A DNA stretch of 64,000 nt from Vulcanimicrobiota bacterium (GTDB lineage: Bacteria; Vulcanimicrobiota; Vulcanimicrobiia; Vulcanimicrobiales; Vulcanimicrobiaceae), in the NCBI GenBank assembly GCA_963723515.1, contig CAVRQT010000002.1:32001-96000 (forward strand), written 5' to 3'. This document shows positions 1 to 64,000 of this stretch, piece by piece; positions within the stretch are counted from its first letter, which is position 1, and each line of letters opens with the position of its first letter. The notes under the pieces are model-generated. The model saw only the letters and a list, made by a program, of their open reading frames with translations. It was not told the origin of the DNA and made no database searches. The translations under genes were made by a program, and so were the position numbers.

Positions 1-771
1 CGCAAAAATACGCAAGAGGAGCGGTTCCATGCGACGTGCCGCGCGCACAGCAGTGCTCGTGAGAGAGCTAATGCGAACGCCGATTGCCTCCTCGATCGGT
101 GGCGCGGCTTCGCGGGGCCGGCTTTCGCTCAGTTCGCTCATCGGTCCAAAGGCGACAACGCGTTCTTGCGGTTGAAGCATCTGGCTCATCTGAAAATTTG
201 TCTGGCCGCCGACGGAAATGATGCGTGATTTCAAGCGTCTCTCGGCATCTTCAATCGTGAGATCCACAATGCGAAAATCCGCCGCGGCGCGTTCCGAGAA
301 GCCGAGCAACGGTCCGTCAAAATCCGGAAACTGCAGCGCAAAGAAACACGCCGGATCGATCGATGCGCCGGCGTACGTCGCCGCTGCGTGGGCCGAAAGC
401 GAAACGGCCGAACAGTCCGGGAGGTTCTGTTCGAGTTTTCGCGCCAGCGTACGGTTGAACTGACGCAGCACGACGCGGATCTTTGGATTGAGGTCGCGCG
501 CTTTGAGTGCGACTTGCAGGTTCAAACGATCTTCTTCGGCCACCGGCATGATCGACGTCGCGTGCATGACGCCGACGGTCCGCAGCGATTCGTAATCATT
601 CGGAGGCAAGCCGACGAAGGCGGCGCCGACGCTCTTTGCCCGCGCGGCTAACTCCTCGTCTGCGTTCCACAAAAGAACGACGTCATGCCCGCGTGTCGAA
701 GTCAACTCTTCGCAAACCCGCAGGGCGAGTTCATCACCACCAACGACGATGATGAGAGGCAACTGCGCCAT
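1..771 (-). CDS. TrkA-N/RCK (NAD-binding) domain protein, probable K+ channel/transport component; runs off the window edge
   Basis: Not in the ORF track. My translation from the ATG at 771 reads MAQLPLIIVVGGDELALRVCEEL...AEEDRLNLQVALKARDLNPKIRVVLRQFN, which is an RCK-N pattern. The frame is open to position 1. Confidence 0.7.
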   Translation of the reverse strand, partial: MAQLPLIIVVGGDELALRVCEELTSTRGHDVVLLWNADEELAARAKSVGAAFVGLPPNDYESLRTVGVMHATSIMPVAEEDRLNLQVALKARDLNPKIRVVLRQFNRTLARKLEQNLPDCSAVSLSAHAAATYAGASIDPACFFALQFPDFDGPLLGFSERAAADFRIVDLTIEDAERRLKSRIISVGGQTNFQMSQMLQPQERVVAFGPMSELSESRPREAAPPIEEAIGVRISSLTSTAVRAARRMEPLLLRIFA

Positions 772-773
772 AC

Positions 774-1412
774 ATGAAATCTTCGTCAGCAAAGCAAGCG
801 ATCTTTCGTGAGCCGCATCCGCTCGCGCGCGAGCTGCTGGAACGCATCCAACGTGGATCGCGCGTGCTCGAAATCGGTCCCGGCAGCGGGCGAAACTTTG
901 CCGCCTTGATCGCAAGAACCGACCTTACCGCAATCGAGTCCGATCAACGCCGAGCCATTGCGCTACGCGCGCAATTTCCGGATCATGCAGAACGCATTTT
1001 GAGCGGATCCTATGCGCAGATGCCGTGCTCGGATCGACGTTTTGACGCGGTATTAAGCAGCCATGCGTTTCTGCATGGAACGCCGGCGCGAATCGCTCGC
1101 AGTTTGGCTGAAGTCGCTCGCGTCACAAAAGAGCGCGGGTTATTCTATGCAACTTTCGGGTCACGGCGGGATCGGCGTTTCGGAGAAGGTCAGCAGATCG
1201 GGACAAACACGTTTGCTCCTACCGAGGGCGATGAAATCGGCGTCCCGCATTCATACTTCGCGACAGCCGAGCTGCGCTCGTTGTTACGGCATTTCACGGT
1301 CGAACGTCTAGAGGAAGTCGAAGTGGACACGATCGCCGGCACCTGGGCGCACACGCAAATGCCGCTGCAGGGTGCCGTGCACTGGTTTGTCGTCGCTCGA
1401 AACGAGCGTTAA
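774..1412 (+). CDS. Class I SAM-dependent methyltransferase
   Basis: Motif I VLEIGPGSGRN and post-II FDAVLSSHAFLH. Start uncertain. Confidence 0.8.
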   Translation: MKSSSAKQAIFREPHPLARELLERIQRGSRVLEIGPGSGRNFAALIARTDLTAIESDQRRAIALRAQFPDHAERILSGSYAQMPCSDRRFDAVLSSHAFLHGTPARIARSLAEVARVTKERGLFYATFGSRRDRRFGEGQQIGTNTFAPTEGDEIGVPHSYFATAELRSLLRHFTVERLEEVEVDTIAGTWAHTQMPLQGAVHWFVVARNER

Positions 1413-1414
1413 CT

Positions 1415-2212
1415 TCAGTCGGATCTAGCCGGGTTCGTCGAAATCAGGTCTTGCATCGGGCTCGACGCGTTCGCGTAGAGCCGCTTCTCCATGCGACCAG
1501 CCAAGTACGCCGCACGACCCGCCAGAACCGCATGGCGCATCGCTTGCGCCATCAATACCGGATCCTTTGCCGCCGCAATGCCGGTGTTCATCAGCAGCGC
1601 ATCGACGCCTAGTTCCATTGCGATTGCCGCATCGGACGCTGTCCCGACGCCGGCATCAACGATGACGGGGACCTGCGTTTGCTCGCGGATGATTCGGATC
1701 GAATACGGATTGCAAATCCCAAGCCCACTTCCGATCGGCGCAGCCAGCGGCATGACGGCGGCGCACCCGATCGCTTCCAGCCGCTTGCAGAGCACCGGAT
1801 CGTCGCCCACGTAAGGCAGCACGGTAAAGCCGTCTTTGACTAAGGCGTCCGCTGCAGCGATCGTCTCCTGACCGTCCGGATGCAGCGTCTGCCGATCGCC
1901 GATCACCTCTACCTTGATCAAGTCGCTTTGCAGCGCTTCACGGGCAAGCTGCGCGGTTAAGATTGCATCCTTCGCCGTAAAGCAGCCAGCCGTATTGGGC
2001 AGGATCGTATAACGCGACCGATCGATGTGATCGAGCAGCGTCTTTCCGGATGGATCATCTAAATGAATGCGGCGAATCGCGACCGTCACCATCTCCGCGC
2101 CGCTGGCCGCGTGTGCCGCACGCATGACGTCCAACGACGAATACTTTCCGGTGCCGACGATCAGCCGCGATGTGAAATGATGAGCGCCGACGCTCCAGCC
2201 TCGGTCTTCCAT
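1415..2212 (-). CDS. thiG: Thiazole synthase
   Basis: [47 protein letters not shown]. Confidence 0.97.
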
Positions 2213-2412
2213 TATCCCCCTGCCACCGCGCGAATGATTTCGATGCGATCGCCCTCTTCAACGCGCGTGGCGTTATGGTCATCTCGGGTAACGACGCGCT
2301 CGTTGCGAGCAACTGCAGTACCCTTCTCCGGCACTTGCATCACTTCAAGCAGCCGTGCCACCGTCAGACCTTCGGCGACCTCGCGTTCTTCGCCATTGAC
2401 GATCAATCTCAC
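2212..2412 (-). CDS. thiS: Sulfur carrier protein ThiS
   Basis: Start moved to GTG at 2412 ([10 protein letters not shown]). C-terminal [12 protein letters not shown]. Abuts thiG. Confidence 0.95.
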
Positions 2413-2428
2413 AACGAATAAAGTTCGG

Positions 2429-3565
2429 TTAAAGCGACGCGTGTTCCGGCTGCGCGCGTTGCAAAGCAAACAAGCGAAGTGCGTCGTTGCTCGTTCCGCT
2501 TACGGCATCTGCGATTAAGGTCGCAGTTGCCGGAGCGAGCAAGATGCCGTTGCGAAAATGCCCCGTCGCCAAGTAGTAGCGTTCTAACGGCGTCGGTCCG
2601 ATGAACGGCTTGCGATCCGCGCTTGCAGGTCGTAAGCCGGCCCACGTTTCCGTCAATGCGAAATCGTTTAGCGCCGGCACCGCGCTCAGCGCTGCATCGA
2701 GCAGCGCGCGAATCCCCGCCGCAGTCACGCGCACGTCGAAGCCGCACTCTTCAACAGTCGCACCGATCAAAAGACGGCCGTCATCCCGCGGAACGAGGTA
2801 TGCTCCTGGAACCCATACGGCGCGCCGAATCAACGCAGCCGGAACCGCAAGCGCGAGCATCTGACCTTTTATCGGAAAGACGGGCGGTACGCATTCTTTG
2901 GGCAAGCCCGCAACGCGCGCCGCCCAAGCGCCGGCCGCATTGATCACCGCGCCTGCGGCAAAGAATCCGTCGTCGGTGGCAACACCCAGCGCTTTGCGTT
3001 CATCGTGCCGAACTTCTACGTGCCGAACGGGCGCATGAATCGCGACGCCGAGCGCAAGACAGGCTGTCGAAAGCGCACGCCCCAGACGCCGATTGTCGAC
3101 GTGTCCTTCGTTTTCCATGAGAATCGCCCCGACGACGCGTTTGCCGAAAACGGGCTCGGATTCGATCGTTTCACGATGATCGAGCACGCGAACCGCATAT
3201 CCGCGCTGTTGCAACATCCGGCCACGCGTTCGAAGCGCTTCAAATTCCACATTCGAGAATGCGGCGTAGAGCAAACCGTTGAGTCGAAGGTGCGGATCGA
3301 TGCCGGACTTCGCTGCGACCTCCCGTGCGAACGTTGGATAGGCGCGCAGCGATGCTTCGCAAAGGTCGCGCACATCTTCATCGGTGATCGTCTCCGTTAG
3401 CGGGGCGAGCATGCCGGCGCCCGCCCACGAGGCGCCGTGCGCGGGTTCGGCGGTGTCGTAGACGCGCACCGTCGCGCCGCGGGACGCTAGTTCGAACGCG
3501 ATGGAAAGGCCGATAAGTCCGGCGCCGACAATTGCAACGTCAGGAGGTTCGGATAAGCGCTTCAT
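2429..3565 (-). CDS. thiO: Glycine oxidase ThiO
   Basis: GAGLIG FAD motif, ASWAGAGML, WAGLRP, ATGHFRNGILLAP. Upstream of thiS-thiG. Start taken as MKRLSEPPDV (3565). Confidence 0.93.
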   Translation of the reverse strand: MKRLSEPPDVAIVGAGLIGLSIAFELASRGATVRVYDTAEPAHGASWAGAGMLAPLTETITDEDVRDLCEASLRAYPTFAREVAAKSGIDPHLRLNGLLYAAFSNVEFEALRTRGRMLQQRGYAVRVLDHRETIESEPVFGKRVVGAILMENEGHVDNRRLGRALSTACLALGVAIHAPVRHVEVRHDERKALGVATDDGFFAAGAVINAAGAWAARVAGLPKECVPPVFPIKGQMLALAVPAALIRRAVWVPGAYLVPRDDGRLLIGATVEECGFDVRVTAAGIRALLDAALSAVPALNDFALTETWAGLRPASADRKPFIGPTPLERYYLATGHFRNGILLAPATATLIADAVSGTSNDALRLFALQRAQPEHASL

Positions 3566-4088
3566 GGAGTCCGTGATTTCGATCGTTTCCGTTTTCATCG
3601 CGCTCGTAACGGTCACCTTATCGAGCATCTTGCTCAGCCGTCAGATCAAGCACATGGAGCGCGAACGGAATGCGCTGGCAATCCTCGCCGCGATCGACCG
3701 GCTCGCCGACGAAAAGATGGTGCGCGTGTTCACGCAGCTGCAAGGAGTAGAAAAGCGCTATCCAACCGACGACGATCTCGCGCGAAAATATTCAAACTCC
3801 GAAGATGAAGCCGACTTAACGGCGGTTGGACAATATGTCGAGACCGTGGCGACCCTTGCCCGGCGCGAAGTGATCGACGCCTCGCTCATCGTCGATGCCG
3901 TCGGCCTGATGATTCGCACGCGCTGGAAGATTATTCGTGACTTCGTGCGTCATCTGCGGCGCTTCTACGACAATGGCTACATGTTCGAGAATTTTGAGTG
4001 GCTCGCGAGATACAGCGAATGGTGGAAAGAAATTCCTCGCGAGCAGAATCCGAACTACGACCCGTCGCGCTGGCCTGACGTCGCATAA
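3564..4088 (+). CDS. Hypothetical protein with N-terminal membrane anchor (DUF4760-like)
   Basis: ATG at 3564, hydrophobic N-terminus, then helical body ending in FENFEWL. Family assignment is from memory of the pattern. Confidence 0.6.
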   Translation: MESVISIVSVFIALVTVTLSSILLSRQIKHMERERNALAILAAIDRLADEKMVRVFTQLQGVEKRYPTDDDLARKYSNSEDEADLTAVGQYVETVATLARREVIDASLIVDAVGLMIRTRWKIIRDFVRHLRRFYDNGYMFENFEWLARYSEWWKEIPREQNPNYDPSRWPDVA

Positions 4089-4100
4089 GCGGTTAAGTTC

Positions 4101-5757
4101 CTAAAGACCCGTGTAAACCGGTCCTTCGCCGCCCTGCGGCGGCACCCACGTGATGATCTGATACGGGATCCATGATGTCGCACGTCTTACAGTGCACGCA
4201 GTTCGTGAAGTTGATCTGCAAGCGGCCCTCGATCGAACCGTCCGTCCGCTCGAAGAGCGGTTCATAGACTTTGGCCGGACAGAAATATTGGCACGGATTG
4301 CCATACTCAACCGTGCAGCGATCGCGACAGATGTTCGTGTCGCTGACATGCAGATGGCATGGCTGATCCTCTTCATGCATCGTGCCGCTGTTGTAGACGT
4401 CCGTCAACTTATCGAAGGTTAAGATGCCGTCGATCGGCGCGCGCGGCGCTTCCGGCGGCTTGTACCCGGCTTTCTTCATCCGTTGATATCCGGCTTCGCC
4501 ATGTAAACGATCGCGAACGCCGAAGCCACGGCCGCCGCTGACCATCCCGAGCGCGACGTTGAGCATGCCGGCAATCATGCCGCGTTCAAAACCTTGATGG
4601 AAATTGCGAGCGGCGCGCAATTCGTCGTAAGCCCAGGACCCGCGAAAATCATCTTCATACTGACGAAGCACCTCAGCGTCGCTGCGATCGTTTGCAATCG
4701 CATTGTACGCCGTTTGCGCGGCCAGCATGCCGCTCTTCATCGCCAGGTGAATCCCTTTGAGGCGCATGCCGTTCAGGAAGCCGGCGCTGTCGCCGATCAG
4801 CATCAAGCCGTCGGCGTAAAGACGCGGCATCGCATACAGCCCGCCTTCGGGAATCGCCTTCGCACCGTAACGCAGTAGCTTCGCACCTTCGAGCATTTCA
4901 CGAACCGCGGGATGCATCTTAAACCGCTGAAATTCGTTGTGCGGATCGGTCGTGGGATCGCGGTAGTCGAGCCCGGTGACGAAGCCGACGTCGAGCACGT
5001 CGTCCGCCATGCCGTAAATGAAGCCGCCGCCGAAGGTATCGGAGCGCAATGGAAAGCCAAGCGTATGGATGACGCTTCCGGCTTTGACCGTGCCGGGCGG
5101 ACACTGCCAGATCTCTTTCACGCCGGCCGCATACACTTGCGGCTCTTTCCCGGCGTCGAGATTCAGTTTCGCAGTCGCCTGCTTGGCGAGCGTTCCTCGC
5201 GGACCCTCACCTAAAACCGTAATCTTGGCGAAGAGATCAGCGCCTGGTTCGTAGTTCGATTTCGGCTGCCCATGGCGGTCGACTCCCTTGTCACCGGTTC
5301 GCACGCCGATGACGCGATCGCCATCCCACAACAACTCTTGACCGGGAAAGGCGGGAAAGACGTCGGCGCCCGAACTTTCCGCAACGTCGCCCATCCACTT
5401 CGCGACTCGCTGCAACGAGCAAACGTATTTGCCTGCATTGTTCATCATCGGTGGGACAATCGGGGCTGCGATCTTGCCGCGCGTCGTCAGAAACCACAAG
5501 GCGTCGCTCGTCACTTGCGATTCGATCGGCGCTTCGCGCGAACGCCAATCAGGCAGCAATTCATCGAGCGCACGCGGATCCAAAACGGCGCCCGAAATCC
5601 CATGGCTGCCGATGTCGGCACCTTTTTCGATCACCATCACGGAGATCTCGCGACCGTTTTCTTGTGCGAGCTGACGCAGGCGAATTGCGCCGGCCAGACT
5701 TGCTGGACCACCGCCGACGAAGAGAACGTCGACTTCAAGCCTATCCCGTTCCGGCAT
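4101..5757 (-). CDS. Electron-transfer flavoprotein:quinone oxidoreductase (frameshift near 4166)
   Basis: VGGGPAS, RLKGIHLAMKSG, and 4Fe-4S motifs FCPA and NCVHCKTCDI. The canonical C-terminus (DPYQIITWVPPQGGEGPVYTGL) lies in another frame ending at 4101. Confidence 0.92.
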
Positions 5758-5762
5758 GCTGC

Positions 5763-6602
5763 CTAGTTCGTTGAGTTCGAGGACGCCACCTTAGCAAGCA
5801 CGCTCAGCGCACATTGCACCGCCGTTCGATGCATGCCGATGCGGTCGTCCCTGGGACGTGCGCCGGCACTTTCAAGCGTTAGAGCGAAGCGGGCTGCACG
5901 CCGGGCCATGTACGCAGTGAACGGCAGTCCGCGTTCCCTGAAATAATTGATCTCCGATTCAATGTCGACAGTGATGCGGCCGCGCTCTAATCGCGCATCC
6001 GGAACCAATCCATCTTCGTATCCAAGGTCGAATTGCGGCGTCAATGCTTGCAGCGGAAAGCCGGCTTGAGCGATTGCGTTAATGACTGAATCGCTCAAGG
6101 CGTGTTGATCTGGCTTCGTCGGTTCAAAACAGTAAAAGCCGCTCGCATCGAGATCTTCATGCACATCGACTGATGCAAGAAACCGGCGGTCGCGATTGGC
6201 CGTGATGATCGCCTTCGACTCCGGCGTCGAACCGGCGCCGGTGAAGCTGCGGTTGATGTCATCGCCGTCCGCATTGGCGCGTGTGTTGCTCCGATATCCC
6301 GTCGGATTGATGCACGGCCAGATCCGATACGACAGCAAGGGGTGCAATAATCCGCTCTCGACGATGTTCAGCAATGCCAATGGCGCAGCCGGTTCGTTGC
6401 CGTGCGTCCCTGCCGCAAGCATCACGCATGGGAGGCGGACGTCGCCAACTTCTGCCGCTAAGAGCGTGCGCGCGGAGCCGACGCAGGCGACTTCGCGCAC
6501 CGTGACATCGTGCGTGCGCCGAAGGCGCTTCCACGCCTGCTCGAGTTCTTCGTAATCCGACAGGGTGTTATGCGCGCCAGTCGAGCATCGCCGGCCACTC
6601 AT
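5763..6602 (-). CDS. M14-family metallocarboxypeptidase / succinylglutamate desuccinylase-like
   Basis: GTHGNE, INPTG, NADGDDINRSF, VDVHE zinc motifs. Start uncertain (ATG 6602 or CTG 6563). Confidence 0.8.
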   Translation of the reverse strand: MSGRRCSTGAHNTLSDYEELEQAWKRLRRTHDVTVREVACVGSARTLLAAEVGDVRLPCVMLAAGTHGNEPAAPLALLNIVESGLLHPLLSYRIWPCINPTGYRSNTRANADGDDINRSFTGAGSTPESKAIITANRDRRFLASVDVHEDLDASGFYCFEPTKPDQHALSDSVINAIAQAGFPLQALTPQFDLGYEDGLVPDARLERGRITVDIESEINYFRERGLPFTAYMARRAARFALTLESAGARPRDDRIGMHRTAVQCALSVLAKVASSNSTN

Positions 6603-7815
6603 CGGGCGCAAAGATGGCTTTGGATTTGATCGCTTCGACGTACTTGCGTTTGCCGGCCATGTTGCCTTTGCCCAGCAGCAACCCCCCGGCAAGTCGACCC
6701 TTCAAGAAATACAACGCGCGATAGCGTTTCGTTTCCGGTTCTAACTTGCGAACCGTCTCCAAGTCGTCGCGGTACTCCGGCGAAAGACCGAATTGCAAGA
6801 TCGTCTGTTCGCTGAACAATTTACTCGAATACTCCGGAACGTCATGGTATCTGCTGTCACCGCCGGCCATATTGATCGCGACGACTTTGCCGTGGGCGCC
6901 GGCATTATTCCACGTTCCCATCCGATAGCGCATCTCCAGAATCGGGTCGTAAAAATCCGCGACATCGCCGGCGGCGAAGATGCCCTTGACGTTCGTTTCC
7001 AAACGGTCGTCGCAGACGATGCCGTTGCTGCTGAGCTCGACGGACGTTCCTTGCAGCACTTCATTATTGAGCGCCAGCCCCAAGCCGAAGCCGAAGCAAT
7101 CGCCTTCGATCTGCTTGCCGGAAGAGGTGATGACTTTGGTGACGACGCCGTTGCTGCGCGCCAAGTCCACAATCTGCTCGCCGTAGTGCATGTGGACGCC
7201 ATCTGCGCGCGCCGCTTGATCCACAAGATCGCCGGCATCTTCATCGAGCATGCGGCGCAAAAAGCGAGGACCGCGCATGATCCAGTGCGTCTCCATGCCG
7301 CGTGAGGCGAACGCCTCTGCGAGTTCATATGCGATGAACGATCCGCCGACTGCGATGGCGGCCTTGGAGCGCTCCAGTTGCTCCGAAATCGCCAACGTAT
7401 CGTCCATGTATTGAAAGTTATAGACGTTCGCGGCGCCGCTTGCGCTCTCGTAGGGCGGCAGATGGGGACGGCCGCCGGTTGCGACCAGCAGCGCATCATA
7501 CGGATAGGACTTACCGGCGGCGCTGACATAGCGCTCCTGCGCATTGACGCTTTCGACGCGCGTGCGCAAGAACAGCGCGATGTTGTGCTTCTCGTGCCAT
7601 GCCTCATCCCGAATGATCACCTTCTGTTGGGTGACTTGTTTGCGAAGCAGCGGCGGCAACGCGATGCGATTGTAGAGCGTGTATGGCTCGTCCGTGAACA
7701 GCGTTATGGAGCAGGCAGGGTCGGCTTTGCGCAATTGTTCCGCTGCGGTCGTGCCGGCAAAGCCGTTTCCGACGATCACATACCGCCGGAAGCCGTTCGA
7801 TTGCACGCCGTTCAA
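6568..7815 (-). CDS. NAD(P)/FAD-dependent oxidoreductase (ferredoxin/rubredoxin reductase-like)
   Basis: VGNGFAG, YDALLVATG, VGGSFIAYE, IFAAGD. Confidence 0.88.
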   Translation of the reverse strand: MNGVQSNGFRRYVIVGNGFAGTTAAEQLRKADPACSITLFTDEPYTLYNRIALPPLLRKQVTQQKVIIRDEAWHEKHNIALFLRTRVESVNAQERYVSAAGKSYPYDALLVATGGRPHLPPYESASGAANVYNFQYMDDTLAISEQLERSKAAIAVGGSFIAYELAEAFASRGMETHWIMRGPRFLRRMLDEDAGDLVDQAARADGVHMHYGEQIVDLARSNGVVTKVITSSGKQIEGDCFGFGLGLALNNEVLQGTSVELSSNGIVCDDRLETNVKGIFAAGDVADFYDPILEMRYRMGTWNNAGAHGKVVAINMAGGDSRYHDVPEYSSKLFSEQTILQFGLSPEYRDDLETVRKLEPETKRYRALYFLKGRLAGGLLLGKGNMAGKRKYVEAIKSKAIFAPDEWPAMLDWRA

Positions 7816-7884
7816 CCTGCTTCTCGCCCTTCGCCACCTCGAAATGCGCTCCCGCCACGCAAGTCGAACAGCATCGCGTTGGAA

Positions 7885-8226
7885 ATGGAAACGCGACTGG
7901 TTCAGTTGCTTGGTTCGTTCATCGGCGTCACCGCCGATTACGCGCTTGCGCGGCTCGAGCTGGCATATCGCTATCCGTCACGGCTCGTCCCGCCGATCAT
8001 CGATCGACTGAGCGATGCATCAGCGGATACCTTACGCGACCACTGGGGCAGCGTCGAAGCGCAATTGGAGGCGGCAATACGCTACGTGAAACAGATCGAG
8101 GCGCTTTCCAGTACACCAATTCGTTCCGATGCCGCCTTCGGGTGGCTGGAGCGCAGCGTCCGCGAGCTCGACCAATATGCTCGCGCGGTGCGCTGGGTTC
8201 TGACCGTCACCGAACGCGGCCCTTAG
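7885..8226 (+). CDS. Hypothetical helical protein
   Basis: METRLVQLLGSFIG... fills the gap divergent from the reductase. TTG at 7879 is an alternative start. Confidence 0.6.
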   Translation: METRLVQLLGSFIGVTADYALARLELAYRYPSRLVPPIIDRLSDASADTLRDHWGSVEAQLEAAIRYVKQIEALSSTPIRSDAAFGWLERSVRELDQYARAVRWVLTVTERGP

Positions 8227-8280
8227 ACAGGCTGTAGGGTGACAGGAGCCAACCCAATGGCCACGAGGAGAATATGAAAA

Positions 8281-8643
8281 ATGAATAACGAGTTGATCGA
8301 CAAGGCGCTCAAACACGCGCGCGAGATGCAAAAGAACATCGGCGATGCAGTCAACAAGCAGCGTGAAGCGATGACGCCGCTGATCACTGAGTCGCTAAAG
8401 AACGCGCAAGAGCTGCAAAACACGCTTGCCAAGCACGCCCAAGAGAGCGCTGGCATCACGAACGAGCAGACGCAACGGGCCATGGGCCACGTGCAAAAAT
8501 TCATGCGCATCGGCGCGGACGCAATGCGTTCATCGGCCGATCAAATGCGAACGCAAGTGCAGCAGATGATGGATCAGTCAAAAGAAGCGGCTAACTCAAC
8601 TGCTGAGGCGGTCGGCAAAGAGCCGGAGGATGTTAAACCTTAG
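8281..8643 (+). CDS. Hypothetical amphipathic helical protein (phasin/LEA-like composition)
   Basis: GAGGAG ribosome-binding site upstream. Q/E/K/A/M-rich, no Cys, Trp or Tyr. Confidence 0.7.
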   Translation: MNNELIDKALKHAREMQKNIGDAVNKQREAMTPLITESLKNAQELQNTLAKHAQESAGITNEQTQRAMGHVQKFMRIGADAMRSSADQMRTQVQQMMDQSKEAANSTAEAVGKEPEDVKP

Positions 8644-8807
8644 GGGTTCGTCAAATTTGGGCCCTTTTCAGAATTGGTGCGAATTTTGATCGAAGACGAG
8701 GCGCGACGAGGGAGCGAAGCCGGAGCTTCGTGACCGATGGCGCAACGAAGTATTCGGACAAAAGGCACCCCAAAGGCGATGAGGAGCCCAAGTTTGACGG
8801 ACTCCTA
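8641..8807. mobile_element. 167-bp palindromic MITE-like element
   Basis: 22-bp terminal inverted repeats TAGGGGTTCGTCAAATTTGGGC / GCCCAAGTTTGACGGACTCCTA (19/22, the other three G-U compatible), TA at both ends, non-coding interior. Confidence 0.6.
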
Positions 8808-9980
8808 ACCGTGCAGCCCTAAACCGACCATCATTCGAAAGCCGACGTCGAGCGCGCGTTCATCGATGTCGAAGCGCGCATTGTGGTGCGCGAACGATGT
8901 TGCATCGTTTCCCTTTGAGCCGACGATGAAGTAGGCGCCGGGGCGCTGCTCTTGCATAAACGCCATGTCTTCGGCCCACATGACGATGTCGTGCTCGACG
9001 ACCTTGTCGTCTCCAAGCATCTGGCGGCCAACGTCGCGCACGATATCATTGACGGCTGCATCGTTGACGGTCGGCGGATAGCCGCGGCGATAATCCAGCC
9101 GGTATTCGACGCGCATTGCACGCGAGAGTCCATCGAGAATTCGTTCCATGCGCGCCGGCATCGCATCGCGCACCTGCGCATCGAAGGCACGCACGGTCCC
9201 TTCCAACTCGGCTTCGTCGGGGATCACGTTGAACGTCGTTCCGGCCTGAAATTTTCCGACCGTAAACACGGCCGGATCTTTCGGCGCCACCTCGCGGCTA
9301 ACGACGGTTTGCAGCATCGTGACGAAGTAGGAAGCCGCGGCGATGGGATCGATCGCCCGATCCGGCATCGCGCCATGTCCGCCTCTGCCGTAAAACATCA
9401 GCTTCCACTCGTCGGCCGACGCGAAGAATGCCCCGTCGCGAACGCCGATCTTGCCGACCTCCAAAACGCTTGCCATGTGCAGCGCGAAGGTGCGATCGAC
9501 GTGCGGGCTCTCAAGCGCACCGGCTTCGATCATCTGCCGGTTGCCGGCATAGCCTTCTTCTCCGGGCTGAAAACAGAACACGAGCGTGCCTGGAACTTCA
9601 TCGCGGCGACGCATGAGCTCACGCGCTGCCGACAGCAGGATCGCGACGTGAGCATCGTGCCCACACGCGTGCATGACGCCGTCGTGCGAAGACCTGTAAG
9701 GAACCTCGTTCAGTTCAGTGATGGGCAAGGCGTCCATATCGGCACGTAGCAGCGTGACCGGTCCGGCCCTGCCGCCTTTGAGCGTTGCGAGGACGCCCGT
9801 CTTGGCGACGCCGGTTCGCAGATCGTCGAGTTGCAGCTTGCGCAACTCACGTTCGACGTAGGCCGCTGTTTCATGCTCGACCATCGAGCGCTCGGGATAT
9901 TGATGAAAGTGCCGCCGCTCCTGAACGAGCGCGTCATGCGGCACATCAAAGTTGCGCCGCAAGTGATGCAAAACCGTCAT
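8805..9980 (-). CDS. M20D amidohydrolase
   Basis: RADMDALPI, MHACGHDAH, FQPGEEG, GGHGAMP, AEDM. Confidence 0.92.
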   Translation of the reverse strand: MTVLHHLRRNFDVPHDALVQERRHFHQYPERSMVEHETAAYVERELRKLQLDDLRTGVAKTGVLATLKGGRAGPVTLLRADMDALPITELNEVPYRSSHDGVMHACGHDAHVAILLSAARELMRRRDEVPGTLVFCFQPGEEGYAGNRQMIEAGALESPHVDRTFALHMASVLEVGKIGVRDGAFFASADEWKLMFYGRGGHGAMPDRAIDPIAAASYFVTMLQTVVSREVAPKDPAVFTVGKFQAGTTFNVIPDEAELEGTVRAFDAQVRDAMPARMERILDGLSRAMRVEYRLDYRRGYPPTVNDAAVNDIVRDVGRQMLGDDKVVEHDIVMWAEDMAFMQEQRPGAYFIVGSKGNDATSFAHHNARFDIDERALDVGFRMMVGLGLHG

Positions 9981-10786
9981 GTTCCGAAGAGCGCCTTGAA
10001 AAGGTACGTTCCTGTGCTCGGCATGCAGTCGATTGTCGCCGGATTGTACGTCGAAGCCTTCGCGCTCTCGAGCACCGCGCCGTTCAAACGCGGAAACGGA
10101 CTGCTTTGAACGAGCTCGACGCCGAGCGGCTCGCCGCTCGGACTGACGTGGACGAGTGCGACGACGGGCGTCGGGCCTTTCAGCGTCGTCAAATCACCCG
10201 CGTCGGGCTTAACTTCATCTTTGATCGTCGGCGTTTGATCGGGCGCGGCGCAATCACGATGAATTTGCGCGACGACCTCCGGCCGGCTCATCTGTGCATC
10301 CCTCGATGCGGCCAAAATGCGCTCGTTTGCCGCTTGGCGCGCGGCCAGATCGGCGTGCGTCAGACGGCGATCGTTGAAATACTCGTGGGACGCCTTAAAC
10401 GGATCGAGCGGACACGTGATGTCTTGTTGCGCTTCCTCCACGCGCGAGACCCAGACGTAATCGACCCCTCTGGCGCGCTCGAACGAAAAAAAAGTGACCG
10501 TTCCACGGCCGCCGCTAAAGTTGAGATCGTTGAACCTCGTGCGATAGACCGCTCCGTTGGCCGCGATCGACAGCTCGACCGTTGCCGTCCGGGGCGCTTC
10601 CGAGAGCAGCTCGACCCCGAAACGGCGATCGACGGCGCGACGGTAAGCGTCTAAGGCGGAGAATTGCAATGCCTGAATCGCACCGACCGAAACCGGACAA
10701 TACTGAAACGCGACAACGGGTTCGCGCAACGCAAAGACGGCAGCCGCAAGGCCAATCAGCACGACGCCGACGCGTGCGACAAACAT
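9977..10786 (-). CDS. Exported protein with TonB C-terminal domain
   Basis: Signal/anchor MFVARVGVVLIGLAAAVFA. C-terminal VHVSPSGEPLGVELVQSSPFPRLNGAVLESAKASTYNPA. Confidence 0.7.
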   Translation of the reverse strand: MFVARVGVVLIGLAAAVFALREPVVAFQYCPVSVGAIQALQFSALDAYRRAVDRRFGVELLSEAPRTATVELSIAANGAVYRTRFNDLNFSGGRGTVTFFSFERARGVDYVWVSRVEEAQQDITCPLDPFKASHEYFNDRRLTHADLAARQAANERILAASRDAQMSRPEVVAQIHRDCAAPDQTPTIKDEVKPDAGDLTTLKGPTPVVALVHVSPSGEPLGVELVQSSPFPRLNGAVLESAKASTYNPATIDCMPSTGTYLFKALFGT

Positions 10787-10880
10787 GTGACCGTATTTTA
10801 ACGTACGTCGCCGTCGGTTCCGCCTGCGCTCGCTTGCAAATCGAGCGGAACGGCACCGGAAAACCCGAAATGCCACGGCG

Positions 10881-11915
10881 ATGGCCAAGGCTGCCGCATC
10901 GAGCACAGCAGCGACGCAATTCGACCGACAAGGTCTGAGCAACGACCAGCTTCAGAGCATGCTTCGAACGATGCTCATGCAACGCGGGCTCGAGAATCGC
11001 GGCTTTCAATTGAACCGCCAAGGCAAGATTCCGTTTGCGAGTGCGAGCGAAGGGCACGAAGCGGTTCAGGCCGGCGCTGCAATGGCGTTCCGGCGCGGCA
11101 AGGACATTCTCGTTCCATACTACCGCGATCTCGGTCTGGACCTAGGCATCGGACTGACCCCCTACGAGGTACTGCTTTCGCTTTTTGCGCGCGCGGCGGA
11201 GCACTCAGGCGGACGGCAATTCTTGCATCACTACGCGAGCCGCCGCCTCGGCATCCATACGATCTCATCGGTTATTGCGGCGCAACTGCCGCATGCCGTC
11301 GGCGCTGCATTCGCGCTGAAAGCGCGCCGCGAAAGTGGCCGCGCGGTCCTGACAACGTTTGGAGATGGCGCGACGAGTGAAGGCGAGTGGCACGAATCGA
11401 TGAACTTCGCGGCGGTTCATCGGCTTCCGATCGTCTTTCTGTGTGAGAACAACGAATGGGCAATCTCGACGCCGCAGCGCATGCAGATGGCGATACAAGA
11501 CATCTATCGCAAAGCCGAGGGGTACGGAATTCCAGGCGCCGGCGTGAATGGTTTCGATCCGATCGCCTGTTATGGCGTGGTGCGTGACGCCTTAGAGCGA
11601 GCGCGCAGCGGCGGCGGTCCGACGCTCGTTGAAGCGAAGTGCTATCGTTTTCTCGCGCACTCGACCGACGACGACGACACGGCCTATCGCTCGCGCGAAG
11701 AAGTCGCCGAGCGGCGCAAAGAGGATCCGCTTCCCCGTTTCGAGCGCTTTCTCGTTGAGGTCGGGGTCCTGACCGCCGCGCAAGCCGAGGAACTGCGCGC
11801 CGCGGTGCTGGCGCAGATCAACGACGCGACCGACCGCGCCGAGCAGATGCCGTACCCGTTAGCCGAGGACCTTTATACACAGGTCTATAGCGAGCGTCAC
11901 GAGCCGTGGCGGTGA
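10881..11915 (+). CDS. 2-oxoacid (branched-chain type) dehydrogenase E1 alpha, copy 1
   Basis: PYYRD, TPP motif FGDGATSEG...CENN, YRFLAHSTDDD. Confidence 0.92.
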   Translation: MAKAAASSTAATQFDRQGLSNDQLQSMLRTMLMQRGLENRGFQLNRQGKIPFASASEGHEAVQAGAAMAFRRGKDILVPYYRDLGLDLGIGLTPYEVLLSLFARAAEHSGGRQFLHHYASRRLGIHTISSVIAAQLPHAVGAAFALKARRESGRAVLTTFGDGATSEGEWHESMNFAAVHRLPIVFLCENNEWAISTPQRMQMAIQDIYRKAEGYGIPGAGVNGFDPIACYGVVRDALERARSGGGPTLVEAKCYRFLAHSTDDDDTAYRSREEVAERRKEDPLPRFERFLVEVGVLTAAQAEELRAAVLAQINDATDRAEQMPYPLAEDLYTQVYSERHEPWR

Positions 11916-11959
11916 ATAATGCAGCGGCGCGCAGGGCGAATCTCAGCCCTTTGTAAAGG

Positions 11960-13000
11960 ATGGGTGCGATGACGACGGCCTCGGCAGCGGCGGCAGCCGG
12001 CAAACTCGAGCGTTACGGCCTGAGCGACGACCAGCTCCGCGCGATACTGCGCACGATGCTGATGCAGCGCCAGCTCGACAATCGCGGTTTCCAGCTCAAC
12101 CGTCAGGGCAAGATTCCCTTCGCCCTCGGAAGCGAAGGCCATGAAGCGATTCAAGCCGGCGCCGCGATCGCGTTCATTCGCGGCAAGGACGTTCTTGCGC
12201 CGTACTACCGCGATCTCGGCCTCGCCGTGGGCATTGGCTTCACGCCGCTTGAGGTTCTTCTTTCGCTCTTCGCGCGCGCAGCCGATCACAACGGCGGACG
12301 CCAATTTCCGAACCACTATTCTTCCCGCCGCATCGGAATGATGTCATTCTCGTCGATCCTTGCGGCGCAAATTCCGCATGCCGTGGGGGCGGCGTATGCC
12401 CTGCAATACCGTAAAGAAGGCGGGCGCGCGGTGCTGGCCACCTTCGGCGATGGAACGACGAGCGAAGGCGAGTGGCATGAATCGATGAATTTCGCCGCGG
12501 TTCACCGGCTGCCGATCGTTTTTCTGTGCGAGAACAATCAGTGGGCGATCTCGACGCCGCTGAGCAAGCAGATGGGCCAACCGAACATCTGCAAACGCGC
12601 TGAAGGATACGGGATGCCTGGCGAGCAGTTCGACGGCTTCGATCCGATCAAAACATACGACGTCGTCAACCGCGCCATGCAACGCGCGCGTTCGGGCGGC
12701 GGCCCATCGCTGATCGAAGGGATGTGCTACCGATTCCTCGCGCACAGCACCGACGATGACGATCGCACCTATCGCACGCGCGAAGAGGTCGAAGAGCAAC
12801 GCATCAACGATCCGGTGCCGCGATTCGAACGCGCGCTGATCGACAACAAGATTATGACGCGTGAAGAGATCGACGCGATGCGCAAAGATGTGCTGCGCGA
12901 AGCAAATGAAGCGACGGACGAAGCAGAGGCGATGCCGTATCCGCAGGCATCCGATCTGTACACGAACGTTCATGAGGGAGCGTGGCAGCCATGGCAATAG
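11960..13000 (+). CDS. 2-oxoacid (branched-chain type) dehydrogenase E1 alpha, copy 2
   Basis: Same motifs as copy 1 (FGDGTTSEG...CENN, YRFLAHSTDDD). Overlaps the E1-beta start. Confidence 0.92.
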   Translation: MGAMTTASAAAAAGKLERYGLSDDQLRAILRTMLMQRQLDNRGFQLNRQGKIPFALGSEGHEAIQAGAAIAFIRGKDVLAPYYRDLGLAVGIGFTPLEVLLSLFARAADHNGGRQFPNHYSSRRIGMMSFSSILAAQIPHAVGAAYALQYRKEGGRAVLATFGDGTTSEGEWHESMNFAAVHRLPIVFLCENNQWAISTPLSKQMGQPNICKRAEGYGMPGEQFDGFDPIKTYDVVNRAMQRARSGGGPSLIEGMCYRFLAHSTDDDDRTYRTREEVEEQRINDPVPRFERALIDNKIMTREEIDAMRKDVLREANEATDEAEAMPYPQASDLYTNVHEGAWQPWQ

Positions 13001-13992
13001 CGGCGCCTTCCAAAGTGATGACCAACGTCGAGGCCGTGCGCGCGACGCTCTACGATGCGCTTAAGCGCGACGAGCGCGTCTTGATATTGGGCGAGGACGT
13101 CGGCAACCGCGGCAACGTCTTCTTAATCACCAAGGGCTTCATCGAGGAGTTCGGCGCGCAGCGCGTCGTCGACACGCCGATCGCCGAGGCTTCGATCGTC
13201 GGCGTTGCCGTCGGCATGGCGATGGAAGGCTTGCGGCCGATTGCCGAAATTCAGTTTGCGGATTTCATCTATCCCGCGTTCAACCAAATCGTCGGCGAAG
13301 CGGCGAAGATCCGTTATCGCAGCAACGGAGAGTACACGTGCCCGATGGTCATCCGGGCACCGTACGGCGGCGGCGTGCGCGGCGCGCTCTCGCACTCAGT
13401 ATCCGTTGAGGCACTCTTTTACCATGTTCCCGGCTTGAAGATCGTCGCGCCGTCAACGCCCCGCGATATCAAGGGCTTGCTGAACGCGGCGATCGAGGAT
13501 CCGGATCCCGTGATGTTCTTTGAACACAAGCGAACGTACCGTTTGATTAAAGATGAGGTCCCGGCAGAGTACTTCACGATTCCCATCGGCAAGGCAAACG
13601 TGACGAAAGAGGGTTCCCAGTTGACGGTCGTTTCATACGGCCTCAACGCGCACCAGGCGCTCGACGCGGCAAAACGACTCGAGGGCGAGGGATTATCGGT
13701 TGAAGTGATCGACTTGCGTTCGATTCGGCCAATGGATCGCGGCGCGATCCTCAACTCCGTTCGCAAAACGCATAAGCTGCTGATCATCCATGAAGACAAC
13801 AAGTTCGGCGGAATCGGCGCCGAGATCAGCGCGATGGTCGCCGAAGACGCGCTCTTCGAGCTCGATGCACCGATCCGGCGGCTCTGCGGCCCGGATGTTC
13901 CCGCGATGGGTTACGCTTTGCCGCTGGAAGAGGAGTTCATGATCTCGACGGATCGGATGGCCGATGTGATGCGCGAAATGGTGACATTCTGA
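12991..13992 (+). CDS. 2-oxoacid dehydrogenase E1 beta
   Basis: GEDVG, DTPIAE, EIQFADF, DPDPVMFFEHK, EVIDLRS. Confidence 0.95.
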   Translation: MAIAAPSKVMTNVEAVRATLYDALKRDERVLILGEDVGNRGNVFLITKGFIEEFGAQRVVDTPIAEASIVGVAVGMAMEGLRPIAEIQFADFIYPAFNQIVGEAAKIRYRSNGEYTCPMVIRAPYGGGVRGALSHSVSVEALFYHVPGLKIVAPSTPRDIKGLLNAAIEDPDPVMFFEHKRTYRLIKDEVPAEYFTIPIGKANVTKEGSQLTVVSYGLNAHQALDAAKRLEGEGLSVEVIDLRSIRPMDRGAILNSVRKTHKLLIIHEDNKFGGIGAEISAMVAEDALFELDAPIRRLCGPDVPAMGYALPLEEEFMISTDRMADVMREMVTF

Positions 13993-15347
13993 TGCCGACA
14001 ACGATTACGATGCCGCAACTCGGCGAAACGGTCACCGAAGGCACCGTTGCGCAATGGCTCAAGAAGCCGGGTGACGATGTCGAGAAGTACGAGGCGTTTG
14101 TTGAGGTTTCGACCGACAAAGTCAACGCGGAAGTTCCCTCTCCGGTAACCGGCCGCCTGAGCCAACTGCTCGTCAAAGAAGGCGAAACGGTTGCCACCGG
14201 CACTCCGATCGCGATCATCGACGAAGGCGAGGCGCTGACCGAAGGCAGCGCTCCGCAACAAACGCAACCGCAGCCGCAGGCAGCACCGGAGCGCCCGCAA
14301 GTTGCCGCAAGCGCAGGCAATGGCGCGGCACGCGACGGCGCGGCCGCACTGCGCGGCGCATCGCCGGCGGTTCGCCGCCTTGCGCGCGAACATCACATCG
14401 ACATTACGAGCCTTCGGGGCACGGGCCAAAATGGGCGCGTCACGGTTGACGACGTCATGGCAGCGGCACGAATGGGACCGGCCGCCGCAGTGGGGCAAGC
14501 GGTCGCTGCATCCGCCGCACCGCCACAACCGCCGCCGGCACAAGCACCCGCCGCGGCCCGAGCGCCAAGTGCACCGCAGATCCCAACGCCGGCACACCCG
14601 CCGCCGGCGCATGCGCCGACGAGCGAAACCAGCACCTACGCAGCCCCGATTCCGGGCACGATGATTCCGCTCAATCAAGCGCGCAAGATCATCGCGCAGC
14701 GCATGGTCGAGAGCAAGCACAATGCGCCGCACGCGTGGTCGATGGTCGAAGTTGACGTCACCAGCCTTTGGAAGTGGCGCCAGCGCGAGAAGGAAGCCTT
14801 TGCGCGCGATCACGGTTACTCGCTGACGCTTCTTCCTTTCTTCATCCGCGCAGTCGTCGAATCGATCGGCGCATTCCCGTTGATGAATGCACGCTTCACC
14901 GATGAAGGTATTTACGTTCATCCGGACGTCAACATCGGTATTGCGATCGGCCTGGCGACGAATTTGGTCGTGCCCGTCATCAAGCATGCCGATAAGCTCT
15001 CGATTCGCGGCTTGGCGATCGTCGCGGGTCAACTGATCGAGAAGGCGCGCAATAACAAATTGAACGTTGATGATTTAGCCGGCGGCACATTTACGGTCAA
15101 CAATAACGGCGCCAACGGATCGTATGCTTCGGCGCCGATCATCAACGCGGGACAAGCCGGCATCGTCACGATGGAGGCGGTCGTGCGCAAGCCCATCGTC
15201 TTGCGCGACGACTCGATCGCGATCCGCTCGATGATGAACTGCTGTCTCTCGCTGGACCACCGCGTCGTCGACGGCTACGTCGCGAGCGGTTTCTTAGCGG
15301 ACTTGAAAAAACGGTTGGAGGCCATGGGCCCGGATGGCTCGCTCTAA
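13992..15347 (+). CDS. Dihydrolipoamide acyltransferase E2
   Basis: Lipoyl domain EVSTDKVNAE, E3-binding SPAVRRLA...GTGQNGRVT, Pro/Ala linker, catalytic DHRVVDG. Confidence 0.95.
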   Translation: MPTTITMPQLGETVTEGTVAQWLKKPGDDVEKYEAFVEVSTDKVNAEVPSPVTGRLSQLLVKEGETVATGTPIAIIDEGEALTEGSAPQQTQPQPQAAPERPQVAASAGNGAARDGAAALRGASPAVRRLAREHHIDITSLRGTGQNGRVTVDDVMAAARMGPAAAVGQAVAASAAPPQPPPAQAPAAARAPSAPQIPTPAHPPPAHAPTSETSTYAAPIPGTMIPLNQARKIIAQRMVESKHNAPHAWSMVEVDVTSLWKWRQREKEAFARDHGYSLTLLPFFIRAVVESIGAFPLMNARFTDEGIYVHPDVNIGIAIGLATNLVVPVIKHADKLSIRGLAIVAGQLIEKARNNKLNVDDLAGGTFTVNNNGANGSYASAPIINAGQAGIVTMEAVVRKPIVLRDDSIAIRSMMNCCLSLDHRVVDGYVASGFLADLKKRLEAMGPDGSL

Positions 15348-16515
15348 CGCACAGCGGCTCGCGCAGTTCGCTGCGCTGGCTACCGCCCTAGCGTTCGGTT
15401 CAGGAATCGCCCGCGCCGCCGATGACGCGGGCAAACTTTTTGCAAGCGGCAACTTCGATGCGGCGGCCAACGCGTACACCGTCATTTTGCAACGCGACCC
15501 CCAAGACGCATCCGCAAATCTTGGCTTAGGAACGATCGAACTTTACCGCAACCGCCTGACAAACGCCGAATCGCTCTTGCGTAAAGCGCTCGCAGATACG
15601 AGCACGGCATCTCTCGCCCAACGCGAATTGAGCGTTTTGGTACAGCGGCGCGGCGTGGCGGGACAGTACCGGATTACTTATGCAAGCTCCGCGGGCACCG
15701 CCGTGCCGTTTGTTCAAGTCGATCCGCTTCCGACGGTGCGCGTTCGCGTCGGTAACCGCGATAGTTACTTTTTGATCGACACCGGTGCACCCGATATTGT
15801 CATCGATCGGATTTTCGCTCGGGAGCGGAAGCTCAAAACGCAGGCGGCTGGCGTTGGCGTTTTTGCGGGTGGTCAACGCGCCACTGTTTACTCGACCATT
15901 CTTCCGTCGTTGACCGTAGGCGACAGTCGAATTGAAAACGTACCGGCGCGAGTCATGCCTGTCCGTGGGCTCGGTGGACGCTTCCGCATCGATGGGATCA
16001 TCGGCACAGGCTTGCTCGCGCACTTTCTCAGCACACTGGACTACGTGCACCAAAAACTCTATCTACGACCCGGGGCATTCCCGCGTGCGCAGTTGGGCGC
16101 GGCGCCGGAAAAAACGACGGCCGTGCCCATGTGGCTCGTCGGCGACCACTTTATCTTTGCGCGCGGCCGGATCAACGATGCGCCCGAAGCGCTTTTCAAT
16201 ATCGACACCGGGCTCGCCGGTGGTGGCGTTCAGGCAACCAAAGCGGAAATCGATGCGGCGCATATCGTTCTCGACCAAGCACATGCATCCAGCGGAATGG
16301 GCGGCGGCGGCATGGTGAAGTTCATTCCGTTCCAAGCGGTCGTGAGCGTCGGTGAGGCCAGCGTAACGGACGTTCCCGGCATCTACACTCCTGAAGGCGA
16401 TCAGTTCGGAATCTTTCCCTTTGCGGTTGCGGGGACAATATCGCACGAATACTTTCGTCGCTTCGCGGTAACGTTCGACTTTACGAATATGCAACTGATC
16501 CTTCAGCGCCCATAG
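15334..16515 (+). CDS. Secreted TPR plus double retropepsin-like aspartyl protease
   Basis: Signal peptide, TPR-like helices, FLIDTGA with GIIG, and FNIDTGL with GTIS. Confidence 0.78.
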   Translation: MARSNAQRLAQFAALATALAFGSGIARAADDAGKLFASGNFDAAANAYTVILQRDPQDASANLGLGTIELYRNRLTNAESLLRKALADTSTASLAQRELSVLVQRRGVAGQYRITYASSAGTAVPFVQVDPLPTVRVRVGNRDSYFLIDTGAPDIVIDRIFARERKLKTQAAGVGVFAGGQRATVYSTILPSLTVGDSRIENVPARVMPVRGLGGRFRIDGIIGTGLLAHFLSTLDYVHQKLYLRPGAFPRAQLGAAPEKTTAVPMWLVGDHFIFARGRINDAPEALFNIDTGLAGGGVQATKAEIDAAHIVLDQAHASSGMGGGGMVKFIPFQAVVSVGEASVTDVPGIYTPEGDQFGIFPFAVAGTISHEYFRRFAVTFDFTNMQLILQRP

Positions 16516-16522
16516 CCCAACA

Positions 16523-16888
16523 ATGCAGATACGCAAGCAATTCAAGTTTGAAGCGGCTCATCAATTGCCGCATCATCCTGGAAAATGCGCGCGGCCGCAC
16601 GGCCATTCGTATCGTTTGGACGTTGCCGTCCGCGGTCCGATTCAACACGCCGGAGCAGCGGCGGGCATGGTCGACGATTTTGAAGCGCTCGAACACGTCG
16701 TGCAGCAAAAGGTCATCGACTCCGTCGACCATCGCTCTCTCAACGACATCCTCGAAAATCCGACCTGCGAGATGATTTTGCAGTGGATGTGGAAGCAGCT
16801 TCATCCATCGCTGCCGCGACTGGACGAGCTCGTGCTTTGGGAAACTGCAACCTCGTGTGCGGTGATGCAAGCCAATGATCAACAGTGA
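16523..16888 (+). CDS. queD: 6-carboxytetrahydropterin synthase
   Basis: FEAAHQL, CARPHGHSY, DHRSLN, NPTCE, LWET. Confidence 0.95.
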   Translation: MQIRKQFKFEAAHQLPHHPGKCARPHGHSYRLDVAVRGPIQHAGAAAGMVDDFEALEHVVQQKVIDSVDHRSLNDILENPTCEMILQWMWKQLHPSLPRLDELVLWETATSCAVMQANDQQ

Positions 16889-17460
16889 TTCAGCTCAACG
16901 AGATCTTCTATAGCATTCAAGGTGAAGGGGCATTCACGGGAACGCCGGCTGTCTTCGTGCGCCTGGCCGGCTGCAATCTTTCATGCCGTTTTTGCGATAC
17001 GGACTACTCCCTCAAGCAGTTGGCCACGATTGCTGATATTGTCGATCGCGTGCGAAAGATTGGCAATGGTTGCGCCGTGGTGATTTTGACCGGCGGCGAG
17101 CCGCTCGCGCAAAGCGAATGCCTTGAACTGATCGAGGCGCTGCGCGTGTCGGGGTACCGCGTGCACATCGAATCAAACGGGACGATCGCGACACCGCTTG
17201 AGGATGATGTGTGGTTGACCATCTCCCCCAAGGAACGGCTTTCGGACGCCATGGCGCGACGCGCGAACGAAGCGAAACTCATCGTCGATAAGCGCGTGCC
17301 GCTCGAGTGGGTGCGGCACTTTCCCGCGAAGACGATGATCTTCTTGCAACCTGAAGGGAACAAACCGCAGAACGTCGCGCTCGCGTTGGAAGCGCTCAAA
17401 GAGGATCCGACGCGGCTACGACTCTCTCTGCAAACGCACAAGTTCATCGGCGTGAAATGA
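16885..17460 (+). CDS. queE: 7-carboxy-7-deazaguanine synthase (radical SAM)
   Basis: EIFYSIQGEG, CNLSCRFCDT, TGGEP, SLQTHK. Confidence 0.95.
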   Translation: MIQLNEIFYSIQGEGAFTGTPAVFVRLAGCNLSCRFCDTDYSLKQLATIADIVDRVRKIGNGCAVVILTGGEPLAQSECLELIEALRVSGYRVHIESNGTIATPLEDDVWLTISPKERLSDAMARRANEAKLIVDKRVPLEWVRHFPAKTMIFLQPEGNKPQNVALALEALKEDPTRLRLSLQTHKFIGVK

Positions 17461-18062
17461 TCTTGCTGACGTGCGCGGTTGGACGTGAACTTGCGTTCTT
17501 CACGCCGGTGCCGCACGTCGAGATGCTGGTGACGGGCGTCGGTCCGATCGAAGCTGGGATTTCGGTCGCACGTGCGCTGGCACAGAGTCCGTACTCGCTC
17601 GTCATCAATGCCGGACTGGGGGGCGCACTCGAGGGCTGTGCAGAGATTGGCGACGGTGTCGTCGTCTTCGAGGATCGCATGGAGATCGGGCTTGAGGATG
17701 GCAAACCGTTCGCTTTGCCGGACGGCGCCCGCGTGATTGATGCCGCTTCATCGGATCTTTCGCTCGTCGAGCGGCTCGTCGAACTCGGCTACGCGACCAA
17801 GCGCGGCATCACCGTCTCGCGCGTTACAACGACCGAGCAAACAGCGAAGCGTTTGGCGGCATCCCACGCTGAAGTCGAATCCATGGAGGGCTTCGCGGTG
17901 TTGCGCGCCGCGGAAATGGCCGGCGTAGCGGCAATCGAACTGCGCGGCATCTCGAACATCGTGAGAGATCGTGCGCGCAGCGGGTGGAACTTTGAGAAGG
18001 GGCGCGACGGTCTCGAAAAGATTCTCAACGAACTTCTCGCAATCGTTCCGGCGGAGCCGTAA
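17457..18062 (+). CDS. mqnB: Futalosine hydrolase
   Basis: TGVGP, ESMEGFAV, ELRGISN nucleosidase fold; adjacent to mqnD. Confidence 0.85.
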   Translation: MILLTCAVGRELAFFTPVPHVEMLVTGVGPIEAGISVARALAQSPYSLVINAGLGGALEGCAEIGDGVVVFEDRMEIGLEDGKPFALPDGARVIDAASSDLSLVERLVELGYATKRGITVSRVTTTEQTAKRLAASHAEVESMEGFAVLRAAEMAGVAAIELRGISNIVRDRARSGWNFEKGRDGLEKILNELLAIVPAEP

Positions 18063-18893
18063 ATGGAGCGACCGCTCTCTTTAGCCTATTCCCCGTGCCC
18101 AAACGATACGTATATCTTTGCGGCCCTCGCTAATGGTTGGCTTCCAGATGCCCCGCACGTGGACGTGACCTTAGACGATGTTGAAACGCTCAATCAGGCG
18201 GCGCTCGATGGCGTCTACGACATCACCAAAGTCAGCTATGCCGTCCTTCCCGAGATCGGCCCGAGTTACAAATTGCTTCGCAGCGGCGGCGCATTGGGCT
18301 ACAACTGCGGGCCGCTTTTCGTCGCCAGAGCGGAACACCGCCATAGACTGGAGGATTTCCGCGAGGCAACAATTGCGATTCCAGGAAAGAGAACAACGGC
18401 GTTCTTGCTCTTGAGAATGGCGCTTCAGCCGGCAGGCCCGATGAAGGAGCTGCGGTTCGATCGCGTTGCGGCCGCCGTGCGCGGCGGTCAGGCGGATGCC
18501 GGTCTGATCATTCATGAAGCGCGGTTCACCTTTGGAGATGCTGGATTGGTTGAGATAGCGGACCTCGGCGAGTGGTGGTTTGCGCAGACGGCGCTCCCTT
18601 TGCCGCTCGGAGCGATTGTTGCGCGCCGCGGTTTGCCGAACGATGCGCTCGGCCGCATTGAGAGGGCAATCCGCGCCAGCCTCACATTCGCGCGCCGACA
18701 TGAAGATCAAGTGCTCGACTACGTACGGCGCAGCACGAGTGAAAGCGACGTCGTTATTCGCAAGCACATCGCGCTGTACGTCAACACGTTCAGCGAGGAT
18801 CTGGGAGCCGAGGGCGAAGCCGCCGTGCGTGAACTGCTTTCGCGCGCCGCCGGCATTCAACCGATCGAATCAAAAGCCGCACCTTTTGCCTAA
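18063..18893 (+). CDS. mqnD: 1,4-dihydroxy-6-naphthoate synthase
   Basis: AYSPCPNDTYIF, GGALGYNCGP, GLIIHE, PLPLG, HIALYVN. Confidence 0.95.
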   Translation: MERPLSLAYSPCPNDTYIFAALANGWLPDAPHVDVTLDDVETLNQAALDGVYDITKVSYAVLPEIGPSYKLLRSGGALGYNCGPLFVARAEHRHRLEDFREATIAIPGKRTTAFLLLRMALQPAGPMKELRFDRVAAAVRGGQADAGLIIHEARFTFGDAGLVEIADLGEWWFAQTALPLPLGAIVARRGLPNDALGRIERAIRASLTFARRHEDQVLDYVRRSTSESDVVIRKHIALYVNTFSEDLGAEGEAAVRELLSRAAGIQPIESKAAPFA

Positions 18894-20106
18894 ACTCGTC
18901 GCGTCGGCGGCGCTGGCGGTCCTGATGATGCTTCCGTCGGCGCTGCAATCAACTTCGCTACCGCCGGCACGCGTGACCTTAGGCGATGAGGTCTTTTTGC
19001 AAGATGCGTGGCGCGAGCTCAACGGACGGTGCGTCGGCGTGATCACGAATCAAACAGGCGTAACATCGCATCTTGAGTCGATCGTCGATGCGATCAAACG
19101 CAACGCGCATATTTGCATCAAAGCGGTCTATGCGCCGGAGCACGGCTTACGCGGCGATCGTACGGCCGGAGCGTACGTCCCATCGTACACCGACGGCCAC
19201 ACCGGCTTACCGGTCTACAGTTTGTACGGGGCGACGCGGCGCCCGAGCGCCGCCATGCTAACGGGCATCGATGTGTTGCTCTTCGACATTCAAGATGTTG
19301 GCAGCCGCACGTACACGTACATTTCGACGATGGCGTACGCGATGCAAGCGGCGCGCGAGTTTCACAAAGAGATATGGATCCTCGATCGGCCGAACCCGAT
19401 CGGCGGCATGGTTGAAGGGCCGGTCCTCGACCCGCATTTCGCGTCGTTCATCGGGCTGTACTCCATTGCCATGCGGCATGGAATGACGGTTGGTGAACTG
19501 GCGCGGCTCTTCAACGAGCACTTCGGCATCGGCGCAAAGCTCCGCGTCGTTGCGATGCGCGGCTACCGGCATTCGATGCTGTGGCCCGCAACGGGGCTGC
19601 AGTGGGTGCAAACTTCACCGAACATTCCGGAGTGGGATACCGCCGTCGTCTATCCGGCGACAGGTCTGATCGACAGTGCCGGCTTGAACAACGGCACGGG
19701 ATACACTAAGCCGTTCAAATACGCCGGCGCATTAGGCGTTGATGCCGAGCGCCTCGCGCAAGGTCTCAACGCGCGCAATATTCCCGGCGTTTACTTTCGG
19801 CCGGCATACTGGACGCCGTCATCCGGATTTTGGAAAGATAAGGAGCTTTCGGGGGTCGAGCTGGTCGTTTTCGATCCGCATGTCTTCCCGGCGGTGCGAA
19901 CGGCGGTCGAGATTCTTGCTGCCGCGCGCAACCTCGCGCCCCAGCTACTGAAGATGGATAGCGCGGCTCTCGATCGCGATTGGGGGACGGATCAACTTCG
20001 GCTGCGCCTGCAATCGGGTGCTCCGCCGAGCGCGATCGTCAACGGTTGGGCCGCAAGCAGGCAGTCCTTCGAGACGCTGCGCAAACACTATCTGCTCTAT
20101 CCATGA
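18886..20106 (+). CDS. namZ: Exo-beta-N-acetylmuramidase NamZ family (DUF1343)
   Basis: Signal peptide from TTG 18886. GVITNQTG, APEHG, FDIQDVGSRTYTY, LDRPNP, RHGMTVGELA, TSPNIP. Confidence 0.9.
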   Translation: MPKLVASAALAVLMMLPSALQSTSLPPARVTLGDEVFLQDAWRELNGRCVGVITNQTGVTSHLESIVDAIKRNAHICIKAVYAPEHGLRGDRTAGAYVPSYTDGHTGLPVYSLYGATRRPSAAMLTGIDVLLFDIQDVGSRTYTYISTMAYAMQAAREFHKEIWILDRPNPIGGMVEGPVLDPHFASFIGLYSIAMRHGMTVGELARLFNEHFGIGAKLRVVAMRGYRHSMLWPATGLQWVQTSPNIPEWDTAVVYPATGLIDSAGLNNGTGYTKPFKYAGALGVDAERLAQGLNARNIPGVYFRPAYWTPSSGFWKDKELSGVELVVFDPHVFPAVRTAVEILAAARNLAPQLLKMDSAALDRDWGTDQLRLRLQSGAPPSAIVNGWAASRQSFETLRKHYLLYP

Positions 20107-21518
20107 AGTTACAAGAACAGTTGATCGAGGCGCTCGGAGGCGAGGCCGTCAAAACGCAGCCGGAAGACCTCGCGGTTTATGCCTTCGATGCCTACTCCCA
20201 GGCACGACCGCCGAACGCGGTTGTCCTGCCCTCGAGCACGCAAGACGTTGTGGCCGCGGTAAAGATCGCAAACGCCTGCGGCGAGCCGATCGTCCCGCGC
20301 GGAGCCGGCACCGGACTCTGCGGCGGCGCCGTTCCGGCTAAGGGCGGTGTCGTCATTTCGTTTGCGCGCATGAATCGTTTGCTGAACCTAGACATTCGAA
20401 ACAAGCGTGCGCGCGTGCAGCCGGGTCTGGTCAATCTCGAGCTCTCGCAACAGGTTCGGGCAAGCGGCCTCTTCTACGCACCGGATCCATCATCGCAGAA
20501 GGTCTCAACGATCGGCGGCAATTGCGCGACGAATGCGGGTGGTCCGCACTGTCTATCCTACGGGACGACCGTCAACCACGTTCTCGGTTTGGAGATCGTC
20601 GATGAGCAAGGCGAACTCTTCACGACGTCCGTGGACGATGTCGGCTATGACCTAACGGGAACGCTTGTCGGCAGCGAAGGAACCCTTGGCATCATTTGTT
20701 CGATCGACGTTCGCTTGATGAGGCTGCCGGAATCGGTGCGCGTTTGGCTCGCCGCGTTTAGCGATGTTGAAGCGGCCTCGGAGACCGTCTCGGCGATTAT
20801 CGCGGCTGGAATCGTGCCGACGGCACTCGAGATCATGGACGATGTGATCGTCGCCGCCGTTGAGGCCGCGTACAACGCCGGGTATCCGACCGATGCGGGC
20901 GCCGTCTTGTTGATCGAGCACGCCGGATTTTCGGATGACATGGACGAGCGCCAAGAGGCGATTCGGCGGATCGCGCACGATCACGGCGCGCTGTCATGGC
21001 GCGCCGCGAAGACACAGCGCGAATGCGATGCGCTCTGGGCCGGCAGAAAGGGCGCCGCCGGTGCAACGGGACGCTATGCGCCCAACTATTACATTCAAGA
21101 CGTCTGCGTGCCGCGCTCAAAACTTCCAACCGCGTTGCATTCGGTCGCGCAATCGGCGCAGCGGCATCGCATCAAAGTCGGCAACGTCTTTCATGCGGGC
21201 GACGGCAACCTTCATCCGCTCTTGATGTACGACAAGCGCGATCCCGACCAGGTCGCGGCGGTCATCGGCGCCGGCAACGAAATCTTGCAAGCATGCATCG
21301 ATCTCGGGGGAACGATCAGCGGCGAACACGGCATCGGCTACGAGAAGCGTGACACGCTTCCGCTCGTCTTCTCAGCCGACGATCTGGCGACCATGGCGAA
21401 AGTGCGCGAGGTTTTCGATCCACGACGCGTCCTAAATCCGGAAAAGATCTTTCCGGCCGGAGTTGGATGCGCCGAAGTTAGGCCTCCCGATACGGCGTAT
21501 GTTATCGCAAGTCGCTAA
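20103..21518 (+). CDS. glcD: Glycolate oxidase FAD-linked subunit GlcD-like
   Basis: PRGAGTGL, APDPSS, GSEGTLG, HAGDGNLHP, GEHGIG. Confidence 0.85.
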   Translation: MKLQEQLIEALGGEAVKTQPEDLAVYAFDAYSQARPPNAVVLPSSTQDVVAAVKIANACGEPIVPRGAGTGLCGGAVPAKGGVVISFARMNRLLNLDIRNKRARVQPGLVNLELSQQVRASGLFYAPDPSSQKVSTIGGNCATNAGGPHCLSYGTTVNHVLGLEIVDEQGELFTTSVDDVGYDLTGTLVGSEGTLGIICSIDVRLMRLPESVRVWLAAFSDVEAASETVSAIIAAGIVPTALEIMDDVIVAAVEAAYNAGYPTDAGAVLLIEHAGFSDDMDERQEAIRRIAHDHGALSWRAAKTQRECDALWAGRKGAAGATGRYAPNYYIQDVCVPRSKLPTALHSVAQSAQRHRIKVGNVFHAGDGNLHPLLMYDKRDPDQVAAVIGAGNEILQACIDLGGTISGEHGIGYEKRDTLPLVFSADDLATMAKVREVFDPRRVLNPEKIFPAGVGCAEVRPPDTAYVIASR

Positions 21519-22740
21519 CGCGGCCACGGCGGATCGGAAAGCTCCGAAAACCGTTGAAAAATTGCAAGAAGCGATCCGAGAAGCGCATTCGCGCCACGAA
21601 GCTCTGGCGATCGAAGGCGGCAACACGCTGAGCGGCATGGGAATGCAGCCGTCGCAGTCATGTGCCGTGCTTTGCACGACTGGGCTGCGCAAGATTCACG
21701 CCTATTCGTTTGGAGATCTCACGATCAGCGTCGGCGCTGGCCTGACGTTGCGGGCTCTGCGCGCTGCACTCGCCGAACACGCGCAATTCGTTCCCCTTGA
21801 TGCCCCATGCCCGCAACGGGCAACGGTGGGCGGTACGCTCGCCGCCGGCTGGTTAGGGCCTCGCCGTCACCTGTACGGGCGGCCGCGCGACTATGTGATC
21901 GGAACGCAGATCATCCTTGCCGATGGAACGCTCGCCAATGCGGGCGGTATGGTGGTCAAAAACGTCACCGGCTACGACATGAGCAAACTGTACATCGGCT
22001 CCTTCGGGACGCTCGGCGTCTTAACGAGCGTGAACTTTAAAACGCTGCCGGCGCCACAATGCGCCCGCGTCTTCATTGCGCGGCTTCCCGAAGAGTCTCG
22101 CTTGCGCGCGATCGAAGCCATCGTGCAACTCGATGTCACGCCCGCCGCCGCCTTTTGGGTCCATGGTTTCCGTAAAGCGATCGACGGCGAAGATGGGGCG
22201 GATGGCCGCATCTTTTTGCTGCATGAAGGCTCAGCCTCGCTGATCGAACGCGCTAGCCGCGACGTCCGCACGGCGCTCGGACGAGCGGGTGTGCCGGAGA
22301 CGCAGATCATCGACACGGGCTCCTCTGGAGCATTCGATCGCGTCCTCGACGCATGCATTGCGAGTGTCGGTCAGCGTTCTGTCACGTACCGCATCAACGG
22401 CAATCTCGACGATGCGGAATCGCGCTTGCGCGAGACGTACGTTGCCGCGCACAAGAGCGGCCTGGCCGCGGAATCGCTGCTGGATTTGATGAACGGTGAT
22501 CTTTTTACCCGCATCAGCGGAAAAGACGCGCACGCATTTTCGGAGCGGATCGAGGCGCTCGACGACGCGTTGCACGCGCGGCTTTCCAAGGTGATCGTCG
22601 TCGCAAGCGATTCTCCGATTCGCAGCGTTTTGAACGTCTGGGGTCAGACGCCGACCTCACTCGATCGGATGCGCGCCGTCAAGGCCGCTTTCGATCCGAA
22701 CGGCACGCTCAACCCCGGGCGTTTTATGGCCGGCCTTTAA
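21499..22740 (+). CDS. glcE: Glycolate oxidase subunit GlcE-like
   Basis: ATVGG, GGMVVKNVTGYDMSKL, GSFGTLG, KAAFDPNGTLNPGRF. Confidence 0.8.
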   Translation: MLSQVANAATADRKAPKTVEKLQEAIREAHSRHEALAIEGGNTLSGMGMQPSQSCAVLCTTGLRKIHAYSFGDLTISVGAGLTLRALRAALAEHAQFVPLDAPCPQRATVGGTLAAGWLGPRRHLYGRPRDYVIGTQIILADGTLANAGGMVVKNVTGYDMSKLYIGSFGTLGVLTSVNFKTLPAPQCARVFIARLPEESRLRAIEAIVQLDVTPAAAFWVHGFRKAIDGEDGADGRIFLLHEGSASLIERASRDVRTALGRAGVPETQIIDTGSSGAFDRVLDACIASVGQRSVTYRINGNLDDAESRLRETYVAAHKSGLAAESLLDLMNGDLFTRISGKDAHAFSERIEALDDALHARLSKVIVVASDSPIRSVLNVWGQTPTSLDRMRAVKAAFDPNGTLNPGRFMAGL

Positions 22741-22826
22741 CGCTTCGAGCAGCGACCGCGAGGGGTGCCGAATCGCTTTGGCGCCTGTACGAAGGCTCCA
22801 AAACAAGCCTCCCGGAAGACGTGAAC

Positions 22827-24143
22827 ATGCAGCCTTATTCTGGACGCCGCAGTTGCTTCGCAGAGGCGACTCCCGATGCAATCGCCGTCATTCCGAGCGC
22901 TTCGATACGCCTTCGCAATAACGATACGGAGTTTGAGTTCCGCCAGAATTCAGATTTTCATTATTTAACCGGCTTTCCGGAACCCGATTCCGTTTTAGTT
23001 ATTCGGCCGAAAGGCGTCGAGGAGCGCTTCGTCCTCTTCGTGCGCCCCCGCGATCGCACCAAAGAAATTTGGAATGGGAAGCGTTTCGGACCCGAAGGCG
23101 CGCGCGCAGACTTCGGAATTGACGCGGCCTACGATATCTCGGAACTTGATACCAAACTGCCGGAGTTCATGGTTGGCGCGCGCACGCTTTACTACCGGTT
23201 CGGTGAAGACGAACGGATGGACCGTCGCGTGCAAGAGGCGCTCACAGCTGCGCGCGAGCGCGTCAGGCGCGGCGGCAACGCACCGCGCACGATTGAGGAG
23301 CCCGGGACGATCGTGCACGAGATGCGCCTGCTGAAGACGTCAGCGGAAATCGATAAAATGCGCCGCGCATGCGAGATTACGCGCGAAGGACACGTTGCGG
23401 GAATGCGCGCGACGCGCCCCGGGATGTACGAATACGAAATCGAGGCGACCATCGAGCATGCCTATCGTGCTCGTGGCGCGCAGTATGCGTATCCCTCAAT
23501 AGTTGCCGGCGGCGACAACGCGACGATCCTGCATTACCACGAGAACGCCGAGAAATTACAAGCCGGCGATTTGCTTCTGGTCGACAGCGGCTGCGAATTC
23601 GATCTCTACGCATCCGATGTTACGCGCACGTGGCCGGTCAGCGGCCGATTCAGCGCCGAGCAGCGCGCCATTTACGAGATCGTCTTAGAGGCGCAAAAAG
23701 CCGCCATCGATCAAGTCCGTCCCGGTAAACAATTCGTTGCCTACCATGAAGCGGCGGTCAACGTGATCGTCGATGGATTGATCGAGCTCGGGCTGTTGAA
23801 AGGGACGCGCGACGAAAATTTGGAGCAGCAACGCTACCAAGACTACTACATGCACCGCACCGGCCATTGGCTCGGACTCGATGTGCACGATGTCGGCCGC
23901 TATCTCGAGATCGATGGTTCAACCTCGCGGAAGCTTGAGGCGGGCATGGTCCTCACGGTCGAGCCGGGCATCTACGTGCATCGTGATCTCAATTGCGACG
24001 AGCGCTTCAAAGGCATCGGCGTGCGAATCGAAGACGACGTCCTTTGCACGCCGAGCGGGCCGGACATCTTGAGCGCCGACATTCCGAAGGAAGTCGACGA
24101 ACTCGAATCGATCGTCGGAGCCGACGCCTTAGCGCACGTGTAG
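22827..24143 (+). CDS. pepP: Xaa-Pro aminopeptidase
   Basis: FRQNSDFHYLTG, YASDVTRT, HWLGLDVHD, TVEPGIY, GVRIEDD. Confidence 0.95.
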   Translation: MQPYSGRRSCFAEATPDAIAVIPSASIRLRNNDTEFEFRQNSDFHYLTGFPEPDSVLVIRPKGVEERFVLFVRPRDRTKEIWNGKRFGPEGARADFGIDAAYDISELDTKLPEFMVGARTLYYRFGEDERMDRRVQEALTAARERVRRGGNAPRTIEEPGTIVHEMRLLKTSAEIDKMRRACEITREGHVAGMRATRPGMYEYEIEATIEHAYRARGAQYAYPSIVAGGDNATILHYHENAEKLQAGDLLLVDSGCEFDLYASDVTRTWPVSGRFSAEQRAIYEIVLEAQKAAIDQVRPGKQFVAYHEAAVNVIVDGLIELGLLKGTRDENLEQQRYQDYYMHRTGHWLGLDVHDVGRYLEIDGSTSRKLEAGMVLTVEPGIYVHRDLNCDERFKGIGVRIEDDVLCTPSGPDILSADIPKEVDELESIVGADALAHV

Positions 24144-24147
24144 CAAG

Positions 24148-24993
24148 ACGCGCGTCGGAATACTGGGCGGCAGCGGCTTCATCGGCAAGCATCTGACCGC
24201 CGCTCTCGCTGCACGGAACGATGAACCGCGCACGCACAGCCTTCGTGATCCCGCCGCAGCTGCGCAAGCGCTAGCAGACTGCGAGGTCATCATCAATTTA
24301 GCCGGCGAACCGGTCGCGCAACGTTGGACCGGCGACGTGAAGCGCAAGATTGCGGAAAGCCGCACGCTCACACCCCGTTCGTTCCTCGATGCGCTGCGCG
24401 CGTTGGGATCAACGCGTCCGCAGCGCTACATTTCGGCATCCGCAATCGGCTACTACGGAACGAGCGAAACTGCAACGTTTACCGAGCAGAGCCTTCCGGG
24501 CGATGATTTCTTGGCCCGCGTCTGCGTCGATTGGGAACGCGAAGCGCAGGGCGCCGAGCAACTCGGAATGCGCGTCGCCTGCATTCGGACCGGCTTCGCG
24601 CTCGGCAGCGACGGCGGAGCGCTGGCGAAAATTCTGCCGGTATTTAAAGCCGGGGCAGGCGGTCGGGTCGCAAGCGGCCGGCAGTGGTGCTCCTGGGTTC
24701 ATATCGATGACGTTGTGGGTCTCTACCTTTTGGCGATCGATGGCGGCGACGGCGTTTGGAATGCCGTCGCCCCAAATCCGGTGCGCAACTCGGAATTAAC
24801 GAGTGTCCTTGGTAAGGTGCTGCACCGGCCGACGATTTTTCCCGTGCCGAACATCGCGCTCAAAGCGGTGCTCGGGGAAGGCGCATACATTGCAACGCAA
24901 GGCCAGCGCGTTGAGCCGAAACGTGCGCTGGCCTGCGGCTACGAGTTCAAGTTTACGGCCTTAGCGTCCGCACTTCGTGACCTCGCTCTCTAG
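24148..24993 (+). CDS. TIGR01777-family NAD-dependent epimerase/oxidoreductase
   Basis: The frame extends upstream of the ORF-track start to RVGILGGSGFIG and INLAGEP. Also SASAIGYYG, FLARVCVDWE and WVHIDD. No canonical start codon found. Confidence 0.88.
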   Translation, partial: TRVGILGGSGFIGKHLTAALAARNDEPRTHSLRDPAAAAQALADCEVIINLAGEPVAQRWTGDVKRKIAESRTLTPRSFLDALRALGSTRPQRYISASAIGYYGTSETATFTEQSLPGDDFLARVCVDWEREAQGAEQLGMRVACIRTGFALGSDGGALAKILPVFKAGAGGRVASGRQWCSWVHIDDVVGLYLLAIDGGDGVWNAVAPNPVRNSELTSVLGKVLHRPTIFPVPNIALKAVLGEGAYIATQGQRVEPKRALACGYEFKFTALASALRDLAL

Positions 24994-24997
24994 GAGT

Positions 24998-25609
24998 TCA
25001 CGGACCTGGCGTGGCGGGTTGCGGGTTGTTCAGGGCCGGTGCCGCCGGCGAGGGCAGCGTCATCGGACGTCCGGCGAGATAATCTTGCGCCATCTGCAGG
25101 TGTGCTTGCAGAAGCGGAAGCGTGCTGCCGACGAACACTTTGATGTCCTTGTCGACCCCGTCCTTGGCCTCGTTTTGAAACAACGCGATTGCGTTTTGGT
25201 GGTCCGTGACTTCTTTTTGCATGTAGGCCCTAGCATCGAGGACCGGCGTGTTCGTGCTCCCCGGTTGATCGGGCGAAGTGTTCATGTCCGTATTGCCCTG
25301 CGAAGTGACGTTCAGATTGCTCTTGGGATACGGGATGCCTTTTTGCTCGGCCAGCTGTCCGAGGTGCGTATTCGCAGCCACATGATCGGTGATCATCTGA
25401 CGCGCGAAAAGGACGATCTGCGGATCGCGACTCGATAGCTCCGCCCGCGCTTGCGCGATCTCTTGATCGCCCGCGGTGATGGCGTTGCTCACGAAATCAC
25501 GATCGTACTGATTGTGTTCGGCGGCGTTCGGTTGGGCTCGCAGTGCACCGGCAGTTGCGACTGCGGCGACCACGATGCCCAGCGCGAACGCTCTCATCTT
25601 CTTGTGCAT
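24998..25609 (-). CDS. Secreted DUF4142 (ferritin-like) protein, copy 2
   Basis: Signal peptide. DRDFV...EI...FARQMITDH...LPLLQAHLQMA. Confidence 0.85.
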   Translation of the reverse strand: MHKKMRAFALGIVVAAVATAGALRAQPNAAEHNQYDRDFVSNAITAGDQEIAQARAELSSRDPQIVLFARQMITDHVAANTHLGQLAEQKGIPYPKSNLNVTSQGNTDMNTSPDQPGSTNTPVLDARAYMQKEVTDHQNAIALFQNEAKDGVDKDIKVFVGSTLPLLQAHLQMAQDYLAGRPMTLPSPAAPALNNPQPATPGP

Positions 25610-25633
25610 CGGGCTTCCTTCCATACAATTGCG

Positions 25634-26260
25634 TTAGAGCGGCCTCGGCGACGGCGTCGCGCCTTGCGGATTATTTTCGGATGGGGCTGCCAGTGGCGGC
25701 ATCACGATCCTGCGGCCGGCCAGATAATCCTGCGCCATCTTTAGATGGCCTTGCAACAGCGGAATCGTGTTGCCGACGAAGACCTCGATATCACGATCCG
25801 TGCCGTTTCTCGCCTCGGTCTTGAAGAGGGCAATGGCGGCTTGGTGGTCGCTCACTTCTTTTTGCATATAAGCGCGAGGGCTTAACGCTCGCGCCATCGG
25901 CTGCGTCGTGCGCGTCGCGGTGTTCGGTTTAACGTTTCCCGGCTCGGATGTCACATTGACGTTGACGTGGGGATACGGGATGCCTTTTTGCTCGGCGAGT
26001 TGAGCGAGATGCGTGTTCGCCGCGACATGGTCCAAAATCATCCGGCGCGCAAAGGCGCGGATGGTTGCGTCATGACTCGATAATTGTGCGCGCGCCTGCG
26101 CGATTTCGGCGTCCCCTGCGACCATGGCTTTCATCACAAAATCACGATCAGCTGATGTATGTTCGGCGGCACCCGTCGCGGCATAGCCGACGCGGGCCAA
26201 TGCCGTCAGAAGTATCGCGATGCCGATCGCACGGAGAGCGGTCTTAATTTGCATTTCCAT
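25634..26260 (-). CDS. Secreted DUF4142 (ferritin-like) protein, copy 1
   Basis: GGAGG ribosome-binding site, signal peptide, DRDFV...FARRMILDH...IPLLQGHLKMA. Confidence 0.85.
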   Translation of the reverse strand: MEMQIKTALRAIGIAILLTALARVGYAATGAAEHTSADRDFVMKAMVAGDAEIAQARAQLSSHDATIRAFARRMILDHVAANTHLAQLAEQKGIPYPHVNVNVTSEPGNVKPNTATRTTQPMARALSPRAYMQKEVSDHQAAIALFKTEARNGTDRDIEVFVGNTIPLLQGHLKMAQDYLAGRRIVMPPLAAPSENNPQGATPSPRPL

Positions 26261-26317
26261 TCCTCCGAAGCGTTTACTGCTCGTCCTATGCCCACCCAAG
26301 GGGACGCTTTAACCGCG

Positions 26318-27253
26318 CTACGGAGAAACGGGAACGGAAAACTCGAGCGCCTCAAGATAGCGCTCAGCGTCCATTGCTGCACGACATCCCAAACCAGCGG
26401 CCGTCACGGCTTGCTTGTAGCGGATGTCGTACACGTCGCCCGCCACAAAGACGCCTTCGATATTCGTGGAGGTCCCATCGGGCGAATCGATGTAGCCGCC
26501 ACGGTCGAGCTCGAGCTGGCCCTTGAACAGCTGCGTATTCGGATCGTGCCCTATCGCGATGAAGAGTGCATCGGCGGCAAACGTGCGATGTGTCTCTTCC
26601 TTGAGATCGTACAGCTTCAGCCCCGTAACGTGCGTCGTTCCGAGCACTTCTTCAACGACGCTGTTCCAAATGAAGTCGATCGTATCGTGCGAGAGCGCGC
26701 GATCCGCCATGATCTTGCTGGCGCGCAGCGTATCGCGACGGTGAACGATAGTGACGCGTTTTCCAAACCGGGTTAGGAAGAGCGCTTCTTCCATCGCCGA
26801 GTCGCCGCCGCCCACGACGACAATGTGCTTGCCTTTGAAGAACGCGCCGTCGCACGTTGCGCATGTTGAGACGCCGTGGCCTCGAAGCAGCTCTTCGCCG
26901 GGTATGTTAAGCCATCGAGCGCTGGCGCCGCTGGCGACAATGACGCTCTTCGCGAAATATTCCTGATCTGGCGTTCGAACGCTGAAGGGACGGCGGGAAA
27001 AATCAACGCTCGTTGCATCGACGTTTTCGATGCGCGCGCCGAAACGTTCAGCCTGTTCCCGAAACGCGATCATCAGGTCCGGGCCGAGGATTCCCTGCGG
27101 GAAACCAGGGTAGTTCTCGACCTCGGTCGTGAGCATCAGCTGCCCACCGTACATCCCACCGGCAACGACGAGCGGATTCAGATTTGCTCGGGCAGCGTAA
27201 ATTGCCGCGGTCAAACCCGCGGGGCCCGAGCCGATGATGATCACGCTCTCCAT
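26318..27253 (-). CDS. trxB: Thioredoxin reductase
   Basis: GSGPAGLTAA, CATCDG, GGGDSAMEEA, VFVAGD, QAVTAAG. Confidence 0.97.
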   Translation of the reverse strand: MESVIIIGSGPAGLTAAIYAARANLNPLVVAGGMYGGQLMLTTEVENYPGFPQGILGPDLMIAFREQAERFGARIENVDATSVDFSRRPFSVRTPDQEYFAKSVIVASGASARWLNIPGEELLRGHGVSTCATCDGAFFKGKHIVVVGGGDSAMEEALFLTRFGKRVTIVHRRDTLRASKIMADRALSHDTIDFIWNSVVEEVLGTTHVTGLKLYDLKEETHRTFAADALFIAIGHDPNTQLFKGQLELDRGGYIDSPDGTSTNIEGVFVAGDVYDIRYKQAVTAAGLGCRAAMDAERYLEALEFSVPVSP

Positions 27254-27346
27254 TGCGCGTCCTTCGACCGTGGAATTGACCGCTCCGGTTGCGTTGCGAG
27301 GCCATCGCAATGTCTCGTCCTGAGCCTTCTCGAAGGACGAGGCCGC

Positions 27347-28168
27347 ATGCTCGAAGATGAATTTGTCGACGTCTTTGGTAAGGCGATGCGCGGAACGCGC
27401 CTTTCGGTCGAACAGCTGGCGCAAACCACGGGGCTGCCGCGCGCCGACATTGCGTCTTGGGCGAAAGGCTCAGCCGTGCCGAACGACGAGGAGGCTCGCG
27501 CGCTCGCACGCCCGCTGCACCTCGATGCTGCAAAGTTCGCCGATGCGGCAGCGGTGCGCTGGCATCCGCAACCGATCGATGTGCCGGATGTTCGCCATCA
27601 TCCTCAAAACCCGCACCCGAGCAACGGCTATGTTTTCTTTCTCGAGGGAAGCCGGCGTGCGGCGCTCGTCGATCCTGCGGGCATTCCGCAAAACTTGATC
27701 CGGATTCTGCGCGATGGCGCCTACAAGCTGCAGTATATTTTAATCACGCACAAGCATCCGGATCACTGCGATGCGACGGACGATGTCGCAGCCGCTTTTC
27801 CGCAGGCTGACATCGTCATGCACAAAGCAGACATCTTTGCGATTGGGAAACTTGCCAGCCGCGCGACGCTGATTCGCGACGGCGAAGAGCTCGCGTTCGG
27901 CGAGGAAGCACGCATTCGAATGCTGCACACTCCCGGCCACACCGACGGCTCTTCTTCGTTCGTCTTTCGTTCGACCGTTTTCACCGGCGACACGCTCTTT
28001 GCCGGCAGCGTCGGCGGTGCATTCGGTGACGTCTCGACCTACACCGATATACTCAACAGCGTGCGCTCACGTCTGTTCACGCTGCCGGACGATACGGTCG
28101 TGATGCCCGGACATGGGCCGCCGTCAAAGATCGGCTGGGAAAAACAACACAACCCGTTCTTCGGGTAG
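27347..28168 (+). CDS. MBL-fold metallo-hydrolase with N-terminal XRE-like HTH
   Basis: LSVEQLAQTTGLPRADIASW (HTH-like), THKHPDH, TPGHT, GDTLF, PGHG. Confidence 0.85.
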   Translation: MLEDEFVDVFGKAMRGTRLSVEQLAQTTGLPRADIASWAKGSAVPNDEEARALARPLHLDAAKFADAAAVRWHPQPIDVPDVRHHPQNPHPSNGYVFFLEGSRRAALVDPAGIPQNLIRILRDGAYKLQYILITHKHPDHCDATDDVAAAFPQADIVMHKADIFAIGKLASRATLIRDGEELAFGEEARIRMLHTPGHTDGSSSFVFRSTVFTGDTLFAGSVGGAFGDVSTYTDILNSVRSRLFTLPDDTVVMPGHGPPSKIGWEKQHNPFFG

Positions 28169-28177
28169 CGAAATTTT

Positions 28178-29809
28178 TTAGTGCGCGGAAGCCACCATGA
28201 CGGCGCTTGCCGCCGATCCACCGACGCCGTTCGCCTCCACGCGGAACGTCGTATGTCTGGGCGCACGCTTTTGATTTTGGATCAATTGGAGCTCGACGAT
28301 TTTGACGCCGGATTGCGGCAAATGCAGCGCAAGCTGCATCGGCGAGCAGAGCCGGTCCGAACAGAACGACGCGATCCAGCCCTTCTTGATGTTCGTTGCA
28401 CGCAGCTGCACCGTGGAATCGGCTTTGCCCGAGACGACGAGCCGATATTTGATCGTGCTGGCGATACTGCCCGGCAGATCGGCTCCGGTCCAAGGCGCCA
28501 ATGAGATCGCGGGGTGGTCGCTGCTGCCGATATTGAGCGCGACATCGGCCTCTTGCGATTCTTCCGTGTACTTCTCGTAGTCCGTAGAGCCCGTTGGAAG
28601 CAACGACCCGTAGTGCATCGTCTTGATGAAGGCGAGGTGCGCGTTTGGTTTGTCGTTCGCGATGGCGTAGGCGCGTCCCAAATAGAGCCACGTATAGGCG
28701 GTCTCGACGATCGTGTCACGCGATTTCTTCTTAGCGAGCGCAGCTTCGGCTAACTCAACCGCTTTCCGATCCGACGCAACGGCATTCTTATAGTCTTTGA
28801 GCTGCAGGTACGCTTTGCCGATATCGATGTAGGTGTCGGCGTCAGGCGTGAGTGCGACGAGCTGTTGGTACGCGTTGATCTCGCCGCCCCAGTCCTTCTG
28901 CTCGTAGTACGCGAAGCCCAGGCCCGAAAGGGCGTCGGTGTTTTTAGAGTCCAGTTGCAGCACTCTTAGGTATGCGGGTATCGCCTGATCCCACTGCTCG
29001 CGATCGGTTGCCAGATCGCCTTGCATGCGGTAGAGGAGTTTACGATCGTCCGGCGTGGTCGCGACTTTCGCGAGCGCCGTGGTCGCGGGGTCCAGCAGCG
29101 CGGCTTGCGCTGCGCGCGTCTTCAGATAGTCGGCAACTTGACCTTTGGCGGGATCTTCGTCGCCCAGCAACTTATTCGACTGATCGATCGCATCGGTCGC
29201 CGCTTTGACATTCTTGAGCACCGTATCATGGTCGCCCGAAAACGCGAACTGCTTCAAATCAAGCGCCGCATCGATCTGGGTCTGGAGCGGCGAGACGATC
29301 GTCCCATTTTGTTGCGTTTTGGCCGCTTGGACGAACCCCGCGAGCTGATTCTGCGAAATGATGTCGACGAAGCGCGCGCGCACAATTCCCTTTTCGTCGA
29401 TCACGTAGGTCGTCGGAATCCCGCGGACGTCGTAAGCGCTGACAGCACTCTTGTTCGGATCGAGCGCGACAGGATACGGAAGGCCCTTTGCCGCCACGAA
29501 CGCGCGGACAATCGGCGCCGACTCCGTTGAATCAACTCCCAAAAATGCAACTGAAGGGCTGCGCAGAGCGTGGTAGGCGCGGACCATATCCGGCGTCTCG
29601 GTCCGGCACGGCGGACACCATGTGGCCCAGAAATTCAAGACGAGGACCCGACCTCGGTAGGATGCAAGCGTGATCGGCTTCCCGTTGAGGCCGTTGACCG
29701 TAAAACCGGGCGCCGGCGCTCCCAAAGCGGGGCCTGGGATGGCCTGTGCATCGGCAAGGGCCGGAAAGAGAGCCGCGCCAGTGAGAAGAGCCGCGAATAG
29801 ATACTTCAC
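28178..29809 (-). CDS. Exported TlpA-type thioredoxin fused to TPR repeats
   Basis: Signal peptide from GTG 29809. LNFWATWCPPC, TPR-like repeats, C-terminal domain with a Cys pair (FCSDRLC). Confidence 0.85.
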   Translation of the reverse strand: MKYLFAALLTGAALFPALADAQAIPGPALGAPAPGFTVNGLNGKPITLASYRGRVLVLNFWATWCPPCRTETPDMVRAYHALRSPSVAFLGVDSTESAPIVRAFVAAKGLPYPVALDPNKSAVSAYDVRGIPTTYVIDEKGIVRARFVDIISQNQLAGFVQAAKTQQNGTIVSPLQTQIDAALDLKQFAFSGDHDTVLKNVKAATDAIDQSNKLLGDEDPAKGQVADYLKTRAAQAALLDPATTALAKVATTPDDRKLLYRMQGDLATDREQWDQAIPAYLRVLQLDSKNTDALSGLGFAYYEQKDWGGEINAYQQLVALTPDADTYIDIGKAYLQLKDYKNAVASDRKAVELAEAALAKKKSRDTIVETAYTWLYLGRAYAIANDKPNAHLAFIKTMHYGSLLPTGSTDYEKYTEESQEADVALNIGSSDHPAISLAPWTGADLPGSIASTIKYRLVVSGKADSTVQLRATNIKKGWIASFCSDRLCSPMQLALHLPQSGVKIVELQLIQNQKRAPRHTTFRVEANGVGGSAASAVMVASAH

Positions 29810-29861
29810 GTTAAGAGTCCCCCTGTGCAAGAAGTATAACGCCTAAGGGCCTCTAAAGGTG

Positions 29862-30623
29862 TCAGGCACGCAACTTATACCCCACCGCCGTCATCCGCAA
29901 TGCGGTTCCGAGCGCAAGAGCGGTTAGGATGCCAATGACGCCCAGCGAGAACCAGAGCGGCAGATAACTCTGCGAGGTATAGCTGTAGCGGAAGGCGTCG
30001 ATCGTATAAAACATCGGATTGAAAAGAGAGAGATTTCGCACCAGCGGCGGCAAAAATTGGGTCGAAGTAAACACCCCTCCGACAAAGACGAGCGGCGTAA
30101 TCGCAAACGTCGTCAGCACCGCTAAGTGATCGAAGCGCTCCGCCATCAACCCAAAGATGATCCCCAGCGCTGAAAACAGCACCGAGACCAGAATCATCGC
30201 CAAGAAATAGAGCGTGAAGTGGTGCGGCAGCGTCCGAACAAAGGCCCAACCCAAGAGCATGATGATGTTGGCGATGATCACCGCGCGGGCGACGCTGCCG
30301 AGGATGTACCCGGCGACGATTTCCGCGGCGGACATCGGCGCAATCAGCATTTCCTGAATCGAATTCATGAAGCGCCCTTGGAAGACGGAGCTGCTGCACT
30401 CTGCATAGGATGAGTCGATCACCTGCAGCATGATCAAGCCCGGAATCAAGAACGCGGCGTAGGAAACGCCTTGCACGTTCTGTATCCGGCTGCCTAATGC
30501 AAGTCCGAAGATGAAAACGTAGAGCAGCGTTGTGATGATCGGCGGCCAGATCACTTGATTGATGATCTTGAGCGTGCGCTTCATCTCACGCTTCATCAAC
30601 GTCCACGTTGCGTAGTAGTTCAC
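29862..30623 (-). CDS. ABC-2 type permease (YadH-like)
   Basis: FLIPGLIM, TPLVFVGGVF, NPMFYTIDAFRY. Confidence 0.9.
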   Translation of the reverse strand: MNYYATWTLMKREMKRTLKIINQVIWPPIITTLLYVFIFGLALGSRIQNVQGVSYAAFLIPGLIMLQVIDSSYAECSSSVFQGRFMNSIQEMLIAPMSAAEIVAGYILGSVARAVIIANIIMLLGWAFVRTLPHHFTLYFLAMILVSVLFSALGIIFGLMAERFDHLAVLTTFAITPLVFVGGVFTSTQFLPPLVRNLSLFNPMFYTIDAFRYSYTSQSYLPLWFSLGVIGILTALALGTALRMTAVGYKLRA

Positions 30624-31530
30624 CGGCGCGTCAGTTCCAGGAAGACGTCTTGCAGCGTCGCACGTTTGTAGTCGACGCCTTCGATCGCAAAGCCCGCACC
30701 TTCAAGTTCCCGCAGCGTCCCTGAGAGTTCATCGGCGGCGACGCCCGCGAAGACAACTCGATCGCTGCCGGGCTCAAAGTGCGCTCCGCGCGCGGTGAGC
30801 TGATCGGGCAGCTGTTGGATCGGCCGATCGAGCGTGATCGTCAGCACCGTGTCTGGCCGGCGTGCGAGCAACGACTGCGTCGACTCAAGCGCGGCGAGGC
30901 GACCGCGTTCGATGATGCCGATGCGCTTGCACAGCAACTCCGCTTCCTCGAGATAATGCGTCGTGAGGAAAATCGTCGTTCCTTGAGCATTGAGACGCCG
31001 CAACAGGTCCCACAGCTCCAGGCGCAACTCGACGTCGACTCCCGCGGTGGGCTCGTCGAGAATCAACAATTGCGGCGAGTGAATCAACGCTCGCGCGAGC
31101 GTCAAGCGGCGCTTCATGCCGCCGGAGAGTTTCATGTAATCCTGCTTGGCGTTGCTCGCCAGCCCAAAGAGTTCGAGCAGTTCGTCTGCGCGGGCCGAGA
31201 CATCGCGCGGCCGCAGTCCGAAATAACCCGCCGCGAAGATCAGCACGTCGCGAATCGAGAGATACCGGTCAAAGTTGTACTCTTGGGGCGCAAGACCGAT
31301 GAGCCGGCGTGCTTGCCGCCATTGCAGCGCGTTGTCAAAACCAAAGACGCGGATCGCGCCGGACGTCGGCTTGACGAGACCAACGACGGCATTGATCGTC
31401 GTGGTCTTGCCGGCGCCGTTTGGTCCTAAGAAACCGAAAAATTCGCCCGCTCCGACCGTCAGCGTAACGTCGTTTACCGCGGTCAGCGAACCGTAGCGCT
31501 TCACGAGGTTATGGACCTCGAGCGCCGCAG
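30620..31530 (-). CDS. ABC transporter ATP-binding protein (YadG-like); start uncertain
   Basis: GPNGAGKTT, LSGGMKRR, LDEPT. The frame continues upstream of GTG 31504 through AALEVHNL. Confidence 0.92.
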
Positions 31531-31557
31531 GGTTCGGCGGTAGGAACGAATTGGAAT

Positions 31558-32394
31558 TTAGTTGCGCTTGATCGATAGGATCAAACTCGACGGCACGAGG
31601 CCGACTTTGCCAAAATCGTAGAGATCGATCGCTTCAACGGCGATGTGGTTGCCGTGCAGCATCGGGAAACTCGGCCGGTACCGCAAGTCGCCGATGACGC
31701 GCCGTTCACCCAACGCAAAGACGCCCGCAGCGAGCTCTTGCCCGAGCTCAACGCTCAGGAGGTTGAACCCCGAGAATGCCGCGCGATCCACGCGATTCGG
31801 CGCAATCACAAGCGTGTCGGAAGCAACCGCGTTGACGACGCTGCGCAAGGAGCGCACGGAATCGTCTACGGAGACCTCAATAGGCTCGTAGCCATTGGCG
31901 CGCGCGACTTCGGCGAAGCCGGCGCGTCCGATCGCGTTGGAACGCTTCGTGCGGCCGATGAAGGCTGTATTACCGGCGAGCAAGACATCCGTTCCGTCGA
32001 GCAAACCGGGCGTCGCAATATGGCCGCCGATCGGAACGTCCATCTTCGTCAATTCAGCTTCAAGCAAGTCAACTTCGGCGCGCCGTTCGAGCGAAGAGGG
32101 GCGCATGATGACCGCGCCATGCTCGAAGCAAACCGCCAAGTCGGCGGCCGCGCATGCCAGCGGCGCGCGGTCCGGCGCATCGATCACGGTCACGTCGACG
32201 CCGTAGTAGCGCAATGTTGAAGCGAGCACGTCGTGCTGCTCTACAGCGCGCTTGAAAATTGCTCCCGGCTCGCCTTGAAGCGGCGGCAGCGATTCGAGTT
32301 CCGCGGTCGGTTTGACGAGCACCGCTGCGCGCAGCGTCCCAGTCGGATGCGCGATCAGCCGTGGGCCGTAGCGGACGTGCGCGTGCGCCGTCAC
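31558..32394 (-). CDS. DDAH/arginine deiminase (amidinotransferase) fold protein, catalytic residues altered
   Basis: AVEQH, IMRP..ERRAE, LDGTDV, FIGRTKRSN, DFGK. Confidence 0.78.
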   Translation of the reverse strand: MTAHAHVRYGPRLIAHPTGTLRAAVLVKPTAELESLPPLQGEPGAIFKRAVEQHDVLASTLRYYGVDVTVIDAPDRAPLACAAADLAVCFEHGAVIMRPSSLERRAEVDLLEAELTKMDVPIGGHIATPGLLDGTDVLLAGNTAFIGRTKRSNAIGRAGFAEVARANGYEPIEVSVDDSVRSLRSVVNAVASDTLVIAPNRVDRAAFSGFNLLSVELGQELAAGVFALGERRVIGDLRYRPSFPMLHGNHIAVEAIDLYDFGKVGLVPSSLILSIKRN

Positions 32395-33843
32395 GACGGC
32401 ACCGGAACGGTAGCTTCTTCTCCCTCCGTAACGGCCAGCGTGCGGCGCGCAACAGCGTCCTCTATTCCCGCTTGTGCAACCGCTTTTGCAACGGCGTCAA
32501 CGACGCGTGGATCGAAGACGCTTGGAATAATGTATTCCGCATTGCGCTCGTCGTCGCCGACGATCGAGGCGATGGCTTTGGCCGCCGCGATCAACATGTT
32601 TTCGGTGATCTTGCGCGCACGGCAATCGAGCGCGCCGCGGAAGATTCCGGGAAAGGCCAGCAGGTTGTTGACCTGATTCGGGAAGTTCGAACGGCCGGTT
32701 GCGATTACGGCGGCGTACGGCGCCGCAATCTCCGGCATGATTTCCGGCGTCGGATTAGCCATCGCGAAGACGATCGGATCACGCGCCATCGTCGCGATCG
32801 CCTCGGGCTGCAAAACGCCGGGGGCGGAGACGCCGATGAAAACATCCGTGCCGCGCAAGACTTCCGAAAGTGAACCGCGGCGGTTTTCCCGATTCGTGTG
32901 TTCGGCGAGCCAGCGCCAATGCGAGTTCTCGTACCGCTCGGAACGATTGATTGCGCCCGCGCGGTCGACCGGAATGATGTCGCGAACGCCGGCCTTTAAG
33001 AGCATCTTGATCGTCGCGGTTCCTGCAGCGCCGCTGCCCGCGACGACGATCGTCAAATCTTCCAACCGCTTTCGCGACGACTTGGGCAGCGTTGATGAGC
33101 GCCGCAAGAATCACGACTGCGGTGCCGTGTTGATCGTCGTGCATGACGGGGATGTCGAGCGCTTCGATCAAGCGGTTTTCAATCTCGAAACACCGCGGCG
33201 CCGAAATGTCCTCAAGGTTGATGCCGCCGAAGACCGGCGCAATCCGAACGACCGTCTCGACGATCTCGTCGACATCTTTGGTATCCAAACAGATCGGGAA
33301 GGCGTCGATCGCGGCGAACTGCTTGAAGAGCATCGCCTTCCCTTCCATGACCGGAAGCGCGCCAAGCGGGCCGATGTCTCCGAGCCCGAGCACGGCCGTA
33401 CCATCCGTGACGACAGCGACTGTGTTGCGTTTGATCGAAAGTTGAAACGCTTTGCGGGGGTCGGCGGCGATCGCCATTGAAACGCGCGCGACTCCGGGCG
33501 TGTAGACCATCGAGAGATCTTGGCGCGTCTTCACAGGGATTTTTGGCTCCATCTGAATCTTGCCGCCGATATGCGCGAGAAAGGTGCTGTCCGAAACGAA
33601 GACGACCTTGACGCCTTCGATCTTTTCGACGGCGCGGCGAACCGCTTCGGCTGTTGCTTCCGACGCAACGGTGATCGTGACATCGCGCACGACGACGCTG
33701 CGCGAAACGGAGCCCATGTCCACAGCGCCGATGATGCCGCCGGCGTCACCGATCGCGGAGGCGAGCATGCCGAAAGAACCCGCTTCGTTCGGCATCTCAA
33801 GCCGCATGATGACCGTAAATCCGATTGGAGCCGCCGTTGCCAT
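32391..33843 (-). CDS. NAD-dependent malic enzyme with N-terminal ACT domain (frameshift near 33071)
   Basis: YTPGVA, DGTAVLGLGDIG, MEGK, INLEDI, HDDQHGTA; second frame GSGAAG, ATGRSNFPNQVNN. Confidence 0.93.
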
Positions 33844-33866
33844 GGTCTGCTGTTTCTTAGGTTACT

Positions 33867-35320
33867 TCAAAACTCCGCCAGCCGCTCGACCGCGCGCGCC
33901 ATTCGGCCATCGACATTATTCGGATCATCGCCATTCGCGATCAAGAATGCAAACGCGAATGTTCCCGAGCGTCTTGAAACGACATAGCCGGCAAGCGCCT
34001 CAACGCCGGCGAGGTGTCCGCTTTTCGCACGAACGCGTCCGCGAGCGCCGCCAATGTCGTAATATTTGACCGTCCCTTCAATACCGGCTCGAGGTAATGC
34101 GTTGAACAAGCGTTCGCCGCGATGACGGCGATCGTCGTCAAGCACTCGTGCGAGCGTCAAGGCACTCGAACGGTTATCAGCCGACAAGCCGCTTCCGTCG
34201 ACGAGGTAGAGTCCCGTGCGAGGAATCCGATTCTTGCGCAGGAGCTTTCGCTCCGCCGTGAGGCCGGCTCGATCGCTTCCAACACCGTTGACGACGCGGC
34301 CGATCGTGCGGAGCAACTGCTCCGCTAAGTGGTTGTTCGATTCAAAGAGCATCTTGGAAACGATTTGCATCAGCGGCATCGAGCGGTGCCGCCAAAGCAC
34401 ATGAGCGAGGCGCGGCGCCACGCCGACGCTTGGCGGCTTGACAATGCGGATGTTGCGTTGCTGCAGCATGCGAGTGAGAACGTCGCGCGACATACAACGG
34501 AATGCCGCGAATCGGAACGTAGAGCACGGCCTGGTGAGCGTCGGCGGCGACTTGTCCACCGATTTCAAAGGCATTCGTTTGCCGCAGAGGGTTGATGGCG
34601 ATGGTCGTCGGCAGGCCGGCTGCGACCGTCAACACATCGCCGTTCACGCGGACGGTGTTCGAAGGTGGTTCAAGCCGAAGGTGCGCCGCCAAGCCCTCAA
34701 CGCTCGGCGTCGCGTGAACTTCGATCGTATCTTGATCGAGCGATATCGCGCTTGTGGCGGCCGAAAAGCCGTATTGCGCATCGCTTACTTCCCACAACGG
34801 ATTGCGTTCGGGACCGCTCAAGAAACTGGCATCGACGCGGACGGCGCCGCGCACGATACTCAGGCCTTGCGCCGCGAGAATCTTGACGGCGCCGCGCAAA
34901 TCGTTTGAAATCAGAACCGGGTCGGCGCCGCCGATCAGCCACAAGTCGCCGTTCAAAATGCCGCTCTTGAGCCGTTCGCTAGCCGCCATCGTGGTCGAAA
35001 AACGGTAGGCGCCGCCCAGGTCCGCCAACGCGGTAGCGGCCACGATCAGTTTCTGCGCCGATGCCGGCGGAATGGCTTGTTCAGCGCGGCGTTCGTATGC
35101 GATCATGCCGCGATCGTCGATGACGCAGAGACTCTGCACGCCGCCGCCCGGAAAGGCGGCGTCAATTTGCTCGCGGAGCTGATGCTGTTGCGCGACCGTC
35201 AACGGCTTCGGCGAGGCCGTGGCGGCGGAGAATCTCAGCGGTTGCGGCTGCGGGCGCGTGACGTGCGGCTTCGCGCACGCGCACAATAAAGCGCACAGCG
35301 CACAGATCAGTGCAACCCTA
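33867..35320 (-). CDS. dacB: D-Ala-D-Ala carboxypeptidase/endopeptidase PBP4 (S13), probable lipoprotein (frameshift near 34486; start uncertain)
   Basis: PASAQK (SxxK), GGADP; second frame ESNN (SxN), DGSGLS, AKSG. Confidence 0.88.
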
Positions 35321-35327
35321 CGTTGGT

Positions 35328-36143
35328 TTATTGCCTGCGCTGAGCAGCAGCCTGCGCTGAGCTTGTCGAAGCGTCGAAGCGTTCGTACGCTCCAGTCAAA
35401 CCGCCACTCACGTCGATGACGGTGCCGGTCAAATAATCCGCGTCGTCCCGGATCAAAAACGAAACGACATCCGCAACGTCTTCCCAAGAGCCGGCTCGTC
35501 CGACGGCGTTTTCGGCCGATTGCGAGCGCGCATCGCTGCGGGAACGATGTTTTTCACGAATATCTCCCGGCTGAAGAACGTGAACCGTGATTCCATGGCG
35601 GCCTTCTTCTAAGGCGAGTGTTCTAGCAAATGCAATCAACCCCGATTTGGCTGCTGCGTACAACGACAAGCCTCGTGCAGGCATCGTCACGTTCGAGCCG
35701 TTCATGCCGAAGAACACGACTCGTCCAAATTTGCGTGCGCGCATACCGGGCAGAAATGCCGCTGCGACTTGCACGGCGCTGCGCAGATTGCCGTTAATCA
35801 TTTCGTCGTAATCTTGCGGCGTCGCCCGCTCGAAGCGCTTCACGACCATCGGTCCGACCCCATGGACGACGATGTCGATTGCAGTTTGACGCGCGATCTC
35901 TTCGAGTTGCGCCGCCACCTCTGCCGGATCAGCCAAGAAGTCAATGCCGTGAGCGTGCGCCGTTACCCCTGCGCTTTCGATCGCTTTCGCCGTCGCTTGC
36001 GCTTCCGTGCCGCCGGGCCGAAATGTGAAATGCACGTCATTTCCCGCGCGCGCGAGCGCGATTGCGATGCCGCGAGGAAGTCCCGCTGCAGCGCCGGTTA
36101 CAAGCGCCGTCCGCGATAAAGAAGAGGGCCGCACGTCTGGCAA
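35328..36143 (-). CDS. Short-chain dehydrogenase/reductase (FabG-like)
   Basis: ALVTGAAAGL, YAAAK, VLQPG, TGTVIDVSGG. Confidence 0.9.
   Translation of the reverse strand: MPDVRPSSLSRTALVTGAAAGLPRGIAIALARAGNDVHFTFRPGGTEAQATAKAIESAGVTAHAHGIDFLADPAEVAAQLEEIARQTAIDIVVHGVGPMVVKRFERATPQDYDEMINGNLRSAVQVAAAFLPGMRARKFGRVVFFGMNGSNVTMPARGLSLYAAAKSGLIAFARTLALEEGRHGITVHVLQPGDIREKHRSRSDARSQSAENAVGRAGSWEDVADVVSFLIRDDADYLTGTVIDVSGGLTGAYERFDASTSSAQAAAQRRQ
35355..35373. repeat. REP-like repeat copy inside the SDR 3' end
   Basis: CGCTGAGCTTGTCGAAGCG, identical to 50358-50376. Confidence 0.7.
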
Positions 36144-36177
36144 GTGCGACCCTTTTTTGATGGCGTCCTGGTACGTC

Positions 36178-37242
36178 TTACGACGGATAGTTCACGGTGC
36201 GTGAGGTGGATGCACCATTCGGCGCAAGCGACTGAATTAATACCTGGACGTTGCCGCCCGGAACGGCGTTGACGTTTACCTGTAGCGCGAATGATCCCGC
36301 GCCGTCGGCACTCGTCTGATCGTGAAACGTTCCGGTCCCGATCGAGAAGATGTGACCCAACAGCGTTTGTCCCGTTGCAGTAACGGTGACCGTCGAACCC
36401 GGTGCGGTGCGACCGGTCAACAAGAACGATCCGCTGACGCGAGCGCCCGGCGTTGGATTGAGCGCAGTGATGAAGTTGCTCACGCCCGCTGTTGACGTAA
36501 ACGTCCAGCCTCGCGAAAACGAAGCGCCGGACGTCGTCGTTCCCGTCACACGGACCGTGTGCGCGCCGGGGGGCACGTTGTATTGCGGTGTGAAGTTAAA
36601 GCCGTTCGCGTTGGCGTAGGATTGCGCGGTCACATCACGATTGTCGAAGTAAACGCGCAGTGAATTGGGATCTACCGATTCCGTGAATTGCGCCGAGACA
36701 TTTGGTTGGATCGCCGGCGTCGCGGTATTGGCTTCCGGAATGCGGCCGGTTAAACGCAGCTGGCTGCCGGGCATCGGCTGGGGAGCGGGATTGACATTGC
36801 CGCCGCCTCCACCGCCGCCGGAGTAGATCGCGACGGTTCGCGTGTTCGAATTCCAGTTGACCGTCGCGCCGAGGGATTGCGCGATAAACCGCAGCGGCAC
36901 CATCGTTCGCGGACCAACGAGGAACGGCGCGACGTCGATCGCTACCGGTTGTCCGTTGACGGTCGCACTCGTTGAGCCGATATGCAACGAGATGTTTCTG
37001 CCGTTTCCCGTCGCGTTGATCATTCCGTTCGCATAGACGACGCTCGCGCCTAGGCGCTCGAAGACGCCTCGTAGCGGCACGAAGACGCGGCCTCCGCGCT
37101 CGATGGGAGGCTGATCGAAGGTGACGACCTGTCCATTGACGGTGATCGTGACCCCTTGCGCAGCCGCGATCGTGGGTTGGCCGAAGATCGCGATCGCGGC
37201 CGCAAAGGCCACGATCGCGACACGATTAGTGAATCTTAGCAT
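36178..37242 (-). CDS. Secreted copper-amine-oxidase N-terminal (stalk) domain protein with Ig-like domains
   Basis: Signal peptide. FDQPPIERGGRVFVPLRGVFERLGA...RTMVPLRFIAQSLGA. Confidence 0.85.
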   Translation of the reverse strand: MLRFTNRVAIVAFAAAIAIFGQPTIAAAQGVTITVNGQVVTFDQPPIERGGRVFVPLRGVFERLGASVVYANGMINATGNGRNISLHIGSTSATVNGQPVAIDVAPFLVGPRTMVPLRFIAQSLGATVNWNSNTRTVAIYSGGGGGGGNVNPAPQPMPGSQLRLTGRIPEANTATPAIQPNVSAQFTESVDPNSLRVYFDNRDVTAQSYANANGFNFTPQYNVPPGAHTVRVTGTTTSGASFSRGWTFTSTAGVSNFITALNPTPGARVSGSFLLTGRTAPGSTVTVTATGQTLLGHIFSIGTGTFHDQTSADGAGSFALQVNVNAVPGGNVQVLIQSLAPNGASTSRTVNYPS

Positions 37243-37283
37243 GATGTGCGTGCTCCATTTACGGCAAGAGAACTAGGCTAGCA

Positions 37284-38030
37284 TTACGGCGCCGTCAAGA
37301 AGTTCCATCCGCGGCTGAACGACGCTCCGGAGGTCGTCGTGCCGGTTACGCGGACGTTGTGCGGCCCGTACTGAACCGAGAACGGCAGCGTCAAATTGAA
37401 ACCGCGGCTGCCCAAGTACGACATCGACGTGATGTCGCGGCCATCGAAATATACGCGCATCGACGAGCTGACGACGGGTTGGGTGAAGTTCGCGCTGATG
37501 CGCGGCGTCGTTGTATGAACCGTTGATCCGGGGGCCGGGTAGCGTGCGACCAGTTCCAAGCCGACGCCGGACGGCGGGTATTGGCCGCCCCCGCCACCGC
37601 CGTTAATCGTCACCGTCCGATTGCTGTCGTTATAGTTGACCGTCGCGCCCAACGATTGCGCGATGAAGCGCAGCGGGACCAGCGTGCGTGGTCCTACGAG
37701 GAACGGCGCGACATCGACCGTGACGGGCTGCCCGTTGACGGTCGCGTTTGTCGAGCCGATTTGCAACGATACGGTACGGCCGTTGCCGGTCGCGTTGATC
37801 TGGCCATTGGCGTAAACGACGCTTGCCCCTAGGCGCTCGAAGACGCCTCGGAGCGGCACAAAGACGCGTCCCGCGCGTTCGATCGGCGGCTGGTCGAAGC
37901 TCATCGGTTGGCCGTTGACGATGACGGAAACGGTTTGGGCGTTCGCGCTCGCCGTCACCATTAGCACCGCCACCGCCGCCGCGGCCGTAGTGCCGGCGAT
38001 TCGCTTGAGTACGTGCTCGTAAAAAGACAT
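37284..38030 (-). CDS. Secreted copper-amine-oxidase N-terminal (stalk) domain protein, shorter paralog
   Basis: GGAGG ribosome-binding site, same stalk motifs, one Ig-like domain. Confidence 0.85.
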   Translation of the reverse strand: MSFYEHVLKRIAGTTAAAAVAVLMVTASANAQTVSVIVNGQPMSFDQPPIERAGRVFVPLRGVFERLGASVVYANGQINATGNGRTVSLQIGSTNATVNGQPVTVDVAPFLVGPRTLVPLRFIAQSLGATVNYNDSNRTVTINGGGGGGQYPPSGVGLELVARYPAPGSTVHTTTPRISANFTQPVVSSSMRVYFDGRDITSMSYLGSRGFNLTLPFSVQYGPHNVRVTGTTTSGASFSRGWNFLTAP

Positions 38031-38145
38031 TCAGGTGTACCTCCGAGAGTAAAAACGAAGATCGATGGTCTCGTTGCTTCGTACCCCAAAAGCACGGAAG
38101 GCCGCACCACGGGCGACCTTCCTCTTACTTGTTTTGGGGCGCTTG

Positions 38146-41100
38146 TTACGTGGCGAGCACCGGTTCGCGGAGTTCCGCTTGCATCGCCCGCTGATCCGCG
38201 CGGCGCTCGAGATAGCCGATCCACGTGTTGTAGATCATCGGCACCAAGAAGAGCGTCAGGATCAGAGAGCTGAGCAGTCCGCCGATGATGACGGTCCCCA
38301 TGGCCTGCCGCCATTCAGCTCCTTCCGCAAATCCAAAGGCAAGCGGCAACATGCCGAAGACCATCGCAAACGTCGTCATCAAAATCGGACGGAACCGTGT
38401 GGCGGCTGCTTGCAACACGGCGTCGTGCACGCGCATGCCGCGCTTGCACAACGTATTCGAGTAGTCCACAAGCAGAATGCCGTTCTTCGACACCAATCCG
38501 AAGAGCATCACGATGCCGAGCATCGAGAGCAAGTTCAACGATTGTCCGGCGTCGGGCTGAAGGCGATGCATCAGCGCCAATGCCATGAACGCACCGACGA
38601 TAGCGACCGGAACGCTGAACATCACGATGAGCGGCTCGAGGAACGACCCGTACAGGATCACCATCAGCATGTACACGAGCATGAATGACGTCGTGAGCGC
38701 GATGCCCATGTCGACCATCGTCTGTTGCAAGTATTTCGTGTCGCCTTGCGACTCGAGGCTGACGCCGGCCGGCAAGAATCCCGGCTGATGCAGCTTTCGC
38801 TCCAATGGGCTCGTCACTGCGCCGAGCGAGTAACCGGGCAACACATCGCCTAGGACATTGACGACGCGCTGCTTGTCTAGCCGGTCGATCTTCGTCGGCG
38901 CTTTGGTCCATGTAAAGGTCGCAACATCGGAAAGAGGCACCAGCGTTCCATCGCTCGCGCGCACTCTCACGCTTTGCATCGACTCGACGGTGTTGCGGTC
39001 TTGCGGCGGAAACTGCACGCGCACGTCAACGAGGCCATCCGGCGTTCGCACCTTGGTTGCAACGGCGCCGTCCACGGCAATGCGTGCTGCCGTCGCAGCT
39101 GCACCCGGAGAGACGCCGAGCACTGCCGCTTTAGCGGCATCGATCTGCACGTTCAGACGCGGCGCGGCAACTTCGTTGCTGGTCTGCACGTTGACCGATC
39201 CCGGCGTGTCGCGCAAGAACTTTGCGACTTTCTCGGCCGCCGGTCCGATAGCGTCTTCAGGGCCCTGCAACGCATAGAAGATCGCCGCGCCTGAGCCGCC
39301 GCCGGTATCGCCTTGCACTTGAAACTGGCCACCCGGGACCAAATACCCCAGTTTTCGGACATCGCCGATAACGCGATTCGTTTCGCTGCGGCGATTCTTG
39401 TACGTTTCGGCATCTAACGTGGCATAGTTGCCGCCGACAACGCTGCCCCAACCGAACGGTTTGCGGCCCACGGTCGAGCTGATCGACTGAACGCCGTCGA
39501 CTTTCAGAATCGCGTTCTCGAGCCGATCGACATACTTCGCGGTCGTCTCAATCGGGGTTCCCGGCGGATAGGTTACGGTCATGGCGACGTGGCCAGTCTG
39601 CGTGTTGGGAACGAAATCGAAGCTGATTTGACCCAGGAGCGGCATTACGATCGCAAGCACGATCGGCACGGCGAACCACAGCACTGCAGCGCGCCGTCGC
39701 GTACCGAAGTCGCGAAGCGCGCGGACCTGCGTGCGCAAGATATTCTTTGCTATCGCAAATCGGTGCCAAACGAAGAATCCGACCGCGGCGACGACCACCA
39801 AAAGCGAGAGCAGCGGATTGATGCTCGCGGCCAACGCGGCGAGAACCAGCGTGCCGACGGCTCCGAGCGCAGTCCACAGTATCGCCTTCTTGTCGGCAGT
39901 CCGTGCTGCGCCGTTGCTGTCGCGAGGCTGTTCGCGGTAGCGGCGCAAACTTATTTGGCGCGAACTTGCGCAAGAGCAAGCCCCCCGCAAGCCCGCCCAA
40001 GAGCAGCGCAAAAACGAATACGTCGAAGCGCATCGCCGTCGTTCCGCCGCCGAGCAAGAGAACCGAATTCAGAAACAGCATGGAGCAGACGAAAACGACG
40101 AAGAAACCGTGGCGCATCGCCATCGGCAGCAGCTTTGTGCGATAGGCCGTGAGAATCTCGTCGTAGCGCTGCACGAACGCATTCAACGCCAAAACGGCCA
40201 GCAAGAATACGCCGATGAGCCGCGCAAAGAGCCACGGCGTAAACCACGCTCCGACCGCGAGCGCGGCCAATCCACCGTTCAGCCAAGGGTGTTTCGTGAT
40301 CTCAAGCCATCGCGGCGGCGCACCGCTGCGCTTGCGAACGCTCCACTTCGCCGCAAGCAGCGGCGTGAGCGTGAAGGAAACAAAGAGCGAGAAGAGCGTC
40401 GCCACCACGACCACAAGGGCGAACTCCTTGAGGAACTTGCCGACGATGCCCGAGAGAAATGCGATCGGCAAGAAGACGACGACGTCGACCATCGTGATGG
40501 CGATCGCGGCGCTGCCGATCTCCGTGCGCCCGTTGATCGCGGCGTTGACCGGCTCTTCGCCTTGATCGCGATGCCGCGTGATATTCTCCAAGACGACGAT
40601 CGAATCGTCGACCAAGATGCCGATAATAAGCGAGAGTCCCATGAGCGACATGATGTCGAGATGGAAGCCGAACGCTTTCATCAGGACCATCGTCGCGAGA
40701 ATCGACGTCGGGATCGCCAGCATGACGACCGCCGCATTACGCCATGCGTGCAGGAAGAGCAGCATGACGATTGCGGTCAAGAGAATTCCCTCGCCGAGGG
40801 ACTGCCAGACGCCGCTCAACGATGCTTGCGTATAGTCAGCGGGAGCATCTATCTCGTGAAAGTTCAGCTGCGGGAATTGTGCGTTGATCTTCTTGAGCTG
40901 GTCCCGCGCAATCTTCGTCGACTTGATTTCGTCCGCGTTGATGTTGCGGCCGATCTCGACGTACAGGCGCGGCTCGCCGTTGAAGTGAGAAATCGTGCGT
41001 TGCTCGGCGTGGCCGTCGACAGCAGTCGCGATGTCGCCTAAGCGCAGCTCTTTGTTGGCGCCTCCCGGAACCGGCAGCGGGATGCCGAGCATGTCCGACG

Positions 41101-41809
41101 CCTTATTGATGTCGGCATGGATCGAAACGCTCGCCTCTTGCGTCGGCTGCAACAGCCGTCCGCCCGGAAGCGTCGCATTGTTCGCGGCGACCGCGGTGAA
41201 GATGTCACCGAGCGTCGCATTGACGCCTTGCAGCGCGATCGGATCGGGCTGAAGCTGGAACTCACGCTGCTGCGCGCCGTAGACGTCAACCGTTTGCACG
41301 TTCGGAATTTGCTTGAGGACCGGCACTAAGCGGTTGTTGACCAAGTCCGCGAGCGCTTCGGGACGTAAAGACTTCGAGCTGATCGCGATGTCGAGAAGCG
41401 GCTGCGAGGCGCCGTTCTTAAAAACGTAAGGCGGATCGAGGTCCGTCGGCATGAACGCTCGTGCGGTATCGACGCGCCGCTGCACGTCGATCGCGCCGAG
41501 ATCCAGGTTCGTATCGATTTGGAACTGGACGACGATCGTCGCGACGCCTTCTTGCGCACTGGCGGTCATCTGATCGAGGTTGTCGATGCCGTCGAGCTGA
41601 TCTTCAATCGGCTTGATGACCAAGCGCTCCATCTCATCGGGAGATGCGCCTGGGTAAGTGGACTGTACGACGACAACCGGAAAGTCGGTGCCGGGCGGGT
41701 TCGCGCTGCGCCCTAACGTCAGATAGGCGATAAAGCCGAACACCGCGAGTGCAATAAAGATCATCGCGGTGATGACGGGGCGGTTAATTGCGAATCGAGT
41801 CAACCACAC
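38146..41809 (-). CDS. RND (AcrB/SwrC-type) efflux transporter (frameshift near 39900-39960)
   Basis: YPGASP, GILVDDSIVVLEN, VSFTLTP; second frame VSKNGIL, RFRPILMT. Confidence 0.92.
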
Positions 41810-42003
41810 AATAAGAAACTCCGGGGGCTGTTTTTCTTGAAAGGGTACGCCGGCGCGGGGGCCGATGTTTCAGGTCGCCCGCCATTGTAACCCACGAGCC
41901 CCTCCCTACACTATCAAGAAAGTCTAAATATTAAGGAAGGCCGGCCAGCACCGCTTCGTCCGCCCTCCCCACTGCAGTCCGGCCTCGCGCACGATCACGA
42001 TCG

Positions 42004-42027
42004 CCCTTCGACAAGCTCAGGGTGACA
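42004..42027. repeat. REP-like palindromic repeat
   Basis: CCCTTCGACAAGCTCAGGGTGACA; reverse complement of the 50447-50470 copy at 23/24. Confidence 0.8.
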
Positions 42028-42032
42028 GACGG

Positions 42033-42152
42033 CGGGGCAGGGCAATGGTTCACTCGGGGGTGTACGGAGCGGGCATCTTCCATTTATCAGATTCCGCGGA
42101 GTCAAGCGCACGAGAGGGAGCGTCCCACGAGTCGGACCGTTGCCCTGACCCG
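42033..42152 (+). ncRNA. Putative structured RNA / hairpin element, copy A
   Basis: Long terminal stem with G-U pairs on the + strand. 31/39 identity with copy B and compensatory changes. Confidence 0.45.
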
Positions 42153-42183
42153 AGCAGCGCGATGATTGAACCGGGTGAGCATT

Positions 42184-42267
42184 TGCGCGAGACTGGACTC
42201 GAACCAGCACGCCCTTGCGGGCGCTAGCCCCTCAAGCTAGTGCGTCTACCAATTTCGCCACTCGCGC
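42184..42267 (-). tRNA. tRNA-Leu (anticodon GAG), CCA not encoded
   Basis: GCGCGAG acceptor stem, D-loop TGGTAGA, anticodon arm CTAGC-TTGAGGG-GCTAG, long variable arm, GTTCGAGTCC. Confidence 0.97.
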
Positions 42268-42304
42268 TTAGGCCAGGAACAGCGGAACTTCGCAAGTTTA
42301 GGGC

Positions 42305-43227
42305 TCAGCGCATATTCGGGTCAAGCGCATCCGCAACCCGTCGCCCATGTAGTTGATCGCCAGCACGGTGACGAGAATGCAAAGGCCGGGGAAGACGGCC
42401 GCCCACCAAGCGACCTGCAGATTCGAGATCGCGTTGCTCAGCATGTTGCCCCACGACGCCGTCGGCGGTTGAATTCCAAATCCTAGGAACGATATCGTCG
42501 ATTCAAGCACGATGACATTCGCGACGTCGAGCGTCGCTTGAACGATCAACGGTGCCATTGCATTCGGCAAGAGGTGCCGGAAGATGATGCGGGCATCGTT
42601 GTTACCTACCGCGCGCGCGGCTTCCGTATATTCGCGTTCCCGCAGAGAAAGGAATTGCGCGCGAACCAGTCGCGCGGCGGAGGGCCAAATGAGGGCTCCG
42701 ATGACGATCACGATGACCCCGAAACTCAGCGACGCCTTACTGGAACTCGCGGCCACGATCGCCGTTAGCACGAGCAGCAACGGCAACAGGGGGATCGACA
42801 AAAAGACGTCGGTGATGCGCATGATAATGTAGTCGACCCAGCCGCCGTAATAGCCGGCGATCGCGCCCAAGACCGTCCCGATGATGATTTCCATCAGCGT
42901 AGCGCTGATGCCGACCGTCAAAGAGATCCGCGCGCCGAACATCAAACGCGAAAGCAAGTCGCGGCCGACTTCGTCGGTGCCTAACGCATGATGTGCTATG
43001 CCGGGCGCAAGCGGGGTGCCGAGCCAGTGGACGTTGTCGATTGCATTCGGATCGTAGGGCGCGAGCTGCTTCGCAAAGATTGCGATAAGCACCATGAAGC
43101 CAAGCACGATGATTCCCGCAAGCGCGAGTTTATGGCGGCGGAAGCGCTTCCAAACGGTGACCTTACTGACAACGACGTCGTCTTCAGCTGCGGCGATCCT
43201 TTGATCGATCGGAATGCTTACAGCCAT
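42305..43227 (-). CDS. oppC: Oligopeptide/dipeptide ABC permease, C subunit (frameshift near 42331)
   Basis: LGTDEVGRD, GARISL, EAA loop, RHLLPN. The canonical GDGLRDALDP end is restored by adding one G. Confidence 0.9.
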
Positions 43228-43240
43228 CTCGAGCTCCCTT

Positions 43241-43266
43241 GGAACCTCTGGATATCCAGAGGTTCC
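43241..43266. repeat. Perfect 26-bp palindrome between oppB and oppC
   Basis: GGAACCTCTGGATATCCAGAGGTTCC equals its own reverse complement. Confidence 0.9.
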
Positions 43267-44238
43267 CTAATCATACTTCACGCGCGGATCGAGCCACGCG
43301 TACGCGACATCCGCCAAAAGATTCGAAAAGACGACGAAGAACGCGCCCAGCAGCAAGTAGCCCATCAGCAGCGCGATGTCGCTCTGTCCGAGAGCATTGA
43401 AGAACAGGCGTCCCGCACCGGGCCACGCAAAGATCGTCTCCGTCACGATGGCGCCGCCGACCAAACCGGGCAGGGCGAGCGCGACGATCGTCACGATCGG
43501 AATCATCGCATTCTTGAGGCCGTGTTTGAAAAGAACGGTTCGTCGGTCGAGACCTTTGGCTGCCGCCGTCCGCATGTAGTCGGTATGAATGACTTCCAAC
43601 ATCGAGCTGCGCATGAAGCGGCTATAGAGCGCCAACTGCAGGAGCGCCAAAACGATCGTCGGCAAAATCAAATGCACGATTCGATCGCTCAATACGAAAT
43701 TGTCATACGTGCTCAAGCTCGCCGACGGCAACCGAATTTCATAGCCGAACGCCTGGATGCCATGCACGGCAAACGCAAGCTGCAGCATCAAGGCGAACCA
43801 AAACACCGGCATCGATTGACCGAAGAACGCGAGCGTGGTGATGAAGTAATCCGAGAGCGAATACGGACGAACAGCGGCAAAGATGCCGGCCGAAAGTCCA
43901 AACGCCAGCGCCACAACAAAGGCGCTGACCTGCAACTCGAGCGTCGCCGGCAGCCGCTCCACGATCGCCTGCAAGACCGATTCGGAATTTGAGGTCGAGT
44001 AACCGAGGTCGCCGTGCAGCAGCTGTCCGAGCCAGACGAAATACCGGTAGATGAGCGGCTTGTCCAGCCCCAAATTATGCTTCAAACGCGCGATGTCGGC
44101 CGGCGTGATGTGCGGATTTTGCAGATATGGCGCAAGCGGGCCGCCCGGAGCATTGTTCAAGATGAGAAACAAGATCAGCGAGATCAGAATCAGCAGCGGA
44201 ATCGCTTGCAGCGTGCGCCGAACTACATAATTGAACAT
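43267..44238 (-). CDS. oppB: Oligopeptide/dipeptide ABC permease, B subunit
   Basis: LGLDKP, RLPATLEL, RTAAAKGL, TETIFAWPG, DPRV. Confidence 0.9.
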   Translation of the reverse strand: MFNYVVRRTLQAIPLLILISLILFLILNNAPGGPLAPYLQNPHITPADIARLKHNLGLDKPLIYRYFVWLGQLLHGDLGYSTSNSESVLQAIVERLPATLELQVSAFVVALAFGLSAGIFAAVRPYSLSDYFITTLAFFGQSMPVFWFALMLQLAFAVHGIQAFGYEIRLPSASLSTYDNFVLSDRIVHLILPTIVLALLQLALYSRFMRSSMLEVIHTDYMRTAAAKGLDRRTVLFKHGLKNAMIPIVTIVALALPGLVGGAIVTETIFAWPGAGRLFFNALGQSDIALLMGYLLLGAFFVVFSNLLADVAYAWLDPRVKYD

Positions 44239-44255
44239 CGCGGAATGCAGGCCGA

Positions 44256-45107
44256 TTAGGGCCTGCTTGCAGGTTCTCCTGTAACGGTTGCTTCGTGTCT
44301 GCGCAGCCGCAAAATCGTGCGCGCTTCGTTTGGCGTGCACACCTCGCGGCCGGCTTCGGCGGCGAGTCGACGCACGCGCGCCACGAGCTCTTCGTTCGTC
44401 GCTAGGCGCCCGCGCGAATAGTAAATGTTGTCTTCGAGTCCAACGCGCACGTGACCGCCCATCGCGATCGCGACAACCGACATCGGCAGTTGACCGCGCC
44501 CGATTCCCGAGGCAGACCATGTGCATCCCGCCGGAAGATTGTCAACCAAATCGCTCAAATTGTGCACCGTTGCATCGAGGCCGCCAGGGACACCGAGAAC
44601 AAAGTTGACGTGCTGCGGCAGTTGCAATACGCCTTCTTGCTCGAGCCGGCGCGCATTGCTCAGATGTCCCTTATCAAAGATTTCCAGCTCCGGCCGAACG
44701 TCGTACATCTTCATCTCTAGCAGAAGTCCGCGCATAATCGCGAAGCTGTTTTCGAAGATGTGCTCGCCAAAGTTGACGGTGCCACATGTGAGACTCGCCA
44801 TTTCGGGTCGCAATCGTAGCGGAGCGCGACGCTCTTCGGGCGTCATTCCGATTGCGCCACCCGTCGAAAACTGAACGATCAGATCGCTGTTGGCGCGAAT
44901 CTCTTCGAGCGCCGCGGCAAACCGCTCGACACTGTGAGTATTCGTTCCATCGTCGTCGCGGCAATGAACGTGAATAATGGAAGCGCCTGCCTCTTGTGCC
45001 TTAGCAGCAACCGCCCCTAACTGCTTCGGCGTAATCGGAAGGTGCGGAGTTTGGTCAACCGTCAGTTCGGCGCCGGTCGGCGCGACGGTGATGATCAGCG
45101 GCTGCAT
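44256..45107 (-). CDS. kce: 3-keto-5-aminohexanoate cleavage enzyme (BKACE/DUF849)
   Basis: IITVAPTGAE, IIHVHCR, QFSTGG, PELEIFD, HVRVGLEDN; adjacent to kamB/kamC-like genes. Confidence 0.88.
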   Translation of the reverse strand: MQPLIITVAPTGAELTVDQTPHLPITPKQLGAVAAKAQEAGASIIHVHCRDDDGTNTHSVERFAAALEEIRANSDLIVQFSTGGAIGMTPEERRAPLRLRPEMASLTCGTVNFGEHIFENSFAIMRGLLLEMKMYDVRPELEIFDKGHLSNARRLEQEGVLQLPQHVNFVLGVPGGLDATVHNLSDLVDNLPAGCTWSASGIGRGQLPMSVVAIAMGGHVRVGLEDNIYYSRGRLATNEELVARVRRLAAEAGREVCTPNEARTILRLRRHEATVTGEPASRP

Positions 45108-46707
45108 CGCGACAAAATGTCCTTGGCGCTTTGAACGAGCTCCTTGTCGAGCCCGAGCCACGCCGCGAGCTCGAGCGCATCGGAGGCCGCCTCACGTGCC
45201 TGAGGCGCGCGTTCGATTCGATAGTCCATGCGTTCAGCCAACGCGCGCAGCGCATCCTCCGTGCCGGCAAATTCCGGCGGCGTGCCATCGCTGCGCAGGC
45301 GGCCGACGGCAAAGTGTGCGATCTCAGCCTGCGCATCAAGCTCGATCAAGTGCGTCGCGGCGATGGCGCATCCGTCGCGCTTGCGCAACGCTCCGAGCAG
45401 CGCCAACAACAGCGCGTATGCCTCGCCGGGCGCCGTTGTGCGCGCGAATTCATCGATCAGCCAAAGCGTTCTGGGCCGCTGCTCCAGCAGTTCGCGCAGC
45501 CGCACGATCTCGCGCGCAAACGACGAGAGCAGCGGCTGCCGATCGTGAGCGCTGACATCGCGAGACGCCGAGCCACCGAATGCGCTCGAACAGCGCGACG
45601 GACGCACTTTTTGCCGGAACCGGTAAGCCGAACGCTGCACAAAGCGCGATGAAACCGGCCGTGCGTAATGCCGCGCTCTTTCCGCCCATGTTCGGACCCG
45701 TAAGCACATTTGATTCTCCAAAAGCGAGATCGATTGCAACATAGCGTTGTTCGTTGAGCGCGAGGTTCTCTTCGAGCGGCAAAAACCGGGCGCCACGGAC
45801 CTCGAGCGCTGTATGCGCCACATACTGAGGAACGACGCAACCGTAACGCTGCGCGAACAATGCGGCCGCTATCAGGACATCGGCATCCGCTGCGTCGAGA
45901 CCGCCCGCATTGAGCGCACCGGCAAAGTTTGCGACGACCGCGGAAAGGTTCTTGCGAACGTCTTCCTCCGCAGTTGCGGCAGCCGTCGCGCATCGATCGC
46001 GCATTTCGAGGGCCTCGAGCGCGGGCCGATCCAATTCCACCTCGCATAACAGATAGGTGGGCGCTTCACGAATCACATGAACGCCTGCCGGCAGTTGACC
46101 GCGCAGCTCATCGCGCATCACGATGAATTCATCGGTTGCGATCCCCTCGCGGCGGAGGGCCTCCGCAACGCGCGCATTGAGCGTTGCTCGCAACGCTTCA
46201 AATCGGTTCTCTGCTTCAGCAAGCTCGCGCCGTTTTTCGGCAAGCGTCTCAGAGAACCGATCGCCCAGAAAGAACGAGAATCCACCGCTTCTTCCCGCTG
46301 AAAGCGCTTCGAAGCACCGGGCCGCAAAGCGTCATTCCTCCCGGGAGAATCACCGCATCGATCAGCGCCGCAAGTTCTTTCATTCCGTCGCAAAATTGAA
46401 GCACCATAAAGAGATCGGGATCGCCTAGCGTCTCACCAAGCCGCGCGCGGCCGATTGCCGAGCGAATGTCGGGCAGGCGGCGAAGCACTTCGCGAATCGA
46501 TTCTAGAGTGTCGGATGCAAACGTACGCGCAACGTTGGCGATGCGTTCGCCGTGTTGTTGCGCCGCAGCTTCATCGCCCGTTCGAAATGGTTCCCAACGC
46601 GCAAAACGATCAGCGCCATATTGAGTTAGGGGCTGGAGTTGATTGGCGACCCAATCGAAGCGCAGCTCCGCGGCAGTTATGGCGTCACAGAGTGCACGAA
46701 CGTTCAT
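45095..46707 (-). CDS. kamC: MutS-domain-V ATPase, KamC-like (lysine 5,6-aminomutase reactivase ATPase); two frameshifts near 46320 and 45570
   Basis: LQPLTQYG at the N-terminus, Walker A TGPNMGGKS, LSSFAREI, LIDEFARTT, ATH, MDYRI; no mismatch-binding domain. Confidence 0.7.
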
Positions 46708-47610
46708 GCGGCGGCACGCGTTCCGGCGTACGCATCAAATGTGGGCAGCCCCGTCTGCTCGGCGACAGCGCGCGCAAACTCGCGCGGTTCAAAATATCGG
46801 TCGCGTCCGATCGAGGCAACCGTTACTGCAACGATCCGTAAGGGATGCTCGCAACGGATCTCGAGCGCTTCAGACGCTTTGAGCAGCGCGTTGCCATGCA
46901 GAACGATGCGCGTTGGATCGGTTACGACGACTTGCCGCCTCTCATGGGCGCCGATTAATGTCTCTGCTGCGAGCGGAATCTAAGACACCGGCGATACGCA
47001 CGAACGGTCTCGCCGGATCGAACGCGGGCGTCTGCAGCCGCCGAACGAGTGCGCCGGTTTGCGTCGCCGCCGCTTCAAGTGTCGCAGCCGCGGAAGCACC
47101 CGTTGCGACGATAACCGCATCATCTTCACCCGCAAGCGCCGCCAATCGATCGACCGCTCCATCGATGATGACGCGTTGGGCACCATGGGCGAACAACCGC
47201 CGCTTCACGCGGTGCATCGCCGACGCATTCGGCGGACCGACGAGCTCGATGTTCGCCGGCGCACGCGTTCGGATAAAGACGATGGCGCCAAGTGCGGTCG
47301 CCATATCTGAAACCTCGAGAATCTCGCACGCCGGCGATGGCGACAAAGCGTCGCGCGCAGTCGCGGCAAAGACGTTCGCTTCCAACCGCAGGCGCGGCTT
47401 GGGCATCGCATCGACCGCATCGATCGCTTCACCATCGCGTCCAACGGATGCAACGCCGAAGGGCCGCTGATGTTTCTGAAGCGCGCCGCACAGCGTTCTC
47501 ACAACGACCGTCTTGCCGACGTTCTTCGCCGTGCCCACGACGGCAATCGAGCGCGAGCCGTGCGCCTCACAAAGCTCCAGCAAGGATTCGCCGACGTCTA
47601 AAGGCCCCAA
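46704..47610 (-). CDS. kamB: KamB-like protein (lysine 5,6-aminomutase reactivase subunit); frameshift near 46970
   Basis: VVGTAKNVGKT, SVGRDGE, KPR, IDGAVDR, IVATGA. The shifted frame ends in an ATGA overlap with kamC. Confidence 0.7.
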
Positions 47611-48161
47611 CGCAGCACCTTATTTGCGATAAAAAACAACCCGGTGACGAGCAGCACGATACCGGCCCAAAGTTCAGCGCCTTCTTCCGCGCGCCGCCCC
47701 AGCGTGCGACCAAGTGCTATCCCGGCAAACGTTGCGATTACGGACGCGACACCAATGGCGATCAGTGCCGTATACAACGGCACGCCGATATAAAGGATCG
47801 AAAAGCCGATTCCGAGCGAATCGAGACTGATTGAAAGCGACGCGACCGCAAGGCCCCAGCCCCTCGTCATGTCGAGTGCGCTGCCCGAACGGGCCTCTCG
47901 GAGACTCTCAGCGATCATGTAAGCGCCAAGCGCGACCAACGCGATGAATCCGAGATATCCCGCGACGCTCCCGATCAACTGTCCAAGGACCGAGCCGAGC
48001 CCTACACCGACCAAGCTCATCGCGATCTGCGCCACCGCAAACGAACATCCTATGCGCCATTTAGTCGATGGGCGAACGCCACGCATTCCGACGCCGATAC
48101 TCACCGCAAAGCAGTCCAACGCCAACGATAGCGCAACGAAAAGAATCTTGAGCGCGGCCAC
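47598..48161 (-). CDS. mntP: Manganese efflux pump MntP family
   Basis: ALSLALDCFAVSIG and SISLDSLGIG repeats; six hydrophobic segments. Confidence 0.85.
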   Translation of the reverse strand: MAALKILFVALSLALDCFAVSIGVGMRGVRPSTKWRIGCSFAVAQIAMSLVGVGLGSVLGQLIGSVAGYLGFIALVALGAYMIAESLREARSGSALDMTRGWGLAVASLSISLDSLGIGFSILYIGVPLYTALIAIGVASVIATFAGIALGRTLGRRAEEGAELWAGIVLLVTGLFFIANKVLRWGL

Positions 48162-48169
48162 CGTTCGCC

Positions 48170-48194
48170 ATCATACCACTGATTTTGGTAGAGT
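48170..48194. promoter_or_regulatory. Back-to-back extended -10 promoters, probably leaderless
   Basis: Minus strand TGG-TATGAT 8 nt before the GTG of mntP. Plus strand TGG-TAGAGT 7 nt before GTG 48202. Confidence 0.6.
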
Positions 48195-48201
48195 CTTTTT
48201 T

Positions 48202-48969
48202 GTGAAACGCGCTGCCTGGCCGTTCGTCGTCGCATTAGCGATATTGGCGTTCGCGATGCTCTGGCCGACGCTCGCACTTTTGACCAACGTTTCGCCTGCC
48301 GCCGTCGCAAGTGTCTTCGCCGGTCCGAGCGTTCGCAACGCTGCGCTCGTTTCGCTTATCGCATCCACGGTCGCCGTATTGGCGGCAACGATTCTTGGCG
48401 TGCCGGCGGCATACGAACTCGCGCGCTGGCGTGATGGTCCACGAAGTGTTGCGTTGTTCGTCCTTGGATTGCCGCTTGCGTTTCCGCCGGTTGCGAGCGG
48501 CATCATTCTATTGAACGTCATTGGAGTGCAGACGCCGTTCGGCGCATGGTTGAGCCGCCACGGAATCTTCCTCGTTGATTCTTTGGGCGGCGTCGCGCTT
48601 GCGGAATTCTTCGTTTCCGGATCGTTCGTGGTCATCGCTGCGAGTGCAGCGTTTCGAGCGGTCGATCCGATCTACGAGGAGGCCGCCGCGACTCTCGGCG
48701 CATCTCGGGTGCAGACGTTTTGGCGCATCGCTCTACCGCTCGGGGCGCCAAACATTTTCGCGGGTGTGCTCCTCGCATGGCTGCGCGCGATCGGCGAGTA
48801 CGGCGCGACGTCGATCGTGGCCTATCGGCCGACGTCCTTGCCGGTCGCGCTCTACGTTACGCTGTCGGCGCAAGGCCTCGCCCCTGCGCTGGCGTTGAGT
48901 TACGGATTCGTCGTGCTTGCCGCACTCGTTATTGCCGTGCAATGGGCGGTCCGGCGCCACGTCGTATAA
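48202..48969 (+). CDS. Molybdate/anion ABC permease (ModB-like)
   Basis: LPLAFPPVASG, YEEAAATLGAS, RAIGEYGAT. Confidence 0.85.
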   Translation: MKRAAWPFVVALAILAFAMLWPTLALLTNVSPAAVASVFAGPSVRNAALVSLIASTVAVLAATILGVPAAYELARWRDGPRSVALFVLGLPLAFPPVASGIILLNVIGVQTPFGAWLSRHGIFLVDSLGGVALAEFFVSGSFVVIAASAAFRAVDPIYEEAAATLGASRVQTFWRIALPLGAPNIFAGVLLAWLRAIGEYGATSIVAYRPTSLPVALYVTLSAQGLAPALALSYGFVVLAALVIAVQWAVRRHVV

Positions 48970-48977
48970 CGCCGCTC

Positions 48978-49872
48978 GTGGCTCTGCTCGAACGCGTTTT
49001 TGCGCCGGAATCCAGCTTTCAAAAGCGCTTCTTTTTCTTGGCAAGGCGGTTCGTCGCCGGAGAGACGATCGACGACGCACTCGCCGCCGTCCGCGCGATC
49101 AATGAGCGCGGCATGAGCGCAACGCTCGACTTCTTGGGAGAAGATGTAAGCGAAGAGAGCGCTGCGCTGCATACGCGCGACGTCTACTTCGACATTCTGG
49201 ACGCGATTAAACGCGAGGGCGTCGACAGCAACGTTTCCGTCAAGCTGTCGGCTCTCGGTTTGCTGATCTCCGAAGACCTTGCAACGCAGCACCTGACGTC
49301 AATCGTCGAGCGCGCCGCGAACAACCGCGATCCCTTCGTGCGAATCGACATGGAAGGTTCCGGCTGCACGCAACCGACGCTCGGCGTTTTCGAGCGGGTC
49401 TTCGCTTCTCACGCGAAACGTTGGGCCGGTGTTGCAGGCGCTGTTGAAGCGAACGCCGGCTGACGTAGAGCAAATGATCGGGCTAAAAGCACGCGTTCGT
49501 CTGTGCAAAGGCGCCTACAAAGAGCCCGCGGCGATCGCGCACCAATCGATGCCGACGATTCGCCGCGAATATTTGCGACTGGCCGAGCGGCTGCTGTCGT
49601 CCGCAACCTATCCCGGGCTCGCGACACATGACCTGCGTTTGATCGGCGCGATCAAGCGTTTTACGAAACAACACGCGATCGCACCGGATCGCTTTGAGTT
49701 TCAGATGCTCTACGGCGTGCGCCCGCACATCCAACGAGAGCTCATATCTGAAGGGTATCGCCTTCGCATCTACATTCCGTTTGGAACGCATTGGGCGGCG
49801 TACTTCTATCGTCGCGTGCTCGAGCGCAAGGAGAACGCGCTCTTCGCCTTGTCCTCGCTCTTCTCGCGCTGA
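48978..49872 (+). CDS. Monofunctional proline dehydrogenase (frameshift near 49417)
   Basis: RFVAGET, LDFLGE, SVKLS, RIDME; second frame RLCKGAY, ATHD, EFQMLYG. Confidence 0.92.
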
Positions 49873-50321
49873 TGCGCGCGGTCGTGCAGCGGGTTTCCTC
49901 CGCGGCGGTTGACGTCAACGGGGAGACAACTGGAGAGATCGCAGAGGGCCTATGCGTGTTGCTCAGCGTCGGTGTTGACGACGCCGACGATGATGCCGCC
50001 GGCATAGCCGACAAAATTGCGGAACTTCGAATCTTTCGCGACGAGCAAGGCCAGATGAACCGCTCCCTCATCGATACCGGCGGCGCCGTGTTGCTGATCT
50101 CTCAGTTCACGCTCCACGGCGACGCGCGAAAAGGACGCCGGCCCTCCTTTATAACGGCCGCTCGTGAAGAGCAGGCAAAGCCGCTCTACGAACGAGTCGG
50201 GCAACTTCTCGAGCGGCGCGGACTCACTGTTGCGTACGGTATTTTCGGCGCGCGCATGAGCGTTCAACTCGTCAACGAGGGTCCGGTAACGATCCTCTTA
50301 GATTCGAAGAAGTTGTTCTAA
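49872..50321 (+). CDS. dtd: D-aminoacyl-tRNA deacylase
   Basis: MRAVVQRV, SQFTL, KGRRPSF, NEGPVT. Confidence 0.97.
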   Translation: MRAVVQRVSSAAVDVNGETTGEIAEGLCVLLSVGVDDADDDAAGIADKIAELRIFRDEQGQMNRSLIDTGGAVLLISQFTLHGDARKGRRPSFITAAREEQAKPLYERVGQLLERRGLTVAYGIFGARMSVQLVNEGPVTILLDSKKLF

Positions 50322-50352
50322 GTTCGCAATGCCGGCCGAACGCTGCATAAAC

Positions 50353-50376
50353 TGTCACGCTGAGCTTGTCGAAGCG
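50353..50376. repeat. REP-like palindromic repeat
   Basis: TGTCACGCTGAGCTTGTCGAAGCG. Confidence 0.8.
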
Positions 50377-50392
50377 CCACTGTAATTGTCAT

Positions 50393-50543
50393 CGTCGCCA
50401 CGTGACGGGGTGACATTTCCCTCGGCGGACGTGACACTGTCATCGTTGTCACCCTGAGCCTGTCGAAGGGGCCTCCTTTCAATAGCGGGAGTCGCCTGCT
50501 CCATACGCCCCCGAGTGAAACGTCACCCCGCCACATGACAACG
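50393..50543 (-). ncRNA. Putative structured RNA / hairpin element, copy B, with a nested REP
   Basis: 33-bp stem (50393-50425 with 50511-50543) with G-U pairs on the minus strand; homologous to 42033-42152. Confidence 0.45.
50447..50470. repeat. REP-like palindromic repeat
   Basis: TGTCACCCTGAGCCTGTCGAAGGG. Confidence 0.8.
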
Positions 50544-50574
50544 CGTTACGTCTGCTCACAACGTCGCCGAAAGT

Positions 50575-52053
50575 CTAGCGTGAGTCGGGGATTTGCTCCA
50601 CGCGCGTCATGCGATCGCTTTCCACCAGACGGCCGAGCACGTCGAAGCCGCTGCTCACCTCTCCGAATACCGTGAAATCGCGATTTAAATGCAGTTGCGG
50701 CGAGAGGGTGATGTAAAATTGCGTCCCTGCTGAATCACGAATCGGGCTGTTGTCTTTGTAATTCAAGCCCATCGAAATAACGTAGCTGCGCTGCTCGAGC
50801 GGATTCTCTTCGGCGGGAATCGAGTAGCCGGCATCGCCCTCACCATTGTCACTTGGATCCCCGGTCTGCACGACAAAGTCGGGGACGATTCGGAACCAGC
50901 GCAGGCCATCGTAGTAGCCGCGGTTCGTGAGGTTCAAGAAGTTCTCGACCGTCAACGGCGCCCATTCGGGATAGAGCGTGAGGATCAGCGTGCCTTTCGT
51001 CGTGCGAATTCGAACGCGCGGGTGCGGTCCGGGCATCGGTCCATCCATGAGTGCGGACGTCGTCGGATGCAAACGCGGGCGCGTGATGATGCCTTGCGGA
51101 TCGGGGGCCGATGGTTTCCCGCTAAACGTCGGGCGTGGTAACGGCGCGATTTCCATGAAATTCTGCACGTGCACCGGCGGAACGTGAACGCCGGCAGGCA
51201 TCTCTTTCAGATGATCGGTGGGTGGCTCACCGCGCAGCGCTCGCATCGATTCGATCGTTTGCAGTTGCACGCGCCACGATGCATCATTGAGCAGCGGTTG
51301 CAGCGTCGAAAGCGCATCTTTGTTTTTTAGGCGACCGTACGCGCGAACGGCTTCAATGCGTACGAGCTCGTTACGATCGTGCAATGCGTTCGTCAAAATT
51401 TCGCGAGGAACACGGATCGCATATCCGCGGTAGATCGTCCACATGATGTGCCAGCGAACGTCATCATCGCGTTCGCGGGTGAAGGCGTTCGCAAGCTCGC
51501 GCGAGGCGAGATCGCCCATCAGTCCGGTCCGAAACGCTTCGAACGCCGCCGCCGCGCGACCCCGAACTCGCGGATCGCGATCCGCCTTCAGGGCGGCCAC
51601 AAGTGCCGACGCGGCTGACGATTCATCGTTACCGCGGAATCGTTGCGCAGCCTCATAGCGTGCAATCGCATCGATCGCCGCGACGCGAACCGCGGTCGAG
51701 CGGTCGCTGTTGACGTCGCTGATCAACGTCGGTGCGCTCGCGCCGTTTGCAATCAGGCCCAGACCATACACCGCCATAGCGCGGACGCCGTCATCTCGAT
51801 CGTGGATGTGGCGCTGGAGCAGCGACACGCCGTGCGGATCCTTCGTCCGCCCAATGGCGAGCGCAGCACGCGCTGCAATCGAGGAGTCCTTAGAGGCGAG
51901 ATAGCCGGCGAGCGCTCCTCTGCCAAGCGAGCGGGCTTTCTCGAGACCGGCCATCGACTGGTACGGGTCGGCTGCGCTGGCCAAGGCCGCCATTGCCACC
52001 ATGAGGGCAGCCGCCTTGAAGAGCACTGGGAGCGACCGATTGTTCAGAAACAT
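50575..52053 (-). CDS. Exported HEAT-repeat cyclophilin-type peptidyl-prolyl isomerase
   Basis: Signal peptide, HEAT repeats (VRAMAVYGLG, VRIEAVRAYG), then APLTVENF, FRIVPDFVVQTGDP, SAGTQFYI, FTVFGEV. Confidence 0.9.
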   Translation of the reverse strand: MFLNNRSLPVLFKAAALMVAMAALASAADPYQSMAGLEKARSLGRGALAGYLASKDSSIAARAALAIGRTKDPHGVSLLQRHIHDRDDGVRAMAVYGLGLIANGASAPTLISDVNSDRSTAVRVAAIDAIARYEAAQRFRGNDESSAASALVAALKADRDPRVRGRAAAAFEAFRTGLMGDLASRELANAFTRERDDDVRWHIMWTIYRGYAIRVPREILTNALHDRNELVRIEAVRAYGRLKNKDALSTLQPLLNDASWRVQLQTIESMRALRGEPPTDHLKEMPAGVHVPPVHVQNFMEIAPLPRPTFSGKPSAPDPQGIITRPRLHPTTSALMDGPMPGPHPRVRIRTTKGTLILTLYPEWAPLTVENFLNLTNRGYYDGLRWFRIVPDFVVQTGDPSDNGEGDAGYSIPAEENPLEQRSYVISMGLNYKDNSPIRDSAGTQFYITLSPQLHLNRDFTVFGEVSSGFDVLGRLVESDRMTRVEQIPDSR

Positions 52054-52147
52054 CTAACGTTCGGGTGGTTCAGTGCGTTGTAGTATATGGAGCACTCAAG
52101 TGCCGTCCTCCCAGGGCGGACCAACGGAAAGACAGGTTCAGCACACC

Positions 52148-52498
52148 ATGCCCAGCAGTCCCCAATCCAGAAAGAATGGCGGTATGACCGTCCGAGAGGC
52201 CGGTCAAAAAGGCGGCGAGACCGTCAAGAAAAAGTACGGCCCGGAGTTTTATGAAACGATCGGGCGCAAAGGCGGCCAGGCGACGAAGCTGGCTCACGGT
52301 CACGCCTTCTACGAACAAATCGGTAAGAAAGGCGGGAAGAAAGGCGGCGAAGCGACGCGCGACCGCTACGGCCCGAATTTCTACGAACAGATCGGACAAA
52401 AAGGTGGCCAAAAAGTCAAGCAACTCATCGAAGAAGGAAAGCGAGCTGCTGCGGCATCGCGCCGGGCGCAGAGCGCCGAAGAAAAGCGCGCGTCCTAA
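52148..52498 (+). CDS. KGG-repeat general stress protein (GsiB/Em-like)
   Basis: MTVREAGQKGG followed by repeated FYE(T/Q)IGxKGG units. Confidence 0.9.
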   Translation: MPSSPQSRKNGGMTVREAGQKGGETVKKKYGPEFYETIGRKGGQATKLAHGHAFYEQIGKKGGKKGGEATRDRYGPNFYEQIGQKGGQKVKQLIEEGKRAAAASRRAQSAEEKRAS

Positions 52499-52502
52499 CA
52501 CC

Positions 52503-53245
52503 TTGCGCTGGTTTCTTGTCTGCCTTGCGGCCGCATCTGCGGCCGCAATGAGTTTGCGGGCGATACCAACGCTTGCCGTCCCTGCACCCCAATCGTCACC
52601 CGGGTCGTCAGCGACGAGCGCGCCGACTGCGTTGCCGAGCGGCGCACGCGTCTTGCCGCTTGATTCGAGTGTGCTCTTCGTTCTCGACGACCGCATCGGC
52701 TCACGCGTTTCGCAGACGGGGACCGAAGCCCGCGCGCATCTCAAAGATCCGCTCGTTCTCGGCGGCATCACCGTAGCACCCGCCGGCACGCCCGTACGGA
52801 TAAAGATTACCGACGTCCATGGCGCACAGGCGCCCGATGTTGACGGGTCGATTGACATTCTGTTTGAGCCGATGCGGCTTGCGAATCAGACGCAACTGCC
52901 CTTACGTACGCCGACCGCGCATGTAACCGTTCATGTTACGGCCGGCGAAGCATCGACCGCCGGCGTCGCGGACACGATCAAAGACATCTTCATTCCTTAC
53001 CACTATCTCTATCGGCTCTTCCGCAAAGGGGCAGAACTCGATTTGCGCCCGGAACGATTTTGCGAGCGCGCACCGCGGCGGTCGTCAGAGTTGCAGGCGG
53101 CCTGGTCAGCGTCGTCGCCCCGCCGCCGTTTCACTTGAGCGTCGATCAACCGCACGCGCATTTTTCGCCGCTGCCTTTCTTGACGGTGGCGCCGAAGATC
53201 ACTCCGTCCCCAAGGCCGCGACCGCAGGCAACGCCGCCGCAGTAG
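52503..53245 (+). CDS. Exported hypothetical beta-rich protein (frameshift near 53050)
   Basis: TTG start, signal peptide, VAPAGTPV; adding one base restores LDLRPGTILRART. Confidence 0.6.
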
Positions 53246-53259
53246 TCCAAGAGCGCTTG

Positions 53260-53928
53260 ATGATGATCAAGCGCTTTATTCTTACGTTCGCGATCGCCGC
53301 CGGCGCCGTATCGATGCTGGCGGCAGCACCGAAACTTTCCGGAAAGCCGGTTGGCGCCGAAGTGCAATTCATTCGTTCGATCCAGGCTGACTTAATGCGC
53401 CGCTTCCCGACCGCGGCCGATGCCGAGAAAGCCGGCTATATCCGCTACACCGATGAGGATTCGACCGGCGCAATCAGCTACGCGAACCGGCAATGGGAAT
53501 CCGCGGATCCTCAGCACCCGAGCCAATTGTGGTACGACGTCAAAGGGAATTTGCTCGGCGCCGATTTCTCCGTGCTGCAATCAAAGAGCAGCGGTGCGCC
53601 GCACCTTTGGGGCGTCGATCCGTCGCGCTGGATCAAAATTCCGGCACACGTGCATTACATAACGGTCGACTCGAACACAAAACAGCCCGCATACAGCGGC
53701 ATGCGAATGAGCCGGTTTACGGCAGCGGGCGGGGATCCGGCGAATCCAACCGCTGCTGCGCTCGTGAAAGCGGGCGTCGTCAAAGATGCAAGCGCCGTGC
53801 AAACGGTCTTTCTCTTTCCCGCGATTTGGGATCTGATCGTGTGGGTCAAGCCGAATCCGCTCGGCGCATTCGCCGAGAAAAACCCGAACGTCATTCCAAG
53901 CAAGAACGCCGAGAAGGGCAGTATGTAA
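53260..53928 (+). CDS. Secreted hypothetical protein
   Basis: Signal peptide MMIKRFILTFAIAAG; conserved-looking AEKAGY, PSQLWY, WVKPNPLGAFAEKNP. Confidence 0.75.
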   Translation: MMIKRFILTFAIAAGAVSMLAAAPKLSGKPVGAEVQFIRSIQADLMRRFPTAADAEKAGYIRYTDEDSTGAISYANRQWESADPQHPSQLWYDVKGNLLGADFSVLQSKSSGAPHLWGVDPSRWIKIPAHVHYITVDSNTKQPAYSGMRMSRFTAAGGDPANPTAAALVKAGVVKDASAVQTVFLFPAIWDLIVWVKPNPLGAFAEKNPNVIPSKNAEKGSM

Positions 53929-53937
53929 CGCCCTAGG

Positions 53938-54606
53938 TTAACAGAACTTCTCGAGGACCGTTTGCGCGTATTGCGCCGAGCGCACTTCCGCGTCACGCAA
54001 GCGATCGCGCATCCCATCGAAGCGCAGATACGACTTGATGTCCTTCGCTTCGGTTGGCATCTGCAAATCCTGGAGCGAGATGCCGCCGATCGGTTGCCCA
54101 GTCAAGTAACGCGGATGAATACCGGCGTAGTCGATCATCGCCTGCACCAGTCCGAAGACGTCGGTTGACATCTGCTTCTGCTTATCGAGCGCGCGCTGCA
54201 TCTCTTGCGCTAGCATGTGGATGTCCGAAGAACGTTCGGGATCGGTTGAGAAGGTTTGCGCTTCTCGCAGCGAGTTGATCTCGCGCTGAATGACCACGTT
54301 ATTTTGCTGCATAGTCGTGACGTAGTGTTCGAGCCTAAGCCGCTCGTCGTAGAACTGCTCCTCCCAATCGATCTTTGAGAAGAGATTGTTGACGTTGTCG
54401 AGCGAGACGCTAATCCGGTCCAGCGTAAAATCGTTTTGCAACAACGGATGGACCGCACCGTTAAAGTGGTTGTAGAACGCCGTGCAATACGGCGTCGAGC
54501 GCACGGACCCGATTTCTTTGAGGGGCGGGCCGGGGCTTGGGGCAGGGACCGGTGACGCGACCGGCGCGGAAATCACGGCCAGCGTCAGAATGAGGCGGGC
54601 GATCAA
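53938..54606 (-). CDS. Secreted hypothetical helical protein
   Basis: Signal peptide, Pro-rich linker, Cys near each end. Confidence 0.7.
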   Translation of the reverse strand: MIARLILTLAVISAPVASPVPAPSPGPPLKEIGSVRSTPYCTAFYNHFNGAVHPLLQNDFTLDRISVSLDNVNNLFSKIDWEEQFYDERLRLEHYVTTMQQNNVVIQREINSLREAQTFSTDPERSSDIHMLAQEMQRALDKQKQMSTDVFGLVQAMIDYAGIHPRYLTGQPIGGISLQDLQMPTEAKDIKSYLRFDGMRDRLRDAEVRSAQYAQTVLEKFC

Positions 54607-54616
54607 CTCTTAAGCG

Positions 54617-55786
54617 CTATTCGTTGCTCCAGTAATCCTTTAACGCTTTGCCGCGTGAGGGGTGACGCAGTTTGCGCAACGCTTTGGCTTCGATCTGACG
54701 GATCCGTTCGCGCGTCACGCCGAACTCCTGACCGACCTCTTCGAGCGTTCTCTGATGGCCGTCTTCAAGTCCGAAGCGCAGCACGAGCACCTTGCGCTCG
54801 CGCTCCGTCAAATTTTGCAGCACGTCGGCCATCTTCTCTTTGAGCAGCATCACTGAGGCGGCTTCGGCGGGCGCGACGGCTTCCTGATCTTCGATGAAGT
54901 CGCCGAGATGCGAATCTTCCTCTTCGCCAATCGGCGTCTCGAGCGAGATGGGCTCCTGCGAAATCTTGATCACGTCGCGCACTTTCTCCGGCGTTAAGCC
55001 CATCTCGGAGGCGATCTCTTCAACGGAGGGATCGCGACCAAGTTCTTGCAGCAGTTGCCGCGAGATCTTGATCAAGCGATTGATCGTCTCAACCATGTGG
55101 ACGGGAATCCGGATCGTACGCGCTTGATCGGCGAGCGCGCGCGTAATTGCTTGGCGTATCCACCAGGTCGCGTACGTAGAAAACTTATAGCCCTTGCGGT
55201 AGTCGAATTTTTCAACGGCTCGGATCAGCCCTAAGTTGCCTTCTTGAATCAAATCCAAGAACAGCATGCCGCGGCCGACATATTTTTTGGCAATCGAGAC
55301 GACGAGCCGCAAATTGGCTTCGGTCAATTGGCGCTTCGCCTCTTCGCCGCGGACGACGATCGCGGAATTCGCAGCGCCGTCTTTGAGCGCTTCAAGCTCA
55401 CCGGACTCGATGCGCATCGCTAAACTTCTCTCATCTTCCATTGTAAGCAGCGGCACGCGTCCGATCTCTTTAAGATACATTCGGACCGGATCGTCCAAGG
55501 CCAAACCGGCCTGAATCGCGGTCTCGTCACTGTCGTCTTCCGAGTCGGATTTTTCAGCTTTTTGCTCGTCGCCGACCTCAATGCCGGCAGCGGCAACCTC
55601 TTCAAAGAGATCGTCCAAACGCTCGGGGCTGACGTCTTCAACATTTTCAAAGACCGCATTGATCTCTTCATACGTCAGCGAACCGCGTTTCTTGCCGCGC
55701 TCGATTAGCTTGCGGATCTGCTCTTCCAATGGCGCGGGCGGCATTGCTTCAACGGTGGCAGCAGCGCCGGATTTCTTGCGAGCCAT
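54617..55786 (-). CDS. rpoD: Primary sigma factor RpoD/SigA
   Basis: [46 protein letters not shown]; ribosome-binding site AAAGGAGGTGA. Confidence 0.97.
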
Positions 55787-55919
55787 AATTACTTCTTCAC
55801 CTCCTTTCAAATTGGCAACGCACTTCGCGCGATTGCCCCCCGTTTGGCAGCGCCCTTCTCGCTTGCCTAGCGGCCCGCCAGGCACTAAGCCTTTTGAAGA
55901 GTCGCAGGCGGGAACCCCG

Positions 55920-57713
55920 TCATTTCTTCAGCTTTGCGACGAGCGTGTCATAGTCGTTACGCACATTAGCCGGTACATCTTTCCCAGCGCCGACCAGCTC
56001 GTCGATTTCGCGGGACAGTTCCTGATAACGTTGTTTTTCGACCTCGAGTTGCAGCCGATCGATAATCCGTTCCAGGTGCCTGCGCCGCTCTTCACTGTCG
56101 GCATAGCGAACGGTCGAGCTTCGATCGGGCTTCTGCAGGCCGGAAAGCACCGCCGTCATCTCGGGATCATCGGCAAAAATCCCATAAATGTCGGCGCTTG
56201 TGCCCAGACGCGGCGCTTCTTCTTGCAGCCGTTCATAGATTTTCCGGTAGACGTCATTGAGAAAGCGGCTCGGCGGCGGAAGTTCCGCGCCATAGTCTAC
56301 GAGGAGAGTGGGCTCCTCTAAAACGATCGCTAAAATTTCGCGCTCGTACGACGAGGGCTGAAAACTCGGAGCAGCATGGCGGCTGCCCAGCCTCACCGGT
56401 CCGCGCGGCGCGAAGTTCGCCGCATTGGCGAGAAAGCGGCTGTTGCGAAGATCATTCGGGTTCACCTTAAGGCGACCCGCGACGTAAACGCGCCACCGGT
56501 CCCATTCCGCAACCGGCGTCATCTCTCGGATAAGGGTCTCGCCTTTGCGCGCGATTGCGCTCGGTGAATCAAAGCCCGACTGAAATCGCAGGAGCTCGCG
56601 CTCCAATCGAAATTCAATCGCCGGCTTCGATTCTTCGAGCAAAGAGCGGAACGCCTGAGCGCCGTGCGCGCGCACAAAACTATCGGGATCCTCATCCTTC
56701 GGCAGCAGAACAATGCGAACGGAGGAGCCGGCGTTTTCAATCACGCGCAGCGCGGTATCTATCGCCTTCTCCGCAGCGGCGCTGCCTGCCGCATCCGCAT
56801 CGAAACAGACGTAAATGTGCTCCGCGTACTTGCGAAGCTGTCGCGCTTGGTCTTCCGTAAACGACGTCCCTAGCGAGGCAACGGCATTTTCGAAACCCGC
56901 TTGATGCAGCGCGATACAGTCGAGATAGCCTTCGACGACGATCAGCGCACCTTCGGCCGCCGCTGCGCGACGCGCCAAGTTGAGCGCAAAGACGTGGTGA
57001 CCTTTCGTGTACACCGGCGTCGTTGCGGTATTGACGTATTTTTGCTCCGCATCGCCCAAGGCGCGGCCGCCGAAAGCGATGATCTCGCCGGTCGTGGCAA
57101 GTGTCGGAATCATGAGGCGGTTGCGATAGAAATCGTAAAAGCCGCCGCTTTGACGCGGTTTGATGAGTCCCGCCTTCGCCGCAAGCGCGAGATCGATTCC
57201 GCCTGCGCGCAGTTCATTAACCAGCGAATCCCAGCTCTCAGGCGCATATCCCAACGAAAAGCGCTCGACCGTCGCAGCGGTGATGCCTCGCTGCTCACAA
57301 TAACGCCGCGCCTGCGCGCCTTCTTCGCTTGCCAACGCGCGCGCAAAGAATGTCGCGGCAACTTTGTTCGCTTCGTAGATCGTCTCTCGTTCGCTCCGGC
57401 GCCGCGCGTCGACCGGCGTCTCAGCCGAAAGTTCGATTCCGGCGCGTGTCGCCAAGACGCGCGCAGCATCGGGAAAGGCGAGATTTTCCATGCGCATCAT
57501 GAAGCCGATCGCATCACCTGAGGCGCCGCAGCCGAAACACTTGAAATAGCCTTCTTGCGGGTGAACGTGGAACGACGGAGTTCGTTCGCTGTGAAATGGA
57601 CAGAGACCGACGAGATCGCGGCCCGCTTTACGCAATGAAACGAACGAACCGACTAAGCTCGCGAGGTCGGTCCGCGCATGAATCTCGCGAATGGTCGTTG
57701 AGTCGATCCGCAT
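55920..57713 (-). CDS. dnaG: DNA primase
   Basis: [11 protein letters not shown]...CFGC zinc finger, [21 protein letters not shown]. Confidence 0.97.
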
Positions 57714-57771
57714 TGCTGCCGCGAAGGTCAGTTCGCCGGAGTGTCGGCGCTTACCCACGAAAGTGCGCGCG

Positions 57772-58980
57772 GTGAAGCGGATTTTCGATCCGATCCACCA
57801 TTTTATTGAGCTATCCACAGCCGAGGCGAAGCTGCTCGATTCCGACGTGATGCAGCGGATGCGTCGTTTGCGTCAGCTCGGGCTGGCTTATCTGGCCTTT
57901 CCTTCCGCCGAGCATTCGCGCTTCAGTCATGCGCTCGGGGCGTTGGCCGCCGGCACACGTGTTTTCGAAACGCTCGTCAGATACTCAGCAGAAGCATTTA
58001 CCGACCAAGATGATATTGACTATCAGCGCCGGCTCTTGCGCGCCGCGCTCCTATTGCATGACATCGGACATGGCCCATACAGTCACGCATGCGAAGCGGT
58101 GCTCGGCATCCGGCATGAACAACGAACGCAGGCGCTCATCGAGCTTCCGCACATGCGTGAATTGATTGCGGCCTTGGAGGTGGATCCGGCCGACGTTCTC
58201 TCGCTGATCGTCGGTAAGGGAGGCGATCGGCATCGCGTCTTAGCGGAGATCGTCAGCGGTCCCAACTTAGACGCCGACCGCATGGATTATCTATTGCGCG
58301 ACGCGTACTTTACGGGGGTTGCGACCGGCCACTATGACAGCGAACAGCTCTTCGGTTCGGTGCGGATCTATCACGATTCGGGGCAGGCGATTTTGGGAGT
58401 CGACAGCCGCGGCGTCGTTGCGTTAGAGTCGTTCGTGTTGGCTCGTTACATGATGTTTGCCACCGTGTACTTTCATCACACCACACGGATGTACGAACGG
58501 ATTTTGCAAGAAGCGTTGCGCGAATTGTGGCCGAATCCACGGTCGCTCGATGATATTCAAGAATTCCTGCGCTGGGACGATGCGCGCGTGATGACCGAGC
58601 TTGAACGGCTTGATTCCGATGCGGCGCGTGCATTGCGCGGGCGCATTCGCGTGTACGCGCTCGCTGCGGAGTTCAATGCGGAGGACGACTTAGGTGTCTT
58701 CGAGACCTGCGATGCCGCCCTGCGCTCGCGATGGAACGGCGCCGTCTGGGCGGATTCGCAAGAACAGTTGATGCATCGTCTCCCACTCGGCTCCGACGAT
58801 CGGCGCGCGACGGTGATGGTTGGGACGGGCGATTCGTTCGTGGATGCGCGCGAAGCATCCGATTTGATCAAGCGGCTCGCCGAACACGCGTACTGGCGTA
58901 AACTCTTCGTTCGCCGCGATCAAGTGGAGGTCGAAGCGGCGCGAGAAATATGTCGGACGATCATCAAGGCGCAGCGTTGA
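57772..58980 (+). CDS. HD-domain phosphohydrolase (SAMHD1/YwfO-like)
   Basis: DPIH, RLRQLG, HSRFSH, LLHDIGHGPYSH, DADRMDYLLRD, VYFH. Confidence 0.9.
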   Translation: MKRIFDPIHHFIELSTAEAKLLDSDVMQRMRRLRQLGLAYLAFPSAEHSRFSHALGALAAGTRVFETLVRYSAEAFTDQDDIDYQRRLLRAALLLHDIGHGPYSHACEAVLGIRHEQRTQALIELPHMRELIAALEVDPADVLSLIVGKGGDRHRVLAEIVSGPNLDADRMDYLLRDAYFTGVATGHYDSEQLFGSVRIYHDSGQAILGVDSRGVVALESFVLARYMMFATVYFHHTTRMYERILQEALRELWPNPRSLDDIQEFLRWDDARVMTELERLDSDAARALRGRIRVYALAAEFNAEDDLGVFETCDAALRSRWNGAVWADSQEQLMHRLPLGSDDRRATVMVGTGDSFVDAREASDLIKRLAEHAYWRKLFVRRDQVEVEAAREICRTIIKAQR

Positions 58981-61485
58981 TGCGCCGCTCAACGAAGATC
59001 TTCGCCGCTTTCACGCTCGCGAGCATCGTCGCAAGCACGGCGCTATTGCCGGCGTTCTCAAAGCCGCCCAAAGTTCATCCCCGTCCCTTTGGACGAGGCC
59101 ACGCATACGTTCACCAGACCCAGATTGCGCCGTATCGATTCGAGAAGCAGACGATCAAAGCACGTTTTAACGTTCATGCCGGTACGCTCGATGCGATAAC
59201 GACGAGCATCATGGTTGCGAAGCATGACGGATTAACGAGCGTTCCGTTTGATTCGCTCGGCCTGCACTATAACAGCGTCACGCTGAACGGCTCGCCGGTG
59301 CGCTTTCATACGACGCCGAATCGACTCTACATTGATTTGCCGTCGCCCGCAAAATCGGGCGAACGCATGATCGTTGCGGCCGCGTATAGCGCAAGACCGA
59401 GCAGCGGCGTCTATTTCATGCGGCCGGATCGTTTCTATCCCCACTATCAGCCGGAGATATGGTCGCAAGGCGAGGCCGAGGACAATCGGCGATGGTTTCC
59501 AACCTGGGACGAGCCGAACGAAAAGACGCCGACCGAGCTCATTTTGACCGTTCCGCATGGTTGGAGCGTCGTCGCAAATGGCGCGCTTCTCTCGCACCGC
59601 GACGATGGACGGTATGCAACGTGGGATTGGCTCGAACGCCATCCGCATTCGACGTATCTGACGGCCTTTGTCGCCGGTCCCTATGTGAAGTTGCTGGACG
59701 CGCTGGGATCGCTTCCGGTCAACTACTACGTCTCAAAAGAGGATGCAAATTTGGGACGGCTGTGCTTTGGACGCACGCCCGCGATGATCGCGTTCTTTCA
59801 AGAGAAGATCGGTGTGCCGTTTCCCTGGGAGAAGTATTCGCAGAGCGCGGTCGAGCGCTTTACCGCGGGCGGCATGGAGAACGCTTCGGCAACGACGGAA
59901 ACCGAAACCGCGATTCATCCGCCCGAAGCTGAACTGACGAATTCGTGCGAGGGGCTCGTCTCGCATGAACTCGCGCATCAATGGTGGGGCGACGACGTCA
60001 CGACTGTCGATTGGCCTAACATCTGGATCAACGAAGGCTTCGCAACGTACTTTCAGGAGCTGTGGTTTGAACATCGCTTCGGAGAGGCGGAGTTTCAGTA
60101 CCAGCGTTACCACGCGCAGCAGAGTTACTTCAGAGAAACGAAACGCTACTGGCGTCCGATCGTTGATTACGATTATGCGCAGGCCTTTGATCTCTTCGAT
60201 GCCAGCGGCTATCAGCGGCCGGCGCAGGTTCTCCACATGCTGCGCTATCTGCTCGGCGAACATGCATTTTGGAAATCTCTGCACGATTATCTGGTCGCAT
60301 ATCAATGGAAGAACGCCGATACGCGACAGTTCGAAGCGGCGATCGAGAAGTCGAGCGGCCGCGACCTGCGCTGGTTTTTCGACGAGTGGTTCTTCCGGCC
60401 GGCCTATCCGAATTTCATCGTCGGTCAAACATACGATGCGCGGCGAAAACTGTTAACGCTCGACGTTCGGCAGCACAACCACGATGGCCGGCCCTTCACG
60501 ATGCCGGTCGCGATCACGATCCAAACGGCGAAAAACGTGCGGAACGTTCACTTCAGCGCCCACGCGCTCCATCAAACACTTTCGCTTAACGGCGTCGCGA
60601 GCGCCCCTCTGATGGTGCTCTTCGATCCGGATAACAACCTCGTTCGTAAGCTCACCTTTGCGAAGTCTATTGCGGAATTGCGTTATCAGGCGCGCAATGC
60701 GCCCAGCGTTGCGGATCGGCTCTGGGCAATCGATCAATTGGGAAATTCCCGCAAGAGCGGATCGTGATGCGGCCCGTGCAGCGGTACGCGATGCAATCGC
60801 GCACGATCCGTTCTACGGCGTGCGTGTCGATGCGCTCGATGCAGCTACTTCGCTCGACGATGCCCTCGCGGTCGATGTCGCGCTCAACGATCGTGACCCG
60901 CGCGTCGCTGTCGCCGCCGGCAACGCCGTCGCGGATCTCGACCATCCACAAGAGGGCTCGCTCGTCGCGGATCTCCGGCGTCTGGCTTCTTCTTCGAATC
61001 CCGTGATTGCGGGCGCAGCGCTGCATGGGCTCGGTGCAACAAAGGCGCCTGGTGCGTATGCAATCCTTGTCGACGGATTGCAGCAGCATGTTTTTCATGA
61101 ATACATCGCCCGCGGTGCTGTCGCCGGCTTCGGCGAGTTGAAAGATCTGCGCGCCGTGCCGCTGGTTGAAGCGCACAGCGGGTACGGCATTGATGAACTG
61201 GAGCGGTCCGATGCGATTCACGCGCTGGGCGAGCTTGCAAAAGATAAACCGCCGCTCGTCGTGCCGTTTCTGATCAAAATCGCAAGCCACGATCCATATT
61301 TCCGAGCCCGCACCGCGGCGGTTCAAACGCTTGGAAAGCTCGGCGATCCCGCTGCGATTCCGGCGCTCGAACGCATTGAAGACAACGACACGGAGTCGAG
61401 CGTGCGCAACAACGCTTGGGATGCCGTGGCGGATATTCGCGACGCCGTCAAAGCCAAGCACGAAAAGAAAACCGCGGCGCGTTAG
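58980..61485 (+). CDS. Secreted M1 aminopeptidase N with C-terminal HEAT repeats (frameshift near 60750)
   Basis: Signal peptide, GGMEN, HELAH...NEGFA. HEAT repeats continue in the 60658-61485 frame. Confidence 0.9.
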
Positions 61486-61518
61486 ACGCCGCGGTCAGAG
61501 TGCAGACGATTTAGAGAG

Positions 61519-61845
61519 TTATTGGCCGGGGTGCTGCAGATCCCACTGCTCCGCAAGCAGCAACTGCTGGCGCGCCTGCTGCATCAACTGGATTGCGGCG
61601 ACACGATGGCCGCCGTAGTCGTGCGGATCCCGCTGTAACTGGTCGAGCAGGCGCTCGAGCCGTATGCGCACTTGGTAGATGTTTCGCGCTCCGCCCCGCT
61701 CACCGCGCCGATAGGGGTTCGGAGTTTGGTAGATTTGCGCTACCTGTTGCGGGGCGCTCGATGCGGGCGTCGTTTGTGCGCTCGCCGCACCGGCGATCAT
61801 GGCTGTCGCGAGCACGCCGCTCGCCAGAATGAGTTTGAGGTTCAT
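61519..61845 (-). CDS. Small secreted helical protein with DYGGHR motif
   Basis: AAGGAG ribosome-binding site, signal peptide, helix-HDYGGHR-helix. Confidence 0.75.
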   Translation of the reverse strand: MNLKLILASGVLATAMIAGAASAQTTPASSAPQQVAQIYQTPNPYRRGERGGARNIYQVRIRLERLLDQLQRDPHDYGGHRVAAIQLMQQARQQLLLAEQWDLQHPGQ

Positions 61846-61975
61846 GCATAGCTCCTTGAAATGGGAGTGACTATGCCGCTAAAACGCCGCACATATTTCC
61901 CGCTGTTCCTTTAGAGTACGAATCTAATAGGGAACTAAGCGCCGCTTAATGCAGTCCTAATCGAAAAAGGTGCTG

Positions 61976-62776
61976 TCAGTTCAAAATCGGGTTCAACGCT
62001 GAATTAACGACTTCACCTGTTTGAATGCCCGGCATGAACGCTTCCCAATCGGCGTAGTGCTGTTTTCGTTGCGGCGCAGTTAGTCGGATGCCGTCAGCCA
62101 TGTAGATGACCGTCATAACGGCGCGAGGTCGATTCGTTTGATTGGGACCGGTGTGATGAAATGTCCAGCCCGAATGAAAACTGACGTCACCGACATCGAA
62201 TGCAGCGACGTCTTCCGGATAAGAGCCGCTTTGCAATCGATCACGAATGAGCCGTTCGCTTTCGTCGCTGATCTCGAGGTCGCGGCCGAACGTCATTTTG
62301 TGGCTGCCGCGCGCAAAGGCGATCGGTCCCATTTCGAGGGGCGTTTCCTGCAATGGTATCCATGCGGTGATCGTTTTGTCGGAATCGAGGGGCCAGTAGA
62401 ATTGGTCCGCATGCCAAGGCGTGAATCCGCCGCTCGGCTCTTTGAACAGCGCTTGATCGTGATAGAGACGCACTTTCGGAACGCGCAGCAACGCCGCCGC
62501 CGCCGATGCAAGACGTTTACCAAAGACAAATGTCTTCGCAATCTCGCTGGTGCGCCAAAGATTGGTGACTTGCAGAAACGCGCGATGGTACGTGTCACGC
62601 TTTTCGAGCGGTACCGGTACGGGGTTGCGTTGGACGACTTCTTGTGCAATGTGTGGCCCAAAGCGATTCAGTAAGCCGGTGCTCAAAAGCGCTTTAATGC
62701 GAAGAAAGCCGTCGCGCTCGTAGGCAGCGATGCTCTCTTCGCTAAGTTCAGCAGCAGTGTCTAAATCAAGAAGCAT
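61976..62776 (-). CDS. Phytanoyl-CoA dioxygenase (PhyH) family 2OG-Fe(II) oxygenase
   Basis: YERDGF, TPWHAD (HxD), ITAWIPL, GSH, WTFH..GPN..R. Confidence 0.9.
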   Translation of the reverse strand: MLLDLDTAAELSEESIAAYERDGFLRIKALLSTGLLNRFGPHIAQEVVQRNPVPVPLEKRDTYHRAFLQVTNLWRTSEIAKTFVFGKRLASAAAALLRVPKVRLYHDQALFKEPSGGFTPWHADQFYWPLDSDKTITAWIPLQETPLEMGPIAFARGSHKMTFGRDLEISDESERLIRDRLQSGSYPEDVAAFDVGDVSFHSGWTFHHTGPNQTNRPRAVMTVIYMADGIRLTAPQRKQHYADWEAFMPGIQTGEVVNSALNPILN

Positions 62777-62786
62777 GATTTTGGTT

Positions 62787-62810
62787 GCGCTTCGACTCGA
62801 GGCTCAGGGA
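62787..62810. repeat. Degenerate REP-like repeat
   Basis: GCGCTTCGACTCGAGGCTCAGGGA resembles the CTTCGAC..GCTCAGGG core. Confidence 0.45.
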
Positions 62811-62843
62811 AGTGAGCTCACGGAAAGGCGAGGCGCAACGCCT

Positions 62844-64000
62844 CTACGTGAGCGAACCCAAAGCCGCTTGCGCTGCCGCGAGGCGCGCGATGGGCACGCG
62901 ATAAGGCGAGCACGAAACGTAATTCAGCTTGAGTTGATGGCAAAACGCGACGCTCGACGGCTCGCCGCCGTGCTCGCCGCAGATGCCGATCTTCAAATCA
63001 GCGCGCGAGTCGCGTCCTCCGCGCACCGCCTCCTGCATCAAGGAGCCGACGCCTTTGCGATCGAGCACCAGGAACGGGTCGTCTTTGAGAATCTTCAATT
63101 CCAAATATTTCGGAATGAATGATGCTTCTGCGTCATCACGGCTGTAGCCGAAGGTCGTTTGCGTTAAGTCGTTGGTTCCGAACGAAAAAAACTGCGCTGT
63201 TTTGGCTAGCTCGCCGGCCACGATGCAAGCACGCGGCAATTCAATCATCGTTCCGATCCGATATTGAATCGAACGGCCGCGCTGCGCGCAAACTTCGTCG
63301 GCGACGCGTTTGGCCGCCGAGTACGTCGTCTTCATCTCCTCCGGCGTGCCCACACCTGGAATCATCACGTCCGGACGCGCATCGACACCTTGCTCATGCA
63401 AGATGCACGCGGCTTCAAAAATCGCACGCACTTGCATCGCGTAGATTTCGGGATAGACGATGCCTAACCGGCAGACGCGCAGGCCAAGCATCGGATTCTG
63501 TTCGTGCATTTGCCGTACGCGCTGCAAGACCGCAAATTTCTGCTTGTATTCGGCATTCTGTTCGCCACGCTGCAAGCGCAGCTCGGTCGTTTCAACGAGC
63601 AGCTTCTCAAGCGACGGCAAGAATTCGTGCAGCGGCGGGTCGAGTAGGCGAATCGTGACTGAATAGCCTTGCATGGCTTTCAGAATGCCGATGAAATCGT
63701 CGCGCTGGAACGGCAGCAGCTTCTCGAGCGCTTCAGCACGGGCTTCCGGAGTATTGGCCAGGATCATTTGCTGTACGATCGGCAGCCGGTCTTGCTGCAT
63801 GAACATGTGCTCCGTGCGGCAGAGCCCAATGCCGGTCGCGCCCAGATCGCGCGCCTTGCCTGCATCTTCCGGCGTGTCGGCATTTGCCCACACTTCCATT
63901 TCGCGCGCCTCGTCGGCCCACGAGAGAAACTCCGCCAGCCAATCAGGCAGTTTGGAAGGCGGATCGATCAGTGAAAGCCGTTTGGCAATCACGTCTCCGG
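62844..64000 (-). CDS. ppdK: Pyruvate, phosphate dikinase (C-terminal part)
   Basis: GIGLCRTEHMF, IRLLDPPLHEFLP, NPMLG, FSFGTNDLTQ, GICGEHGG, YVSCSPYRVP. Confidence 0.97.
   Translation of the reverse strand, partial: GDVIAKRLSLIDPPSKLPDWLAEFLSWADEAREMEVWANADTPEDAGKARDLGATGIGLCRTEHMFMQQDRLPIVQQMILANTPEARAEALEKLLPFQRDDFIGILKAMQGYSVTIRLLDPPLHEFLPSLEKLLVETTELRLQRGEQNAEYKQKFAVLQRVRQMHEQNPMLGLRVCRLGIVYPEIYAMQVRAIFEAACILHEQGVDARPDVMIPGVGTPEEMKTTYSAAKRVADEVCAQRGRSIQYRIGTMIELPRACIVAGELAKTAQFFSFGTNDLTQTTFGYSRDDAEASFIPKYLELKILKDDPFLVLDRKGVGSLMQEAVRGGRDSRADLKIGICGEHGGEPSSVAFCHQLKLNYVSCSPYRVPIARLAAAQAALGSLT

What the first reader, a model, noticed from the sequence alone, without database searches (positions are those of the whole stretch)
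42033..50543. Two-copy structured element with compensatory base-pair changes, each beside a REP
Seen: copy A (42033-42152, +) and copy B (50393-50543, -) share an ungapped block, GGCAGGGCAATGGTTCACTCGGGGGTGTACGGAGCGGGC vs GGCGGGGTGACGTTTCACTCGGGGGCGTATGGAGCAGGC (31/39). Its 5' half pairs with each copy's own 3' end. Four positions show double compensatory changes (A-U/G-C, C-G/U-A, A-U/G-C, G-C/U-A), and three more swap a wobble for a Watson-Crick pair. G-U pairs favour the same orientation in both copies, and the segment GGGGYGTAYGGAGCRGGC beyond the stem is conserved. A has a REP 5 nt upstream; B has one REP nested inside and one just downstream. A is antisense to both neighbours. I do not recognise it as SRP, 6S, tmRNA or a riboswitch. 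Inference: an undescribed ncRNA or ssDNA-hairpin mobile family that travels with or attracts REPs. This is my best candidate for a new system, but it rests on two copies only.
Basis: partly seen in the sequence, partly recalled or inferred. Interest (0 to 1): 0.7.

Follow-up and report, generated by a model that had tools for sequence, protein, structure and literature searches.

The report
Loop-less TwoAYGGAY-type dispersed hairpin repeat
The two look-alike hairpins are altered copies of a roughly 150-base repeat scattered through the genomes of this group of soil bacteria; it is a distant branch of the known but unexplained TwoAYGGAY elements, and these copies have lost the loops that give that family its name.

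Summary
In detail: 31/39 identity, four double and three wobble changes, and the REP positions are all as described. A third copy lies elsewhere in the genome.

The element is not a new system. Models grown from the copies found a ~150-nt family in 118 of 151 genomes of this Eremiobacterota family (1 to at least 47 copies). It has a long covarying basal stem carrying two hairpins with A(N)GGAY loops. All 10 Rfam TwoAYGGAY (RF01731) hits in 151 family genomes are members; one passes the cut-off. A model built without window-type copies ranks B and A first in the window.

The family behaves like mobile DNA: filled and empty sites, flipped orientation at shared sites, divergent doublets, and placement mostly antisense just after stop codons. 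No transposase or reverse transcriptase partner was found. The window copies keep the stem and junction but have remodelled heads without AYGGAY loops. The REPs are a separate 148-copy family that inserted secondarily (2 of 54 canonical copies have one nearby). Expression is not shown.

The scan noted TwoAYGGAY-type repeats before on other DNA. Verdict: new variant of a known kind.

The parts
42033..42152 (+). Copy A: TwoAYGGAY-type element, window-type variant. Long basal stem closing a remodelled head (short hairpin, small palindrome, AG junction) with no AYGGAY terminal loops
   Evidence: fold; model R3 built without window-type copies scores it 31.3 bits, E 1.1e-4; alignments
42049..42070 (+). 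Conserved core of A: upper 5' arm of the basal stem (ending GGGGYGT) followed by AYGGAG
   Evidence: 3 matches in the genome; positions
42090..42103 (+). Small near-palindromic hairpin before the AG junction, found only in the window-type head
   Evidence: alignment; real matches only in the two genomes of this genus among 348 family genomes
42117..42152 (+). 3' arm of A, beginning with the family's GRRCGTCCC junction motif
   Evidence: alignments; R3 alignment
42004..42027 (+). REP (TGTC-ended palindrome, 148 copies in genome), 5 nt before A; a separate family
42184..42267 (-). tRNA-Leu(GAG), neighbour; A lies about 30 nt past its 3' end, antisense
   Evidence: Rfam RF00005, 52.7 bits; anticodon read from the alignment
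39548..41809 (-). AcrB/RND-type transporter ORF, other neighbour of A
   Evidence: Pfam PF00873 (12)
50393..50543 (-). Copy B: same element, basal stem intact, head largely replaced by a REP insertion
   Evidence: fold; R3 46.2 bits, E 8.6e-8, best hit in window
50447..50470 (-). REP inserted in the head of B
50353..50376 (-). Second REP, 16 nt past the 3' end of B
49875..50321 (+). dtd (D-aminoacyl-tRNA deacylase), converging on B
   Evidence: Pfam PF02580 (12)
50575..52053 (-). HEAT-repeat/cyclophilin PPIase gene upstream of B on the same strand
   Evidence: Pfam PF00160, PF13646 (12)

Best explanation
A and B are derived copies of a non-autonomous dispersed element of the TwoAYGGAY kind that is common in this Eremiobacterota family. 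SHOWN: a ~150-nt unit that folds on one strand into a ~33-pair basal stem with two hairpins; variable copy number; present or absent at equivalent sites; flipped at shared sites; placed mostly antisense just past stop codons and in divergent doublets. SHOWN: the window-type copies keep the stem and junction motifs but have a truncated first arm and a decayed or missing second arm. INFERRED: the element spreads by being copied in trans through a folded single-stranded form (RNA or ssDNA) by a protein not encoded beside it. INFERRED: canonical loops can bind CsrA when that strand is transcribed, and the antisense bias inside operons reflects insertion preference or selection against CsrA sites in mRNAs. 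INFERRED: A and B no longer offer such loops and act at most as passive hairpins in read-through transcripts; REPs land in or beside them secondarily.
For: Family breadth: R2 hits 118 of 151 family genomes. R3 hits 61 of 71 family genomes, 3 of 10 others in the class, and 1 weak hit among 69 outside the class. Rfam bridge: 10 RF01731 hits in 9 of 151 genomes, 1 over cut-off. Eight of the 10 are R2 hits at 65-94 bits and the other two are R3 hits at 94-100 bits. L118 scores 45.2-50.3 bits against a cut-off of 43. Link to window: R3, trained on 54 canonical copies only, ranks B then A first in 64 kb, sense over antisense by about 20 bits, and scores C and three metagenome copies 46-56 bits. Covariation: 55 of 58 pairs change on both sides, 92.7% of cells paired, 0 of 500 shuffles, slid controls 38-48%. 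Strand: G-U 53 vs A-C 10 in the outer stem. Mobility: at least 47 copies in G005; two of these sites lack the element in congener G151. dtd and the PPIase gene abut with no element in G010 and G007, while elements follow dtd in G006 and G004 and sit flipped in G111. L039 and L040 share neighbours in opposite orientation. The gene at the 3' side is antisense in 66 of 83 scored cases, median 19 nt. Loops match the A(N)GGAX CsrA site (PMC4005645) and CsrA is found in 127 of 151 genomes.
Against: A and B have no RF01731 match themselves and lack the two AYGGAY loops, so their placement rests on the stem and junction. A long perfect hairpin alone can reach 47 bits on the wrong strand with R3, above A's 31 bits. 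No mobilising gene was found: no Y1 transposase in 5 genomes, reverse transcriptase in 1 of 10, DUF559 in 1 of 10. Only 1 of 21 nuclease, RT or CsrA loci had a copy nearby, and 106 of 156 neighbour proteins scanned held one HNH and no transposase. No target duplication could be read at two filled/empty pairs (the second alignment was poor). Fourteen of 54 second loops have CGA rather than GGA, and canonical copies occur in genomes where CsrA was not found, such as G179. No expression was seen. Orientation counts use crude gene calls and related genomes.
Confidence: 0.72

Rival explanations
1. The family is a multicopy small-RNA sponge for CsrA kept for the host's benefit. A and B are decaying copies in a lineage whose CsrA has itself drifted.
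For: Canonical loops are textbook A(N)GGAX sites: 50 of 54 first loops and 40 of 54 second loops contain GGA. G-U bias marks that strand. CsrA of this genus is among the five lowest-scoring of 127 genomes (59-61 bits against about 85-95), short, and without FliW in the genome. Genus g23 showed neither CsrA nor the element (0 of 3 each).
Against: Copies sit mostly antisense to their host transcripts, with no consensus promoter or terminator at A or B and no U-run after any of 54 canonical stems. Five other weak-CsrA genomes keep canonical-looking loops in most of their 19 copies. Copy number ranges from 1 to at least 47 with unrelated neighbours.
Confidence: 0.15
2. The window copies are an unrelated, genus-specific hairpin repeat that depends on the REP system. 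The resemblance to TwoAYGGAY relatives comes from shared GC-rich long stems.
For: The window-type head is confined to this genus among 348 family genomes. REPs lie in or beside 4 of 9 window-type copies (A, B, L037, L045). The genome has a REP-flanked GIY-YIG gene.
Against: The junction motifs GGGGYGU, AG and GRRCGUCCC and the second hairpin of C, L038 and L040 align in register with the canonical family. C retains an ACAGGAUG loop. G007 copies carry intermediate junction sequence. Where REPs are inside, they break the head.
Confidence: 0.08
3. The stems are DNA-level quasi-palindromes. Template switching keeps their arms complementary and flips their interiors, so the compensatory changes are a by-product rather than selection on an RNA.
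For: Sister copies in G005 about 90% alike already differ on both arms in step. Flips at shared sites recur.
Against: It does not explain the G-U over A-C strand bias (53:10), the conserved loops and internal loop, or gains at new sites. It may still contribute alongside the best explanation.
Confidence: 0.05

Closest known systems
TwoAYGGAY RNA motif (Rfam RF01731; Weinberg et al. 2010, PMC2864571; extended in bioRxiv 10.64898/2026.09.22.753630)
   Same: Two hairpins on a common, elongated basal stem; A(Y)GGAY loops including the shorter AGGAY and ACGA variants seen in the 2010 alignment rows; AG junction and 3' CGU motif; multicopy with wide copy-number spread; divergent doublets; nearby REPs and short tandem repeats at some loci; unknown mover.
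   Different: A phylum not named in the preprint's main text or the 2010 table. The stem is near-perfect and GC-rich. The arm with the purine-rich internal loop comes first here but second in the 2010 rows read. Only 1 of 151 genomes passes the Rfam cut-off. The window copies lack the AYGGAY loops. The antisense-after-stop-codon bias was not found in the passages read.
Csr/Rsm sponge sRNAs (CsrB, RsmY, RsmZ; loop rules in PMC4005645)
   Same: A(N)GGAX loops on short stems in the canonical copies.
   Different: Only two loops; dispersed in many copies; no promoter or terminator found. A and B have no such loops.
REPINs / REP-RAYT and MITE-type repeats (recalled; REP classes in PMC3733652)
   Same: Small non-autonomous hairpin DNA, extragenic, near gene 3' ends, with filled and empty sites.
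   Different: No RAYT (Y1 transposase) in 5 genomes tested. Arms vary freely while staying paired, and the conserved part is the inner head and junction, not terminal repeats.
6S RNA (RF00013)
   Same: Long closing stem; 6S was not found in this genome.
   Different: No match; multicopy, sporadic sites; branched head rather than a central bubble.

Membership tests
TwoAYGGAY (RF01731) | Score at or above the Rfam gathering cut-off (43 bits) | tested here: not met
   No hit for A, B or the genome. Within the wider family 1 of 10 hits passes.
TwoAYGGAY (RF01731) | Common basal stem closing the head, supported by covariation | tested here: met
   A, B, C fold so; family covariation.
TwoAYGGAY (RF01731) | Two sequential hairpins each with an AYGGAY-type terminal loop | tested here: not met
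   Not met in A and B; C keeps one ACAGGAUG. Met in canonical relatives: GGA in 50 of 54 first and 40 of 54 second loops.
TwoAYGGAY (RF01731) | Junction motifs (AG between hairpins, CGU on the 3' side of the stem) | tested here: met
   AG and CGTC invariant in the 24-sequence alignment that includes A and C, matching the Rfam consensus. B was not in that alignment: it keeps CGTC (68), and its head is replaced by the REP.
TwoAYGGAY (RF01731) | Multicopy, variable copy number, divergent doublets (from the 2026 preprint) | tested here: met
   1 to at least 47 copies. Of 14 two-copy clusters read by eye from hit lists, 13 divergent, 1 tandem, 0 convergent. No doublet in this genome.
Csr/Rsm sponge sRNA | Transcribed as a discrete RNA and binds CsrA | not testable with these tools
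   Four RNA runs covered the tRNA and a trace over the REP region, nothing across the element (77); binding cannot be tested.
REPIN / REP-RAYT | Cognate Y1 (RAYT) transposase in the genome | tested here: not met
   PF01797 in 0 of 5 genomes, including G000 and G005 (86); G000 is 88% complete.
Retron msr-msd | Adjacent reverse transcriptase | tested here: not met
   PF00078 in 1 of 10 genomes, with no element beside it.
6S RNA | Match to RF00013 | tested here: not met
   0 hits in the genome; none at A or B.

The most novel reading that the evidence does not exclude
TwoAYGGAY-type elements are a distinct class of selfish non-coding replicators. They are copied by an unknown trans-acting or host enzyme that recognises the long stem and its junction and places them antisense just past stop codons. 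The window-type subfamily kept spreading to at least four different sites after losing both CsrA-type loops, which would separate the mobility determinant (stem and junction) from the regulatory one (loops).
Probability: 0.25. Interest if true: 0.75.

Novelty: new variant of a known kind. Interest (0 to 1): 0.42.

Why it matters
How TwoAYGGAY elements spread, and whether their loops matter for spreading or for CsrA regulation, is stated as unresolved in a 2026 preprint. This work adds a large branch in another phylum that Rfam almost wholly misses, with filled and empty sites and a clear orientation rule. It also adds a natural loop-less subfamily that makes the loops-versus-stem question testable. 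It is not a new kind of system, and these two copies may be simple decaying relics.

Tried and rejected
Rfam at gathering and E-value thresholds gave only the tRNA in the window. On 16 loci, 12 of them with canonical copies, it gave only miRNA- and snoRNA-type noise and no RF01731 hit.

Exact-core pattern searches:
- 0 of 40 relatives.
- Chance-level hits in 300 phylum genomes; none of the 29 non-self loci folded like the element (16, 17).
- 0 viral hits.
- 2 genome-collection hits and 1 of 5 metagenome hits were unrelated.
- No plasmid match.

6S RNA rejected. A short reading frame on the opposite strand was considered by eye and dropped once the family showed stem covariation.

Partner genes: Y1 transposase, RT, DUF559 and GIY-YIG were not tied to the element (86, 116-118, 120). 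106 of 156 neighbour proteins were scanned, chosen to skip orthologous duplicates; they are mostly housekeeping genes, with one HNH.

Co-decay of loops with CsrA was weakened. Promoter and terminator scans were empty.

Expression: 24 runs were listed, each with at most a 0.10 share of words; 4 were laid and nothing crossed the element (74, 77). This is no evidence either way.

Target-site duplication was not readable. An Atlas search only confirmed CsrA-likeness.
Full report
OBSERVATION. Copies A (42033-42152, +) and B (50393-50543, -) are as described. They align over 39 nt at 31 identities, with four double and three wobble changes in the block. Both fold better than all 200 shuffles, and better on the named strand. 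REPs are at 42004, 50447 and 50353. The genome (2.11 Mb, 4 contigs, 88% complete) holds a third copy C, and the 22-nt core has no other match at up to 4 mismatches. C lies between genes read by eye as pdxH and carB. Rfam finds only tRNA-Leu in the window. Proteins clustered at 90% with a window permease are named Candidatus Eremiobacteraeota, which fixes the phylum by inference.

CLOSE RELATIVES. An exact-core scan of metagenomes gave 5 loci, 4 of them true homologs. The one congeneric genome has two copies, one cut by a contig end and one broken by a REP. These nine window-type copies share the upper stem. Six (A, L038, L039, L040 and both G001 copies) share a near-identical head or its 5' part, at four different sites. 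This head was found only in this genus among 348 family genomes; three other 2-mismatch hits were not elements.

THE WIDER FAMILY. Model R1, from six window-type copies only, hit 15 of 151 family genomes. The new hits are 145-165-nt units: a near-perfect basal stem, a first arm with a purine-rich internal loop and a small hairpin, an AG junction, a second hairpin, and GRRCGUCCC. Model R2 hit 118 of 151 genomes (only 20 candidates scored per genome, so counts are floors; the tally includes 8 genomes flagged unpublished). Model R3, from 54 canonical hits at E up to 1e-11 in 48 loci, hit 61 of 71 family genomes, 3 of 10 others in the class and 1 of 69 outside it. In that alignment 55 of 58 pairs change on both sides, 92.7% of cells pair, no shuffle of 500 reaches it, and slid controls give 38-48%. 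The alignment was fitted to the structure, so these figures lean favourable; the MAFFT alignment gave 53 of 58 and 85%. G-U outnumbers A-C 53 to 10 in the outer stem. GGA is in 50 of 54 first loops and 40 of 54 second loops; 14 second loops have CGA.

LINK TO TwoAYGGAY. RF01731 gave 10 hits in 9 of 151 family genomes, one over the cut-off (50.3 bits on a local rescan). All ten are family members: 8 by R2, which did not include them, and 2 by R3. A further member scored 36.5 bits. R3 contains no window-type sequence yet ranks B (46.2 bits) and A (31.3) first in the window, and scores C, L038, L039 and L040 at 46-56 bits with the second hairpin in register in three. Against this, the wrong strand of a perfect stem reached 47 bits, and for A and B the model skipped the head. 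The link for these two therefore rests on the junction motifs and on C and the metagenome copies as bridges. G007 copies show junction sequence intermediate between the types (by eye).

BEHAVIOUR. G005 has at least 47 copies with a nearly identical second hairpin. Two of its sites lack the element in a congener at about 79% DNA identity, with gaps of 62 and 41 nt against 235 and 287. At B's site, dtd and the PPIase gene abut directly in G010 and G007; elements follow dtd in 3 of 21 genomes, this one included, and G111 has one there in the opposite orientation. Several other shared sites are flipped between genomes. Of 89 copies examined, 83 had a gene call on the 3' side; it was antisense in 66, median 19 nt from the stop codon. 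Between co-directional genes the copy was antisense in 29 of 41, including atp, nuo, infB and secY operons. These use my own crude gene calls, include some duplicates and related genomes, and overstate significance. Of 14 two-copy clusters read from hit lists, 13 were divergent and 1 tandem. The preprint reports 68% divergent doublets for Pseudomonas TwoAYGGAY.

REPs. The REP has 148 copies here and occurs in about 8% of intergenic regions over 100 nt. It is in or beside 2 of 3 local copies and 4 of 9 window-type copies, but only 2 of 54 canonical copies (other genomes may lack this REP). It is a guest, enriched at the altered copies, not a part of the element.

MECHANISM. Best reading (0.72): a non-autonomous element of the TwoAYGGAY kind, copied through a folded single strand by a protein acting in trans, of which A and B are loop-less derivatives. 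Structure, distribution and presence/absence are shown. The mover, the intermediate and any CsrA binding are inferred. No Y1 transposase (0 of 5), RT (1 of 10) or DUF559 (1 of 10) tracked the element, and 1 of 21 nuclease, RT or CsrA loci had a copy nearby. CsrA is in 127 of 151 genomes (includes 8 unpublished) and is unusually divergent in this genus. But five other weak-CsrA genomes keep canonical-looking loops, so co-decay is not established. Expression was not seen in four RNA runs. Whether the loop-less head spread by new insertion or by conversion of old copies is open: at the pdxH-carB site this genome's copy C keeps one loop, while the congener's copies have the A-type head.

LITERATURE SEEN. 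bioRxiv 10.64898/2026.09.22.753630: outline, abstract, 12 of 14 TwoAYGGAY passages, Discussion, and a term search. Its supplements were not seen and its taxon figure could include this phylum. PMC2864571: table passage, supplement hits, and the first 12 rows of the TwoAYGGAY alignment. PMC4005645 and PMC3733652: passages. Searches for TwoAYGGAY, AYGGAY, and Eremiobacter with CsrA listed no report of this branch; subscription papers are mostly not covered. REPIN, retron and 6S features are recalled. Two earlier notes of this scan describe TwoAYGGAY-type repeats in other genomes, seen after my reading was set (note).

VERDICT. A real feature and a new variant of a known kind. Interest 0.42.

Noticed in passing
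G000:C3:290780-291600 (L170): A small (~100 aa) GIY-YIG gene flanked on both sides by oppositely oriented arrays of the window's REP, in a genome with no Y1 transposase found (86). PMC3733652 says CGTC/TGTC-type REPs lack a dedicated transposase, so this is a candidate mover for them. Two paper searches listed no paper on such a link.
   Followed up: partly
G000:C3:928907-929044 (L083:1462-1638, -): The only CsrA found is short (58 aa), lacks the usual C-terminal helix motif by eye, scores 59 bits against about 90 in most relatives, and no FliW was found.
   Followed up: partly
window 38146-41809 (-) and 48720-49872 (+): The AcrB-type and proline dehydrogenase genes each appear as two overlapping ORFs in different frames; frameshifts, possibly assembly errors.
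   Followed up: no
L042:1-500 (G001:C17): In the congener, tRNA-Leu is flanked by an inverted, roughly 93% identical (by eye) duplicate of the permease gene's 3' end instead of copy A and the AcrB gene.
   Followed up: no
G000:C2:801769-801789: A 21-nt piece matching the 3' part of A's head lies beside a REP doublet, without the rest of the element; possibly a fourth, destroyed copy.
   Followed up: partly
L055, L059, L118, L120, L122, L124, L127, L193: A subfamily carries a conserved unpaired insert (UUCAAAAC-like) in the first arm; most Rfam-scoring copies are of this type.
   Followed up: no
L174:15550-15650 and L076 (G005): Short tandem repeats (about 14 nt x 6, about 10 nt x 3) directly follow some copies, recalling the flanking repeats reported for Pseudomonas TwoAYGGAY.
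   Followed up: no
window 52070-52858 (-), repeats at 52235-52410: Three short direct repeats that read by eye on the + strand as KGG-type stress-protein repeats; the overlapping minus-strand ORF had no Pfam hit (12).
   Followed up: no
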